Of a DNA stretch of 64,000 bases, positions 1 to 64,000 are shown piece by piece. The position numbers and the translations under genes are program-made. Source of the DNA: Octopus vulgaris. Taxonomy: Eukaryota. The stretch lies in contig OX597817.1 of NCBI GenBank assembly GCA_951406725.2, forward strand, positions 75,888,001 to 75,952,000, in the 5' to 3' direction. Each line of letters begins with the position of its first letter. Position 1 is the stretch's first letter. The notes under the pieces were generated by a model. The model did not search any database and was not told where the DNA came from. It saw nothing but the letters and a program-made list of their open reading frames with translations.

Positions 1-116
1 GAAAGAATGAAACGTAAAATCGACCTCGGCGGCATTGAACTCAGAACATAAAATTAAAGTACTTGCCGCTAAGCATTTTGTCTAGTGTGCTAACGATTCT
101 GCTAGCTCGCCGCTTT
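1..116 (-). mobile_element. tRNA-derived SINE family A, 5' part (runs off window edge)
   Basis: Reverse complement matches the head (GCGGCGAGCTAGCAGAATCGTTAGC...GAGTTCAA) and GGTCGA-TTT-TTTCAT body of the other family A copies. Confidence 0.8.
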
Positions 117-206
117 AGCAAAAACAGTAATAACAAGAATAAGATGAAGACTTAGAAGAACAGTAGAAACATAAACTCCTTAACACCACTGATATAATAT
201 AAAATA

Positions 207-1414
207 TTAGGTTGTCAAGAAAGTTCTTGCGGTTTTTAACCTTTAAATTCAGATGCACACACATCGGCTCATACAAAACTTTATCAATCGAAATAAACAT
301 CAGAATCAAAGCACTTTTGCCAACGCGAAACAAGTGTATTTATGCCAGTAGCGTAAAAATCCCGCGTTCTGTTGGCGATGAAGTCGTTGAAGGCGTGTTT
401 GGCATCGTCTTCGTTTTTGAAGTATTTCTCACGCAGGAAGTTGTCGAGATGCTTGAAAAAGTGGTTGTCGGTAGGCGAGAGGTCTGGCGAGTATGGCAGA
501 TGAAACAGAGTTTCGTAGCCCAATTCGTTCAACTTCTGCTGGGTCAGTTATGCGATGTGCGGCCGAGCGTTGTCGTAGAGAAGAATTGGTCCTTTTCTAT
601 TGACCAATGCTGGGTGTTGTCGGAGTTTCTTATGTATCTGATCCATTTGATGACAGTACTTTTCCGCCGTAATGGTTTCGCCTGGATCCAAAAAGCTGTA
701 ACAGATGAGACCGGCCGCAGACCACCAAACAGTCACCATGATCTTCTTTTGGTGCAACTTTGGCTTCGGGAAGTGCCGTGGAGCGTCCAACCACTGAGTT
801 GAGCGTCGCCGGTTGTCGTAAAGAATCCACTTTTCATCGCAAGTCATAATACGGTCGAGAAACGGGTCGTTCTTGTTGTGTAAAAGAAGGGAAGACGACA
901 CTTCAAAACGGCGTTTTCTTTTTGGTTGTCGTTCAATTCGTTCGGCACCCATTTCCCAAGTATTTTTGTTTTTCCAATTTCTTTCAAGTGGTTGGAAATT
1001 GTTGTATACGTTACGTCTAATCTAAAAGCAAGCTCTCGAACAGTGGTGCATGGATTGGCTTCGACTAACTACGCTTATCATCTTCAAGACTCTCGTCACC
1101 GCTACGAAATTTCTTGAATCGCCATTGCGCTATACGTTCATTGGTGGTTGCTATGCCAAAAGCATCGTTGATATCGCCAGCTTTTTCAGCAGCTTTTCGG
1201 CCTAGCTTGAACTGGAATAAGAAAATTGTGCGAATTTGCTTTTTGTCCATGTTGTATTCAACGTTCCAGAAAAAAATGGCCTAATTATTCAAAAAGAAAA
1301 AGAGTAACACGATTAGATAGAGCGATAAACGGGCTATATAAAGTCAAAGTAATATAACGAAAATTAATTTAAAAGCAAAATTAAAATTCCGCAAGAACTT
1401 TCTTGACAAACTAA
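207..1414 (-). mobile_element. Full-length degenerate mariner (Hsmar1/cecropia-like)
   Basis: 26-bp TIRs TTAGGTTGTCAAGAAAGTTCTTGCGG (207-232 and 1389-1414, 1 mismatch), TA on both sides, transposase pieces inside. Confidence 0.93.
284..1250 (-). pseudogene. Mariner DD34D transposase, frameshifted into three ORFs
   Basis: MDKKQIRTIFLFQFKLG...WRFKKFRSGDESLED (HTH), [24 protein letters not shown] motifs in ORFs 1065-1250, 548-952 and 284-532. Confidence 0.92.
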
Positions 1415-1439
1415 TAACAAAATAAAAAGAAAAGGGACG

Positions 1440-2820
1440 TCTAGCCTACAAAAAACTCTCAAAATCTTTCCAGTTTGAACTTTCATAAGGCAAACTGGAA
1501 GCAAATTGAGAAAGAGATCCTCAAACAAAACTGGCCTAAATGTCTCTCCTCGCTGCACATCGATATGAAACTTCAACAATTCATGTCTGTAATGCAAGCC
1601 ATATCCCAAAAATGTGTCCCGGAGAGAAAGGCCACTGAACATAAGGAGAGGAAAGCTCTTATGTGACGGCGTAGAAAAATTTCAAATCACCTAAACAAAT
1701 CCACTTGAAAATACAACTGCTGGAGACTGAAAAGGATTTGCAACTCTCCCATGAAAACGAAAGAGCAGACAAAGAAGCATGGGCTATAGACAATATAAAA
1801 TCTTATCCCAGAGCCTAGTACAAGTTTGCCAAAGAAAAGCCTAAGTGCACTGCAAGGTAGTGCCACTCCTCGGGGAAGATGGTTCACTCACAGGAAACCC
1901 AATGACCATTTCAAAAGTGTTTTCATTCCACTCCCAGGACACTTGCAAGTCTAGCTGACTTTTTCGCCACTGCGGATATAAAAACAGAGGCAGTGATGAT
2001 TGATTACATCAATGTAAAAGAAGATGATGTAATAAGGGCTATAGATGAGATGAACACGAACTCAGCTACTGGCCCTGATAGATTCCCAACATTCCTAAGA
2101 TCATGCAAACGAGTCCTAGCAAGACCATTGCAGTCTCTCTTCCAGTGCTTCCTTGCAACTGGCAAAATTCCGAGCAAGCTGAAGGAAGGGAAAATACGTC
2201 CCATCCATAAAGGAGGTAGCAGAGCAGAGGCCAAAAACTACAGACCTATCTATTTGACCTCGCACATCAGCAAAGTCGTGGAACGAATAGTCAGAAGAAA
2301 ACTAATCATATTCCTTAAGGAAAATGACTTGTTGTCTGACACCCAACATGGTTTCTGACCAGGAAGAAGCTGTCTGACTCTTACAACACTATGACTCTGT
2401 TGAAACAAATGCTCAACCACTCAAATGTGGATATGATATATCTCGACTTTACAAAGGCTTTCGATGAGGTCGATAAGCTGCGTGATTTCGGCAGAGTCGG
2501 GAAATTGGGAGAATGGCTGCTTGGCTTTATGAAAGATAGAAGTCAAGCAGTAGAAACCAATGGGGCCACCTCCAATGACACGCAAATAATGAGTGGTGTT
2601 CCGCAATGCACTGTTCTGGGACCACTATTTTTCATAATGGCCCTCTCAGATATGCCCTCAGTCACACAGAGAGCATCGATCACAAGTTATGCAGATAATA
2701 CAAAAGTTTCACGGGTGATACAGAACCCTGAAGACGCTATGCACCTGCAAAATGAGTTAGATGAAATATACAAGTGGGCTAAGAAGAATAGCATGCAGTT
2801 TAATGCTGAAAAGTTTTAAG
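1440..2820 (+). mobile_element. CR1-group LINE ORF2 fragment (post-endonuclease linker plus RT), truncated and disrupted
   Basis: NFHKANW, ATGPD, KNYRPI, QHGF, YLDFTKAFD, SGVPQ-TVLGPL, YADN (YADD-like), MQFNAEK motifs. Confidence 0.9.
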
Positions 2821-2936
2821 CCTTATGCAATACTACACGTAATACTACAGTTCTGTATTTAAGAGATGAGGAATAATGTACATTATTAAACATTATTTAC
2901 ATTTGACAGATATTTGTCCTTATCTTGTTTGTTGTT

Positions 2937-2982
2937 AACACAACGTTTCAGCTGATATACCCTCCAGCCTTCATTAGGTGTC
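2937..2982 (-). ncRNA. Minimal type I hammerhead ribozyme motif, decayed (G5A)
   Basis: GACAC-CTAATGA-A-GGCTG(10 nt)CAGCT-GAAAC-GTT-GTGTT; stems I and II pair, palindromic ACGT stem III. Confidence 0.7.
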
Positions 2983-3032
2983 TTGGGGAAATTTCGAACC
3001 TGGGTTCTCATTCCTAAGGTATTTTTCGATAT

Positions 3033-3046
3033 GGTTGTTGTTGTTG

Positions 3047-3140
<94 letters not shown>

Positions 3141-3171
3141 CATTATTATTATTACTATTATTATTATTATT
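3033..3171. repeat. (GTT)n then (ATT)n microsatellite
   Basis: Direct reading. Confidence 0.97.
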
Positions 3172-3404
3172 GAATATAAAATTGTTTATCTAGATACATA
3201 AGTACATACATGAATGCACGCGTACCTGTATAAGTAAATATGTCCATCGATCCCTACGTACGTACATACGTACATACGTACATACTCAAAGAATACAATT
3301 TCAGCTTCGGTTTCATTTTCTGGTCAATTAGCAAATATTTTGTCTATTGAACTCTCTAGATTGGAACCGTTGTTAATGTTTATCTTCAGTGATCCGGGTT
3401 GTGC

Positions 3405-3451
3405 CTCTGACTGAGGAAGCAAAATCATGCTGAAACGCCGGTATATCAGAG
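3405..3451 (+). ncRNA. Minimal type I hammerhead ribozyme motif
   Basis: CTCTGA-CTGAGGA-AGCA(AAATCA)TGCT-GAAAC-GCCG-GTA-ta-TCAGAG; canonical core, 4-bp stem II, stem I with a 2-nt bulge next to the cleavage site. Confidence 0.65.
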
Positions 3452-3576
3452 TCCGTTACATGATCCCAAGGGTGTGAATGTTGTCAACACATATGGAGTT
3501 GTTCTTCGGAGATGAAATCAGTCTGCCGGAACATGTCAATTATGAATATAAACATCATTGTTTTGATTTCCGCTGC

Positions 3577-3578
<2 letters not shown>

Positions 3579-3645
<67 letters not shown>

Positions 3646-3660
3646 ACACACACACTCCCC

Positions 3661-3690
<30 letters not shown>
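3579..3690. repeat. (CA)n and (TA)n microsatellites
   Basis: Direct reading. Confidence 0.97.
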
Positions 3691-3691
<1 letters not shown>

Positions 3692-3922
3692 ATTCAGGTT
3701 TATATAGTTCACTAAGTTTTTAAATAGAAGGTCACGTATATTTTATCTTACAATGAAGAGGCAGGAGCCTAAACACGTATAGCGAATTGATGAGATCAAG
3801 GTATTGGTTTTGAGCGTCAGATAATTTATCTCCTGCATTGAAAATTTTCATCAACTCTGTTAAAATGTGTATCTGTTGAGCGATCAAATGAACGTTTCTA
3901 CGACGAAAATAACATATTGTTT

Positions 3923-4080
3923 TTAAACTGTTAACAAATTGTGCCTTTCTTCAGCAAGCCTTTCAGAGCGATCTATCATACACAACCTGTATACATATGT
4001 AACAGACAGCACAGGTACAGATCCAGTAGCAGACATATATCTACTTATTGCATGCCTTATATAAAGTGATCTTTGTACGT
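3923..4080 (-). mobile_element. Possible very old hAT transposase C-terminal (dimerisation domain) remnant
   Basis: RYMSATGSVP...DRSERLAEE loosely resembles hAT RYLSxPATSVPSER...RSRL; weak. Confidence 0.25.
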
Positions 4081-4639
4081 TTATGTTAAAAATACAAAGC
4101 AAGTTAAACAAACACGGAAACACGATTAAAAACGTTGGTGGACAATCACAAAACCGTGCTACTGTATTACTTTTATCTTCCAGTGATCGATTTGCAAAAC
4201 AATTTGCAAGACCTTAATTTTGTCGTAGATGATAAACCTTATTCAGATTCCGTTCCGATGATATTCAAGTTAAGTCAGTAATATTTTATATTCTGACAAA
4301 TATCTTTCTATATACAAACTGTCTTCGCAAATGCTATGTAAACTCCCCAGCGCGTACTTCAATAAATCTTTTCTGTAGTTAAATCCCTGTCCTGTCATTC
4401 ATTGAATATTCTCTCCCACTCAGCAGCCAGTATTTGATAAATTGTCAACAGCGTTATATCATACGAAATCTCTTATACTTACACAAACTGACATGGGTTA
4501 CTAAAGGTAAGAGAAAGGCCATGACCAGTGGTTTTGCAAGTTTGTTTTACTGAAATGTTGTTGCTAAACTAATATAAGTCGTCATCCAAAGCAAATTCGC
4601 TACCGACGTCGCAACCAATACTTTGATCTGTGGTTACCC

Positions 4640-4715
4640 AGCAGCCGCAGCAGCAGCCTTAGTAATACCGCCGCCGCCACCGATGGCCACGACAACGATG
4701 ACCACCACCACCACC

Positions 4716-4747
<32 letters not shown>

Positions 4748-4757
4748 CACCACCACC

Positions 4758-4789
<32 letters not shown>

Positions 4790-4805
4790 CAACAGCCGCA
4801 ATAAC
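4640..4805. repeat. Compound trinucleotide repeat (CAG/GCC/ACC/AAC)
   Basis: Direct reading. Confidence 0.9.
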
Positions 4806-4870
4806 AAGAAATCACCAGCAGATTATCACGACAAACAAAATTCCACTTAAATTATATATTAAATGCAGAT

Positions 4871-5088
4871 AAGGCGGCGAGCTGTCAGAACCGTTAGTAC
4901 GCCGGGTGAAATGCGTAGCCGTATTTCGTCTGCCGTTACGTTCTGAGTTCAAATTCCGCCGAGGTCGACTTTGCCTTTCATCCTTTCGGGGTCGATAAAT
5001 TAAGTACCAGTTACGTACTGGGGTCGATGTAATCGACTTAATCCGTTTGTCTCTATATGTTTAGCCCCTTGTGGGTAATAAAGAAACA
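4871..5088 (+). mobile_element. tRNA-derived SINE family A monomer, tail type A
   Basis: Head AAGGCGGCGAGCTG...GAGTTCAAATTCC (B-box-like), body GGTCGACTTTGCCTTTCATCCTTTCGGGGTCGAT, tail GCCCCTTGTGGG...AAAGAAA; imperfect TSD ATATTAAA..CAG. Confidence 0.9.
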
Positions 5089-5627
5089 CATATTAAAGAC
5101 AGTTGTGACAGCAACAATAACCAACAACAAAAGCATTCTTAACGGAAACCACCGCTTGTAACAAAATTAATAAAGTCATTACAATTACTATCCCCTTTGT
5201 CAATGCCGTATCCCATCTTCGTCTTCTTCCCCTCGCTGCCTCCTCTTCCTTCTTCTTCCACTCCTTCATGTCATCATCGCAATCCTCAACAAGAACTTTC
5301 TTCCCAACACCATCTATCACCATCATTTTCCACTTGTCAAATTTTCATTTAAACATCAAATAAAATTTATGTTATTCTAGGAACATCATAAGTATTTTTA
5401 ACAATTGGAGAAACAAAACAAATTTGTTTTGTTTGTTTCAATATAGTTTGACAGAATTCTTCAAATTCCATTTGCTAATATATTGTAACTTGAATTTTTT
5501 TCAATGTAGTTGACTACAGTAATGGAAAACTATATTACACCGTGTTAAAAGGTTGAATAATTCTATCGTTCTACCTGTTATGTTTGTAAATGATTTTTTT
5601 CGTGTTGTAAGTCAATGTTATGTTTTA

Positions 5628-5628
<1 letters not shown>

Positions 5629-5689
<61 letters not shown>

Positions 5690-5736
5690 ACACCACCAAA
5701 CGTTTGGTGCTTATAATTATCAAGTACTCACCCCGA

Positions 5737-5787
<51 letters not shown>

Positions 5788-6005
5788 AAAGTTGGTTTGT
5801 GAAAGCACGTGGGTGAATATATAGAAAAAAGTAAAGAGTGAAAAACTACAGAAGGCTTAAATGTTAAAAAATATATATATTTGCCTCAATATGTCTGAAG
5901 AATATTAGAAAATTAAAAAAAAATTTTTTTTTTCTCTTATAATGACATAATTTAAAAGAAAGACCGGTTTCGCGTGTAGCTTTTCAAATTTCTTGTGACG
6001 TTATC

Positions 6006-6050
<45 letters not shown>
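5629..6050. repeat. (TA)n tracts interrupted by short AT-rich inserts, then (GA)n
   Basis: Direct reading; inserts at about 5687-5741 and 5785-6005. Confidence 0.9.
5956..5994 (-). ncRNA. Minimal hammerhead-like motif, U3-A8 core variant
   Basis: AAGAAA-t-TTGAAAA-GC(TACAC)GC-GAAAC-CG-GTC-TTTCTT; palindromic ACCGGT stem III, 6-bp stem I. Confidence 0.5.
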
Positions 6051-6051
<1 letters not shown>

Positions 6052-6887
6052 TGAGAGGTTATATACTGCTGTGTTTATCCTATGTATTCTAACGTCCTTA
6101 CTACATGTTATATCCTAAAATGTTTGAATGTTATAGTATATCGTGAGTAGATCGTATAATTCATCGTATGTAATGTATGTAGTATAGCATTTGATATCTT
6201 TAATTTGAACCTAAAACGTTGGTTTCTCAGTTTGAACTAGAGCTGTTTGTTTTCCAGGACTGTTTATTTTCAGAATCAAAAACAGAATCTTTCGGATTGA
6301 GTAATGACGTGAGCAAAATAACGGACAATGAAATTATATTTGAACATGTCATAGGTATTCGAGTGATGATAGAACTCATATCTGCCCAATAAAATAATTA
6401 TCTGGAGCTCAATAAAAAGAGATCAAGTCTGAAGAGAAAATTGACAGCCTGACAGTCAAAGACTCTAAAAGTCAGGAGCTGGGTAACACGAGCAGTGGTA
6501 CTCAACGGACGGCAAAGTCTTGCCTATTGCAGAATATCCTCAGTTACTGTCAAAATGCTGAGAAAAGCAAAAGGATCGTCCCCTAACACTAGCACACTCA
6601 CCGCTTTCGCAATCATACTTTTGCTTCTCTCTTAACACACATTCTTCTATTTTGAACCGAATACTTCAACACCAGATTGCTTTCTTTTTGCAGAATCATT
6701 CTACATAAAATTTTATGTTCTACATAAACGTTTTTCAATAACACAGATTAAAAGCGATTTTTCTTCTCGTATATCCCACATCTTACACATTTTAACGTTA
6801 AAAATCTATTCTCTGTCATTATTGAACCTAGGACCAACCATGATGAAGCATTCTATGATCCAAAACATCTGACAATATCTCCCTATA

Positions 6888-8162
6888 TAGGGTGAGGTAT
6901 AAAAATCTCTCGCATTGTGAATGAATATAAAAAGAGAATGCAACAATCCAGGAGAAAATTTATTTACTGAAATGTGCATATAAAACAATTTATTGTACTG
7001 CATTTTAAAAACTATATTAAGCAAATGGCAGCCGTTGTTGGCAATACATTGATGCAGTCATTCCTGGAAGTTGTCAATGACTCTGCGTGTCATCACAGGT
7101 GGTATTGCATTTATTTCCTCACGAATCCTTTCTTTCAAATCGTCAAGAGTTCGAGGACGATGTCGTAAAATGTTTTCCTTTAGGTATCCCCAAAGGAAAA
7201 AAGTTACAAGGGTTAAATCTGGTGACCTTGCCACCTACCCACTCACGTTACCCCTCTAAGAATTCAAATGCCCAGGAAACATTTCTGTCGACACTCCAAA
7301 CAAACGTCGTGCTGTGTGAGCCCTGGCTCCGTCCTGACTAAACCATAGATGTTTGGTATTCAACCTGTCCAATTAAGGGCGCATAAAGTTCTCCAGCATT
7401 TCAGTGTACCGGTCAGAAGTAACCGTTAATGTATCATCAGCTTCTTCGAAAAAGTACGGGCCGACGACTCCAAAATCGGCAATTGCACATCAAACAGTTA
7501 AACGAGCCATCTTTTCGTGGAGCTCATGAGGATTATGTTCAGCCCATTAGCGAAACTTCTGCTTATTTACGTTTCCATGGATATGAAAGTGAGTCCCATC
7601 GGTACTCAGAAGAACAGTTGCAGCGGCAACTTGTACAAGAATATCCACACATAGAACTTTACAATAGTTATGATCTGTCTCCGTTAATTCTTCAACTAAC
7701 ATTATTTTGTAAGGCTGCAGTTTCAAATCAGCATGCAGAATCCTCCTCAAACTTCGGATAGACATTCCTAATGCTGACGCTGATGCCGGGTTTTCTGGAC
7801 TGCTAGGAGATTTTCTTTTCAATGTGGATTCAGTTGCATGAAGGTTAGAAATCCCAAGCAAAATCGTTTTTCGGTGTGGTACAGATGCATTTCGACCGAG
7901 CGCAAAGTGTCTACGGAGCGCTCGCCGCGTCGCTATTACAGATCGGTCGTTTTCATAATACGCTTGAACAACAAAGCCACGCTGTTCTCCGGTCCAATTC
8001 ATGATGGGTTCTAAAACAGAAAGAAGATCTTTGAATAATTAATAATGAATACAAAAATGGTAGATCTTAGCTTTCCAAATGAAGCCTGTCACGTTTCACT
8101 ACTTCTACTTAAGTCTACACGGTGCCTCCTCCAAATGTGAGAGATCTTTATATCCCGCTCTG
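6888..8162 (-). mobile_element. Degenerate full-length Tc1/mariner-superfamily element, probably DD41D (rosa-like)
   Basis: Imperfect ~28-bp TIRs with TA flanks; N-terminal MNWTGEQRGFVVQAYYEN (DUF4817-like HTH); remnants of QDGA and ARSPDL-PC-FFLWGYLK. D-D spacing is inferred from the family pattern because this copy is frameshifted. Confidence 0.82.
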
Positions 8163-8522
8163 TACTTATGTGCAAAAAGCCCAAACTACATTAGACTACA
8201 GATCCAAGTCATCATTGAAACTGTAAAAATCTGTAAAACTTTATAGAAATTTATCATTTAAGTATATGTGATCATGTCTAGACACGAAACTATATGTATG
8301 AGAATACATACATAAACCAGAACAAACAACACTTGTATATTAGAGTATCTCATATTTTTAAAATACCAGTCTTAGTTTTTAGCATGTCTAAATTTATCAA
8401 TGTGTAGTGAGTCTAAAAGTTTTTATGGCAATATCATTTAAAAATTGTAAATTCTGTGTTATTTTCAACAAGGTTTATTAAATTTGACGTAACTCCATAC
8501 TACTAAAATGAATAATGCAGCA

Positions 8523-8606
8523 GTCAGGATGTCCGAGCGTTCTAAGGTGCTACGTTGAGGTCGCAGTAGGGTCTTACCAGTGTGGATTCGAATCTTACTC
8601 CTGACA
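8523..8606 (+). pseudogene. tRNA-Leu (CAG-derived) pseudogene; anticodon now reads GAG
   Basis: GTCAGGATGTCCGAGCGTTCTAAGG...TTGAGGT...TTCGAAT...TCCTGACA aligns with metazoan tRNA-Leu(CAG); perfect 7-bp acceptor stem, mismatches in D, anticodon and T stems; T-run about 14 bp downstream. Confidence 0.85.
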
Positions 8607-8635
8607 ATACGTTAAAGGATTTTTTTTCCTTCTAT

Positions 8636-8791
8636 AGGCGCAGGCGTGGTTGTGTAGTAAGAAGCATGCTTACCAACATGTCTCGGAGTTCAGTTCCACT
8701 GCGTTACATCTTGGGCAAGTGTCTTCTATAACCGCGGGCCGATCAAAGCCTTGTGAGTGGATTTGGTAGACGGAAACTGAAAAGCCCATCG

Positions 8792-8828
<37 letters not shown>

Positions 8829-8830
8829 GA
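8636..8830 (+). mobile_element. tRNA-derived SINE family B, 5' half ending in its internal (TA)n
   Basis: GGCGCAGG-GTGG-TGTG-GTAAG head, CTTGGGCAAGTG (CORE-like motif), GTGAGTGGATTTGGTAGACGGAAACTGAA. Confidence 0.88.
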
Positions 8831-9652
8831 GCAAAACGCCCCCCCGTCCAATGGACGGTGCTGAGTTGTCAAACATTTAAACCAAATTTTCTCAATACAA
8901 CTTGTCCGACCGTACAATAGGCTTCCCTGGTCGCCGGGAGCTGCACAAAGCCGGATTTCACGGGAGGGCTACAATCAGAAAACCACTACTTTCAAAAACA
9001 AACGTTGCAAAGCGTTTAGAGTGGAGTAAAAACCTACAGAATTGGTCCCTAGAACAGTGGAAGAATGTTATTTTCTCGGACGCGTCTTCCTTTACCTTAT
9101 TTCCGACCACCGACCCAGTATACGTGTGGAGACAGCCAAAAGAAGCATTTGATCCAGACTGCTCTCTTCCAACTGTTAGACATGGAGGAGGATCTGTGAT
9201 GATCTTGGGTGCCATATTTTGGAAATCCGCCGGCCCAATGTTTTCCCTTCATGGCTGAATTAATAGTCAAGATTACTTCGGCATTTTATCTGGTCAAATT
9301 CATCCTATGGTTGCGGAAATGTTTCCGGAGGGAAACGCAATCTTTCAGGATGGTAATGCACCATTTCACACAGCTAAAATTGTTACTGAATGGCACGAAG
9401 AACATTCTAGTGAAGTTGAACATCTTATCTGACCACCACAGTCCCCAAATCTCAATGTTATTGAACATTTATGGTGCATTTTAGAAAAAGGAGTCGATAT
9501 CCTCCACCATAATCACTGCAAGAACCGGAGACTGTTTTAGCTGAAGAATAGACAAATATTCCTTTGGAAACAATTCAAAGGCGGTCCTACCCCATATTGA
9601 AATAAATTTGTTTGAAATTTTAAGATGTTTCCATTATTTTGTCCAACCCCTC
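8830..9652 (+). mobile_element. 5'-truncated Tc1 (DD34E) element
   Basis: KPLLS...WKNVIFSD, TVRHGGGSVM, FQDGNAP, PQSPNLNVIEHLW; 3' TIR-like end ATTATTTTGTCCAACCCCTC followed by TA. Confidence 0.88.
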
Positions 9653-9709
9653 TATATATATATATAGAACAAAAAGTAGCCTTCAATCAAAAATCTTCTA
9701 AATTTTTAT

Positions 9710-9788
<79 letters not shown>

Positions 9789-10319
9789 ATTTAGTTGTTA
9801 AAAGCATTTTCAGATAAGGTTATAAAGGATCTGTGTATTATGGGATGTTGAAAAAACTTTTACATACATGAGTAAATTAATATTAATTCAAATTAATGTT
9901 AGGAAACCCTTAAAATACAATATTCATTTTAATTGGATAAGGCCAAAAAAATATACATAAGAACAAAATATTATATGATAGATTTTAGAAATTTTATATA
10001 AAGGTATTTATCTAAACGTTGATAGGCAAAAATGAAATATTAATGAAAGTAATTATTATGAAAAAATATATCCATTATAAACTAATCAGTTATAAAATAA
10101 ATAACTGCTCAATTATCCTCGAAGCATTATCAGGAATATCTATTACATCGGTTAATTGCAAGGACCGATTATATGAGTTAATGTAGACATATTCAAAGAA
10201 TACGCCCCATATTATAATAATGTTTCGAACGATAGTGGATTTAATTATAAATTAGTTTACATACATGCATGCATTCATACATACATTCATTCACACATAA
10301 TACATACATAGATACATAC

Positions 10320-11430
10320 ATCTTGGGCCACCATCTTGAATTTAAACAAAGTGACTGTATTGTCACTGATAGCATACATAATCGCAAAGGCATATTCCAA
10401 GGGGACAACCTCTCTGTGATGTTGTTTATACTTTCTGTAAACTCCTTTGTCGTTCTTGTAAAGGAAATCTGAAGGATATCTCACTGGTTCACAAGGAAAC
10501 AGAAATACCACGATTACAGACTGTTACTTTGTGGATAACTTGAAACTTTATGCTAAGAATATGCACGTGATGAAAAAGAGCCTTGACTTAGTTGCAACAT
10601 TCCCAAAGAGATATAGGTTGGAGTTTGGTGAGGATAAATGATGTTATATGGTTGTGAATAGGGGGGAAAACTAAGCCAGACTAGCAACGTCTCCATCAAT
10701 GACTTGAGAAGAAATCTTACAAATATCCAGGGGTGGATGAAAACATTTTACAATGGCACATGTAATAAATCTCGTGCGACTAAAGAATCTTGCCACCGAA
10801 TAAAGAAAATTTGGACCTCAGAACTCTCTGCATTCAATAAAACAATAATCCACAAAGTATTTGAAGTGTTTTAACAATATTAGGGCTCCTTGATTGGGCG
10901 CTTGATGAGATCCGAGCCATTGATATGACAACCCGAAAAATACTACCAAGCACACATAATTTCCACATAAACAGTGACGTAAACCGCTTCTACCTAAAAC
11001 GAAAACAAGGTGGCTTTACATCGATCCAAAATGCCTTTGAATGTCGTAGCATATTCCTTCGGCAATATCTTTTAACCATTAAATGTCGAAGTGCATCCCT
11101 TGACCAAGTTTGCGTATATGAGTATGATAACATCATAAGACTTGGAAGGCAGCTCCTTGAGCAATATTCCTTGTCTGATAACCTTAAATACATGTCCAAA
11201 GAATTCGCACGACTCTACTGCAACATATATGAAAGGATGAGCATATATGAGCAAAATACTATGCATGGATATGTTAATAGAAAGCTCCGAGATGAGAGTA
11301 ACATTGATCGTCAAAGCAGTCCATCATGAACCAATGACCGGATAACTGACTCCCACTTTGAAGACTATGCATCTGCAATCCAGGACCAGGCAATATCAAC
11401 CAAGTACTTGATGCTCAAAAGGGAAACCTT
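10320..11430 (+). mobile_element. R4/Dong-like non-LTR retrotransposon RT and C-terminal fragment
   Basis: GIFQGDNLS..LF, FVDNLKLY, YKYPG, RFYLKRKQGG, MHG, AIQDQAISTKY motifs; many stops and frameshifts. Confidence 0.8.
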
Positions 11431-12322
11431 ATTCATTATGTAAAACTAATACTTTCTGCTCTAACCTGTAACGCGAATTTTAATATTCTACAACTTAGAT
11501 CTATACTATATTAAAATATTTTGATATTTAATAACTTGCATAAAGGCTCACAACTTCATTTTACAATTTTAATCTCAGTAAATTACATTATGTAATACAT
11601 TTCCATTTTCTGAAATAATGAGGTTTTCTTATCTCATTTCGAGATATATTTCGATGATACCTCTGATATTTAAAATTTTTCTTTAATATAGTTACGTACA
11701 AACTTATTTAACATCTTCGTATATATTCGTACACGGAAAGAAAATACGCTACATAAGTTGTCTGGAGAGAAAAAATTTCCTTATTTAAAATATGAGTGTG
11801 TAAACACGTCACTAGGCCATAAATAACGTTATCGGAACGTAAGATGCATGCATTTCTGCATCATTACACTTCATCAGTTACGTATACCAAACAGCTGTTC
11901 ATGGCCACCGAGAGCGTGTTCCCTTTATATTGGAATAGCAGATGATAACATTGCGGCTGAGCGAAAGGCTTTGTAAAGCAGTAATTAGATGTGCATTAAG
12001 CAGTTTTGAATGAAGTATAGTTATGAACAGTTTTGTTTAATATCTTGGTATACAATTCATTGAATACTGCTTAGTGCGCCTTCACTTATCTAACTTTGTT
12101 TATTCATCTGTTCATCAATATACATATGTTTATTTATATAATATTAAAACTATAAGCTTTTCTTTGAGTATATATATGCGTTGGGGAGAGAGCGGACAAA
12201 TGAATGTGTATGCATATCTAATTCGTACTGTTCACACTTCTATTTTTAAATTATTAAAAGCATTTTAAAAGGTTTTTGTTTGTCTTTCGATACACAGACT
12301 ACACATACATATACTGATGTGT

Positions 12323-12368
<46 letters not shown>

Positions 12369-12399
12369 GTGTATACACTTATATGATGTCTGTATATAT

Positions 12400-12795
12400 C
12401 TCTTTTACTCTTTTACTTGTTTCAGTCATATGACTGCGGCCATGCTGCAGCACCGCCTTTAGTCGAGCAAATCGACCCTAAGACTTATTCTTTGGAAACC
12501 TAGTACTTATTCTATCGGTCTCCTTTGCCGAACCGCTAGATTACGGGGACGTAAACACACCAGCATCGGTTGTCAAGCTATGTTGGAGGGACAAACACAG
12601 ACACACAAACATATATATATACACATATATACGACGGGCTTCTTTCAGTTTCCAGCTACCAAATCCACTTACAAGGCTTTGGTCAGCCAGAGGCTATACT
12701 AGAAAGCACTTGCCCAAGGTGCCTCGCAGTGGGACTGAACTCGGAACCATGTGGTTGGTAAGCAAGCTACTTGCCACACAGTCACTCCTGCGCCT
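12400..12795 (-). mobile_element. SINE family B, full length
   Basis: Head, internal (TA)/(TG) tract, 3' half ending GACTGAAACAAGTAAAAGAGTAAAAGAG. Confidence 0.92.
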
Positions 12796-12808
12796 ATGTA
12801 TATATGTA

Positions 12809-13628
12809 TGAGAGGATGTACCCAAAAGTAAGCAAAAACGTTCTCTATGGGACAAACCCTTTGCAGTTCAGGCTTCCGCCGCTAGAAGCCACTTGATGCA
12901 ACGCTCAGGCATCAGTCTGCCGACTGGTGTGGTCGGTTGTGGTCATACTGTTTTGCAGTGCTTCTACCCTGTTCTTCGACTTTTGCGATGGTTGAAGCGA
13001 AGGAACAGCATGTTTCCGTGAAATTCTGTTTTCTGCTGGGGAAGACATCTTTTCACGCTTGGAAATGGTTTTCACGCTTTAGGAATGGTCACTTGTCGCT
13101 TGAAGACCAGCCTCATTCAGAGTGACCGTCGAACACCCGAACGAATGAAAACATCATAAAAGTTCATGAACTGATCTTGGAGAAACCGTCACAGAACAAC
13201 TGACGAACTTGTTGATATGACTGGCGTGTCCTGGAGGTACTGCCAACGAATTTTGAGCGAGGAATTGAGCGAGGAAAAGAGTTCCAGCAAAATTTTTCTC
13301 GCTTACTCACGGAAGTTCAAAAGCAATCACGACTGAATGCATATCGTGATCTGAAAGAAAAGCTGAAAATTGATCTGCACCTTTCAAAGGTCATCACTGG
13401 TGACAAAAGCTGGTGCTACGGAATTTGCAAATGTAAAAAGAGGTGAGGGAAAAAATAAACGGCGGCTTTAAAAGGAATCACGTCGCAAGAGTTCTTAAGC
13501 AGTGGAAAACGCGTATGGATCGATGCATTGCTTCAAATGGAGAATACTTTGAAGACGATAAATGTATAAACATGTAAATCTAAGTGCCTAAAATAATGCA
13601 AAATCCCGGTTTCGTTTGGGTATATATA
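12809..13628 (+). mobile_element. Internally deleted mariner
   Basis: EQHVSVKFCFLLGK, KWFSRFRNG..SLED, KVITGDKSWCY remnants; decayed TIRs; homologous to 17603-18465. Confidence 0.82.
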
Positions 13629-13630
13629 CA

Positions 13631-13805
<175 letters not shown>

Positions 13806-14029
13806 TAAGTGTGTATCTATTTATATATGTTTGTATGTATTGAGTTCTTGGCCCAGTCTACTCAGCAGGAAAATGACACCTAACTTAATGCTCGTGTATC
13901 CTGTGTCTCCAGTTGTCACATATTGCTTGTTTCACTGAAGGAAGCGTCGGGTAGGCATGAGAGGTTTGTGTTCGCTCATTACTACATCGTCACACAAAAC
14001 AATTAGCGAAAGCATGATACATGCTATCA

Positions 14030-14388
14030 AGTCATGCGCGCTTTCGTGAGCCTCGGCGGTTAGAGAGTTGGACTTACACTCAAGAGGTAGTGATTTTGAT
14101 TCCCGGACCGGGATGTATGCTGTGTTCTTGAGCAAGACACTTTATTTCATGCTGCTCCAGTTCGTTCACCTGTATAAATGAAGTGCGACGTCACTGTTGC
14201 CAAGCTGTATCAGCCTTTGCCTTTCCCATGGATAACGTCGGTGACATGGAAAAGGAAGGTTGGTATGTATAAGCGACTATTGGTCTTCCATAAACAATTT
14301 TTCCCGGATTTGTGTCGCAGAGAAGAACTTTCTATGTGCAATTCTGCAATGCGATTTTCATTCATGACTGAAGTGGGCAATTATTCTT
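14030..14388 (+). mobile_element. Older tRNA-derived SINE with CORE-like TTGAGCAAGACACTT motif
   Basis: GGCGGTTAGAG..GATTCCCGGACC head, TGTGTTCTTGAGCAAGACACTTTATTTCA; related heads at about 32655 and 42200. Confidence 0.6.
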
Positions 14389-14500
<112 letters not shown>

Positions 14501-14752
14501 ATAAATACATATATAATCAAACATACATACATATACGTATATGCGCCTGTGAATATTCGTATACAAATCTATATATGAGTATCTAGCTATATATCTATGT
14601 ATATTTTTCTTTCGATATATTTATGAGTATAAAAAACGAAGATGAAGGTGTGTACACACACACATATACACACACACCGCACACACATATATTTATATAC
14701 ATATATATACACACGCATACATATTACACTTTTTTATACTTATAAACATATC

Positions 14753-14837
<85 letters not shown>

Positions 14838-15708
14838 CACACTCATACGTGCATACATGCACATTCATATTACCTTGTTAATGCTTTTGAACATATCTAA
14901 AGGGGAAAATATACAAACTATTTTATTAATATATTATATTTATTTTTAATATTAATATCCTTTAACCTAGTAAATACTAATAGAAGCTTTTTATTTTTGT
15001 TTACAGTATTTACTTTTAATAATATTTTTTTACCTCTAAATGCTTTGCATATTTAATTCAATAAATCACTTAACTGTAATGTTAGTTTCGTATTTGTTAT
15101 CTCTACACCTCCTATCAATATATTGAAATAATACAATTTAATTCTATTTTATTTTACTGTTAGCAAATAGTTCCGTACATTCGTCTATTTAAATATTTAG
15201 ATTTTAATGTTATTTATATTTGCTTTTGTACATCTATGCAATATGTATATATATACATATACATATATGCAATATGTATATATTTTATTTTATTCAATAT
15301 GCAAATATATCTAACTGTCGATGCGTTGTTCTGAAATACTGCTTTGCATCACTGATTAATTTTTAATCTAAAGTTTATATATTCATAGAGTTCCGTTCAA
15401 ACGTAAGAATACACTGAATGATTTTTTTAATAACTAGCAGTATCCGCTGAAATTGTACGATCTATTTTGTGGTACAGTGTTCAGCCATAAATATCTCTTA
15501 TCTTGGTAGTAATATTCTGTAATTTCTTTCATAGTCCTTTCACTAATTTTTAAGAAATCTTGTCTATTCTCTTGAGTCATGTTTTCTGCTTCTGACTCGT
15601 GCAAAAAGATTCTTGCCTATCAGCATTCATATTTTGACTCTTATCGTGATTAACAGTTCTCATTCTTTCTGTCTCAGTTCCAGTTTCACCTTTCGTTATA
15701 TGAATAAT

Positions 15709-16100
15709 CCTTTCTGCTATAGGCACAAGGCCTGAAATTTGTGTGGCCGTGGCGGTGGGGAGGACGCCACTGATTCACTGGTACTTAATATATGAACCTC
15801 AAAAAGAAGAAAGGCAAAGACAACCTCTGCGAAATTTGAACTCAGAACGTAACGGCAGACGAAATACCTATTTCTTTACTACCCACAAGGGGCTAAACAT
15901 AGAGGGGACAAACAAGGACAGACAAACGGATTAAGTCGATTATATCGACCCCAGTGCGTAACTGGTACTTAATTTATCGACCCCGAAAGGATGAAAGGCA
16001 AGTCGACCTCGGCGGAATTTGAACCCAGAACGTAACGGCAGACGAAATACCGCTAAGCATTTCGCCCGGCGTGCTAACGATTCTGCCAGCTCGCCGCCTT
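15709..16100 (-). mobile_element. SINE family A dimer (tail A unit followed by a headless tail B unit)
   Basis: Junction at 15868/15869; TSD TCGTTATATGA(A/G)TAAT at 15693-15708 and 16103-16118. Confidence 0.92.
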
Positions 16101-16621
16101 TATCGTTATATGAGTAATACGAACGCTAATAGCATGCGAACATATACACATGCTACCACCCACTCTATCACAAGCGCATGCGCACACACACATCTATTTG
16201 GCATTTATGCAATTGCGTTCGAATGCACATAAGTGTGTGTATGTGTGCGCATATCGGTAGTGTTAAATTAAATTTCTCTCTCTTTTTCTCTCTCTCTTTC
16301 TATTGCACTCACATTTATACCAACCCGTTTCCAGAAAGTAGCAGATCTTTTACATCACAGGAATCTGTCCCTAAAACTTTAATACAAGAGAAAATGTACT
16401 TTAATATTTCATTTTATTCTAGTGTTATTCGTTTGTACCCTATTGGAGTTAGGTTATTATATGAACCTAGAATACCTTATTTACTTCTGTATATTCATTA
16501 CATATTTTCTACCTATTGATTTGGTTATAATTATTTAATCATTTCAATCTCAATGGTGCTATATTTTCCACACACGCACAAACACATACATATCTTTATT
16601 ATTTATAATCACTATATATTT

Positions 16622-17031
16622 CTTTCTTTTACTTTCTTTTACTTGTTTCAGTCATTTGACTGCGGCCATGCTGGAGCACCGCCTTTAGTCGAGGAGCAAA
16701 TCGACCCCGGGCCCTATTCTTTGTAAGTACTTATTCTATCGGTCTCTTTTGCCGAACGGCTAAGTGACGGGGACGTAAACACACCAGCATCGGTTGTCAA
16801 GCAATGCTAAGGGGACAAACACAGACACACAAACATATACACACACACTTATATATATATATACATATATACGACAGGCTTCTTTCAGTTTCCGTCTACC
16901 AAATCCACTCACAAGGCATTGGTCGGCCCGGGCTATAGCAGAAGACACTTGCCCAAGATGCCACGCAGTGGGACTGAACCCGGAACCATGTGGTTGGTTA
17001 GCAAGCTACTTACCACACAGCCACTCCTGCG

Positions 17032-17034
<3 letters not shown>
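16622..17034 (-). mobile_element. SINE family B, full length
   Basis: High similarity to 12400-12795 and 30322-30717. Confidence 0.93.
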
Positions 17035-17090
<56 letters not shown>

Positions 17091-17391
17091 AGTTAAATTG
17101 GAGATAAAACCACTATTAGGCAAATCAAACAGTGAAAAACATAAACCAAATCATGAAAATAAAAATAATTAATATAATTTACAAAATATATAAAATATAA
17201 AATTTAAAATTATGTATATATATATACATAATTTTGAGAAGTTTTGGAAAAAGACAAGTTTTGTTGGGGATGCAAATCCTCATAGTCGTATACAGCAGAA
17301 CGAGACACCAAAACAAAAGGTCCATACCGTTTTTCACTCCTCGATATATATATATATATATGTATATAGATATATATAGATATATATATAC

Positions 17392-17424
<33 letters not shown>

Positions 17425-17453
17425 GATATATATAGATATATATATACATATAC

Positions 17454-17496
<43 letters not shown>

Positions 17497-17512
17497 CACA
17501 CACACACACACA

Positions 17513-17564
<52 letters not shown>

Positions 17565-17602
17565 CATAAATACATACATCCGTACACAAGCATATGTACG
17601 TA

Positions 17603-18465
17603 TGAGGGTATACCCGAAAGAAACCACAATTTTGCAAGTTATTTTATTCACTTAGTTTTACAGGTTTACTCATTTATCGCCTTCGAAGTATTCTTCATTT
17701 GAAGTAATACATCAGCCCAGACGCGTTTTCCAGTGTTCGAAGAAGTGCAAAAACTCTTGCCTTTTAAAGCCTCCATCGACTTTTTTCTTCATGACTTCCA
17801 CATCTGAAAATTCCGTAGCACCAGTTTTCGTCACCAGTGATGACATTCGAAAAAATGGCCCGGATCAGCTGCCAGCTGTTCTTTCAGTTCACGACACGCA
17901 TTCAGTCTGGATTGCTTTTGAGCAAGCGAGGCACAAATTTGCTGCAATTCTTTTCATTCACAATTCCTCGCTCAAAATTCGCTGGCAGTAGCTTCAGGCA
18001 CACCAGTCATATCAACAAGTTCATAAATTGTTCGGCGACGGTCCTCATGAATTTTCCTGATGTTTTCATTCGTTTAGGTGTTCGACGGTCAGGTTGGTCC
18101 TCAAGTGACAAGTGACCAATCCTTAAACGTGAAAACCATTCGAAACTTGTGATTTACGAATCAGGCAGCATCTTTGTAAGCAGTCTGAAGCATGACAACT
18201 GTTTCAGCCGTCGTTTTCCTCGGCAGAAAAAAAAGTTTCAAGGAAGCACACTATTCATTCGCTTCTGCGTTCGCAAGAATTGACGAACAGGGGAGAAGCA
18301 CTGCAAAACAAAGATGCACCATGTGGTAGCATGACCTCACTAAACGACACAAGTTGGCAGACTGATGCCTGAGTGTTGCATCTAGTGTCTTCTTGCAGTT
18401 GAAGCCTGAACTACAGCTGACTTGTCTCACAGAGAACACTTTCGATTAGTTTTGGGTATTCCTAA
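17603..18465 (-). mobile_element. Internally deleted mariner, same family as 12809-13628, opposite orientation
   Basis: Shared 5' leader (GCAACxCTCAGGCATCAGTCTGCC), shared internal deletion after the VTGD..W-like region, decayed TIRs GAGGGTATACCCGAAA. Confidence 0.82.
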
Positions 18466-18479
18466 TATATATAAACAGG

Positions 18480-18541
<62 letters not shown>

Positions 18542-19067
18542 TGCACATTAGTTATATTACTAAGTTTTAATTATGAAAGCTGTACAGACATAATTGATTC
18601 GACAGGTACCTTCGAAGACTGATATTTTGATTTATTCTTTTTCATTTTATTTTACTGTTTCTTTTCATTTAGGGAGGAAAGAGGTGTCTATGAGACGTTT
18701 CAGCCTTGCGAAACTAAGTAGAGAACGATACCTCAAACCGGAAACATGAATGCTTGCAACAGAGTGAACTGTTCTGCTAATATCTATATACATGCGTGCA
18801 CACACACACACACATAATTTATTTACCATCTTTCTGCTTTGTTTTTCTTCAGAATACTACGGCTCCAATGGGAATTCATTAGTTCTTTAAGTTCGTTCAA
18901 CCTTTCTTAACCGATCAATGAACCAATTGCGTTAACCAATCAATGAACAAACCTACAATAACTATCGCATACTCGCGTACGTAGGATTTACTACATTAAA
19001 CGCATATATAATGATCATTATCATTATTTATACGTTGTCTTTCATATATATATATAATATATATATA

Positions 19068-19131
<64 letters not shown>

Positions 19132-19132
19132 T

Positions 19133-19167
<35 letters not shown>

Positions 19168-19212
19168 ATATATATGTATATATATGTATAAATGTTTTTG
19201 CGTATGTATATA

Positions 19213-19278
19213 TTTCGAAATTTCGGTTTAGCAGCCGTCAGAATCCCTCATGGCGGTCGGTAAACCGAAATTTTGAAG
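19213..19278. mobile_element. Tiny palindromic MITE (~66 bp) with TA flanks
   Basis: TTTCGAAATTTCGGTTTAGCAGCCGTCA pairs with TGGCGGTCGGTAAACCGAAATTTTGAAG. Confidence 0.7.
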
Positions 19279-19697
19279 TATATGTCAGCGCAATGTCAGC
19301 AAAAATATATCTGATATGATATTCCACTCAAAAGTTTTCAATTAACTAAATCTTTTTCGATTGAATTTGACAGTCTTGATAACATTTCATCACGCACACA
19401 AACACGTACACATATGTATACACGTATGAGTGTGTGTGTGTGTGTGTGAGTGTGTGTCTGTGTGCGTTTGCATCAGTATGTATATTGAATCACCACGAGT
19501 GAGTCATTCAACGAATAAGGAACGCATTCTTATTGGTCCTATTAGACGTCCTTTTATTTTACTTAGACAAATACTCTACGAAAAAACCAACTAGATATTT
19601 GATTGTTGCATAAATCTTCAGATCACTCAATTAGCCAGTCTTTTTCACATACATACAAACATACATGCATACATACATACATACATACATACATACA

Positions 19698-19729
<32 letters not shown>

Positions 19730-19827
19730 AGAATGTCTATGTATGTATATGAAGATGTATACATACATGCCCATTAAGTCCCTGCAAACTTTCCGAGAGT
19801 CGAACACACACAAAATGTATAAATATA

Positions 19828-19864
<37 letters not shown>

Positions 19865-19907
19865 TTATACACATAATGAAATAACTTAATTTTAAGTACT
19901 AAAATAT

Positions 19908-20095
19908 AAGGCGGCGTGGTGGGAGAATCGTTGGAACATCGGACAAAATACTTAGCAGCATCTCATCAGTCTTTAAGTTCTGAGTTCAAATTCTGTCATG
20001 TTCGACTTTGCCTTTCATCCTTTCGGGATCGACGAATTAAGTACAAGTTGAACTCTGGGGGTCGATGAAATTAGCACAAGTTGAGGACTTGGAAC
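19908..20095 (+). mobile_element. SINE family A, diverged copy
   Basis: AAGGCGGCG head, GACTTTGCCTTTCATCCTTTCGGG body. Confidence 0.8.
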
Positions 20096-20151
20096 GATGA
20101 AATAATAATAAAAAATCCCGAGAAACGATAATATGTCACTATACTGAACCC

Positions 20152-20460
20152 TAGTGGTGGCGCAATGGCCCACTGGTTAGGACAGCGTGCTCGCGGTTTC
20201 GATTCCCATACCGGGCCTTGTGTGTGTTTATTGCGCGAAAACACCAAAAAGCTCCACGAGGCTCCGGCAGTGGGGTGGGTGGCGACCCCTGTTGTACTCT
20301 TTCGCTACAACTTTCTTTCACTCTCTCTTCCTGTTTCTTGAGTAACGCAGCGATGGGCTGGCGTCCCGTCCAGCTGGGGAGGGGGGGACACATACGCCAC
20401 AGAAACTGGGAAACCGGGCCCATGAGCCAGGCTAGGCTTGAAAAGGGCGACGTTTAACGT
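20152..20460 (+). mobile_element. tRNA-derived SINE family C with a V-domain-like segment
   Basis: A/B boxes (TGGCCCACTGG; GTTTCGATTCC), GCGATGGGCTGGCGTCCCGTCCAG resembling the V-SINE domain; 12-bp TSD TATACTGAACCC (20140-20151, 20461-20472). Confidence 0.88.
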
Positions 20461-21259
20461 TATACTGAACCCGGCTCATAATCATCTACCCTAATCATGG
20501 ATCTTTGCTGGAACAGAAATTTCACTTCATTCATTTTTGCACATAAAACCACCTGACATGAATATTTTCTCAGTCATATAGATGTTATCAAGTATTTTGG
20601 CTAGGTTTTTTTTTACGGTGTATTGAAGAACTTTATTTCTTTCATCTATCCTTCTAATTCGCTCTTATACTCTTTTTATTTTATAATACGTATAAACGGA
20701 GAAACTCTATTAGTCTCTAATGGAAAGGAATGATTTATTCTATTACTTCACTAAACATGTTTTTTTACATAGGCTGCTAAAACATAAATCTAGGTTCCGT
20801 ATCATGCCTGTGTTGAAGTACCATCGATCTTGTTACATACTAGAGAAAGATTCTGGCAGTAATTCAAGATGGTTATAGAGTACTACTTATTAAATTCCAT
20901 TTTTCCAAAAGAGATTCTTAGTGCTAGATTATCCGAAATTCTAATCTGTGAAAACTTTGCAGCCTTACCTGATTTTATTTTGGTGGTGAAGTTAGTTAAG
21001 TGCAATAAGGCACTTAAAGAAAAAAACAAGAAAACATTTTTTACTTGAACGCTTACTTTGTCAAGAAACGGAAGAGACATACAGCTTCGATAAGGCATGA
21101 ATACTAAATCACAGTATTGGTTCCAAATGAAATACTTGGCTGCATTCCTATAGTGCATAATCTAAAAACATTTTTTTTTACAATATTGAAAATTAAACGT
21201 CAAATAAACAAAAGAAAACGCATTTATCTAAATATTGCTATCAAAGGAACAATCGAAAC

Positions 21260-21640
21260 AATTCTAAGTGTTATTGTGGATTGAATCCTGGCAAGAATAT
21301 GAAGTCTATCCAAGGAAAGGAACATTTGCAGCAGAACGCCAACAAAGCGGTGCAGTGTACACGCGACTGCAATGTTATGTTTTGGCGGGTAGTATATAGT
21401 CGTTCTAGAGAATTTTCTTCGGTCGCTTCATCTGTCTGATATCGGCGACTTTTCAAGAGAAATTTCGCAATTAAAAACGAAAGAAAATTCTACAATGGAA
21501 AAATTGTGAGAATAAGTCCAATGTGGGGATGATAGGCGTCTCGCACTTTGTCGAAGTGTCACGATTAAGAAATGTCGTGTGAGCAAATGCAACGTCGATG
21601 CGCAGCATCCAGGCTTTTTTGTCTGTATCTCAAGTCTCTT
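21260..21640 (-). mobile_element. Highly decayed mariner 3' remnant
   Basis: PHWTYSHNFSIVEFSFVF resembles PHPPYSPDLAPxDFFLF. Confidence 0.45.
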
Positions 21641-22397
21641 TTGTACTTCCTGTGTCAGGCATCTCCAAATCCAAGTTAAAATCACCATGGGAAATGAACT
21701 CATGATATCTGTAAAAATATTGTAAAACGATTACTGAAAATATTTTGATAGAACTGTCAAGGATATACAGTGATTGGTTTTGCTAAGAAATGTTTAAGGG
21801 ATTAATGCAGTCTTACTCGTAACAACATACATTCAGAAATGAAAATATGTTTTAACTTTACCTATTCACCCAGCTGGTCACTAGGCAAGTTCAGCTGCAC
21901 TTTACATATGAGAACACCATATCTTTCAAAGAAATAAATATATGTGGAACTACAGACAGATAGATAGATAGATAGACAGACAGACAGGCACATAGATAGA
22001 TGAAGAAAGCATTTCCAACCAAAACATATGGTCCAAATCGTACTCACACTTGAAAGATTATAATTTGTTTTCTGTTTTCGGTCACGTTGACGCTGATCCA
22101 GGCCGGTGGAGAAGCTGCTTTTTCTTTCAACCTCATAGACATACACCCACTTGCCTCTTGTTATTGGAATGATGAAGCAGCATCTGTATGACCATTACGT
22201 CATCTCATTTTGTCCAACTGACAGCAGATAATTGTGTGTGTATGTGCGCGTGTGTATTTGTGCAATTGTGAGTGTTTGTGTGAATGTGTGTGAGTCCATG
22301 AATATACATATATGCACACATCTACACACACTCTTTATATATGATATATGAATTGACCTCATGTTAAATATGAGCAATTTTTACTATTTTTTATGTA

Positions 22398-23641
22398 CGA
22401 GGGGCGTTCAATAAGTAATGCCTCTGACCCACTTGCCGTTGGATTAAGTGGCAAATTACAGCTCCGAACTAATTGTAGTTTCTGATTTACAGGTGTTTGA
22501 AATGAGTCAAGTGGGAAATGGAGCCTGTTGAGTGTCGAGCAGTGATCCGGTTTTTGTATTTGAAATGACGCACACCACAGGAGACTTTTATGAAATGAAA
22601 ATAACTTATGGTGATGATGCCCCATCATATGACCTTGTAAAACGCTGGCATCGTGAATTCAAACATGGTCGGAACTCTGTGGAAACAGCTCCCAGATCTG
22701 GTCGCACCCCTTCTGCCATTGATGAGGCATCTGTCCGTCAAGTTGATACTGCCATTTTGGAAGATCGACGCATAACTATTCGCCAAATAGCCCATGAGGT
22801 CAAGATTAGTACCGGGTCTGTGGAAGCTATCATTCATGACCATTTTCATATGCAAAAGGTGTCTGCCAGATGGATTCCCAGGTTGCTCACACTTTTCCAG
22901 AAGCAAGAGCGCGTCGAGTGCTCGAGGATGAATTTAGGGATGTGCCAAGACGATGAGTCAAAATTTTTCAAAAGACTGATTACACAGGATGAGACCTGGG
23001 TCCATCACTATGATCCAGAGACCAAACCCCAGTCAATGCAGTGGAAGCACCATGACTCACCTCCTCCAAAGGAGGCAAGGGTGCAGCCCTCCGCTGGCAA
23101 GGTCATGCTCACAGTCTTCTGGGACCAGGACGGAGTAGTGATGACATATTTCCTGGCAAAGGGTACCACAATTACAGGAGCCTATTATGCTTCACTTTTG
23201 AAGAAATTAAGAGAAGCTATCAAAACCAAGAGGCGGGGCAAGATCAGCAAAGGCATCCTCCTCCTGCAGGACAACGTTCCGGTCCACAACTCGCGTGTCA
23301 CCAGATCAGAAGCACAGGCGTGCGGCTATGAACTCTTCCCCCATCCCCCTACTCTCCTGACCTTGCACCCTCTGATTTTCACCTCTTCCCAGCCATGAAG
23401 TTGTTTTTGAAAGGAAAGCGTTTCCCAGATGATGCAGCCTTGATTTCTGATGTCACGTCGTGGTTGGAGGACCAAGCTGGGGTCTTCTACGAAAACGGTC
23501 TCCAGAGCTGCATCAAACGATGGGAGAGATGCGTAACTCTGGGTTGTTCCTATGTAGAAAAAGATTAATAACTGTGCTAAGTTTCGTTGCTCTACTGCTA
23601 TGGGAAGTGGATCAGGGGCATTACTTATTGAACGCCCCTCG
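22398..23641 (+). mobile_element. Near-intact mariner (irritans/Himar1-Hsmar2-like), 1244 bp
   Basis: 30-bp TIRs CGAGGGGCGTTCAATAAGTAATGCC(T/C)CTGA with 1 mismatch, TA on both sides. Confidence 0.96.
22518..23568 (+). pseudogene. Mariner DD34D transposase with three apparent lesions
   Basis: MEPVECRAVIRFLYLK*(TGA)..., a 1-bp frameshift near 22590, WIPRLL, QDETW, LLQDN, a 1-bp frameshift near 23348 before YSPDLAPSDFHLF, ends YVEKD*. Confidence 0.93.
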
Positions 23642-24224
23642 TATATTACCAAGTTGCCGACAGCGTGCTAAAAAGTGGGTGCTAATATTCTATTAGGCGA
23701 ACACTTAACACCAAGCGTCAAAAGCGATTTTATGATGCAAGTAGTCGATAATGCAATAAAGTACTTTCAATAGATTGAACAAACAACACGATACATGTTC
23801 AATTATCCCCTTAAACTCCTATGGCACGTACGATTACTGATACCTACTGCTCCAACAGAAATTTTACGGACACACCAAACGAAGATTTCCACGAACCACA
23901 ACGCGAAGGCTTACGACGTACTTATTGCCTGGTGTGGTAGAAATTTGTCCAGAGTTGGAATTGTCTTCTCGGAATGTTCTTTTCGCTTTGAATGTTTGGC
24001 ATTATCCGTGTCGTTGCGCAGAGCCTCAAAATTCTTATTTACAATCGACATATAAAGTTTTTTTTTTCCAATTTGAACAGAATTTCACATAAGTACTTTG
24101 CTCTTCTAAATATTCCCCCAAAATAGTCAAGTGCACTAATCATACATTTACGCTAGCACGCATAGATTGATAACTAACTGATGTATAATGATATAGCTAT
24201 TATTAGATCCGGGGTAAAAGTCAC

Positions 24225-24390
24225 CCGCCAAAACATTTTTTAAAGACGTTTTAAAACCCGATGGGAACAGTGTATCAACATTGTAGTTAGTGAGGTCTAT
24301 TTTTTAAGAAGACAAATCTCATTAACTTTTAAATAAAGCAATAAATTTGACTTTTAAAAATGATCGGTTTCCTTTTAGACAGATCTCGCA
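24225..24390 (+). mobile_element. Mariner 3' end remnant
   Basis: RWEQCI-like codons followed by a TIR-like end TTTCCTTTTAGACAGATCTCG. Confidence 0.5.
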
Positions 24391-25533
24391 TATTATTTAA
24401 AGCATTCTAAAATGCCACACATACACACACGTACACATACACACACAAACAAACACACACACACACGTACACATACATACACACACACGCCGTCTCATAT
24501 ATACCATCAACATATACAGGATGTGTATAATTTCCTTGCACAGAAGATTTAAAGTTTTAGTGGAAATCATTGAATTTGTCAGTATCTTAGAAGTGTGTTC
24601 CCGCATGGATAAAACGTTCTTGTCTAAAAAGAAGAAAGTAACAGAAAACATTTTGATATGTTGGTCTACAGTAAACAGCAATTGGTTATGCTAAAAAATG
24701 TTATAAATAAAAGCATTCTCAAACGTAAGAACTTACAGCTATATACAATAATAAAAAAGTAAAATATATTTTCCCTTTTATCTGTTTACTCAGCTGGACA
24801 CTAGGCTGTAAGTTTTATATTAAATTATAATAATTCTGTCACAGTAAAAAACCATATGGAACCACATTTACATACAGACACAAACTCATATATTTATATT
24901 TTGAGATTTCGCGTAGGCATCGTGATATTAGTAACCGGGAGTTTGAACACAATATGCATATGTTTCAGAACAAAGTGTGAGCAGAGTGCGAAACAAAAAT
25001 TACATCATAAACTTCATAACTTGGAGCTGAGTGCGTGTGCATCACCTTATAAATTCTTCGAAGCTTCTAAATTAGTTGACTACATAAACTCTGTCCCGTT
25101 TATTTAATATATGTATGTGAATACATGTGGTGGCATTTGATATATGTATGTGTATACATTTGATGATTTGAAAACACAACACCTAATAATCTAACAGTAT
25201 ATCTTTTCTACCCCTCTGATGAGATTTTGCCTAATACTAATACAATGATTTAAATTATTGTAATTTAATCTTTTAGGCTAAATTGTAACAGGTGTAAGAG
25301 AATATGTTGGATTTTTGCAGATAATAGATTATATTACTGCTACATCTTCATTTTCTAAATTTTCTTTTGAATATTTATAAACCAAGATTTATATTTAGAC
25401 CTATTATTTCATGAATATTATTATTCACAAAAAATACTAGGCAATGAATCAGTAATTCATTGGATATTACTATCACTTAATAAGGCTATTTTATTCTTAA
25501 TAAGGCTAATTTATTCTCTATTCTCTATATTTT

Positions 25534-25604
<71 letters not shown>

Positions 25605-25815
25605 CTGAGGGATGCTAAAAGGTTCCTGGCTTTGGATTATAGGAAGTACAGGTGTACTAGTTAATTATAATTTTATCCAACATATTCTGCTCTCAGATTC
25701 AACACTTATTGCAGCGATCTTTCATATTTTTCAGCCCTGTAAAAGAACTCGGAAGGTTGGGCTTCCAACCAGACCTTTCGCGACACCCTTAAAACCGGGG
25801 ACTTTTCAGCATCAC
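25605..25815 (+). mobile_element. Mariner-type MITE fragment, same family as 40483-40700
   Basis: GAGGGATGCTAAAAGGTTCCTGGC terminus; internal sequence is the reverse complement of part of 40483-40700. Confidence 0.7.
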
Positions 25816-27797
25816 GACCATTTATTTAGAGATGTACTGTATTGTACAAAAGCCGAAATTCTAAATACAAAAATTACAAAATAACAAAATAAATAAGCAC
25901 CAACATAATTTGAATGTATATTTCATTAATCAAAATAATTACGGCAAGAAAGTGTATGGTTCGAAGAGGGAAACAGATACTGCGAATAGAAAGTACTTCG
26001 TACAATGTGAAATAGTTGGAGCTTGATATATTATCTTTGCGGAGGATATTTTGGAGATATTTATTTCATATGCAAGAGCTAATTAGAAGAATTGATTTCA
26101 GAAGCTATTAAATATGACATTTTGAGTTAAGCAGATGAACTTTTCATGAATATTTATTGTCTTCCATTTCTCTCATATATTCTTTCGGAATTGAATTACG
26201 TATATTTTATATATAATGAAGCCAATGATTATATATTAGAAATTTAAAATGTTTCCTTTCATTACAATACATCGTCATTCCTTTTCTGTGCTTCCACAAT
26301 TCCCAAAGGCAGCACGATCATATTTGAAATCTCACTTATTCGAATCTATTCGATTAGGTTAACAGTTCTAACATATTTATTTGGCACATTTATTTATTAT
26401 GTCTATACAAAGATAAATCGATGGCTGCTCAGTCTCAAAATATATGAAGTTTGGTGGAATTCTTTTGTTAGTACGTTTATTAAGAATGGGTGCAGGTTTG
26501 GCCAAGAGATTCATTTCGAAATTATCAGGTCCTGAGTTTGACTTCACCGTGCGGTACCTAACGCAAATATCTTTCGGTATAACCGTAGAAATGAAACTAG
26601 GTAGATGTAAAATTTAAACCAACCAAGTCGATTGTAGCTGTAATTGAAAGACCAGTTTTGTACATGATATAAAATTAAGTTTACCATATTTAGCTTAGAG
26701 TACGGCTACCCGCGAAACACCAGATTTTGTATACGGTAATATAACATTCAGGTAGTCCAATTAAATAAATACCTGGTAACTCTAACGTCAAGAGAAATGT
26801 GAGATTCAACAAATCTGTTAAGAAATTAGGAATTACATATACATGATTCCAATTCTTACACCATTCTGAGTCCAGATAATCTTTAAATGTCGCGAGTATC
26901 TAAATATGTGTTTAGATATATTGATGAACTAAAGGTTTCGGAAACATGAAAAAAGAGTAAATGATATCAGTGAATAAATAATTCATTGCATCATTTATTT
27001 TTCGTTTGCTTTAATGAAAATTTTAGTTAGTGACTGCTTATTTTGAGAAGGTGCCGGAGGGCCAATTAAGAAGTAACCATTCATATCCTGTTGCTGGGGT
27101 TGCGAATATAAAAGACTTGGGGTTTTCACATATCGCAAAGTATCAATGAAAGCAGTGGCATTGTTGTAAGATCGATGGAAAGTATAATGGTTTGTAATAC
27201 AAAACACCGACCCATCCTTGGGCCATCCTTTTAAAATATTTACCTCATAAGAGTTGTTTCACCACGAAATTGGCGATAGGCCGTTGATTTCCAGAAAAGA
27301 GCATTTTAATAAGGAATTAATGATTAATGATTAACTGCTTGTACATGAATTTATTCAAATACTATAAAATATGCAGAATATATTAACACTTTCATGTTAA
27401 AATTCATGCAAAACTCCTGTTTTATTGCTTTAATTTACATGAAAAATTGCAATAAAAAAGCATTTCTTTTTAGTAATGAATATTTATTAATACGATTGAT
27501 AATTGCTTTCAGCCATTGCATACATTAATATTTTATACTCTTGTTAATATTAAAACAATATAAATTTTAACTTGTATATATCTTTCACGAAATGTATATT
27601 TTTGGATTAACGATTACGACATTAAAAAAATTAACATTTATCATTTCCTTCAAAAGTAAGGATAGAAAACTGATACATTGTGACACAAACACATACCGTA
27701 AAAATTGTCAAAAAGCCATTTCTATACATTAAAAAAAAATATATTATATTGTACCAAGGACTTTCTATTTCTTATTCTACTATGTTTGTATATATAC

Positions 27798-28375
27798 ACA
27801 GGATGCGATGGGTAAATTGTCGCGGTTTTATATTTTTAATTTCGCGCATGTCCATTGTTTGTTTTTGATTTTGTCGACTACATTGTATAGTATGGTCAGT
27901 TGAGCACCGTCTGTAAGGAAAACAGTACCATGGCGGAATTCACCCTGCCAGAAATTTGGACACGACATGCTGTACTGTCTGGTATGCGTGCTGGAAGCGG
28001 CAATACGAACATTTTAAAGTGTTTAGGTGTCAAACTGAGGAGTGATAAAAATCAAACATCCAGTCAACAGGAGAATCCAGTCATAGCCATCAGACAATTT
28101 CTGCAACCACATCAACCCTAAAATTTGGCCACCTAACTCCCCAGACAGCAACTCTATTTATGTGGAGGTGGGGGTGCGCAGTTGAGCGAGAGACGAACAA
28201 AACTCCTTGTAACACCAAAGATGATCTGAAGGCAAGCATTATGGCAGCATTCACCAACTTAAACAAGGGGACCGTCCATAAGAGCTGCAGGAGATTCTGA
28301 CGTTGTCTGAAGGCCGTAGTTGATGCCAATGGAGATTTTATTGAACAAATTTACTCTTTAGTATTTCAAGATATG
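27798..28375 (+). mobile_element. Internally deleted Tc1/mariner-superfamily element (maT/DD37D-like)
   Basis: CAGGATGCG terminus after a TA-rich flank; MAEFTLPEIW N-terminus; KIWPPNSPD and C-terminal remnants. Confidence 0.7.
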
Positions 28376-28382
28376 TAATTGT

Positions 28383-29131
28383 GATAAAATAGATGCATGG
28401 AAATCTACAATATAAAATTTTGTTAATCTGGCTTTATTCTTATTTTTAATTGCTTCAAACCAGTTAACAACTTCTACACTATTGGATCATTGTACTAAAT
28501 TAGTTGCCAGTCTAACCTTAGCATTAATTTAATTTTCTAGCTAATTATATGAATTTCTGATTTTGCAGGGTTAATTAGCCTGCATTTATGATTACATAGG
28601 AAGTTATTTTTATGGTCCTTAATAGTTATAAAAGCCTCTATTTTTGGAAGGATTCCTATTTTTTATTTCTAATTAAAACCTTGTGGCGATGACACTAGCT
28701 TCCTTATTAATGTCCTTACAAACTTGCGGTCTAGCTTTACTGTACTTATTAATAACATTGTGATGCAGAAGTTGTGACTATGTACTGTTGCCTACAAAGT
28801 ATAAGTTTTTGCTGTTCTAAATTTTTATGTTTTTAATGTCTTTTTTCAGTTCTGTTGAAAAGTGTTAAAGGACTTACGAAATTCGATTTTGTTTATAAGC
28901 TTCAGTAGCTCTGTTTCGAAGTCTTCTAAATCCTTGCTTTTGGGAAGGAATTTCTTTGATTTGATTTCACGGTATATGTTCTCTAATAAACTCATCATTG
29001 TTGTAATGGAAGGCCTTCCACCTCATACGTTTGATAAGATCAGTAATTTTTTCCAATAGTTTTTTAGGGTATAGTTCTCTGGATGGTATAGGAATGTTTT
29101 TCATCGAGTAATCGAAACAGTAAGGATCCAT
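28383..29131 (-). mobile_element. Penelope-like element (Naiad-type) ORF N-terminus through the first RT motif, degraded
   Basis: Manual translation: MDPYCFDYSMKNIPIPSRELY..LLEKITDLIKRMRWKAF; FETELLKLINKIEFR; FITIKDHKNNF..KCRLINPAKSEI; VVNWFEAIKNK..KFYIVDFHASI. Confidence 0.85.
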
Positions 29132-29149
29132 ATTAGATCCTTCTGTGGG

Positions 29150-29245
29150 AGATTAATAGTACCTATTAATTAATAGTATCTATAAACCGATTAATAGTAT
29201 TTATAAGCCGATTAATAGTATCTATAAACCGATTAATAGTATCCA
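29150..29245. repeat. Minisatellite, ~20-bp unit GATTAATAGTATCTATAAACC, 4-5 copies
   Basis: Direct reading. Confidence 0.85.
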
Positions 29246-29859
29246 TTCAATACAAGCTGTATTAGCCTCTCAGAGAAAATGTTTCTGGTAGAATCGTTAC
29301 AACGTGTTATCAAATAACTTACGATATTTGCTATTTATACTCTAAGTTCAAATCGCGATGAGATCAACATTGCTTTTAAACAATTCGCAGTCAATAAAAT
29401 AAATTACCAGTCTAAACGCTGAGATCGATAATATTGACTAACCTTATCTCAGAATTGTTAACTTCATGCCTACATTAGAAATCATAACATAATTGCTCTA
29501 TCCTTTCCCCATAATAGTGTGAAGTATGGCCACAATATTTTCTAGGAATCTAGGAATAAAGTTAGAGCAGCAAGCTCATGAATTGCAAAGCCAATGCTGA
29601 AGGAAATTATTTAGTTAAGTAAGACATGTTTTTATGAAAAAGTGTGAATAATCATCCGTCCCTGTGAAAAAAATAACAGCGCAGCTTCGATAGAAAACAT
29701 CTAGCGACACAGCTGTATAAATGTATGCATATTTGAAGTCATATACATATATCTTCCCCCTGTCGCTACTCATTTGATATCGATGTCCCATAGTGACATG
29801 GAATGGACAGTTTAACCTGATCCGATAGTTACACGGATTTAAATCGTACTTAAGTTTCT

Positions 29860-29985
29860 GCTTTCGCATGGTTTCTAAGGCTGGATGCTTTTCCTAACGT
29901 CAACCACTTTCCAACATGTACCGGTGGCTTTCTTTCGTACCACCAGAACCACTGACATTGCCATGCAGCTTAGAAGACTACGAAC
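29860..29985 (-). mobile_element. Probable RTE-type LINE/SINE 3' end remnant
   Basis: GGCTGGATGC-TTCCTAACG-CAACCAC motif, which I recognise as typical of RTE-family 3' ends. Confidence 0.45.
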
Positions 29986-30321
29986 ACCAAAAAAGAATAT
30001 TCTCGCTGTAGAGGAGCTACAGGTTATAGAAGAGAGAGAGAGAGGGAATGATCAGTTAGAGCTAAGCATATCTGTCTGTCTATCTGTCTGCATGTATGTA
30101 TGTTGTATCTGTATATATATATATATGTTGGTTATAGCCGGTGAAAGAGTCACCATTGCATTTGCACGTGTAATGTTATATATAGGTGACTCATATATGT
30201 TCCTAAACCCAAATAATGATAAACCTAAACCTTTTTGAGTGTGTGTTCTCGGTCTTATGAACCACTTACATATTGCATAATATATATATATATGTGTGTG
30301 TATGTGTGCGGGTGTGTGTAT

Positions 30322-30472
30322 AGGCGCAGGAGTGGCTGCGTGGTAAGAAACCTGCTTCCCAAACACACAGTTCCGGGTTCAGTTCCACTTGCGCAAGTCT
30401 CTTCTACTATAGCCTGGAGCCAACGAAAGCCTTGTGGGTGGATTTGATAGACAGAAACTTAAAGAAGACGGT

Positions 30473-30507
<35 letters not shown>

Positions 30508-30716
30508 TATATTTATTTGTGTGTCTGTGTTCGTTCCCCCACTCCCTCTTGACAACCAATGCTGGTGTGTTTACGTCTCTGTAACTTAGCGGTTTGGGCA
30601 AAAGAGTAGGATATACTAAGTACTAGGCTTACAAAGAATAAGTCCTGGGGTCGACTAAAGGCGGTGCTCCAGCATGGCCGCAGTCAAATGACTGAAACAA
30701 GTAAAAGAATAAAAGA

Positions 30717-30717
<1 letters not shown>
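30322..30717 (+). mobile_element. SINE family B, full length
   Basis: Head, internal (TA)n, tail GTAAAAGAATAAAAGAG. Confidence 0.92.
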
Positions 30718-30776
<59 letters not shown>

Positions 30777-31318
30777 TACTAATATAGGATGAAGTTTTTT
30801 TACAGACGAAAATTTTATCAAAAAAGTGGCAGCATATTAAAATACTTTTAAAGGTTATAAACAACTTATAAACAAGGGCAAAAGAAATTTTTTTCTATCC
30901 CAATATGCTGATAACAGACTTTTAAATCGTCAATTTCCACATATTATACCTACTTCAATATAGAAATAACGAACTTTTTTTAAAATTCTGTTGGCTAGCT
31001 TTCCTCGATGTGGAAATTGACGATTTAAAAGTATATATATACAAATATACATACAGGCATACACACATGCACACACACCTATACATGCACACATGTGAGA
31101 ACATAAGTGTAAATCCAGGTGGTAAAGTGATACTCGAATACCGAATGTAGAGTGATATACTGTTTTGTTGAAGCTGAAAATACTTCACAACCTGTTACTC
31201 GGAGTTTCACGTAACCGATAATCAGGCAGTTGGATTGATCACGTGAATCTCTGAATAACAGGGTGTGGAATATGTTTAGTTACACCAAAGCACTGCATAC
31301 ATAATACATACATACATA

Positions 31319-31554
31319 CAGTAGCCCCTCGACTATCGGGCTGTTATGTTCCGAAATACAGCGCGATAGGTGCAAATATGCGAAGTAGAAACACCACTGT
31401 ACTGTATATATATATTTTATTATCTTTATAATTTGTATTTATTTATTTTATTATAAATGCGAACAACACCATAGAGGAATCGACGTAGGCTTTAATAATA
31501 ATCCGCGATAGGTGAACAGCGGTCGATGTACCGCGATATGGCGAGGGATTACCG
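31319..31554. mobile_element. Tigger/pogo-type MITE
   Basis: TIRs CAGTAGCCCCTCGACTATCG / CGGTAATCCCTCGCCATATCG, TA on the left, repeated CGCGATAGGTG subterminal motifs. Confidence 0.75.
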
Positions 31555-32051
31555 TGCATGCATACATAATTATGTACACACACACATACAAAAACACACT
31601 TAAGTACTCACTATATGTATATGTGTGTGTGTGTGTTCGTGTGTGTGAGTGTGTGTGTGCGTGGGTGTATATATATATATATATATAAGCATATATAACA
31701 CGTGTTGCTCTTAACGCAGGTGTTTTATTCACGATACAATATATATGAATATTCATTAAAGCATAAATTTGTCTGATTCGAATCACCCATGCAGAAAAAC
31801 ACTGGAGCACTAGAATCAGCAGATTATTTAGATATCTAAATATTCTAAATGTCAAATTCTGCGGAGATTTGCGTTCTAATCATATTCTCCAAAGACGCTG
31901 ATAAAATAATTACCAGTCAATATTTAATTGTTAAAATGAGTGGTCTTCTGTGTTACAGATATCTAATTTTTTTTTTGATGTATTTTATGATGTCATTTTA
32001 ATTTCTCTCTTGAGTTGGCGTTGTCGTCAGGTTAATGGATGGCTGTGTAAA

Positions 32052-32581
32052 ATATTCCATTCTACTATAACTACAAGGCCTGAAATTTTGTGGAGGGGCA
32101 TATTCGATTACGTCAATTGGTACTTAATTTATCGACCCCGAAAGGATGAAAGGCAAAGTCGATTCGGCGGAATTTAAACTCAGGACGCAGCGGCAGACGA
32201 AATACCTATTTCTTTACTACACACAGATGACAAACAAGGACAGGCAAACGGATTAAGTCGGTTATATCGACCCCAGTGCGTAACTGGTACTTATTTAATC
32301 GACCCGGAAAGGATGAAATGCGAAGTCGACCTCGGCAGACGAAATACCTATTTCTTTACTACTCACAAGGGACTAAACATAGAGAGGACAAATAAGGACA
32401 GACAACCGGATTAAGTCGATTATATCGACCCTAGTGCGTAACTGGTACTTAATTTATCGACCCCGAAAGGATGAAAGGCAAAGTCGACCTCGGCGGAATT
32501 TGAACTCAGAACGTAACGGCAGACGAAATACGGCTACACATTTCGCCCGGCGTGCTAACGTTTCTGCCAGCTCGCCGCCTT
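32052..32581 (-). mobile_element. SINE family A trimer (tail A, tail A, tail B)
   Basis: Junctions at 32206/7 and 32348/9; TSD ATGGCTGTGTAAA at 32039-32051 and 32582-32594. Confidence 0.9.
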
Positions 32582-33176
32582 ATGGCTGTGTAAATATATT
32601 AGATGCGTACTGTGTGAAAACACTGTCGTGTGGTGTGTGTAAGTATTTGGACTAATGGCTAGTAGTGCTTGGTACACAATATTAAGGTCGTTAGTTTGAT
32701 TCTCGAACCGGACAGTATGTTGTGTCCTTCCGCATGACACTTCATTTCACGTTGCTCTTATTATTCGGCTACAAACGAGTACCCGTAGAGTAGTGATCAA
32801 AACATTTTCCCTTCACGCTTATGTTTTTTCTATGACCAAGTGGGTCACGAATGGAACAGCCGAGAGCGTGTTTATATCTGAATGTAACTACAGTTCTCTA
32901 AAGTAATTACCGAAAGCATGCTATATGTCAGCGGGTCACACTTACCCGCGAGTGACAGGTATGGTATGTGATCGAGTAAATAAATGGTGGCCTTTACTTT
33001 AGCTTCTCAATTCTTCCATTCGAATGATACGAAGGATATTGCTTTCAGCATCTGAGCTGATTAAAATAAGTTCCAGTAATATAATGGTTTGGATATGGTC
33101 GACTGTATATGCTTCCTTAAAGTTGTTATATATATATGTATATATATATATATATATATATGCACACACACACACA

Positions 33177-33995
33177 CGAGGTCTGATTAATAAGTATCCA
33201 GAATGTTGCCATAGTAACGAAACGAAAGCACGCAAAGTAAAGCCGCTTCGCAAAAATTGACCTTGAACTTTGCTGCGCATGTGCACTAAGTTTTAACATC
33301 TTAGCTCACTTCAGTTATTAACAGCAATGCTTGGACGGAACGTGTTTAACGTGATCGTCTCATTGACCATGACCGTAAAAAGTTGTCATTGCGATACTTT
33401 CTCAGAGACCTACGCAAAGTTGTAGAAAGTGTATGAGACGCACACAAGTGTACGAGTGGTTCAATCGTTTCCAAAAAGGCCTAAAAATGTCGATATTGAC
33501 AAATGTTTTCGGAGACCTGCAACCAACAGAACTGATAAAAATCATCATAGATGTGCGTACAGCTGTTGGGGGAAATCGTCGAATCACCATCCATGAGTTA
33601 TCAGGGGATGTGCAGATTAGTTACGGTTCAGTCCAGTCGTCCATTATCACTGACGATTTGGATATGAGACGCGTTCCTTTCAAGTTTGTACTCAAACTGC
33701 TTTCAGCTAACCAAAAGGACACTCGGGTTTCAGTTGCATAAGATCTTTATTGTGTCGGGAGCGAAGGGAACTTTTTGAAAACTTTGCGTAGGACTCTGAA
33801 CAGGTATAGCCAAGCTTTTGGCAAAATTTGATGCAGATTCTCTGCTCAACTTTCTCTGTTATGGTTAATGCAACAATTACATGCTACACACCTTCCTTCC
33901 AAGCACTGCTGTAAACAGCAGAAGTGAGCTAGAATGTTAAAACTTAGTGCGCATGCGCAGCTCCATTACTGTAAATACTTATTTATCAGACCACG
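33177..33995 (+). mobile_element. Non-autonomous mariner derivative with long subterminal inverted repeats
   Basis: TIR CGAGGTCTGAT.AATAAGTAT; HTH remnant RTQVYEWFNRF...NRRITIHEL; ~65-bp inverted blocks at 33272-33335 and 33897-33962. Confidence 0.85.
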
Positions 33996-34242
33996 TATAT
34001 GTATAATAATGAAAAGCAACGAAGAATGGAATTTGCAATATTCCTTTTAATACATTGTTTACAATTGCTTCCTCAATATACACAGTGTTAGGCAAAGCTG
34101 AATCTTGAAAGCTACAGAGACAATCCATCTAATGGGCCCCTACACAGCTTTCATCTACCCAAATGTCACAGAAAGTGACATTTGTTTAAGTTTCCATGCT
34201 GTAGAATCAAATCCGTGAATGCTGGGGTTGTCAGGCGCAAGA

Positions 34243-34480
<238 letters not shown>

Positions 34481-34706
34481 TAAAAAGAGGAAGTTGGAAA
34501 ATAGTTTTGTATTATTTATTCACCATTACATATGTTTCTTTCACTAATAGGACTTACAAAGTTTTGCATGTTAGATAAACTTGTAAGAAATTTCCTATTA
34601 GAAATTTTTCAGACAGAGAAACAAATAACACCGTTTGTTTCATCGACGAATTTCAATTAGGGAATTTATTACTTGTTTATCTAATATGCAAAACTGTGTA
34701 ATACCT

Positions 34707-34870
34707 TGTTGTGTGGACACCCTCAGACGATGAAGTAGGCTAGCCTAATACGTAGATAACGAGGGAGAAGCCTATACGTCAAGAGTACAGTTGAGTAGCG
34801 GTGAGAGCAGACTAGAACAGGGTAAAGAGTCGAGTTGAGTAGTAGAGGCATTAGAACGTGCAACATAACA
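34707..34870. mobile_element. Solo LTR, 164 bp
   Basis: TGTTGTGT...ACATAACA termini (TG..CA, short IR) with perfect 5-bp TSD TACCT at 34702-34706 and 34871-34875. Confidence 0.8.
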
Positions 34871-35100
34871 TACCTATTAGCAAATGAAACATGCGTAATG
34901 AGTACTGAAAATATTTACCAACTTCCTATTTAGCTATACAACAACTCAGCAAACGATGTGTCCAGAATTTTCAACTCTAATATGTACTTTACACAATGCA
35001 ACAATGGCAGCATCTGCATAATGGATAGTAATAGTGGGATGAGCATATGTGTCTCAAGAGGACGCGACTTGGATTTTATCCTACCTACATAATATCTATC

Positions 35101-35167
<67 letters not shown>

Positions 35168-35208
35168 TTATCTATCTGTCGGGCTGTCTGTCTACACACA
35201 AAATGATA

Positions 35209-35270
<62 letters not shown>

Positions 35271-35394
35271 CATATAAGTATATATATATATACATATAAA
35301 TATATATTTATATATATATATATATACACATATAAATATATATATATAAGTATATAGGTATAGGAATGGATACGTGAGCACATATGAATAATTG

Positions 35395-35427
<33 letters not shown>

Positions 35428-36139
35428 GCATGCCCATGTGCATGTTTATGTGTAATTCGTGGTGATCTGTTGGCTAGAATTGTTGCATTATTGTTACCTT
35501 TATTTGCCTAAATTACATCCTAATTTAATTTTGCCACATACCACCTTAAAGTTACGATATCGACATGCATAATAGAAAAAAAGATGAAAATATTTATCTC
35601 CTATGTTTCAGTTTATAGCAAATTCATGGACGAAATTTCTCATTCATCATTCAAACCCTGTTATATTAAACGTCAACCCAACATTTGTAAAATGCCTATA
35701 AAACATAATTTGCAAGATTGTGAAGGTGAGAAAGTTTGATAATGTAACACCTATAAACGAAAGTTCGCAATGGTTAAATTTGAATTACCAATGCATTCTT
35801 GTCATGTTTAGATGCAGATATAACGTTTGAACATTTCCGCTTCCGGTGCTTCAGATATAACAGATATAATTACAAATAAGCTAGGTAGACGAAATAAGGT
35901 TCTGGAAGATTAAGTATGCTTCTAACGTAGAACGTAGATGGCTTCCCAAATTATGTTTCCGGTAATATAAAATGTTCTGTGTCTAACCAGGAAATATTCA
36001 CCAAGTATATTCAGATACAATACGTGAAAATAGGGATGCATACGAACAAACGTATATACGTAAATATATTCGTGTACACATACCCACGTAAATATGCACA
36101 CAAACACACACGACACACACATAAATATATACTCATATA

Positions 36140-36202
<63 letters not shown>

Positions 36203-36614
36203 GAAATATGTTACAAAAAGAAAATATAAAATACACGTGGAAATGTAAGGGTAAAATATGAAAAATCAACGAAAGTGCACATTGCAAATAAAAAAAGGCT
36301 TTTTATGAGAGGTAACGACAAGTATATACATTTAGATGGACTGAGGTAGTAATAAGAGTCATAAAAGTCATTATTATGAGAAGATTATAAGATGATAATA
36401 AAGTAAGAAAACAGAGCGAACCACGGTTTCGGCAAAATTCTATTCATCGCATAAATTATATATATTTTCGGCAAGCATATATAAGTATATATGTATGTAA
36501 CTATCTGTCTCTATATAGAGATGCATATATACGTATATATAGATATGGTGCATGATATATATATATATAGAGAGATTTGTATATGTATATATACATATAA
36601 ATATATCCTCTTAT

Positions 36615-36743
36615 ACCAACATCATGGTTTCGGGTTCAGCCCCACTGCGTGGTAACTTGAGCAAGCGTCTTCTACTATAGCTTCGGGCCGACCAAAGCCT
36701 TGTGAGTGGATTTGATAGACGGAAACTGAAAGAAGCCCGTCGT
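36615..36743 (+). mobile_element. SINE family B partial
   Basis: GGGTTCAG-CCCACTGCGTGG...GAAAGAAGCCCGTCG. Confidence 0.85.
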
Positions 36744-36779
36744 TGTATATATATATATATATACATATATTTTCATTTC

Positions 36780-36975
36780 TTCGCCCTTTTCAACCTAGCC
36801 AGGCTCATGGGCCCGTTTTCCCGGTTTCTGTGGTGAATGTGTTCCCCACAGCTGGATGGGATGCCAGTCCATCGCAGCGTTACCCAAGAAACAGGAAGAG
36901 CGAGTGAGAGAAAGTTGTGGCGAAAGAGTACAACAGGGATTGCCACCACTCCCTGCCGGAGCGTCGTGGAACATT
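36780..36975 (-). mobile_element. SINE family C, 3' part
   Basis: Reverse complement of about 20250-20450. Confidence 0.85.
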
Positions 36976-36985
36976 TAGCTTTTAG

Positions 36986-37410
36986 GAGTAGAGAAGGAAG
37001 TTTTGTCTAGTGAATGTTTCAAAAAAAGATGGGTGAATGTAGCAAGGATAGTACGTGTGAATGACGGAGCCACCTTGAGCTTAATCCTATGATCCAGAAA
37101 AATAAAGAAAAAAATGAGAGTCACTGTAATGTGTTTTTTGCATGACATTATTGCCCGAGGTTACCGTGGTCATTTCCATAGGCTTTTCTTTCCACGGATA
37201 AACCTAATCTGTTTCTCCTTTTACATTATGACATTTCTGTGATACACAATCCCTATTGATCGGCTTCTTTTATTTTTCCACGATCCCTTTTCATTGAATT
37301 TCTATTCCCCCATGTTTTTCTCTTCCCCAAAAGAAAATCTCTTATTTGTATTTTGTGTTAAGCCCTCTGTGTTCAGCTCTGAGTGGCCAATAAAGAAACA
37401 TATCTATCTA
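36986..37410 (+). mobile_element. LINE 3' end (Tx1/L1-like), second copy of 56797-57358
   Basis: Colinear homology to the 56.8-57.4 kb copy; ends AATAAAGAAACA-TATCTATC. Confidence 0.75.
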
Positions 37411-37413
37411 CAT

Positions 37414-37479
<66 letters not shown>

Positions 37480-37486
37480 GTGAATC

Positions 37487-37580
37487 TATTTTCTTCCTGA
37501 AGAGAAAGACACAATATGGTCCCATTATTCAATCGGATTTTGGTAAATTGTGCCTTTCGAAACACGTGTAGAATGAAATA
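37487..37580 (+). ncRNA. Type I hammerhead ribozyme with intact core (Penelope pLTR type)
   Basis: TATTTTCTTC-CTGAAGA-GAAAGACACAAT...ATTGTGCCTTTC-GAAAC-ACGT-GTA-GAATGAAATA; 9/10-bp stem I, 11/12-bp stem II, palindromic ACACGTGT stem III. Confidence 0.85.
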
Positions 37581-37789
37581 AAACGATTTCTGTTCAATCT
37601 GCGTTCAGCTCCATTTCTTCAATTCACCAATAATATTTTAATTTCAATTATCCGCACCAACGAACGGTTGCAACACCATATGGTTGTACCTCCAACCGTG
37701 CTGTTTACTGCTGTGATTTTTGCTACTAAGGTATCGGTTAAACTTTTGATTAATCTACTACAAGATTATTCATCTTTCTATTTCACATA

Positions 37790-37880
<91 letters not shown>

Positions 37881-37903
37881 CACACACACGAACACAAACT
37901 CAT

Positions 37904-37934
<31 letters not shown>

Positions 37935-37967
37935 CACGATTCTTTCAGCTTGCAGCCTAATCAACAC

Positions 37968-38091
37968 AGGCGCACGAGTGGCTTTGTGGTAAGTAGCTTG
38001 CTTACCAGCCACTTCTACTATAGTCGCGGGCCGCCCAAAACCTTGTGAATAGATTTGATAGACGGAAACTGAAAGAAGCCTGTCGTATATA

Positions 38092-38124
<33 letters not shown>

Positions 38125-38348
38125 GTATTTGTGTGTGTTTGTGTGTCTGTGTTTGTCCTCACCACCATCGCTTGACAACCGACATTGGTGTGTTTACAAC
38201 CCCGTAACGGTTCGGCAAATCAGACCGTTAGTTAAAGTACTATGCTTACAAAGAATAAGTCCTGGGGTGTTTGTTCGACTAAAGGCAGTGCTCCATCATG
38301 TTCGCAGTCAATTGACTGAAACAAAAACAAATAAAGGAATAAAAGAAA
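37968..38348 (+). mobile_element. SINE family B with an internal deletion in the head
   Basis: Head, internal (TA)/(TG) tract and 3' half all recognisable. Confidence 0.88.
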
Positions 38349-38350
38349 GT

Positions 38351-38594
38351 ATATATATAAAAATTAGAAAAAAATAAGCTTTTATCAATTCAATGATGAA
38401 AAATAAAAAATTAAATTATACCATTTCGAAAGATTACATATTATAGAAAGATTAAATAAAACAAAAAACATATAACAATGATTAAGTAATGTGCAATGTT
38501 TCTATAATATGTAATCTTTCTAAATCGTATAATTTTATTTTGAATTTTTCATTATTGAATTGATAAAAGGTGTTTTTTTCTAATTTATATATAT
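38351..38594. repeat. Fold-back inverted repeat, ~100-bp arms
   Basis: 38351-38453 is the reverse complement of 38496-38594 with scattered mismatches. Confidence 0.88.
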
Positions 38595-38679
38595 GTATTT
38601 ATGTATTATATTTTGTGAAATTTAATTTAGTATTTCTAAATTGAATTTTTCCCTGTAAGTTTGGAATAATATTCCCTCA

Positions 38680-38778
<99 letters not shown>

Positions 38779-38975
38779 GATAACGATAATAACTTGCGGA
38801 TGTAAATTGAAAAGATTTACCAATGCATTACAACATATTTCTGCATCCCACATGTTCGTGTGATGGGAATTTTTGATATTCATAAGACATTATCTAAGCT
38901 TATTCTTATTTCCATTACAATTTGTATGCTTCTTCGGGCGCTACATTTATGTATCAATTCAGTCGCCATTACATG

Positions 38976-39094
<119 letters not shown>

Positions 39095-39314
39095 GATCAC
39101 AGAACAAACATCAAATTCGTGTTAAGGACTTTAACACCACGCCTCTAAACATTTAATCATATATAAATGTTAATATAGCCTTTAACATATAAAGAATTCA
39201 TATATAAAAAAAACGCAGAAGGTAAAAAAATATATATATGCAAATGAAAATACAATCGACAAAAAATTCTAAAGCGTGTCATCCGACTAAAAATCTAAAA
39301 ATGAAATATCAATC

Positions 39315-39372
<58 letters not shown>

Positions 39373-39759
39373 CCCTTACATTTTTAGAGTACAAATTGAC
39401 TATTCTTTAACAAGTACAGTAAGGACATAGGCTTCGACGTCAATGTCAATACTATTAAAAATAACACACACACACATGCACATACACACACATGCAAGCA
39501 CACACACACACAAACGCATATATATATATATATATGTTTGTGTATATATATTATATATATATATATATGTACGCCAATCGTAAATTAAAATAATTTTATT
39601 TTATTTACAAAAGATTGCCGAGCTATGCATAGTCCAGAAAAGATAGGGTAAACGTTTTTTTTTCTCTTTCCATTTCAGAATTACAACTATTAGTGGTTTG
39701 GAGTTTAACTGCTCTTTCTAGTGAGTCAGATGTCCTATTATGGCCATCTCTTATGTGTT

Positions 39760-39808
<49 letters not shown>

Positions 39809-39855
39809 TTATATCTATCAATCAATCCATCTATCTATCTATCTATCTATCTATA

Positions 39856-39920
<65 letters not shown>

Positions 39921-39923
<3 letters not shown>

Positions 39924-40242
39924 CAATTTAGATTAGTTGAAATATATTTCAACTGCTAAAGGCAATTACACTGTAATTATCGTGGAGAAAAAACATCTCT
40001 CTTGCGGTAAAAAAGGTGTGAAAAAAACCAATTCGTTCAGTGTCTCCCTCTCCCAGGAATCTCAGTCATCAATGTTTCGAGTTTATATCTGAGATTTCCG
40101 AGGGAGGGCGATACTGAACGAACTGAGTGTTTTCATACCTTTTTACCATAAGAGAGATATTTTTCTCCACGGTAACTGTGGTATATAACTGCCTTTAGCA
40201 GTTGAAATGTGTGACACTTATTTCAACTAACCTAAATTGTGA
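39921..40242. mobile_element. Fold-back element/MITE with ~145-bp arms and a 23-nt loop
   Basis: TCACAATTTAG.TTAGTTGAAATA...ATCTCAG pairs with CTGAGAT...TATTTCAACTAACCTAAATTGTGA. Confidence 0.88.
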
Positions 40243-40482
40243 TTGTATTATTTACATTATATTGTGCTGAATAGTAAAAATCTGTTTAAACAACATTTGG
40301 AACATAAACAGTAAACAACATATTTTGCACCAACAAGCGATGCACAATTTTTCTCAGGGCTTCTCCATTACATATATACAGATGTATATAGAAATATGTG
40401 GTTGTGTGCGTATGTGCATATACATATGTATATGTGTTTATATGTATATATATATATATGTTTGCATGTAAGAATATCTATA

Positions 40483-40700
40483 CGAGGGGGCGTGCTGAAA
40501 AGGTCCTGGCTTTTAGGGCGTCGTAAAAGGCCTGGTTGGAGGCCCGACTTTCCGAGTTCTTTTACAGAGCTAAGAAAAACTGAAGTACCGCTGCAATAAG
40601 TGTGTGAATCTGAGAGCGGAATATGTTGAATAAATTCATAATTAACTGATTCTCCTATATTTTCTTTTACCCTCAGCCATGAACTTGTAACACCCGTTCT
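40483..40700. mobile_element. Mariner-type MITE
   Basis: TA-CGAGGGGGCGTGCTGAAAAG-TCCTGGC terminus and a decayed opposite TIR. Confidence 0.72.
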
Positions 40701-40708
40701 TATGTATG

Positions 40709-40742
<34 letters not shown>

Positions 40743-41171
40743 TGTATGTATGTATGTATGTATGTATGTATGTATGTACGTACGTATATATGATGTATTC
40801 CTATATTTAACAGTTATATATGTTTTATAAAATACATATATAATTATATGTATATATATGTGTATGTGTGTTAGTGAGTGTACATGTATACACACACACA
40901 TATATATTAGTATGTGTATGAGCGTACGTATAGTTTCACCTGAGTTAACATAAAGAAAAGGAAAGAGAAAAGTACAAACCCATAATCCAATACAATAACA
41001 TAAACTTCACATAACAATCATACGTAGTCATGAATTAGATAATTTATTGTATATGATCGTTCATTACTTTCATTTAAGAACTAACATTGTCATTCCATGA
41101 AATTTGAAAAGTTGAACTGGTGTAAATAACTTTGATCTTAATCGCAGACTTTGATACGGCATTATTACGTT

Positions 41172-41462
41172 TGTGTGCCTTTCATCCTTGGGCTCGATCT
41201 AATCGACTGACGCCCTCACCAAAATTTCGGGCCTTGTGACTAGAGTAGAAAAGATTATGACGTTCAACTTTCAACGCCGGGCGAAATGCTTAGCAGTATT
41301 TCCTCTGTCTTTATGTTCTCAGTTCAAATCCCACCGAGGCCTACTTTGCTTTTCACCCATCGGGATCGATAAATTAAGTACCAGTTGCTTACTAGGGATC
41401 GATCTAATCGACTGGCCCCTCCCCCAAAATTTCTGGCCTTGTGCCTAGAGTAGAACAGATTA
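41172..41462 (+). mobile_element. Two tandem 5'-truncated SINE family A (tail B) copies
   Basis: Tail AAAATTTC.GGCCTTGTG.CTAGAGTAGAA occurs twice; ATTAT(T/G)ACGTT occurs three times. Confidence 0.85.
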
Positions 41463-41524
41463 TTACGTTGGATTTTCTCTTTATATTTTCTCGTTATAAT
41501 CTCATTGAAAAGTTTGAAGATCGA

Positions 41525-41697
41525 AGACTGCGTGGTGAAGAAGCTCGCTTTGCAACCACGTACTTTCGGGTTCAGTGCCATTGCGCGGCATCTAGGGCAT
41601 GTGTCTTCTACTGTATCCTCGGGGAGCAACCAATGCTTCGTGTGTGAGTTTGGTAGAAGGAATCAGAGTAGAGGCCCACCGTATATATATATATATT

Positions 41698-41753
<56 letters not shown>

Positions 41754-41925
41754 TATGTGTGTGTGTGTGTGTATAGTTATCTGTTTATCTGCATACATAC
41801 ATGTATGCATATATTTATACACACATACACACACACACACGTATATATAAATTATTTTTTAAAACCCAGTACTTGTTCAATCGGTCACTTTTGCTAAACT
41901 GCTAAGACAGAAACACCCTCACCCC

Positions 41926-41998
<73 letters not shown>

Positions 41999-42155
41999 CG
42001 ATGGGCTTCTTTCAGTCCGTCTAACCACATATTTTCACAAGAATTTGGTCGGCCCGAAGCAATAGTATAATACACTTATCCAAAGTGCCATGCAGTGGAA
42101 TTGAACCCGGAACCATGTGGTTGGGAAGCGAGCTTCTTACAACACAACCACGTCT
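41525..42155. mobile_element. Inverted pair of SINE family B copies (41525-41682 plus; 41865-42155 minus)
   Basis: Both 5' halves recognisable, separated by microsatellites. Confidence 0.75.
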
Positions 42156-42199
42156 ATACACATATGTATGTACATGTATGTATGAACGTATGGAATAAG

Positions 42200-42490
42200 G
42201 GCGCATGGTCTAATTGTTATAGTGTTGCACTTATGATTGCGAAATCTTGGTTTCAATTGCTTGACCGGGTGGTGCGTTAAATTCTTGGGCAAAACATATC
42301 ATGTGACGTTAGTCTGCGATCACTTCAGCATCTGACGTGTGGCACACCTTGCATCTGTTCAGGCAACGTCTATTTGATAGAGGGAATGAGGTAATGCACG
42401 CCACACACATTTGATCACTATAAACAAATCCTTTGTGCAGGTTGTCCAGCAATAATATACAGAACCCCCATTCTCGAACTGCAAACGACT
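42200..42490 (+). mobile_element. Older tRNA-derived CORE-like SINE
   Basis: GGGCGCATGGTCTAATTGTT head, GGTTTCAATT B-box-like, TTCTTGGGCAAAACA. Confidence 0.55.
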
Positions 42491-42624
42491 ACCACCATCA
42501 TGCATGCATGCATGTCTGTCTGTCTGTATGCCTGGCTGCCTGGCTGCCTGCCTGCCTGCCTGACTTTCTGTCTGTCTGTCTGTATGTTTATATGCATATA
42601 ACTACGTATATATACACATATAAT

Positions 42625-43441
42625 GCAAAATACATTCCAGAAGTTCTGAGAATTTTTCAGGAGAGGTATTTATTAATTTCCAAGGACAAAACTCAAATTC
42701 TCCTGTAACATAGGGTTCTCTGACTTAAATGCGATTGTAGCGCCCCAGCTACTTCGTGAAGGCCCTATGGCAGTTCTCCAAAATGAAAGCATCCAGCATT
42801 CCTTTCCAAAGCTTCCTTCATTTTACTCCAGCTTGAGGGACAACCAAATATCCCTGGAAGTAAGGTTTGAACTGTAGAGAAGTTTAGGAAGAGTTTTAAT
42901 GCTAATCTCCGTCAAGTAAGTAGGCATTAGGATGGAATTGTGAAGTCGCTCTCGCCTATTGCGATGAAATCTCTTCTTGGACTTCCTCAAAGCCTCCACA
43001 AAACACTCTTTGTTGACAGTCTAAAGGGATCCCAGTGCATGTAGATGATGCCCTTGTTGTTGACAAATGGGGTTATTATGAGCTTCATTGTGGACTTGAT
43101 TTGCTTGACCTCTTGTCCAAGCGAAAAACAGATCTTCGGCAAATACAAAGGAAATAATCAGCAACCTGGAGAATGTCATTAGTTTCTGTACCATTTTTGC
43201 CCAGTTTAACAGAAAACTTTGTGAGCTTCAAAGCTGTCCCGACTGGATTAGCCAACTGTAACATGTAGTGTTTTCTAGAGTGTGTTCAAAGTGCCGTTAT
43301 AACCGTCTGTTCAGTGTGAAATGACACCAGTGGCATGTAAAATTATTTGATGTAATGTAATTATATATTAAGATTATAATAATCTACGATAGCTATAACT
43401 GCTTCCCCAAAATAGTATCAAAACTTCTAGAATTCTCCTCG
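42625..43441 (-). mobile_element. Decayed non-autonomous mariner
   Basis: TIR-like CCAGAAGTTCTGAGA / AAAACTTCTAGAATTCTCCTCG-TA. Confidence 0.55.
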
Positions 43442-43454
43442 TACATTATGTGTA

Positions 43455-43602
43455 TTAGTTAGTTAGTTAGGTAATTATTTGGCTCAAAAAGCAAAAAGCA
43501 AGGCCATGTAGGGGGACATGGAGTTATGTACAGGATGGTGTTCATGTAAAGAGTTCAGGCCACTTGTGGTCAAGGGAGACTTTGAACCGAGCGGTCGTCG
43601 GC
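43455..43602 (-). mobile_element. Probable LINE 3' end with a (TAAC)n tail
   Basis: GC-richer segment ending, on the minus strand, in AAATAATTACCTAACTAACTAAC. Confidence 0.45.
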
Positions 43603-43604
43603 GT

Positions 43605-43825
43605 ATACTTGCGTCTGTATTTGTTCCCAAACAAAGCTTGATAATCGGTGTTGGTTTATTTACATCCACGTAATTTAGCGGGTTCGGCAAAAGACACTAG
43701 CAGAATAAAAATATAATACTTAAAATATAAATACTGAAGTCGATTTGTTCAATTAAAATCCGTCAAGATTGTGTCCCAGAAAGGCAACAATCCTATGACT
43801 GAAACAAGTGAGTGATAAAAGAAAG
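43605..43825 (+). mobile_element. SINE family B, diverged 3' half
   Basis: TTAGCG.GTTCGGCAAAAG...ATGACTGAAACAAGT. Confidence 0.75.
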
Positions 43826-45962
43826 GAAAGGTATCAATAGCGAAGGCACTAGAAGACTCCCTTGAGCCTGTACTTTGATGTAATTATGAGGTTATATCTG
43901 TATTTTGAACTATTCCTATTATTACTTCATCTTTATATTGATGCCTTATAATAGAGTTAACTTATAACTAGATATGTGGAATGCTTAACTATTTTAGAAT
44001 TAACTTTTAACGTTATAGTTTTCTTGTGCCTAAAGATTTTCTATCGTTTTTCTACGATCTATCAGCTCTTTCTGCACGACAAATTTTCGGTTTAATTTTT
44101 GTTTATATATTTTCTTTTCGTTGCAGCTGCGTGAACCAATGCAATCGATAAACTGATGAGTTAATTATCCATACATATGTTAAGGTGCAATCTAGCCGTT
44201 GCGAAATCCTCTCTCCAGTGATAAATTTCATAAGAAAGTTTTTCTCACTTTTGTGTAAATTCTTTGCCCTGTCTCACCAACTCGATTACATTTTCGCGTT
44301 CAACGCATGTCAGAAGCCACACAGCTAGTGTTTGATTTAATTATGAAATTTTATTTTAATCGATAAAAGAAACTTTAAAATATTAGCTATCAACTAAATA
44401 GAAAATGCAAAGCCTTTGATTCAATTGTTTTCTTTCTGAAACAATTTCTCCTTCGCTACAAGATATACCGTACAGATTTCCTGCATGAAACAGAATAATT
44501 GCAAAACGAAAATAGGATTATATGACGTCATTACTTCCCGAAGAACGTTAATGAAATTAAATGTTTACAACTAAAGATCAAAACTATGTCGTTGAATCTT
44601 CTTGAGAGCTTAACTCTAGTCTACGGTTGGTCACTATTATAAGAGTTATATTTGAAATTTATGAATATTTTCAGATTTCCTCGACACTAGAGACATCCTC
44701 TTTGATCTTGCAATTGTGATCAGGAAGAGAGAAAAAGAAGGAAATAATAGTTAATATGTTGTAGAATACAGGTTTAAATTAGATATTTATACTCAAGCTT
44801 AAACACTTCAAATCATTGTATAAGCTGAGGACATACAGCATTTAGTATTGTTGTGATGGTCTTGTAAGTTTGAAGTGACAGAAAGTAAAAAAGAAGAATA
44901 GTAATCTGATTGTGTGAAACGACTTTCATTCCTTTACTTTCTCAAAAATGTTTTTAAAGTTTTAACAATACTTTTCAATTTGAGCTAATTAACTCAAATG
45001 CTATTTTCTTTTACAATCTTTCAGCTACGACGTTCGTGTTTCGGTAACAATTAGAATATTGATATTGATAACGCATTTTTATTAAAGAATTGTGAACTGC
45101 GAAAATTAAAATTAATTGGTTTTTGTTAATTAGCATAATTTTTATGTGTGTTAGTTTCATAATGTAATTTGTACATAAATAATACGTTGACAGAAAAGTT
45201 AAATAAAGCGAGCATGAAAGAAGATAGAAAAATATGCGCATTTGTTGGTCCCCGACCACATGTCTTCTTCGATTTAATTACTACTATACTACTTGTCCTA
45301 ATCAATGCTTTATGTAAGTCTAAACAAGTATTAACCTTTCAATCCAACGTTAACAGTTAGTAATTCGAATTTAATTACCTACATTAGAGATCGTCAGATA
45401 ACTACAGACTCCTTAAAAAGATCAAACAGAATTGCACAGGGAGTCGCTACAATCAGTGACAAATAATGGAGAAGAGATTCCATGATATGATCTAGACAGA
45501 AATAAATAAACAGTTACATATTACAAGCAGTATATATGCATTGACAAACCGAGTCCCAAAGAGTGAACTCTGCTAATATAAGGGTGTTAATTTGAAAGTT
45601 GGATTTCGTCGAGGATATACTATAATGGTATCTGTACAATACGTTAATTCGTGTTTCTACAAATGCATACATTTATGTCTTCTATATTCTTCATATCAGC
45701 ATCAAGTCTTTACCTCAGTGTAAACAGAAATCTGCCATTCAATCTTAAGTTATAATGAGTCGCTTGGCTCAATAAGTTTAGAGCAATCATGATCATCAAA
45801 AGTCCAGTAAAACGTTAATATCGTTGAACTTAATTGATAGATTTTAATCAATTGTTACATATTAATATTTTAGATAGCTTTCCAACAACTGGCCGCTAGA
45901 ATAAAACCTCTTTAGCCATGTAAACTACTTGACAGAAGTGTAGTTTCAGTCAAGTAGTTTCT

Positions 45963-46569
45963 AAGGCGGCGATCTGGCAGAAACATTAGCGCGGCGGGCG
46001 AAATGCTCAGCGGTATTTCGTCTACCACTACGTTCTGAGTTCAAATTCCGCCGAGGTCGACTTTGCCTTTTATCCTTCCGGGGTCGATTAAATAAGTACC
46101 AGTTACGCACTGAGGTCGATATAATCGACTTAATCCCTTTGTCTGTCCTTGTTTGTCCTCTCTGTGTTTAGCCCCTTGTGGGTAGTAAAGAAATAGAAAT
46201 AGGTATTTCGTCTGCCGTTACGTTCTGAGTTCAAATTCCGCCGAGGTCGACTTTGCCTTTCATCCTTTCGAGGTCGATTAAATAAGTACCAGGTACGCGC
46301 TGGGGTCAATGTAACCGACTTATTCCGTTTGTCTGTCCTTGTTTGTCCCCTCTGTGTTTAGCCCCTTGTGCGTAGTAAAGAAATAGGTATTTCGTCTGCC
46401 GCTACGTTCTTAATTCAAATTCCGCCGAGGTCGACTTTGCATTTCATCCTTTTGGGGTCGATAAATTAAGTACCAGTTACACACTGGTGTCGATGTAATC
46501 GACTTAATCCCTTTGTCTGTCTTTGTTTGTCCCCTCTATATTTAGCCCCTTGTGGGCAATAAAGAAATT
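45963..46569 (+). mobile_element. SINE family A trimer (all tail A)
   Basis: Junctions 46201/2 and 46385/6 (184-bp period); 17-bp TSD AGAAGTGTAGTTTCAGT at 45934-45950 and 46570-46586. Confidence 0.94.
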
Positions 46570-47844
46570 AGAAGTGTAGTTTCAGTGACACTTCTATATG
46601 CAAAATTATTCCTGGTTTCGTAGCAATAGTATATACATAGAAAAGGTCTTATTCCACACTTTTCTCTCATGTCACACGATTATCCTTATAAGTCTCATAA
46701 CCTTAATACAATAAAATAACAATTGCAAAGTTGCACTGACTTAGCAGCCAAAACATAATGCAGTTCCAATATGACACATCCACGATCATATTTCTTTTAT
46801 GGTGGTATCTTAGCGAGAATTCATACAACACTAATAAACTTTGCTATCTCACAGTAAGTCCAATTCTGTTGAATATGATGTATTTTAAACGATACGCTTG
46901 AAAGAATATAAAAAAACTGCTTTTTGTATTGCAAATGAATTATTTTTAAGAAATAAAATAGCTTATCGTTCAATGAAATTAGTACCTTCAGAAAATTACG
47001 AAAGAGCTAAAATTGTTTCTGTGGTAAGATTACCTCGACAATAAGACTGTTTAAACTATAAATGTGAATGCAAATAATATCGCATAATTTATTTCATTAG
47101 TCAGAATGGTCCATTGACTGAAATTAGACGTGGATGGTCCTGAAATTAGATGTGTGCATTTTAGATTAAAGTATATTCATCGTCACTCTGTTGTCACTTT
47201 ATTAATATGCAAATCAGATATTCATTGAAGGAAACCATGATGTTCTAACGGTAGACAGTCTCACAAAGGGATTTCAGGACGCAAATTTAATTAAAACTCT
47301 TCAAAAGGAGAAAAAAGTGCAATACTAAAGAGTTAAACGTATATCATTAAGGGATATGAGTCTGCTAAACTGTATAATTACTTCGTATTGATTTCATTGT
47401 CAGATTTGCTAAATAAACGTACGACACGACTGCTTACATCGGATCAGGAAGTATGTACGTGAGATGGCCACAATTAATAATTGCTAAGAAATAGCAAGAA
47501 ACTGAAAAACGCCAAAGTTATGATATGTCTGGTACGGCAATGAATTAATGCGGTAAAATTCTACATTAGTAATGGAAGCATGGCATAGAAGGCTGAAAGA
47601 CAAATAATGGTGTTTGTTAATGCAATTTAGTCGGTGTATGTTCTAAATGAAATTAGTTAAAAGATGCAATTAATATCGTAGCTTACCACAAAAAATGTTG
47701 ATAGTAGGAAAAGGAATTGAAAGTACTAGAGAAAGAGAAGTATCATTATCAGAGTCAAGGGATGACCTTATCCAAAGTTTACTGACGTATAGGGGGTAGA
47801 GTCTCTATACATTCAGTGTAAGACCTTCTATAAATGCTAAACGT

Positions 47845-48110
47845 TTAGCCATTATTGTTTTGCCGACAAGTGAAGTTGGTGGAGCTTCCACAGCCACTTT
47901 GTTGTCTCACAGTTCGTCCTTCTTTTAACAACACCAGCACTTCTCGAGACAAGCTCTTTCGATGGGACTCAAGCAATTCAAACATATAATTTTCTGCAAA
48001 TTCTTCAAAGGCTACAAAATTTGCTAGTGCCACAATATATTGTTGAATTTGATATACATTTTCTGCTGACGGGAAACGTGCACATTTACAGATATCCATG
48101 ATTACCCTTG
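47845..48110 (-). mobile_element. Tigger/pogo transposase C-terminal remnant
   Basis: IVALANFVAFEEFAENYMFELLESHRKSLSREVL resembles the Tigger IVxLA..GF.E..E.DV.ELLESH..PL..EEL motif. Confidence 0.6.
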
Positions 48111-49082
48111 AAGCCCTTAGAATTTTGAAGTATTTTACAGGCATAGGAGATTTTAATTTCATATCACGAACCGTACTTCACCCCCACGCGAAAAGTATGA
48201 GAAGAATTCTGAAAATTTTAAAACCTGATGATAATTATTCTTTTCTAGAAATAAAAATCCAACTCTACGTACGCATGCACTCACATAATCCCAAACACAT
48301 TAAAATTATACAGTTTATTCTGATTATTCATTGTTTATTATTATTCATTATTTCCAGATCTACAGAGTAAGTAATTAATTGCAACTTCTTGTTAATGTGC
48401 ATTTTAAGGCACAGTTAAAACCTTTTAAACTAAATTTTATTTGTTAGAAAACCTTTTGTATTAGAAGTTGTGTGTTGTATTCCTCTTCTTGCAAATCGTC
48501 ATACAAACTTCTAGATTTTGTCTATTTTTTATGGAGTGTTATCGCTGTGGGAATTGCAAGAGTCAATGTTTTTGCAAAATGGCAGTATTATTTCTCCCGC
48601 ATGTAAGTTTAAAAAAAATATGATTAACAACGTAATCCATTTCCCACTCATTTATTTTTAAATACCATCTTCACTTAACTTGATGGTCTTTCCTTTGTCA
48701 TATTGATTAAGAGCACCCCTCTATACAAAACCCACTTGTTAAATCCAACTGCTGTACTGATAAACAAGCAACATACAGCTAATAGTAAAATAATACAACC
48801 AAAGAAAAATCATGGTGGACTGTGTTAGCTAAAAGAAGTTGAGTACTTCAGCCACGAAATGGAAATAAGAAAATTAAAAGAGTGGAGGAATGATGTCAAT
48901 GGTGGAAGCTATATATGCGTGGAAGAAAATACCGGACAATTAAATTTAGTAGCAAACCCCAAGTCAGTGTAAATGGTGCGCGCACAAACAAGATCGGGGG
49001 TTTAGTGAATGGCTAGGTGTTGGCAAAAATATTGAGAGCAATGATTAATAAAATTTGCTTAATGGGTTGAATTCGCAAACAA

Positions 49083-49420
49083 TGTAAGGGCTCAGGAGAG
49101 AGTGGATAGCTATTAGCAAAAATATTGAGAACAATGAAAAGGTTTGTGAAGTAGGACGTGAGCAGGTGTTGGCAAGAATGCAGAATACAATAAAAAATAC
49201 ATTTAGAAAATTATGTTGGAATGTTGTAAGCAACAAAGGTGTACAAAGGAGGGAGAAATAATAATCATGCGAGCCTGTTTTTAGTTTTATAGCATCACAC
49301 AATTTTTTTATTTACATCCAGAAAAAAGAAAAGAATGATTTTATACATATATATCGTGATTTTTGTTTTTGAAATTGCTACAGTTTTCTTGAGTTATCCA
49401 CTCTCTCCTTAGCCCTTACA
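49083..49420. mobile_element. MITE with ~29-bp TIRs, possibly PIF/Harbinger type
   Basis: TGTAAGGGCT(C/A)AGGAGAGAGTGGATA(G/A)CT inverted at both ends; TAA-GGG...CCC-TTA. Confidence 0.72.
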
Positions 49421-51237
49421 GTTCTCGGGAGGTAAAAATACCTACTGCATCTCAAAATTAGCGGCCATACGTTACAATTTCTACAAGTGCGGAATTCCAG
49501 AACACTTTCCGTAATGCTGTGGATAATTGAATCTCTACACTGTTCATCTTACTGTGTGGAAAAAAGAAAAAAACGATAAACTTATATACCTGTAATTTTC
49601 TATATTTATATACTATCTAAGGAATATAAATTTGCCAAAATTTAATCTCATGCACTTACTTATCCAATTAGTGAGTTTGGTAACAAATAAACCGATTAAC
49701 TAAATAAAATATCAAAGAAATAACCAAATACGAGCCCCACGGCACATAACCTATCTAAATCTGTGAACTCAACTAAAGAAATTTTCTTAAAAATAATCAT
49801 AGATGGTTTCTATAAAAAATATAAGATAAAATCACGCATAAAACTAAAAGAGATAATCATAATAAAAGTATCAATACGAGTTAGTTACAGCAGTTTCTCT
49901 TTCAGATATATTAAACCAGAATCACATCAAATTATACCCATAAAGGTGAAGAGGATGTTTAGGTTGAAGATAAGATATTATATATACATGTAAGTAAATA
50001 ATGCAACAATTATGAACACACTGTACATTAATTCGTGCAGATATATACAATTATATTGAAAAATATCTTCTCACAAACAATACTGGTTTTAATAATGATT
50101 GGAATTCTGCTTTAGTCGAAAGAGCATTGTTGTGCTGGGAAAAGACTATTAAGGTAGCCATTTTTAAATAACAAAGTTAGAAGACACGTAAAATTCCTTT
50201 ATATCCGCCTGAAATCCGGGTTGAATTGTTAATTAAAATTCATTAATATAATTATGTACGCCTTTTGGATATTTTCGGAAGAAATGAATAGTGCCGCTGT
50301 TGATAGCATTTCTTAGCTGACATAGATAATTGGCACCTCTCTGTTCATGTTGAGATTATTGTCTGTTACATTAAGAGATACATCGCTCGGATTAAGAACA
50401 TCTGGCTATTCAATTAATGTATGCTCAGTTTAACATACTTTCGAATATCTATAGTTATTTCGCAGGATGGCACGAGGTTACACATGCACAGGTAAATCTA
50501 CACAATAGATCCTAAATGGAAGGCAAATCGAACCCTTACAGAATTATGTAAAGACATATATACACAAGTATGCATATGCAAACATACATGGACACACATA
50601 TATATGATATATGTATATATAGCTAAATCGTAGATGGGGTGAAATATGAAATGCTGCGAAAGCTTTTAACACGATGCCCAACGCACTATGCCACGCGGCC
50701 GCTTTCTCACCTGGGAGTCATTGTGTGTATAAAATCTATAAAATCGCTTTAAAGCAAATGCGTTTTTAACATGAAGTAGCTTACAGATTCAAAATAGGTA
50801 TGTGCATACACACACACACTCACACATACATACTCAAACATGTATGTGTATATATATATATATACACGCACATGAGGACACATATACATTCAGCTATGCT
50901 TATGAATATGTGAGCATGCATTTATTTATGTAATAAACATAAAACATAACAAAGAGGAAGCGTTTGATCGTATAATGTATTTAGTTACGTCATATTTCAC
51001 TTCAGACCTTCAGGAACACGCATGGTGTTCTAAATACTGGCTATTTGCCTTCGAATTAAAATTTCAGTTTTCCTTTCAGTTGCACATTCGTTTAGTCTCT
51101 TCCTGCGTCTGTCTTTGTCCGTCTGTATGTTTGTCTGCCTCTTACACTCTCTCCTCTCTCTTTCTCTCTCTCTCTCTTCTCTCTCTCTTTCTCTCTCTCT
51201 CTCTCGCTCTTTCTCTCTCTCTCTCTCTCTTGCTATA

Positions 51238-51304
<67 letters not shown>

Positions 51305-51331
51305 GGTAATAAAAAGTTCTTTGTCTAATAT

Positions 51332-51389
<58 letters not shown>

Positions 51390-51519
51390 GTGTGCGTGTA
51401 TTTATATGCATACATAAAATATATATCTATATATGCAACTATATCTGTCTCTCTGTCTCCCACAGATAACTATAGATAGATAGATAGATAGAGATAGATA
51501 GATAGATAGATAGAGAGAG

Positions 51520-51567
<48 letters not shown>

Positions 51568-51905
51568 GGTGAGAGAGGGAATAATAAATTACGAAGAAGT
51601 AGCGTATTTAAAATACAGGGCGGTACCGTATGGTGGAAAAGAAACAGTTATAATGAATTATAGCCGATTTCAACTCATACAAAATGATCTCGACTCAGGA
51701 ATTGCAAAGTACCATTCAACCGAAGATGTTGAAACACACCGGGCGAAAGCAATAAATACTGTAGAAAAGACAAAAGAAAATTTCCAAAGAAAGAATCAAT
51801 GAAAAACAAGTGTAGAAAACGTTTCTAATAAAGAACAAAATCTTTCAACTCACATGACAAGGTTACCGGGTTGTACCGAAAATATTATGAGATGTAAAAA
51901 TGCAG

Positions 51906-51949
<44 letters not shown>

Positions 51950-51972
51950 GTAGTAGTAGTAGTAGTAGTAGT
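51906..51972. repeat. (TAC)n directly abutting (TAG)n, forming a palindrome
   Basis: Direct reading; centre CTAG at 51947-51950. Confidence 0.95.
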
Positions 51973-52248
51973 GGAACCATTGTGCTTTAAAATAGGTGGT
52001 AACATGGGATATAAATGAAATATTTAAAGTGGATTGTGATTGATCTTAACAAACGAACGGCGAAGAATATTCCATGAGATGTTTGTGTGTTTATACATAC
52101 ATACATACATACATACATACATACAGCATACATGCAAACAAAAATATCCTGTAGTTGATATTGAAATTCCAAAGAAGGAGACTTGGATCTATGTTAGAAA
52201 CCGGCTCTTTCTCTATTGGCAAAAAATCTTGAAATAAAACTGAACAAT

Positions 52249-52327
<79 letters not shown>

Positions 52328-53059
52328 ACATACACACACACAGAGTCACATATATACATAATTTCTTTCACGCTAGGCCACTGGAAGTGAACATTTCTAT
52401 TAATTTCCATTTCCCTTCGATATGATTAAGTATTGTAAGGTTTTGGATAATATTCGAAGTTTAAAAGTTGGCATTTTTTGTTGCCGAAGAGGAGCTGCGT
52501 CTGCGCAGTAGATTTTGAAAAAATTAGGATGTATAAACAAGAGGCATATAATTGATTACCTCGTGTTTTATATATATTTAATCTAAGGTGTACCTGTTGA
52601 CGACGATTTCACCTAGCGAATATTATTTTATTTGCTAAACTAAAATCAGAAATCAATTGGTTCAGGAAACTAGATGGTAAAAGTTTTTATTTTTTCATTT
52701 CGTTCCTTTCGGGATTTTATCCCTAATTTTGTGGTTATGGAACCTAGGTGTTCTTTCTAGCCTGATGAATCCCACGAGTGGATTCCTTATGTGTTTAAAT
52801 GTACACTGTATTATATATATATATATATAGTGAATCCAAACAAAGAAGAAGAAACAAGGAAAGACAGTAACGCGAGGACGTGGTACAAGTACTGTATTAT
52901 CAGACGCTCAAGGAACATAAGAGGATACACAAACGCACACATATACATATATAATTCAACTTATGGAATAAGCCCATAAGTGTTTTGTGTAGAAATATAG
53001 TTGCCTTGGTCGAAGATTCAAATGCGGCTGAGGGACTGAAACAAAAAATCGCAGTAAAA

Positions 53060-53455
53060 CAAAGTTGTACACATATATTTAAATCAAAATGAAATGTACC
53101 GTTCGCGAAAAAATTTCCCGCGATAAAAGGTGAACCTTGGAAAAAAAGTAGATGATCCATGGTCGTTGCTACATATCGATGCAGCGAGTCCTTTAAATGG
53201 TTCTTATTACTTAGTGGTAGTTGATAGTTTCTCGAAATGGCCTGTAATTGTTAAGTGTAAAGAGCCAATCACCTCATCTGTGATAAATGTTTTACATGAA
53301 TTGTTTGGAAGATTGACATCCCAGACGTAATAGTGTGTGACAATGGAATGCAATTTGTGTCTAGCAAATTCAAGAAATGTTGTGAAATGTTCGCGGTAGA
53401 GCATAACTACGTCGCCATAGCATCGCAGATCTAATGGACATGCAGAACGTTTTAT
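53060..53455 (+). mobile_element. Gypsy-type LTR retrotransposon integrase fragment
   Basis: PWSLLHID, YYLVVVDSFSKWP, IPDVIVCDNGMQF, SNGHAERF (rve D,D,E motifs). Confidence 0.88.
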
Positions 53456-53479
53456 TGTGGGCGTATCAATATACTGACA

Positions 53480-53960
53480 TGTAAAGGATATAACAGTGAC
53501 GAAGAAGGATATCAAAAAGCCCATTCGAGTAGGGAGCACTTGTTGAGTGAGTTGTATCCAGGTATAGATGGTTTATCTAGGGTTCCTTGAAGAAATTTGT
53601 CCAGATTCCGTTTAAAGGGATCCTTTTCCTCTATGATCTGATTTGGGACAATATTAAATAGTGCAGGGCTTGTTGAGAAAAAGAATTTGTTGCAGTGTAT
53701 TTATGTGTTGTGATCCTGAATTGGGTAGTGGACGTATGGCCCTAGGTTCTAGCCATGGATGAATTCCGAAACTAATGGTGAGGTCGTTTGGGAAATGCTT
53801 GTGATATATTCTCCACAAGGTGCAAATAATGTATCACTCACGGCGGCGCTGGAGCGAATAGAGTTTCAATGCTTTAAGGCGGTCCCAATAATCGAAATCA
53901 GTCATGCCCTTAATTCTTTTAGGAAATGCCTTCTGGGATGATTTAGTTTTTGAAATGTTT
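53480..53960 (-). mobile_element. CR1-group LINE ORF2 3' end
   Basis: RIKGM..DYWDRLKALKLYSLQRRRE; PALFNIVP; FKRNLDKFL. Confidence 0.85.
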
Positions 53961-54086
53961 GGTTTTGCAATGGGTGAACACAGGAGGGCAGGAATATTCG
54001 AAGTGTGGGCGTACAAAGGAAGAGAAAAGAGGAATGATGACGTCTTGTTCTCTGGACATACTTATATATGTATGTAAGTAAGTATA

Positions 54087-54138
<52 letters not shown>

Positions 54139-54835
54139 ATAATATGTGTATATATTTATAAGTATATGTATATGTACATATACACACACATTCACACAGA
54201 GACACACAAATAGACGCACACGCAAACACATACACACATGCACAAGTGTGCATCTGTGATTCTCTTGTGAACTGAGAGGGGATGCTGATTGTCTTTATTT
54301 GTTTTAGCGCCTTATAATTTTATGCTAGTTCCCAATCACATTCATATATTTACAGATTTTGCTTTCATTTCAGCTTTTCAAACCATCTTCCTTTGGTTCC
54401 AGTGAGGTTGCGGCTGTAATTAATTGTGGGTATATCTATGAAGACAAACGAGATTCTTTGTAATTCCTGGTCGTCGCGTTCACCAAAGAACTTAACGATG
54501 GCCATCACACATTCTGTAATGTGAGATCAGACCGTCGCCATATTAATCATGTTGGATAAACACTACAATTCATCATTTCCACGGCGCCATATTGATTGAT
54601 TCGCTTATTTCGTTTTCTTCTTTTCTTCATAAAGAGGAGGTTAAATTTCTTTCATACTTTGTTCCTCCATAGCAATAATAACTAATTAAAATTCAACAGT
54701 AAAATTGAATTTAACCGATGTATTTCCTAGTAATGAAAACCTTGAAAGTTATAATATGCCAAACACATAAATGCAATTACATCTTAACTGGATCTGTTTA
54801 GTGGTGTACCGACCTTAATAATATTTAAAAGTAAC

Positions 54836-55052
54836 ACGGCGAGCTGGCAGAAGCGTTAGCACGCCAGGCGAAATGTGTAGCGATATTTCGTCTGTCATTA
54901 CGTTCTGACTTCAAATTCTGCCACGGTCGACTTTGCCTTTCATCCTTTCGGGGTCGATAAATTAAGTAGCAGTTGTAAGCTGGAGTCGATCTAATCGACT
55001 GGACCTCTCCTCCAAAATTTTGGGCCTTGTACCTAGAGTAGAAAAGAATATT
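54836..55052 (+). mobile_element. SINE family A monomer, tail B
   Basis: Full head and body; TSD-like TATTTAAAAG on both sides. Confidence 0.9.
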
Positions 55053-55242
55053 ATTTAAAAGCATCAAAAGAAATACGTATTTAATATGTCACTCAGCCCT
55101 CTCTATCCCATCTCTGATTTAAAAATGGTGTTTCGATTCTCATTAACAATCTGAGATTCAATATCATATTCATGGGCGAAATACGTATATGTAATTAGGA
55201 GTTATATTGATATTCATTACTATGGAATGAACACAATAAATG

Positions 55243-55730
55243 ATATTCTTTACTACTCTAATCACAAGGCTCGAAATTTTTGGAGAGGGGGCTAGTCGAT
55301 TAGATCGACTCCAGTATGCAACTGGAACTTAATTATCGACCCCGTTCGGCCGGCGAAACACAATAAATAATATTCTACAGCTGAATAAGGGAGCGGGCTG
55401 GCAGAAACGTTACCACGCCGGGCGAAATGTGTAGCCGCATTTCGTCTGCCGTTACGTTCTGAGTTCAAATTCCGCCGAGGTCGACTTTGCCTTTCACCCT
55501 TTCGAGGTTGATAAATTAAGTACCAGTTACACACTGGGGTCGATATAATCGATTTAATTCGTTTGTCTGTCCTTGTTTGTTCCCTCTGTTTAGCCCCTTG
55601 TGGGTTGTAAAGAAATAGGTATTTCGTCTGCCGATACGTTCTGAGTTCAAATTCCTCCGAGGTCAGCTTTGCCTTTCATCCTTTCCGGGTGGATTAATTA
55701 AGTACCAGTGACGCACTGGTATCGATGGTG
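55243..55730. mobile_element. SINE family A cluster: tail B fragment on minus (55243-55345) and dimer on plus (55388-55730)
   Basis: Junction GAAATA|GGTATTTC at 55617/8. Confidence 0.88.
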
Positions 55731-55762
55731 CTGGAACAAATTCAGACACGAAGACGGACTCT

Positions 55763-55849
<87 letters not shown>

Positions 55850-56005
55850 AAAGGCTTCTTTCAGTTTTTGTCTATACACTTCACTCACAAGGGTTTGATC
55901 TGCCCGAGGCTATAGCAGAAGCCACTTGCCCAAGGTGCCACGCCATGGGATTGAGCCCGAACCCATGCGGTTGGGAAGCAAGCTTCTTGCCACACAGCCA
56001 CGCTT
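55850..56005 (-). mobile_element. SINE family B, 5' half
   Basis: Reverse complement of head and CORE-like segment. Confidence 0.85.
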
Positions 56006-56360
56006 CACCGTTGAAATTGTACACGAAAACATAACCTACGCGTTGTGGTTTTCTTTGCCATATACGTTGTTTGACCCGTTTTATATTCCATTAAACTCGT
56101 TCACCATTATTCTTTCCGTTAAGCACATTCTGGTAAGATGCTACAATATCAGTAATTCAACCTTGCTAGACTTGTCTCCTCGTTGTATTCTATTTACTAT
56201 TGTTTCCTGGTAATTGCCATCAGGAACCAAGTCTCTTTATTGAATATTGTCCTCACATCATTCTCCTACCTTCCCTCACTAACTCTCTGCACCTCGCGAT
56301 CTCCATCCACTTCCTTTTGTATCTCTCCCTTCTCCCTCCTTTCCTACTCACAACCCATCA

Positions 56361-56395
<35 letters not shown>

Positions 56396-56674
56396 CCTCA
56401 GGCATTCTTTGTTTTTCCTTCTATTTCATTCACGACGTTCTTAGCCAGCATTAATCTGTGATTCCCAATCAGATGGATAACAATTCTGCGTTCATATTTT
56501 AATGATCAAGCAGTCATCAAAAGGTCCACTAGACGAAGTGATGAATGCAATAAATGCTCCTACGACCGTATTCTAGAGCATTGGCCTACATTCACTTGGA
56601 AGGTGAACGTTTGTGGATCTGCAAACTCACTCACTCACTCACTCACTCACTCACTCACTCACTCACTCACTCAC

Positions 56675-56767
<93 letters not shown>

Positions 56768-56796
56768 ATATCTATCTATCTATCTATCTATCTATC

Positions 56797-57357
56797 TGCA
56801 TCTAAAAGGATTGGAGACAAACACTTTCCTCTCTGGTCAATCTCTCATCAACTTCTTCAAGTACCACTTGAAAAGGAAAGTGAGAGTAGAGAGGCAAGTT
56901 TTGTCTAGCGAATGTTTTAAAAAAGATGGGTGAATGTAACAAGAATGGCACGTATGAATGACGAAGCCACCTTGAGCATGATCCTATGAACCCAGAAATT
57001 GAAAACAGAGAGTTGCTTATTCGCAAAAAAAAAAAAAAAAAGAAATATAACATGTGACTCCATTGACCGAGGTTACCGTGGTCTTTTCCGTAGGCTTTTC
57101 TTTCCAAGGGTAAACCTCACCTGTCCTCCTCTTTACACTTCATATTGACATTTCTGTGATAACGATCCCTATTGATCAATTTTTTTTTCCTCACCCCTTT
57201 TTTTTAACCCCCTTTTTTTTGTCCTCTTTCTCTCCTTTTACGATCCCTTTTGATCGAAACTCCCCTTCCTTTTTTTTTTTTTAAACCTTCAAAAGAAAAG
57301 CTCTACCTTGTAATTTGTTCTATCTGTGTGCAGCCCTGTGTGGCTAATAAAGAAACA

Positions 57358-57358
<1 letters not shown>
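56797..57358 (+). mobile_element. 5'-truncated LINE 3' end (Tx1/L1-like) embedded in (TATC)n
   Basis: SLINFFKYHLKRKVRVERQVL..CFKK-WVN C-terminal-like peptide, pyrimidine-rich 3' UTR, AATAAA; (TATC)n on both sides. Confidence 0.75.
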
Positions 57359-57427
<69 letters not shown>

Positions 57428-57439
57428 CCTACCTCCTGC

Positions 57440-57506
<67 letters not shown>

Positions 57507-57525
57507 CCTACCTCTTGCCTACCTG

Positions 57526-57574
<49 letters not shown>

Positions 57575-57575
57575 A

Positions 57576-57613
<38 letters not shown>

Positions 57614-58373
57614 CTTACCTATCTATCTAATCGTTTTTACTTGTTTCAGCTAGAGAGGTGTGCCAATGATGTGGTAGCGCCAATTTAAATACACGCACGC
57701 ACGCACAGACACAGACACAGACACACATGCACACATACACACACACACACATACACACACACACACACATACACACACACACACTCACACACACAATAGC
57801 CTTTGAAACAATGCATCGTCGGGAAAAAGGAATTTAATTTCCGAAATCTGCGTCCGAAAGAGAAAGTCGTTCGTAAATGGTAATGAAAACTATAATATGC
57901 AAATGAGAAATAATTCAACATTTTGATCGACAGCTCTGCCACTCACTATGTCTCACCATCAATCCCCCTCTCTATATATTTACCATACTCTTTGAAACTC
58001 ATCCTCTCAGTATATGTATTAATTGTCAGGCAAAGCTTTCAATTGGTTTAAGACCTCGTCTTGTAACGTTTACTTTCAATTTATAATACACAGCTTATCA
58101 CACACAAAATTCTTAGCTTCGAAATCGTGTTTTCTGATTGAGTTAAAATGATCAAACTTTAAACTTTTCTACCATTTTTCTAAAATTTATCTGGAAAAAG
58201 TGAATCACAAACTCGGATTCATCGCGAAAAAATGTATGAAAATACCAAATTTGAAAGCTTTCACTTAATTTTAAAAATTGGAAATTTGTGATCTCTCTCT
58301 CTCTCTCTCTCTCGCTCTCACTATTTGTCTATCTCTCATTTCCTCGTGGTAAACTTTCTCATGCTCTATAAAA

Positions 58374-58604
58374 GTATATATTTCTTTATTGCACACAAGG
58401 GGCTAAACATAGATGGGACAAACAAAGGAATTAAGTCGATTACATCGACATCCAGTGCGTAACTGGTACTTTATTTTATCGACACCGAAAGGTGGAAAGG
58501 TAAAGTCGACCTTGGCAGAATTTGAACTCAGAACGTAACGGCAGACGAAATACCGCTAAGCATTTCGCCCAGCGCGCTAACGTTTCTGCCAGCTCGCCGC
58601 CTTA
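58374..58604 (-). mobile_element. SINE family A monomer, tail A
   Basis: 15-bp TSD TCATGCTCTATAAAA at 58359-58373 and 58605-58619. Confidence 0.93.
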
Positions 58605-59337
58605 TCATGCTCTATAAAATTATATAGCTCATGCTGAGTCTGTGTGTGTTTGTCCCTCTGTGTGTGTGTGTTTGTGTGTGTATATGCATGTATATGTGTG
58701 TATGCATGTGTGTAAGGAATCTAAAAGAATTACTTTTATTGCATAGTTGTCTGTTATTAAACGTTTTTTCTTACAGCCCCCTGCGCACACACACGGGCTC
58801 TCACATACATACACACACTGACATTCACACGGACTCGCTTATGCGGCGTGGGGTTGTTATAGATTTAAATAACAGTTTTCGTTGTTGTTGTTGCTTGAAT
58901 CTCAGTAATGGACCACTGCATCATCATTCCATAAAAAGTGCTTTTGGGGAGAAGAATATTGGAAAACTCTAGTACATGTCAGAGTGACAAAGAAATAAGG
59001 AAGGTATCAGATGGTCGTTGACTGCTCTACAAACAACATCTAAATCTCCCTTAAGTCATCTTTTCGTATGAAAATTATTTTGAAGTTATAGACAAACGAA
59101 TTGCAGATTTAAAATTATGATTAAGAAACTTCGAAAAAAGCCTAAGTTTTAGGATTTGTTTTAATGAATAAAAAAAAAAAATTCACTATTGTTTTTAAAT
59201 TACGTTTTATTTCCTGCTAGGAAATAAATCAAGTGTGAATTGTAATGGTGATCGCCGTTTTTCAGATTTTCTCTTTTAACCTTCAAGGTTTCTCCCATCA
59301 CTTTCAAAAAATGGACTAAAACGAACGAAATAAATGA

Positions 59338-59409
<72 letters not shown>

Positions 59410-60206
59410 ACATGCACACAAACACAGACATACACAAATATATATTCTACATGTATTTATCTATCTATCTGAATTTCTATATATTTTTTTCCAAAATATT
59501 AAAAATTTTTCTGGCGTGGCTACACTTTTGTAGCGAAGATAATAACATAGATCGAATCAACTACAACATTTTTGGTGTACTGATTAGTCATTAAAAAATA
59601 AGGGCATTGCAGAGCCTTTAAGACTGGTGAGAGAAAACAACCTTCAGTTCCGGTTACTTGCAATAGATTAGACTTAAATTTACTTTGATTAGTGCCGTTA
59701 AGTAATGGTATGTAGCTGGGCAACGTATTAATATCACAGACAGAAGAATATGTATAGAATACCTAACAGTCTTGTCCTCAGTTTTATGTCACCACAATTT
59801 CATTTGCCTCGAATTTACAATAGAAGATACTTTTGCAGGCATCCGCATATTGAAATCGAACCCGAAGCCACGTGATAACCAAACGGACTTTTAAATCATA
59901 CATCACACCATAGCGATCGTACACTGGTAATTACTTTGCCGAGCTCAAAAGTCTGAAATGTAGTATTGATGCCGAAAAGATTTGAATTTCGAAAATACTA
60001 AAACATTGGAAATGGTAATTCAATTAGGAATAGTTGAGTTTGATATTACTTTCAATCAATCCCCTCTTTAATTCATTATTTTCCTTATCAACATGAAGTA
60101 TTTTCGGTTCTATCGTCTTCCTGTGCATGATGAAGTCTGCAATAGGCCTAGGTAAGGACATCTCCGCTGTTAAAAGGCTTCTACATAAGATGCTTTTTAT
60201 TATCTT

Positions 60207-60642
60207 GGATCTTTTCGGTTTGAACGGCAGTTTTTAAAAATAATTTCCACGTAACTAAACACTTTTAAACTTCGTATACTGGTAGAATGTGTTTATAAAA
60301 CATCTTTTTGTCTTGACTTTATTGAGAAAATTCTATAGTTTGTAAGATATTTGTTGTCTTTTTTCTTCAATTTCTGCAATTTCAACCAATCAATGACGTC
60401 TATTGAGGTGAAAACATTCTGTGCCGTATGAATATGTCCCTTGTTTAAGAAACAGATTGGGTTTATTTACATTTCTGAAGAAAAAAGACACCCTTCCCCC
60501 ACCCCTAACCCTAACCCTAACCCTAACTAACCCTAAACCTAAAACAGATTGAAATGCAATAGATCGATACTAGGGTCATAATTATGGGTGACAATTTCAT
60601 ATCACACCGCTAAAGAAACTGCCGTTCAAACCGAAAATATCC
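60207..60642. mobile_element. Non-autonomous DNA transposon with an 8-bp TSD and internal (CCCTAA)n
   Basis: TIRs GGAT(C/A)TTTTCGGTTTGAACGGCAGTTT; TSD ATTATCTT / CTTATCTT; CCCTAA repeats at about 60502-60542. Confidence 0.85.
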
Positions 60643-61689
60643 CTTATCTTAAATATGGCTCACCTATCCAGTAATCAATTCAAGATGATCAGTTATATAT
60701 AATTTGATATTAATGTTTATGGAGGGGAAAACTCCTCTAATTGTTATAGGACTTCATCGAAAAGTTTCCACTAAAGTGAAACCTGTGGTACACCTATATA
60801 ATAATTGCAGAAAGATAGAAATCTATCGTCGGTTCACTTCAACCTGGTTTAGTCTGCCTGACAATGCCAGCGCCAGCGCCAGGGTGTGGTAATCTGTTAT
60901 ATGTAGATAGTTCGTGATACCATAGGTGATTGATGGGCGTCAGAAAATGTACTGAATTTTGTCATTGGTAAGGAATGTTTTCATTTCTGAGCATTAAAAA
61001 AACTCTTGAAATAGTAAGCAAACTTTCCAAAGGTTCGACTTGACTTTATTGACAACACCCTCTAAATTCCAATCTAGATAGCCTTCCGTTAAAAGTAATT
61101 TATTCCAATCTCCTAAAGAAGTATTCGAAACAGTTATAGTTCTTCAGATAAACATGTTCCTGAAGTGTCTTGAAATAGTCAATCTTCTGTGAATTTCGAG
61201 TGTGTCCAATAGCCAATCCCTAACTAATATTAATGGCTACCCAGTTCCAGTATTCCAGTACATTAAGCTAAACCTGCACTTTATGGAGTTATTTATTGGC
61301 TCTAGGCTTCCCTACCCTTCAATTTCATTTCCAAATAGTTTCATTAATCATGATGACCTAAAGCTTTCTACAGTTCAATGGTGCTTTCTATTATTGTGAT
61401 TGGTTGCAATGACCTTTGTGTCTTACGCTTCAACAGCATGATGGAGGTCTCACAAAAGTTCACACATCATCGATCAAATGGTTCTTTCGTATTATTATAA
61501 CCAAACATTTTGTCAGTGTCATAAAGTGGAAAGGACACATTCACATGCATTCAGGCTTATACATGGACGTCTTTTGATTTCTGTCGTGTGGTGCGTGCAT
61601 GAAACTCGAGGTAGTTTGTCAGGTATCTACAAAGGTAGGAGCATCGAAAAGGGAAAATATTTTCTGTAGGTTAAAAAAAAGAGGTAAAG

Positions 61690-61915
61690 TTATCTTCTCG
61701 AGTCATGTCGAATCATAAGGGCCAGTTTCTCGGTTTCCATGGAGTATGAATTCTCCACCTGGACAGGGCGCCCGTCCGTCGCAGGATTACTAATTTTTGC
61801 TAACTGAGTGAACTGGGGTGTTTTGCTCGAGAACACAGCGTGGCACTAGGTTCAGGAATCGAAACCACAATCTTACGATCATGAGTCCAATACCCTAACC
61901 ATTAAACCTCGTCCC
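61690..61915 (-). mobile_element. V-domain-like tRNA SINE related to family C
   Basis: Minus strand: TAATGGTTAGGG head, GGTTTCGATTCC B box, CCTGCGACGGACGGGCGCCCTGTCCAGG. Confidence 0.78.
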
Positions 61916-63074
61916 TCCTGTAGAAGTCCAACCAATCTCTTTCTAGGAGAACTCGTCCGCCACTGGCTCCTACCAGGTACCTACTTAACTGTAGCACCAC
62001 GAGCAATACGCGCGCAGCAATGCAACATTTCCCGGGATACGATATTAGCAAGTATTTTAAGCCAAGTTGAAGGCAGCCGATGTATTTTAAACTTTCACTC
62101 CACTCATGTAAAAACTGAATTTTCAGTGTAATGTTTGTTGCTGTAGGACGTGTACTTTCGAACTTGCATCCCTGTTATACGTCCCATTATTATACGACCC
62201 TTTATTATCCATAGTGTCTCTGTTATACATCCACAACTGTTTTGTGTGACTTGCCACTGAACCAGAAAGTTAAAGGTGAAGGAGTAATGCAATCCTCCCT
62301 CACTATGGTGCAAGTTCATTGCAAGTTAGACCTTGAACTTCTTCAAACTAAAAGTAGACAGCCTATATTTCGTCGCAGCGTTCGGTTATCATGTGTATCT
62401 GCGTCATCGAAATATCACCAATATCCTTTGTTTCATCGCTCAAAAGGTTTAAAATTGACAGGAAGAGTCATCACTACACAGTCCATTGAGCAGTTACACT
62501 ATTCAATGATGCAATTTATTAGAACTGGTTTCTTACCTTAAAAACAAAATGACATAGAAAATAAATAACTGCTTCTACCAAGTTTGCATAAATCATTATT
62601 ATTTGATAGATTAATTTCCACCAATCACTGATTCAATATTCTTACTACCCTCGATGTTAAGTACTGTATTGGTAAATTACATACACTCAAATTATGTCCC
62701 TTGTTAATCGATGTGGGTTTTATTTTTGGTTCCGATTGCAAGCTATTTTAATTAAACTATTAATGCACTTCAGAACGAACATCATCCAATCTATTTTTGG
62801 CTCCGAAAATGTAAGTTTACTTACTATCCTATCTTATGGATTTATATAGATTATAGAAATTATTTTATTAACGTTTATAAGCGGGAACCGTTGAATGTAG
62901 TTAGGTTCTGGGAAAACGATGGTCAGTACTTAGTTTGAAATTACTTTTATTATAGTGAGATATCAATCCTGTTGCTTATACTCTTTATAAATATGGATTT
63001 CATTTTGTTTTCGCCTTCTACAACTGGTTCCATATATTGATTCCGTCAAGTAAATATTCTATTAGATTATTTAA

Positions 63075-63400
63075 AAATAATGGTTTGAAATTTTGGTAAT
63101 GGGTCAGCATTTGTTTGTGGTGGGGGGAGGACTGGTACTTATTTTAATGACTGGTACTTGTTTTATCGACCCCGAAACGATGAAAAGCAAAACCGATTTC
63201 GGCGGAATTGGTACTCAGAACGTAAAGACGGACGAAATGTTGCGAGGAATTTTTTCGGCGTGCTGACGATTCTACAGGCTAGTCGCCTTAATTTATTCAT
63301 AAAATAGATACTTTCTAATACAGGCACAAGGCCTAGAATTTTGGGGTAGAGGCAAGTTCATATTTTATCGACGGAATCTGAACTCAGGACGTAAAGCTGG
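63075..63400 (-). mobile_element. Diverged SINE family A copies (tail B)
   Basis: ACTGGTACTT..TTTATCGACCCCGAAA, CACAAGGCC tail. Confidence 0.75.
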
Positions 63401-64000
63401 AAGACTTGTGTGCCAGACTTGTATATCTATTGCTTAGAGCAAAGAATGTGATATATGCTCAATATCAGAGATATGAAGCAAGGAAGCTTTGGCTTACAAC
63501 CATCTCTCTTTATGTAGGCTTTTTCAGCGTAGAAATGATTTGCGCCTAATAATCTCTATATACCTGAAGAAACCCAATCTTTATGTCATTGCCTATTGAT
63601 TGTTTTTATATATTCAATTTAAAAAATGTGCGAATATGCGCTAAATATTTTATATATTTGTGGTGCAATGTAGCTATGCCTCATTGTCCTTACTTTTTAA
63701 GAAGCAAGTCTTCACAATCATATTGTTAAATGTTTTACTTTCCATAAAGTAACGATACTAGAAAACCGAGCAGATTTCAGAAAATTATTGGAAAAGAATT
63801 AATTATTTGTTAGACAAGGAAATTGGAATCTTATTAAGATGGTGAACGCTTTTCTATATTAATAGAAACCCAGCGTGTAATTCATAAAATTAAAATGAAT
63901 AGGTCGTAATCTCAATCATATTCAGTTGTTAAACTCTTACTAAAGATCTCGGAAAGACATGAACAACTCGTGATTTTATGTCACTTTCATGACACTATGT

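What the first reader, a model, noticed from the sequence alone, without database searches (positions are those of the whole stretch)
45934..46586. SINE multimers share one fixed junction at the tRNA-like anticodon arm: candidate self-targeting or circular-template retroposition system
Seen: the same junction ...AAAGAAATA|GGTATTTCGTCTGCC... occurs six times at four loci (15868/9, 32206/7, 32348/9, 46201/2, 46385/6, 55617/8). Downstream units always lack the same ~45-50 nt of head and restart on the 3' side of the head hairpin GCGAAATGC-TTAGC-GGTATTTCGT. The tail end GAAATA can re-form that stem with TATTTC. The unit upstream of a junction always carries tail A. Three arrays have one TSD around the whole multimer. 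Random 5' truncation or slippage would not give a fixed breakpoint. Inference, three models: (a) tail-A copies insert site-specifically into existing copies, with homology-guided 5' joining; (b) RNA cut in the anticodon-like loop is ligated into a ~184-nt circle and reverse transcribed by rolling; (c) a multimeric master gene. I cannot check whether this is already described.
Basis: partly seen in the sequence, partly recalled or inferred. Interest (0 to 1): 0.72.

Follow-up and report, generated by a model that had tools for sequence, protein, structure and literature searches.

The report
A SINE that inserts into itself
A very common short jumping gene in this (likely octopus) genome sits in head-to-tail chains with one fixed joint, most likely because its RNA ends in a few letters that match a spot in its own head, so new copies would tend to paste themselves into older copies.

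Summary
The 26-nt junction occurs 16,099 times exactly, plus 6,348 with older-subfamily bases after it. In 1.26 Mb sampled blind, 42 of 44 tail-to-SINE joints fall at unit position 50. A second fixed joint at position 17 exists (1,452). The data favour model (a), recurrent self-insertion. Lone copies pick targets starting GGTA, which is part of the target-site duplication. Classical nested insertions with a duplication at position 50 exist. Terminal B/C-tail units are older (12.6% against 4.2%). 56 of 74 neighbouring units share fewer than two rare alleles. Other tails (LINE, tail B) avoid the site, so the RNA 3' end, not the nuclease alone, likely picks it. TATTT is a published moderate Pol III terminator, which would give that end. 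About a quarter of neighbouring pairs look like later local duplications. A circle or single master is not supported. Likely motor: an L1/Tx1-like LINE sharing the tail. No RNA or ortholog proof was obtained.

The parts
45934..45950 (+). left copy of the 17-bp target-site duplication of the trimer; begins AGAA, the match used by CAAT-type tails, so likely left by the oldest (last) unit
   Evidence: tail rule
45963..46201 (+). unit 1: full head (A-box-like 45975-45984, B-box-like 46039-46049), body, TAGT-type tail A with one extra GAAATA repeat
   Evidence: box names recalled
46202..46385 (+). unit 2: positions 50-233, TAGT-type tail A; starts at the GGTATTT site; 8.8% from unit 1, no shared rare allele
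46386..46569 (+). unit 3: positions 50-233, older CAAT-type tail A; 13.5% from unit 2; inferred remainder of the first element at this site
46570..46586 (+). right copy of the 17-bp TSD
15704..16100 (-). dimer: young tail-A unit (16100-15869) joined at position 50 to an old tail-B unit (about 23% diverged); TSD 16103-16113 / 15693-15703
32056..32581 (-). trimer: two tail-A units (second with internal deletions) then a tail-B-ended unit; joints 32349/8 and 32207/6; TSD 32582-32597 / 32039-32055
55387..55726 (+). dimer: tail-A unit, joint 55617/8, second unit broken off near position 158; no TSD found
58379..58603 (-). lone CAAT-type tail-A copy with TSD 58605-58619 / 58359-58373
56798..57356 (+). 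3' fragment of the candidate partner LINE (L1/Tx1-like), between (TCTA)n and (TATC)n runs; its last ~42 nt resemble SINE tail A

Best explanation
The arrays are most likely built by repeated self-insertion of a SINE, which would paste new copies into position 50 of older copies of its own family because its RNA likely ends in GGUA(UUU), the same letters that stand there. Shown from DNA: tail-A copies in unique DNA prefer targets starting GGTA; the family head carries GGTATTT at position 50; nested insertions with a duplication of positions 50 to ~62 exist; downstream units are often older subfamilies; each tail type has its own site (TAGT/TAAT at 50, CAAT at 17 through AGAA). Inferred: (1) Pol III stops at the TATTT of the joint in about half of passes, giving ends GGUA to GGUAUUU, and reads through otherwise; (2) an L1/Tx1-like LINE enzyme nicks and primes where this end pairs; (3) the cDNA usually joins the homologous old head at a variable point, so only one head is left; (4) every insertion recreates the site and the terminator, so chains grow; (5) about a quarter of neighbouring pairs come from later unequal exchange between units.
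For: Fixed site: 42 of 44 tail-to-SINE joints at 50, 2 at 17, among 94 classed tail-A ends (8 more had no tail motif) in 1.264 Mb. Target rule: 18 of 36 non-SINE ends of TAGT/TAAT/TTGT/CAGT tails start GGTA, matches run 4-7 nt and none is longer; 3,528 exact tail+GGTA+non-T copies; 18 of 30 of these have a TSD and 16 of 18 carry GGTA in the upstream copy too; in contigs of 4 runs the consensus after the tail is GTATTT. Nested insertions: 60 exact head-in-head hits; 21 of 28 distinct loci resume at site 50, 8 with an old head of 72-85% identity, several with the same old variant on both sides, one with a private deletion duplicated (L139); 2 of 27 arrays in the blind sample. Age order: in 18 arrays ending B/C, first unit 4.2% (A monomers 4.6%), last unit 12.6% (B monomers 12.4%, A monomers 5.8%); CAAT 5.5-6.7% against TAGT/TAAT 2.7-4.6%. 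Heads of single-head dimers are more diverged than A-monomer heads (97/872 against 134/1686, p 0.009). Independence: 56 of 74 neighbouring pairs share fewer than 2 rare alleles. Tail specificity: LINE tail at a site-like sequence 1 hit, not in a SINE; tail B 2 hits; the 4-nt GGTA site on the SINE's other strand 235 hits. TATTT ends 42% of B2 transcripts in cells (PMC8466645, passages). RNA-target pairing aids SART1/R1 priming (PMC7265360, passages).
Against: Most arrays have a single head, so the homology-guided 5' join is assumed, not seen. Several dimers ending in old B/C units have young heads (0-1 changes), which a template switch also explains. Exact joints followed by young-type bases (16,099) outnumber old-type (6,348), and all four window arrays continue young-type after the last joint even where the end is tail B, so read-through donors or conversion are needed. 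7 of 28 head-in-head loci do not resume at site 50, so doubled heads can arise otherwise. 18 of 74 neighbouring pairs share rare alleles. TSD decay is only weakly informative (arrays ending B 7.6%, B monomers 7.9%, A monomers 5.3%). Hits in SINE heads exceed what even a 7-nt match predicts (27 against 18, expected share 33%, p 2e-4), so a further factor is unexplained. The same TATTT in the head should stop part of the transcripts early. The LINE found targets (TATC)n and its tail is only 79-88% like tail A over 42 nt; the true partner may be a sister family.
Confidence: 0.72

Rival explanations
1. Template switching during reverse transcription: the enzyme starts on an old B/C/CAAT transcript, copies to position 50 and jumps onto the GGUAUUU end of a young RNA, so the chimera inserts whole at a new site.
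For: Single head and one TSD round the array; young heads on several old-tailed dimers; 7 of 28 doubled-head loci without resumption point to jumps between RNAs.
Against: Does not explain GGTA-starting TSDs in unique DNA, nested insertions with old head and old remainder, older heads on average, or insertions at the antisense GGTA site. It needs copies up to ~25% decayed to act as templates.
Confidence: 0.12
2. One ancestral dimer or multimeric master, retroposed whole and then lengthened by unequal crossing-over or slippage; the joint is simply inherited.
For: 18 of 74 neighbouring pairs share 2 or more rare alleles against 1.7% between arrays; internal units are 5'-downstream/3'-upstream chimeras in L029, L003, L031; runs of old-type joints 184 nt apart. 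It is real as a secondary process.
Against: Terminal units carry tails TAGT, TAAT, CAAT, B and C of different ages; the base type switches from young to old at the joint in most blind-sample B/C targets; a second joint exists with its own tail.
Confidence: 0.08
3. The site is chosen by the LINE endonuclease or by the DNA hairpin or Pol III factors at the head, not by RNA pairing.
For: The site is at the loop edge of a hairpin; Tx1-clade elements are often target-specific (PMC4494074, passages); enrichment exceeds the motif-only expectation.
Against: LINE tail and tail B almost never occupy the site; CAAT tails use position 17 instead; targets outside SINEs share only the GGTA run in the 18 listed contexts. 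It may still add to the bias.
Confidence: 0.05
4. A 184-nt RNA circle reverse-transcribed by rolling.
For: Fixed unit length; a few arrays have near-identical internal units (0.6-2.4%).
Against: Three quarters of neighbours are as unrelated as copies from different loci, including the finding's trimer; similar units are mosaics carrying alleles of the terminal unit; last units are often other subfamilies.
Confidence: 0.03

Closest known systems
SINEU-3 with Tx1-Mar LINEs of crocodilians (PMC4494074; passages read)
   Same: A SINE with a strong target preference for another repeat, attributed to Tx1-clade machinery; tandem copies explained as sequential insertions.
   Different: There the target is a Mariner transposon, the preference is shared with the LINE, and tandem copies sandwich a TSD. 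Here the target is the SINE's own head, the LINE found does not share it, and most insertions leave no inner TSD.
R1Bm / SART1 target-pairing 3' ends (PMC7265360; passages read)
   Same: Short RNA 3' sequence matching the target improves accurate priming.
   Different: Those are autonomous LINEs with sequence-specific nucleases aimed at rDNA or telomeres; here a non-autonomous SINE, a loose 4-7 nt rule, and a self target.
Bivalve tandem SINEs TSD-(SINE)n-TSD (PMC11481361; section 15 and passages read)
   Same: One full head, head-truncated repeats, one TSD round the array, in molluscs.
   Different: About 3% of copies there, inner units also tail-truncated, ascribed to recombination; here 27 of 222 loci (12%), full tails, age-ordered subfamilies.
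SINE-derived satellites of squamates and Dip multimers (PMC10702118 parts 1, 3, 4 of 5; PMC8466645 passages)
   Same: Tandems of SINE parts with longer terminal units; secondary homogenisation resembles the quarter of pairs that share alleles.
   Different: sSats are DNA-level, long, subtelomeric; Dip multimers are full-length units. Neither text read describes a fixed self target.
Octopus tRNA-derived SINEs OK, OR1, OR2 (Ohshima and Okada 1994; not held, seen only as citations)
   Same: Possibly the same family (recalled lead only).
   Different: Could not be compared; no sequence was available.

Membership tests
SINE (SINEBase definition, PMC3531059 passages) | short interspersed repeat, at least 100 copies | tested here: met
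   233-nt unit; 222 loci in 1.2 Mb; over 16,000 exact joint hits
SINE (SINEBase definition) | at least 60% identity to a tRNA, 5S or 7SL over 60 nt | tested here: inconclusive
   weak gapped alignments to own tRNAs, best z 4.4; only 20 genes tested; no ARAGORN or Rfam hit; A- and B-box-like motifs recognised from recall
SINE (SINEBase definition) | target-site duplications and LINE-related 3' end | tested here: met
   TSD in 20 of 37 tail-A monomers against 3 of 150 shuffled pairs; last 42 nt 79-88% like an APE-RT LINE end
SINE (SINEBase definition) | transcribed by RNA polymerase III | not testable with these tools
   no raw RNA reads available
Tx1-clade LINE (candidate partner) | two ORFs, APE endonuclease + RT + zinc knuckle, L1-like | tested here: met
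   ORF1 680 aa, ORF2 1149 aa; Exo_endo_phos, RVT_1, zf-RVT; nearest solved structures are L1 endonucleases
Tx1-clade LINE (candidate partner) | target preference for a repeat | tested here: met
   3' ends run into ATATC/(TATC)n-type sequence in the 30 loci listed; 4,420 exact 3' ends
Tx1-clade LINE (candidate partner) | RT phylogeny inside the Tx1 clade | not tested
   no reference Tx1 proteins were at hand; label rests on L1 likeness plus microsatellite targeting
SINEU-3/Tx1-Mar type (SINE and LINE share one target) | partner LINE inserts at the same site | tested here: not met
   1 genome hit, not in a SINE; only this LINE's tail was tested
SINE-derived satellite (sSat) | long homogeneous arrays made at DNA level | tested here: not met
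   blind sample has 1-2 joints per array; 56 of 74 neighbours unrelated; arrays up to 5-6 units occur
Dimeric SINE (Alu type, amplifies as a fixed dimer) | fixed pair of units of equal age | tested here: not met
   variable unit number, variable last tail, unequal ages
V-, Meta-, CORE- or Ceph-SINE superfamily | conserved central domain | tested here: inconclusive
   supplement text searches found no usable consensus (one file each not searchable; none held)

The most novel reading that the evidence does not exclude
A self-guiding loop: one heptamer, GGTATTT, is at once the Pol III terminator that makes the RNA's 3' end, the guide that pairs with the nicked target, and the target itself inside the SINE's own head. 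Each insertion into an old copy rebuilds terminator, guide and target, so a tail lineage that once landed there became a self-homing SINE that colonised tens of thousands of older copies and swaps heads and tails among subfamilies.
Probability: 0.45. Interest if true: 0.72.

Novelty: new variant of a known kind. Interest (0 to 1): 0.56.

Why it matters
If right, target choice of a SINE can be set by a few bases at its RNA end, independently of the partner LINE's own target, and can be turned on the SINE family itself. That gives a direct route to the head/tail module swapping long inferred for SINEs, a self-made safe harbour, and tens of thousands of age-ordered nests that date subfamilies in a genome rich in SINEs. 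It also warns that automatic annotation will split such mosaics into many families (inference; a published O. vulgaris annotation lists 900 recently active SINE families, PMC13282606 Table 1). The claim is testable with 3'-end RNA sequencing, orthologous loci and a tail-swap assay.

Tried and rejected
Ortholog test: contigs of 8 run-layings (7 runs) were laid on two window loci. At the trimer, contigs of all four runs reach into the element from both flanks, so the insertion is shared, but none bridges the array; at the 15.7 kb dimer nothing bridges, so no pre-insertion state was seen. RNA: no RNA holder listed. Endonuclease hot spot for any tail: rejected. Head typing by position 21: too few dimers, mixed. 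TSD decay: right direction, too few sites. Search for other LINE families by protein returned only identical copies of one family; fragments of other L1/Tx1-like families were seen but none ended in the exact tail A. Family name: supplements gave no sequences; the 1994 octopus SINE paper is not held. Linkage of head variants 45G/50C (36 of 40) is one inherited event, so it is no covariation proof. Earlier scan notes: none. Nine literature searches listed no paper describing self-insertion of an octopus SINE; subscription journals, Repbase and Dfam were not searched.

Full report
Observation. The trimer is 45963-46569, period 184, inside an exact 17-bp TSD; two other arrays have TSDs, the 55.4 kb one has none found. 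The window lies in a 2.8-Gb animal genome, by recall and repeat landscape an octopus; this is not confirmed by any search. Positions below refer to a 233-nt unit; the joint is before position 50.

Scale. The 26-nt joint has 16,099 exact hits, control 0; 6,348 more continue with older-subfamily bases; 3,042 tail joints read GGTATTTT (27 of 30 fetched continue into a SINE). In 120 blind 10-kb stretches, 27 of 222 SINE loci hold this joint, 20 once and 7 twice. Of 102 tail-A ends in these stretches plus the window, 8 had no tail motif and were dropped; of 94, 44 run into another SINE: 39 at 50, 3 that start at 50 and then have a deletion, 2 at 17. The position-17 joint has 1,452 exact hits.

The family has tails of different ages: A (variants TAGT, TAAT, CAGT, CAAT), B and C, with 5.8%, 12.4% and 17.3% divergence over positions 50-165.

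What picks the site. Copies in unique DNA show it. Of 36 non-SINE ends of TAGT/TAAT/TTGT/CAGT tails, 18 continue GGTA; matches to GGTATTTCG run 4-7 nt and never more; 11 match nothing (mostly TATA) and 7 match 1-2 nt. Of 14 CAAT-type ends, 6 continue AGAA. GGTA belongs to the target: among 30 fetched tail+GGTA+non-T loci, 18 gave a TSD (search anchored on that start, a few short) and 16 of these have GGTA in the upstream copy (3,528 such copies). The head holds GGTATTT at 50 and AGAA at 17, exactly the two joints. Controls: the LINE tail meets a site-like sequence once, outside a SINE; tail B twice; a GGTA on the SINE's other strand is hit 235 times. So the tail decides, and the longer match wins. 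Motif counts alone do not give the whole bias: 27 arrays against 18 outside hits exceeds even the 33% expected for a 7-mer.

Direct insertions. A pattern for an old head followed by a new head gave 60 hits. Of 30 loci, one was not printed and two were the same, leaving 28; 21 resume at site 50 after the new copy, 8 of them with a head only 72-85% like the reference, and in L124, L142, L143, L139 and L149 the same variant stands on both sides as a TSD. Seven do not resume, so doubled heads also arise otherwise. Two of 27 blind arrays are of the nested kind. The rest have one head, which needs the cDNA to join the homologous old head; this step is inferred. Dimer heads are on average more diverged than A-monomer heads (11.1% against 7.9%, p 0.009, sites treated as independent), but some are young.

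Age order. In 18 arrays ending in B or C, the first unit is 4.2% diverged and the last 12.6%, matching A and B monomers (p 2e-17 against A, 0.92 against B; different regions were scored for first and last units, each against its monomer control). In the blind sample most B/C targets are old-type right after the joint. CAAT units are older than TAGT/TAAT. Mixed arrays such as L012, L093, L098, L108 read as CAAT at 17 first, TAGT at 50 later. Against this: all four window arrays and 16,099 exact joints continue young-type, which needs young targets, read-through donors or conversion.

Independence of units. 18 of 74 neighbouring tail-A pairs (blind and targeted loci pooled) share 2 or more rare alleles, against 1.7% between arrays; 56 do not, and the finding's trimer shares none (8.8% and 13.5% apart). 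In sharing arrays the inner units are mosaics, 5' part like the downstream unit and 3' part like the upstream one: unequal exchange after insertion, not a rolled circle.

Source of the RNA end (inferred). TATTT stopped 42% of B2 transcripts in HeLa cells, and for the related TCTTT stops also fall at earlier bases (PMC8466645, passages). A joint would thus give ends GGUA to GGUAUUU, as the match lengths suggest, and read-through otherwise. The same TATTT in the head should cost some transcripts. No RNA data could test this.

Motor. Window 56798-57356 is the 3' end of an abundant LINE (4,420 exact ends) with ORF1 680 aa and ORF2 1149 aa, APE, RT and zf-RVT domains, nearest to L1 endonucleases in PDB, ending in (TATC)n, with many intact identical copies. 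Its last 42 nt match the trimer's tail at 33 of 42, an older relative (L039) at 37 of 42. L1-like with microsatellite targeting suggests the Tx1 clade (PMC4494074, passages); no tree was built. It is a candidate, not a proven partner.

Known systems. Closest are SINEU-3/Tx1-Mar (SINE aimed at another repeat), R1/SART1 (RNA end pairs with target; PMC7265360, passages), bivalve TSD-(SINE)n-TSD arrays (PMC11481361, section 15) and squamate sSats (PMC10702118, parts 1, 3, 4). Also seen: PMC13282606 (part 1 and passages), PMC4758252, PMC4824008, PMC3747384, PMC3531059 (passages only). Nine searches listed nothing on self-insertion of this SINE; the 1994 octopus SINE paper, Repbase, Dfam and three unreadable supplements may bear on that.

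Verdict. Real, genome-wide, best read as 3'-end-guided self-insertion (0.72) with secondary local duplication; a new variant of target-biased retroposition; interest 0.56.

Noticed in passing
window 56798-57356 and 36986-37474; L181, L182, L187: Abundant L1/Tx1-like LINE inserting in (TATC)n runs, with many intact ORF2 copies identical over the 188 aa searched, so probably recently active; often in tandem.
   Followed up: partly
L089:4629-5000, L059, L140, L041: Fragments of other L1/Tx1-like families; L089 is followed by a tail-B-like end and L059 by a loosely tail-C-like end, L041 ends in (TC)n, L140 in (TTA)n. SINE tails B and C may come from sister LINE families.
   Followed up: no
heads of tail-A copies, unit positions 45 and 50: A subfamily carries T45G with G50C (36 of 40), turning a U-G pair of the head hairpin into G-C; one inherited event, but it hints that the hairpin matters.
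   Followed up: partly
L123, L127, L133, L135, L150; G000:C14:84691111-84691412: Heads (positions 1 to ~62-76) repeated in front of a full copy without a downstream remainder, up to five times at 66-nt spacing; may be template jumps onto short head transcripts.
   Followed up: no
L286, L298, L304, L103: Tail-A copies inserted into the opposite strand of another SINE at its GGTAC site, making inverted pairs (235 exact hits).
   Followed up: partly
L100-L102 (G000:C1:22.15-22.30 Mb): The same four-unit array with identical flanks three times: a segmental duplication; counted once.
   Followed up: no
window 16600-16800 (+) and 20140-20330 (+): Two other repeats: one with very high contig depth, one with a tRNA-like head; probably other SINE families.
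   Followed up: no
window 45951-45962: Twelve extra bases between the TSD and the head repeat part of the TSD, as after re-priming at the 5' join.
   Followed up: no
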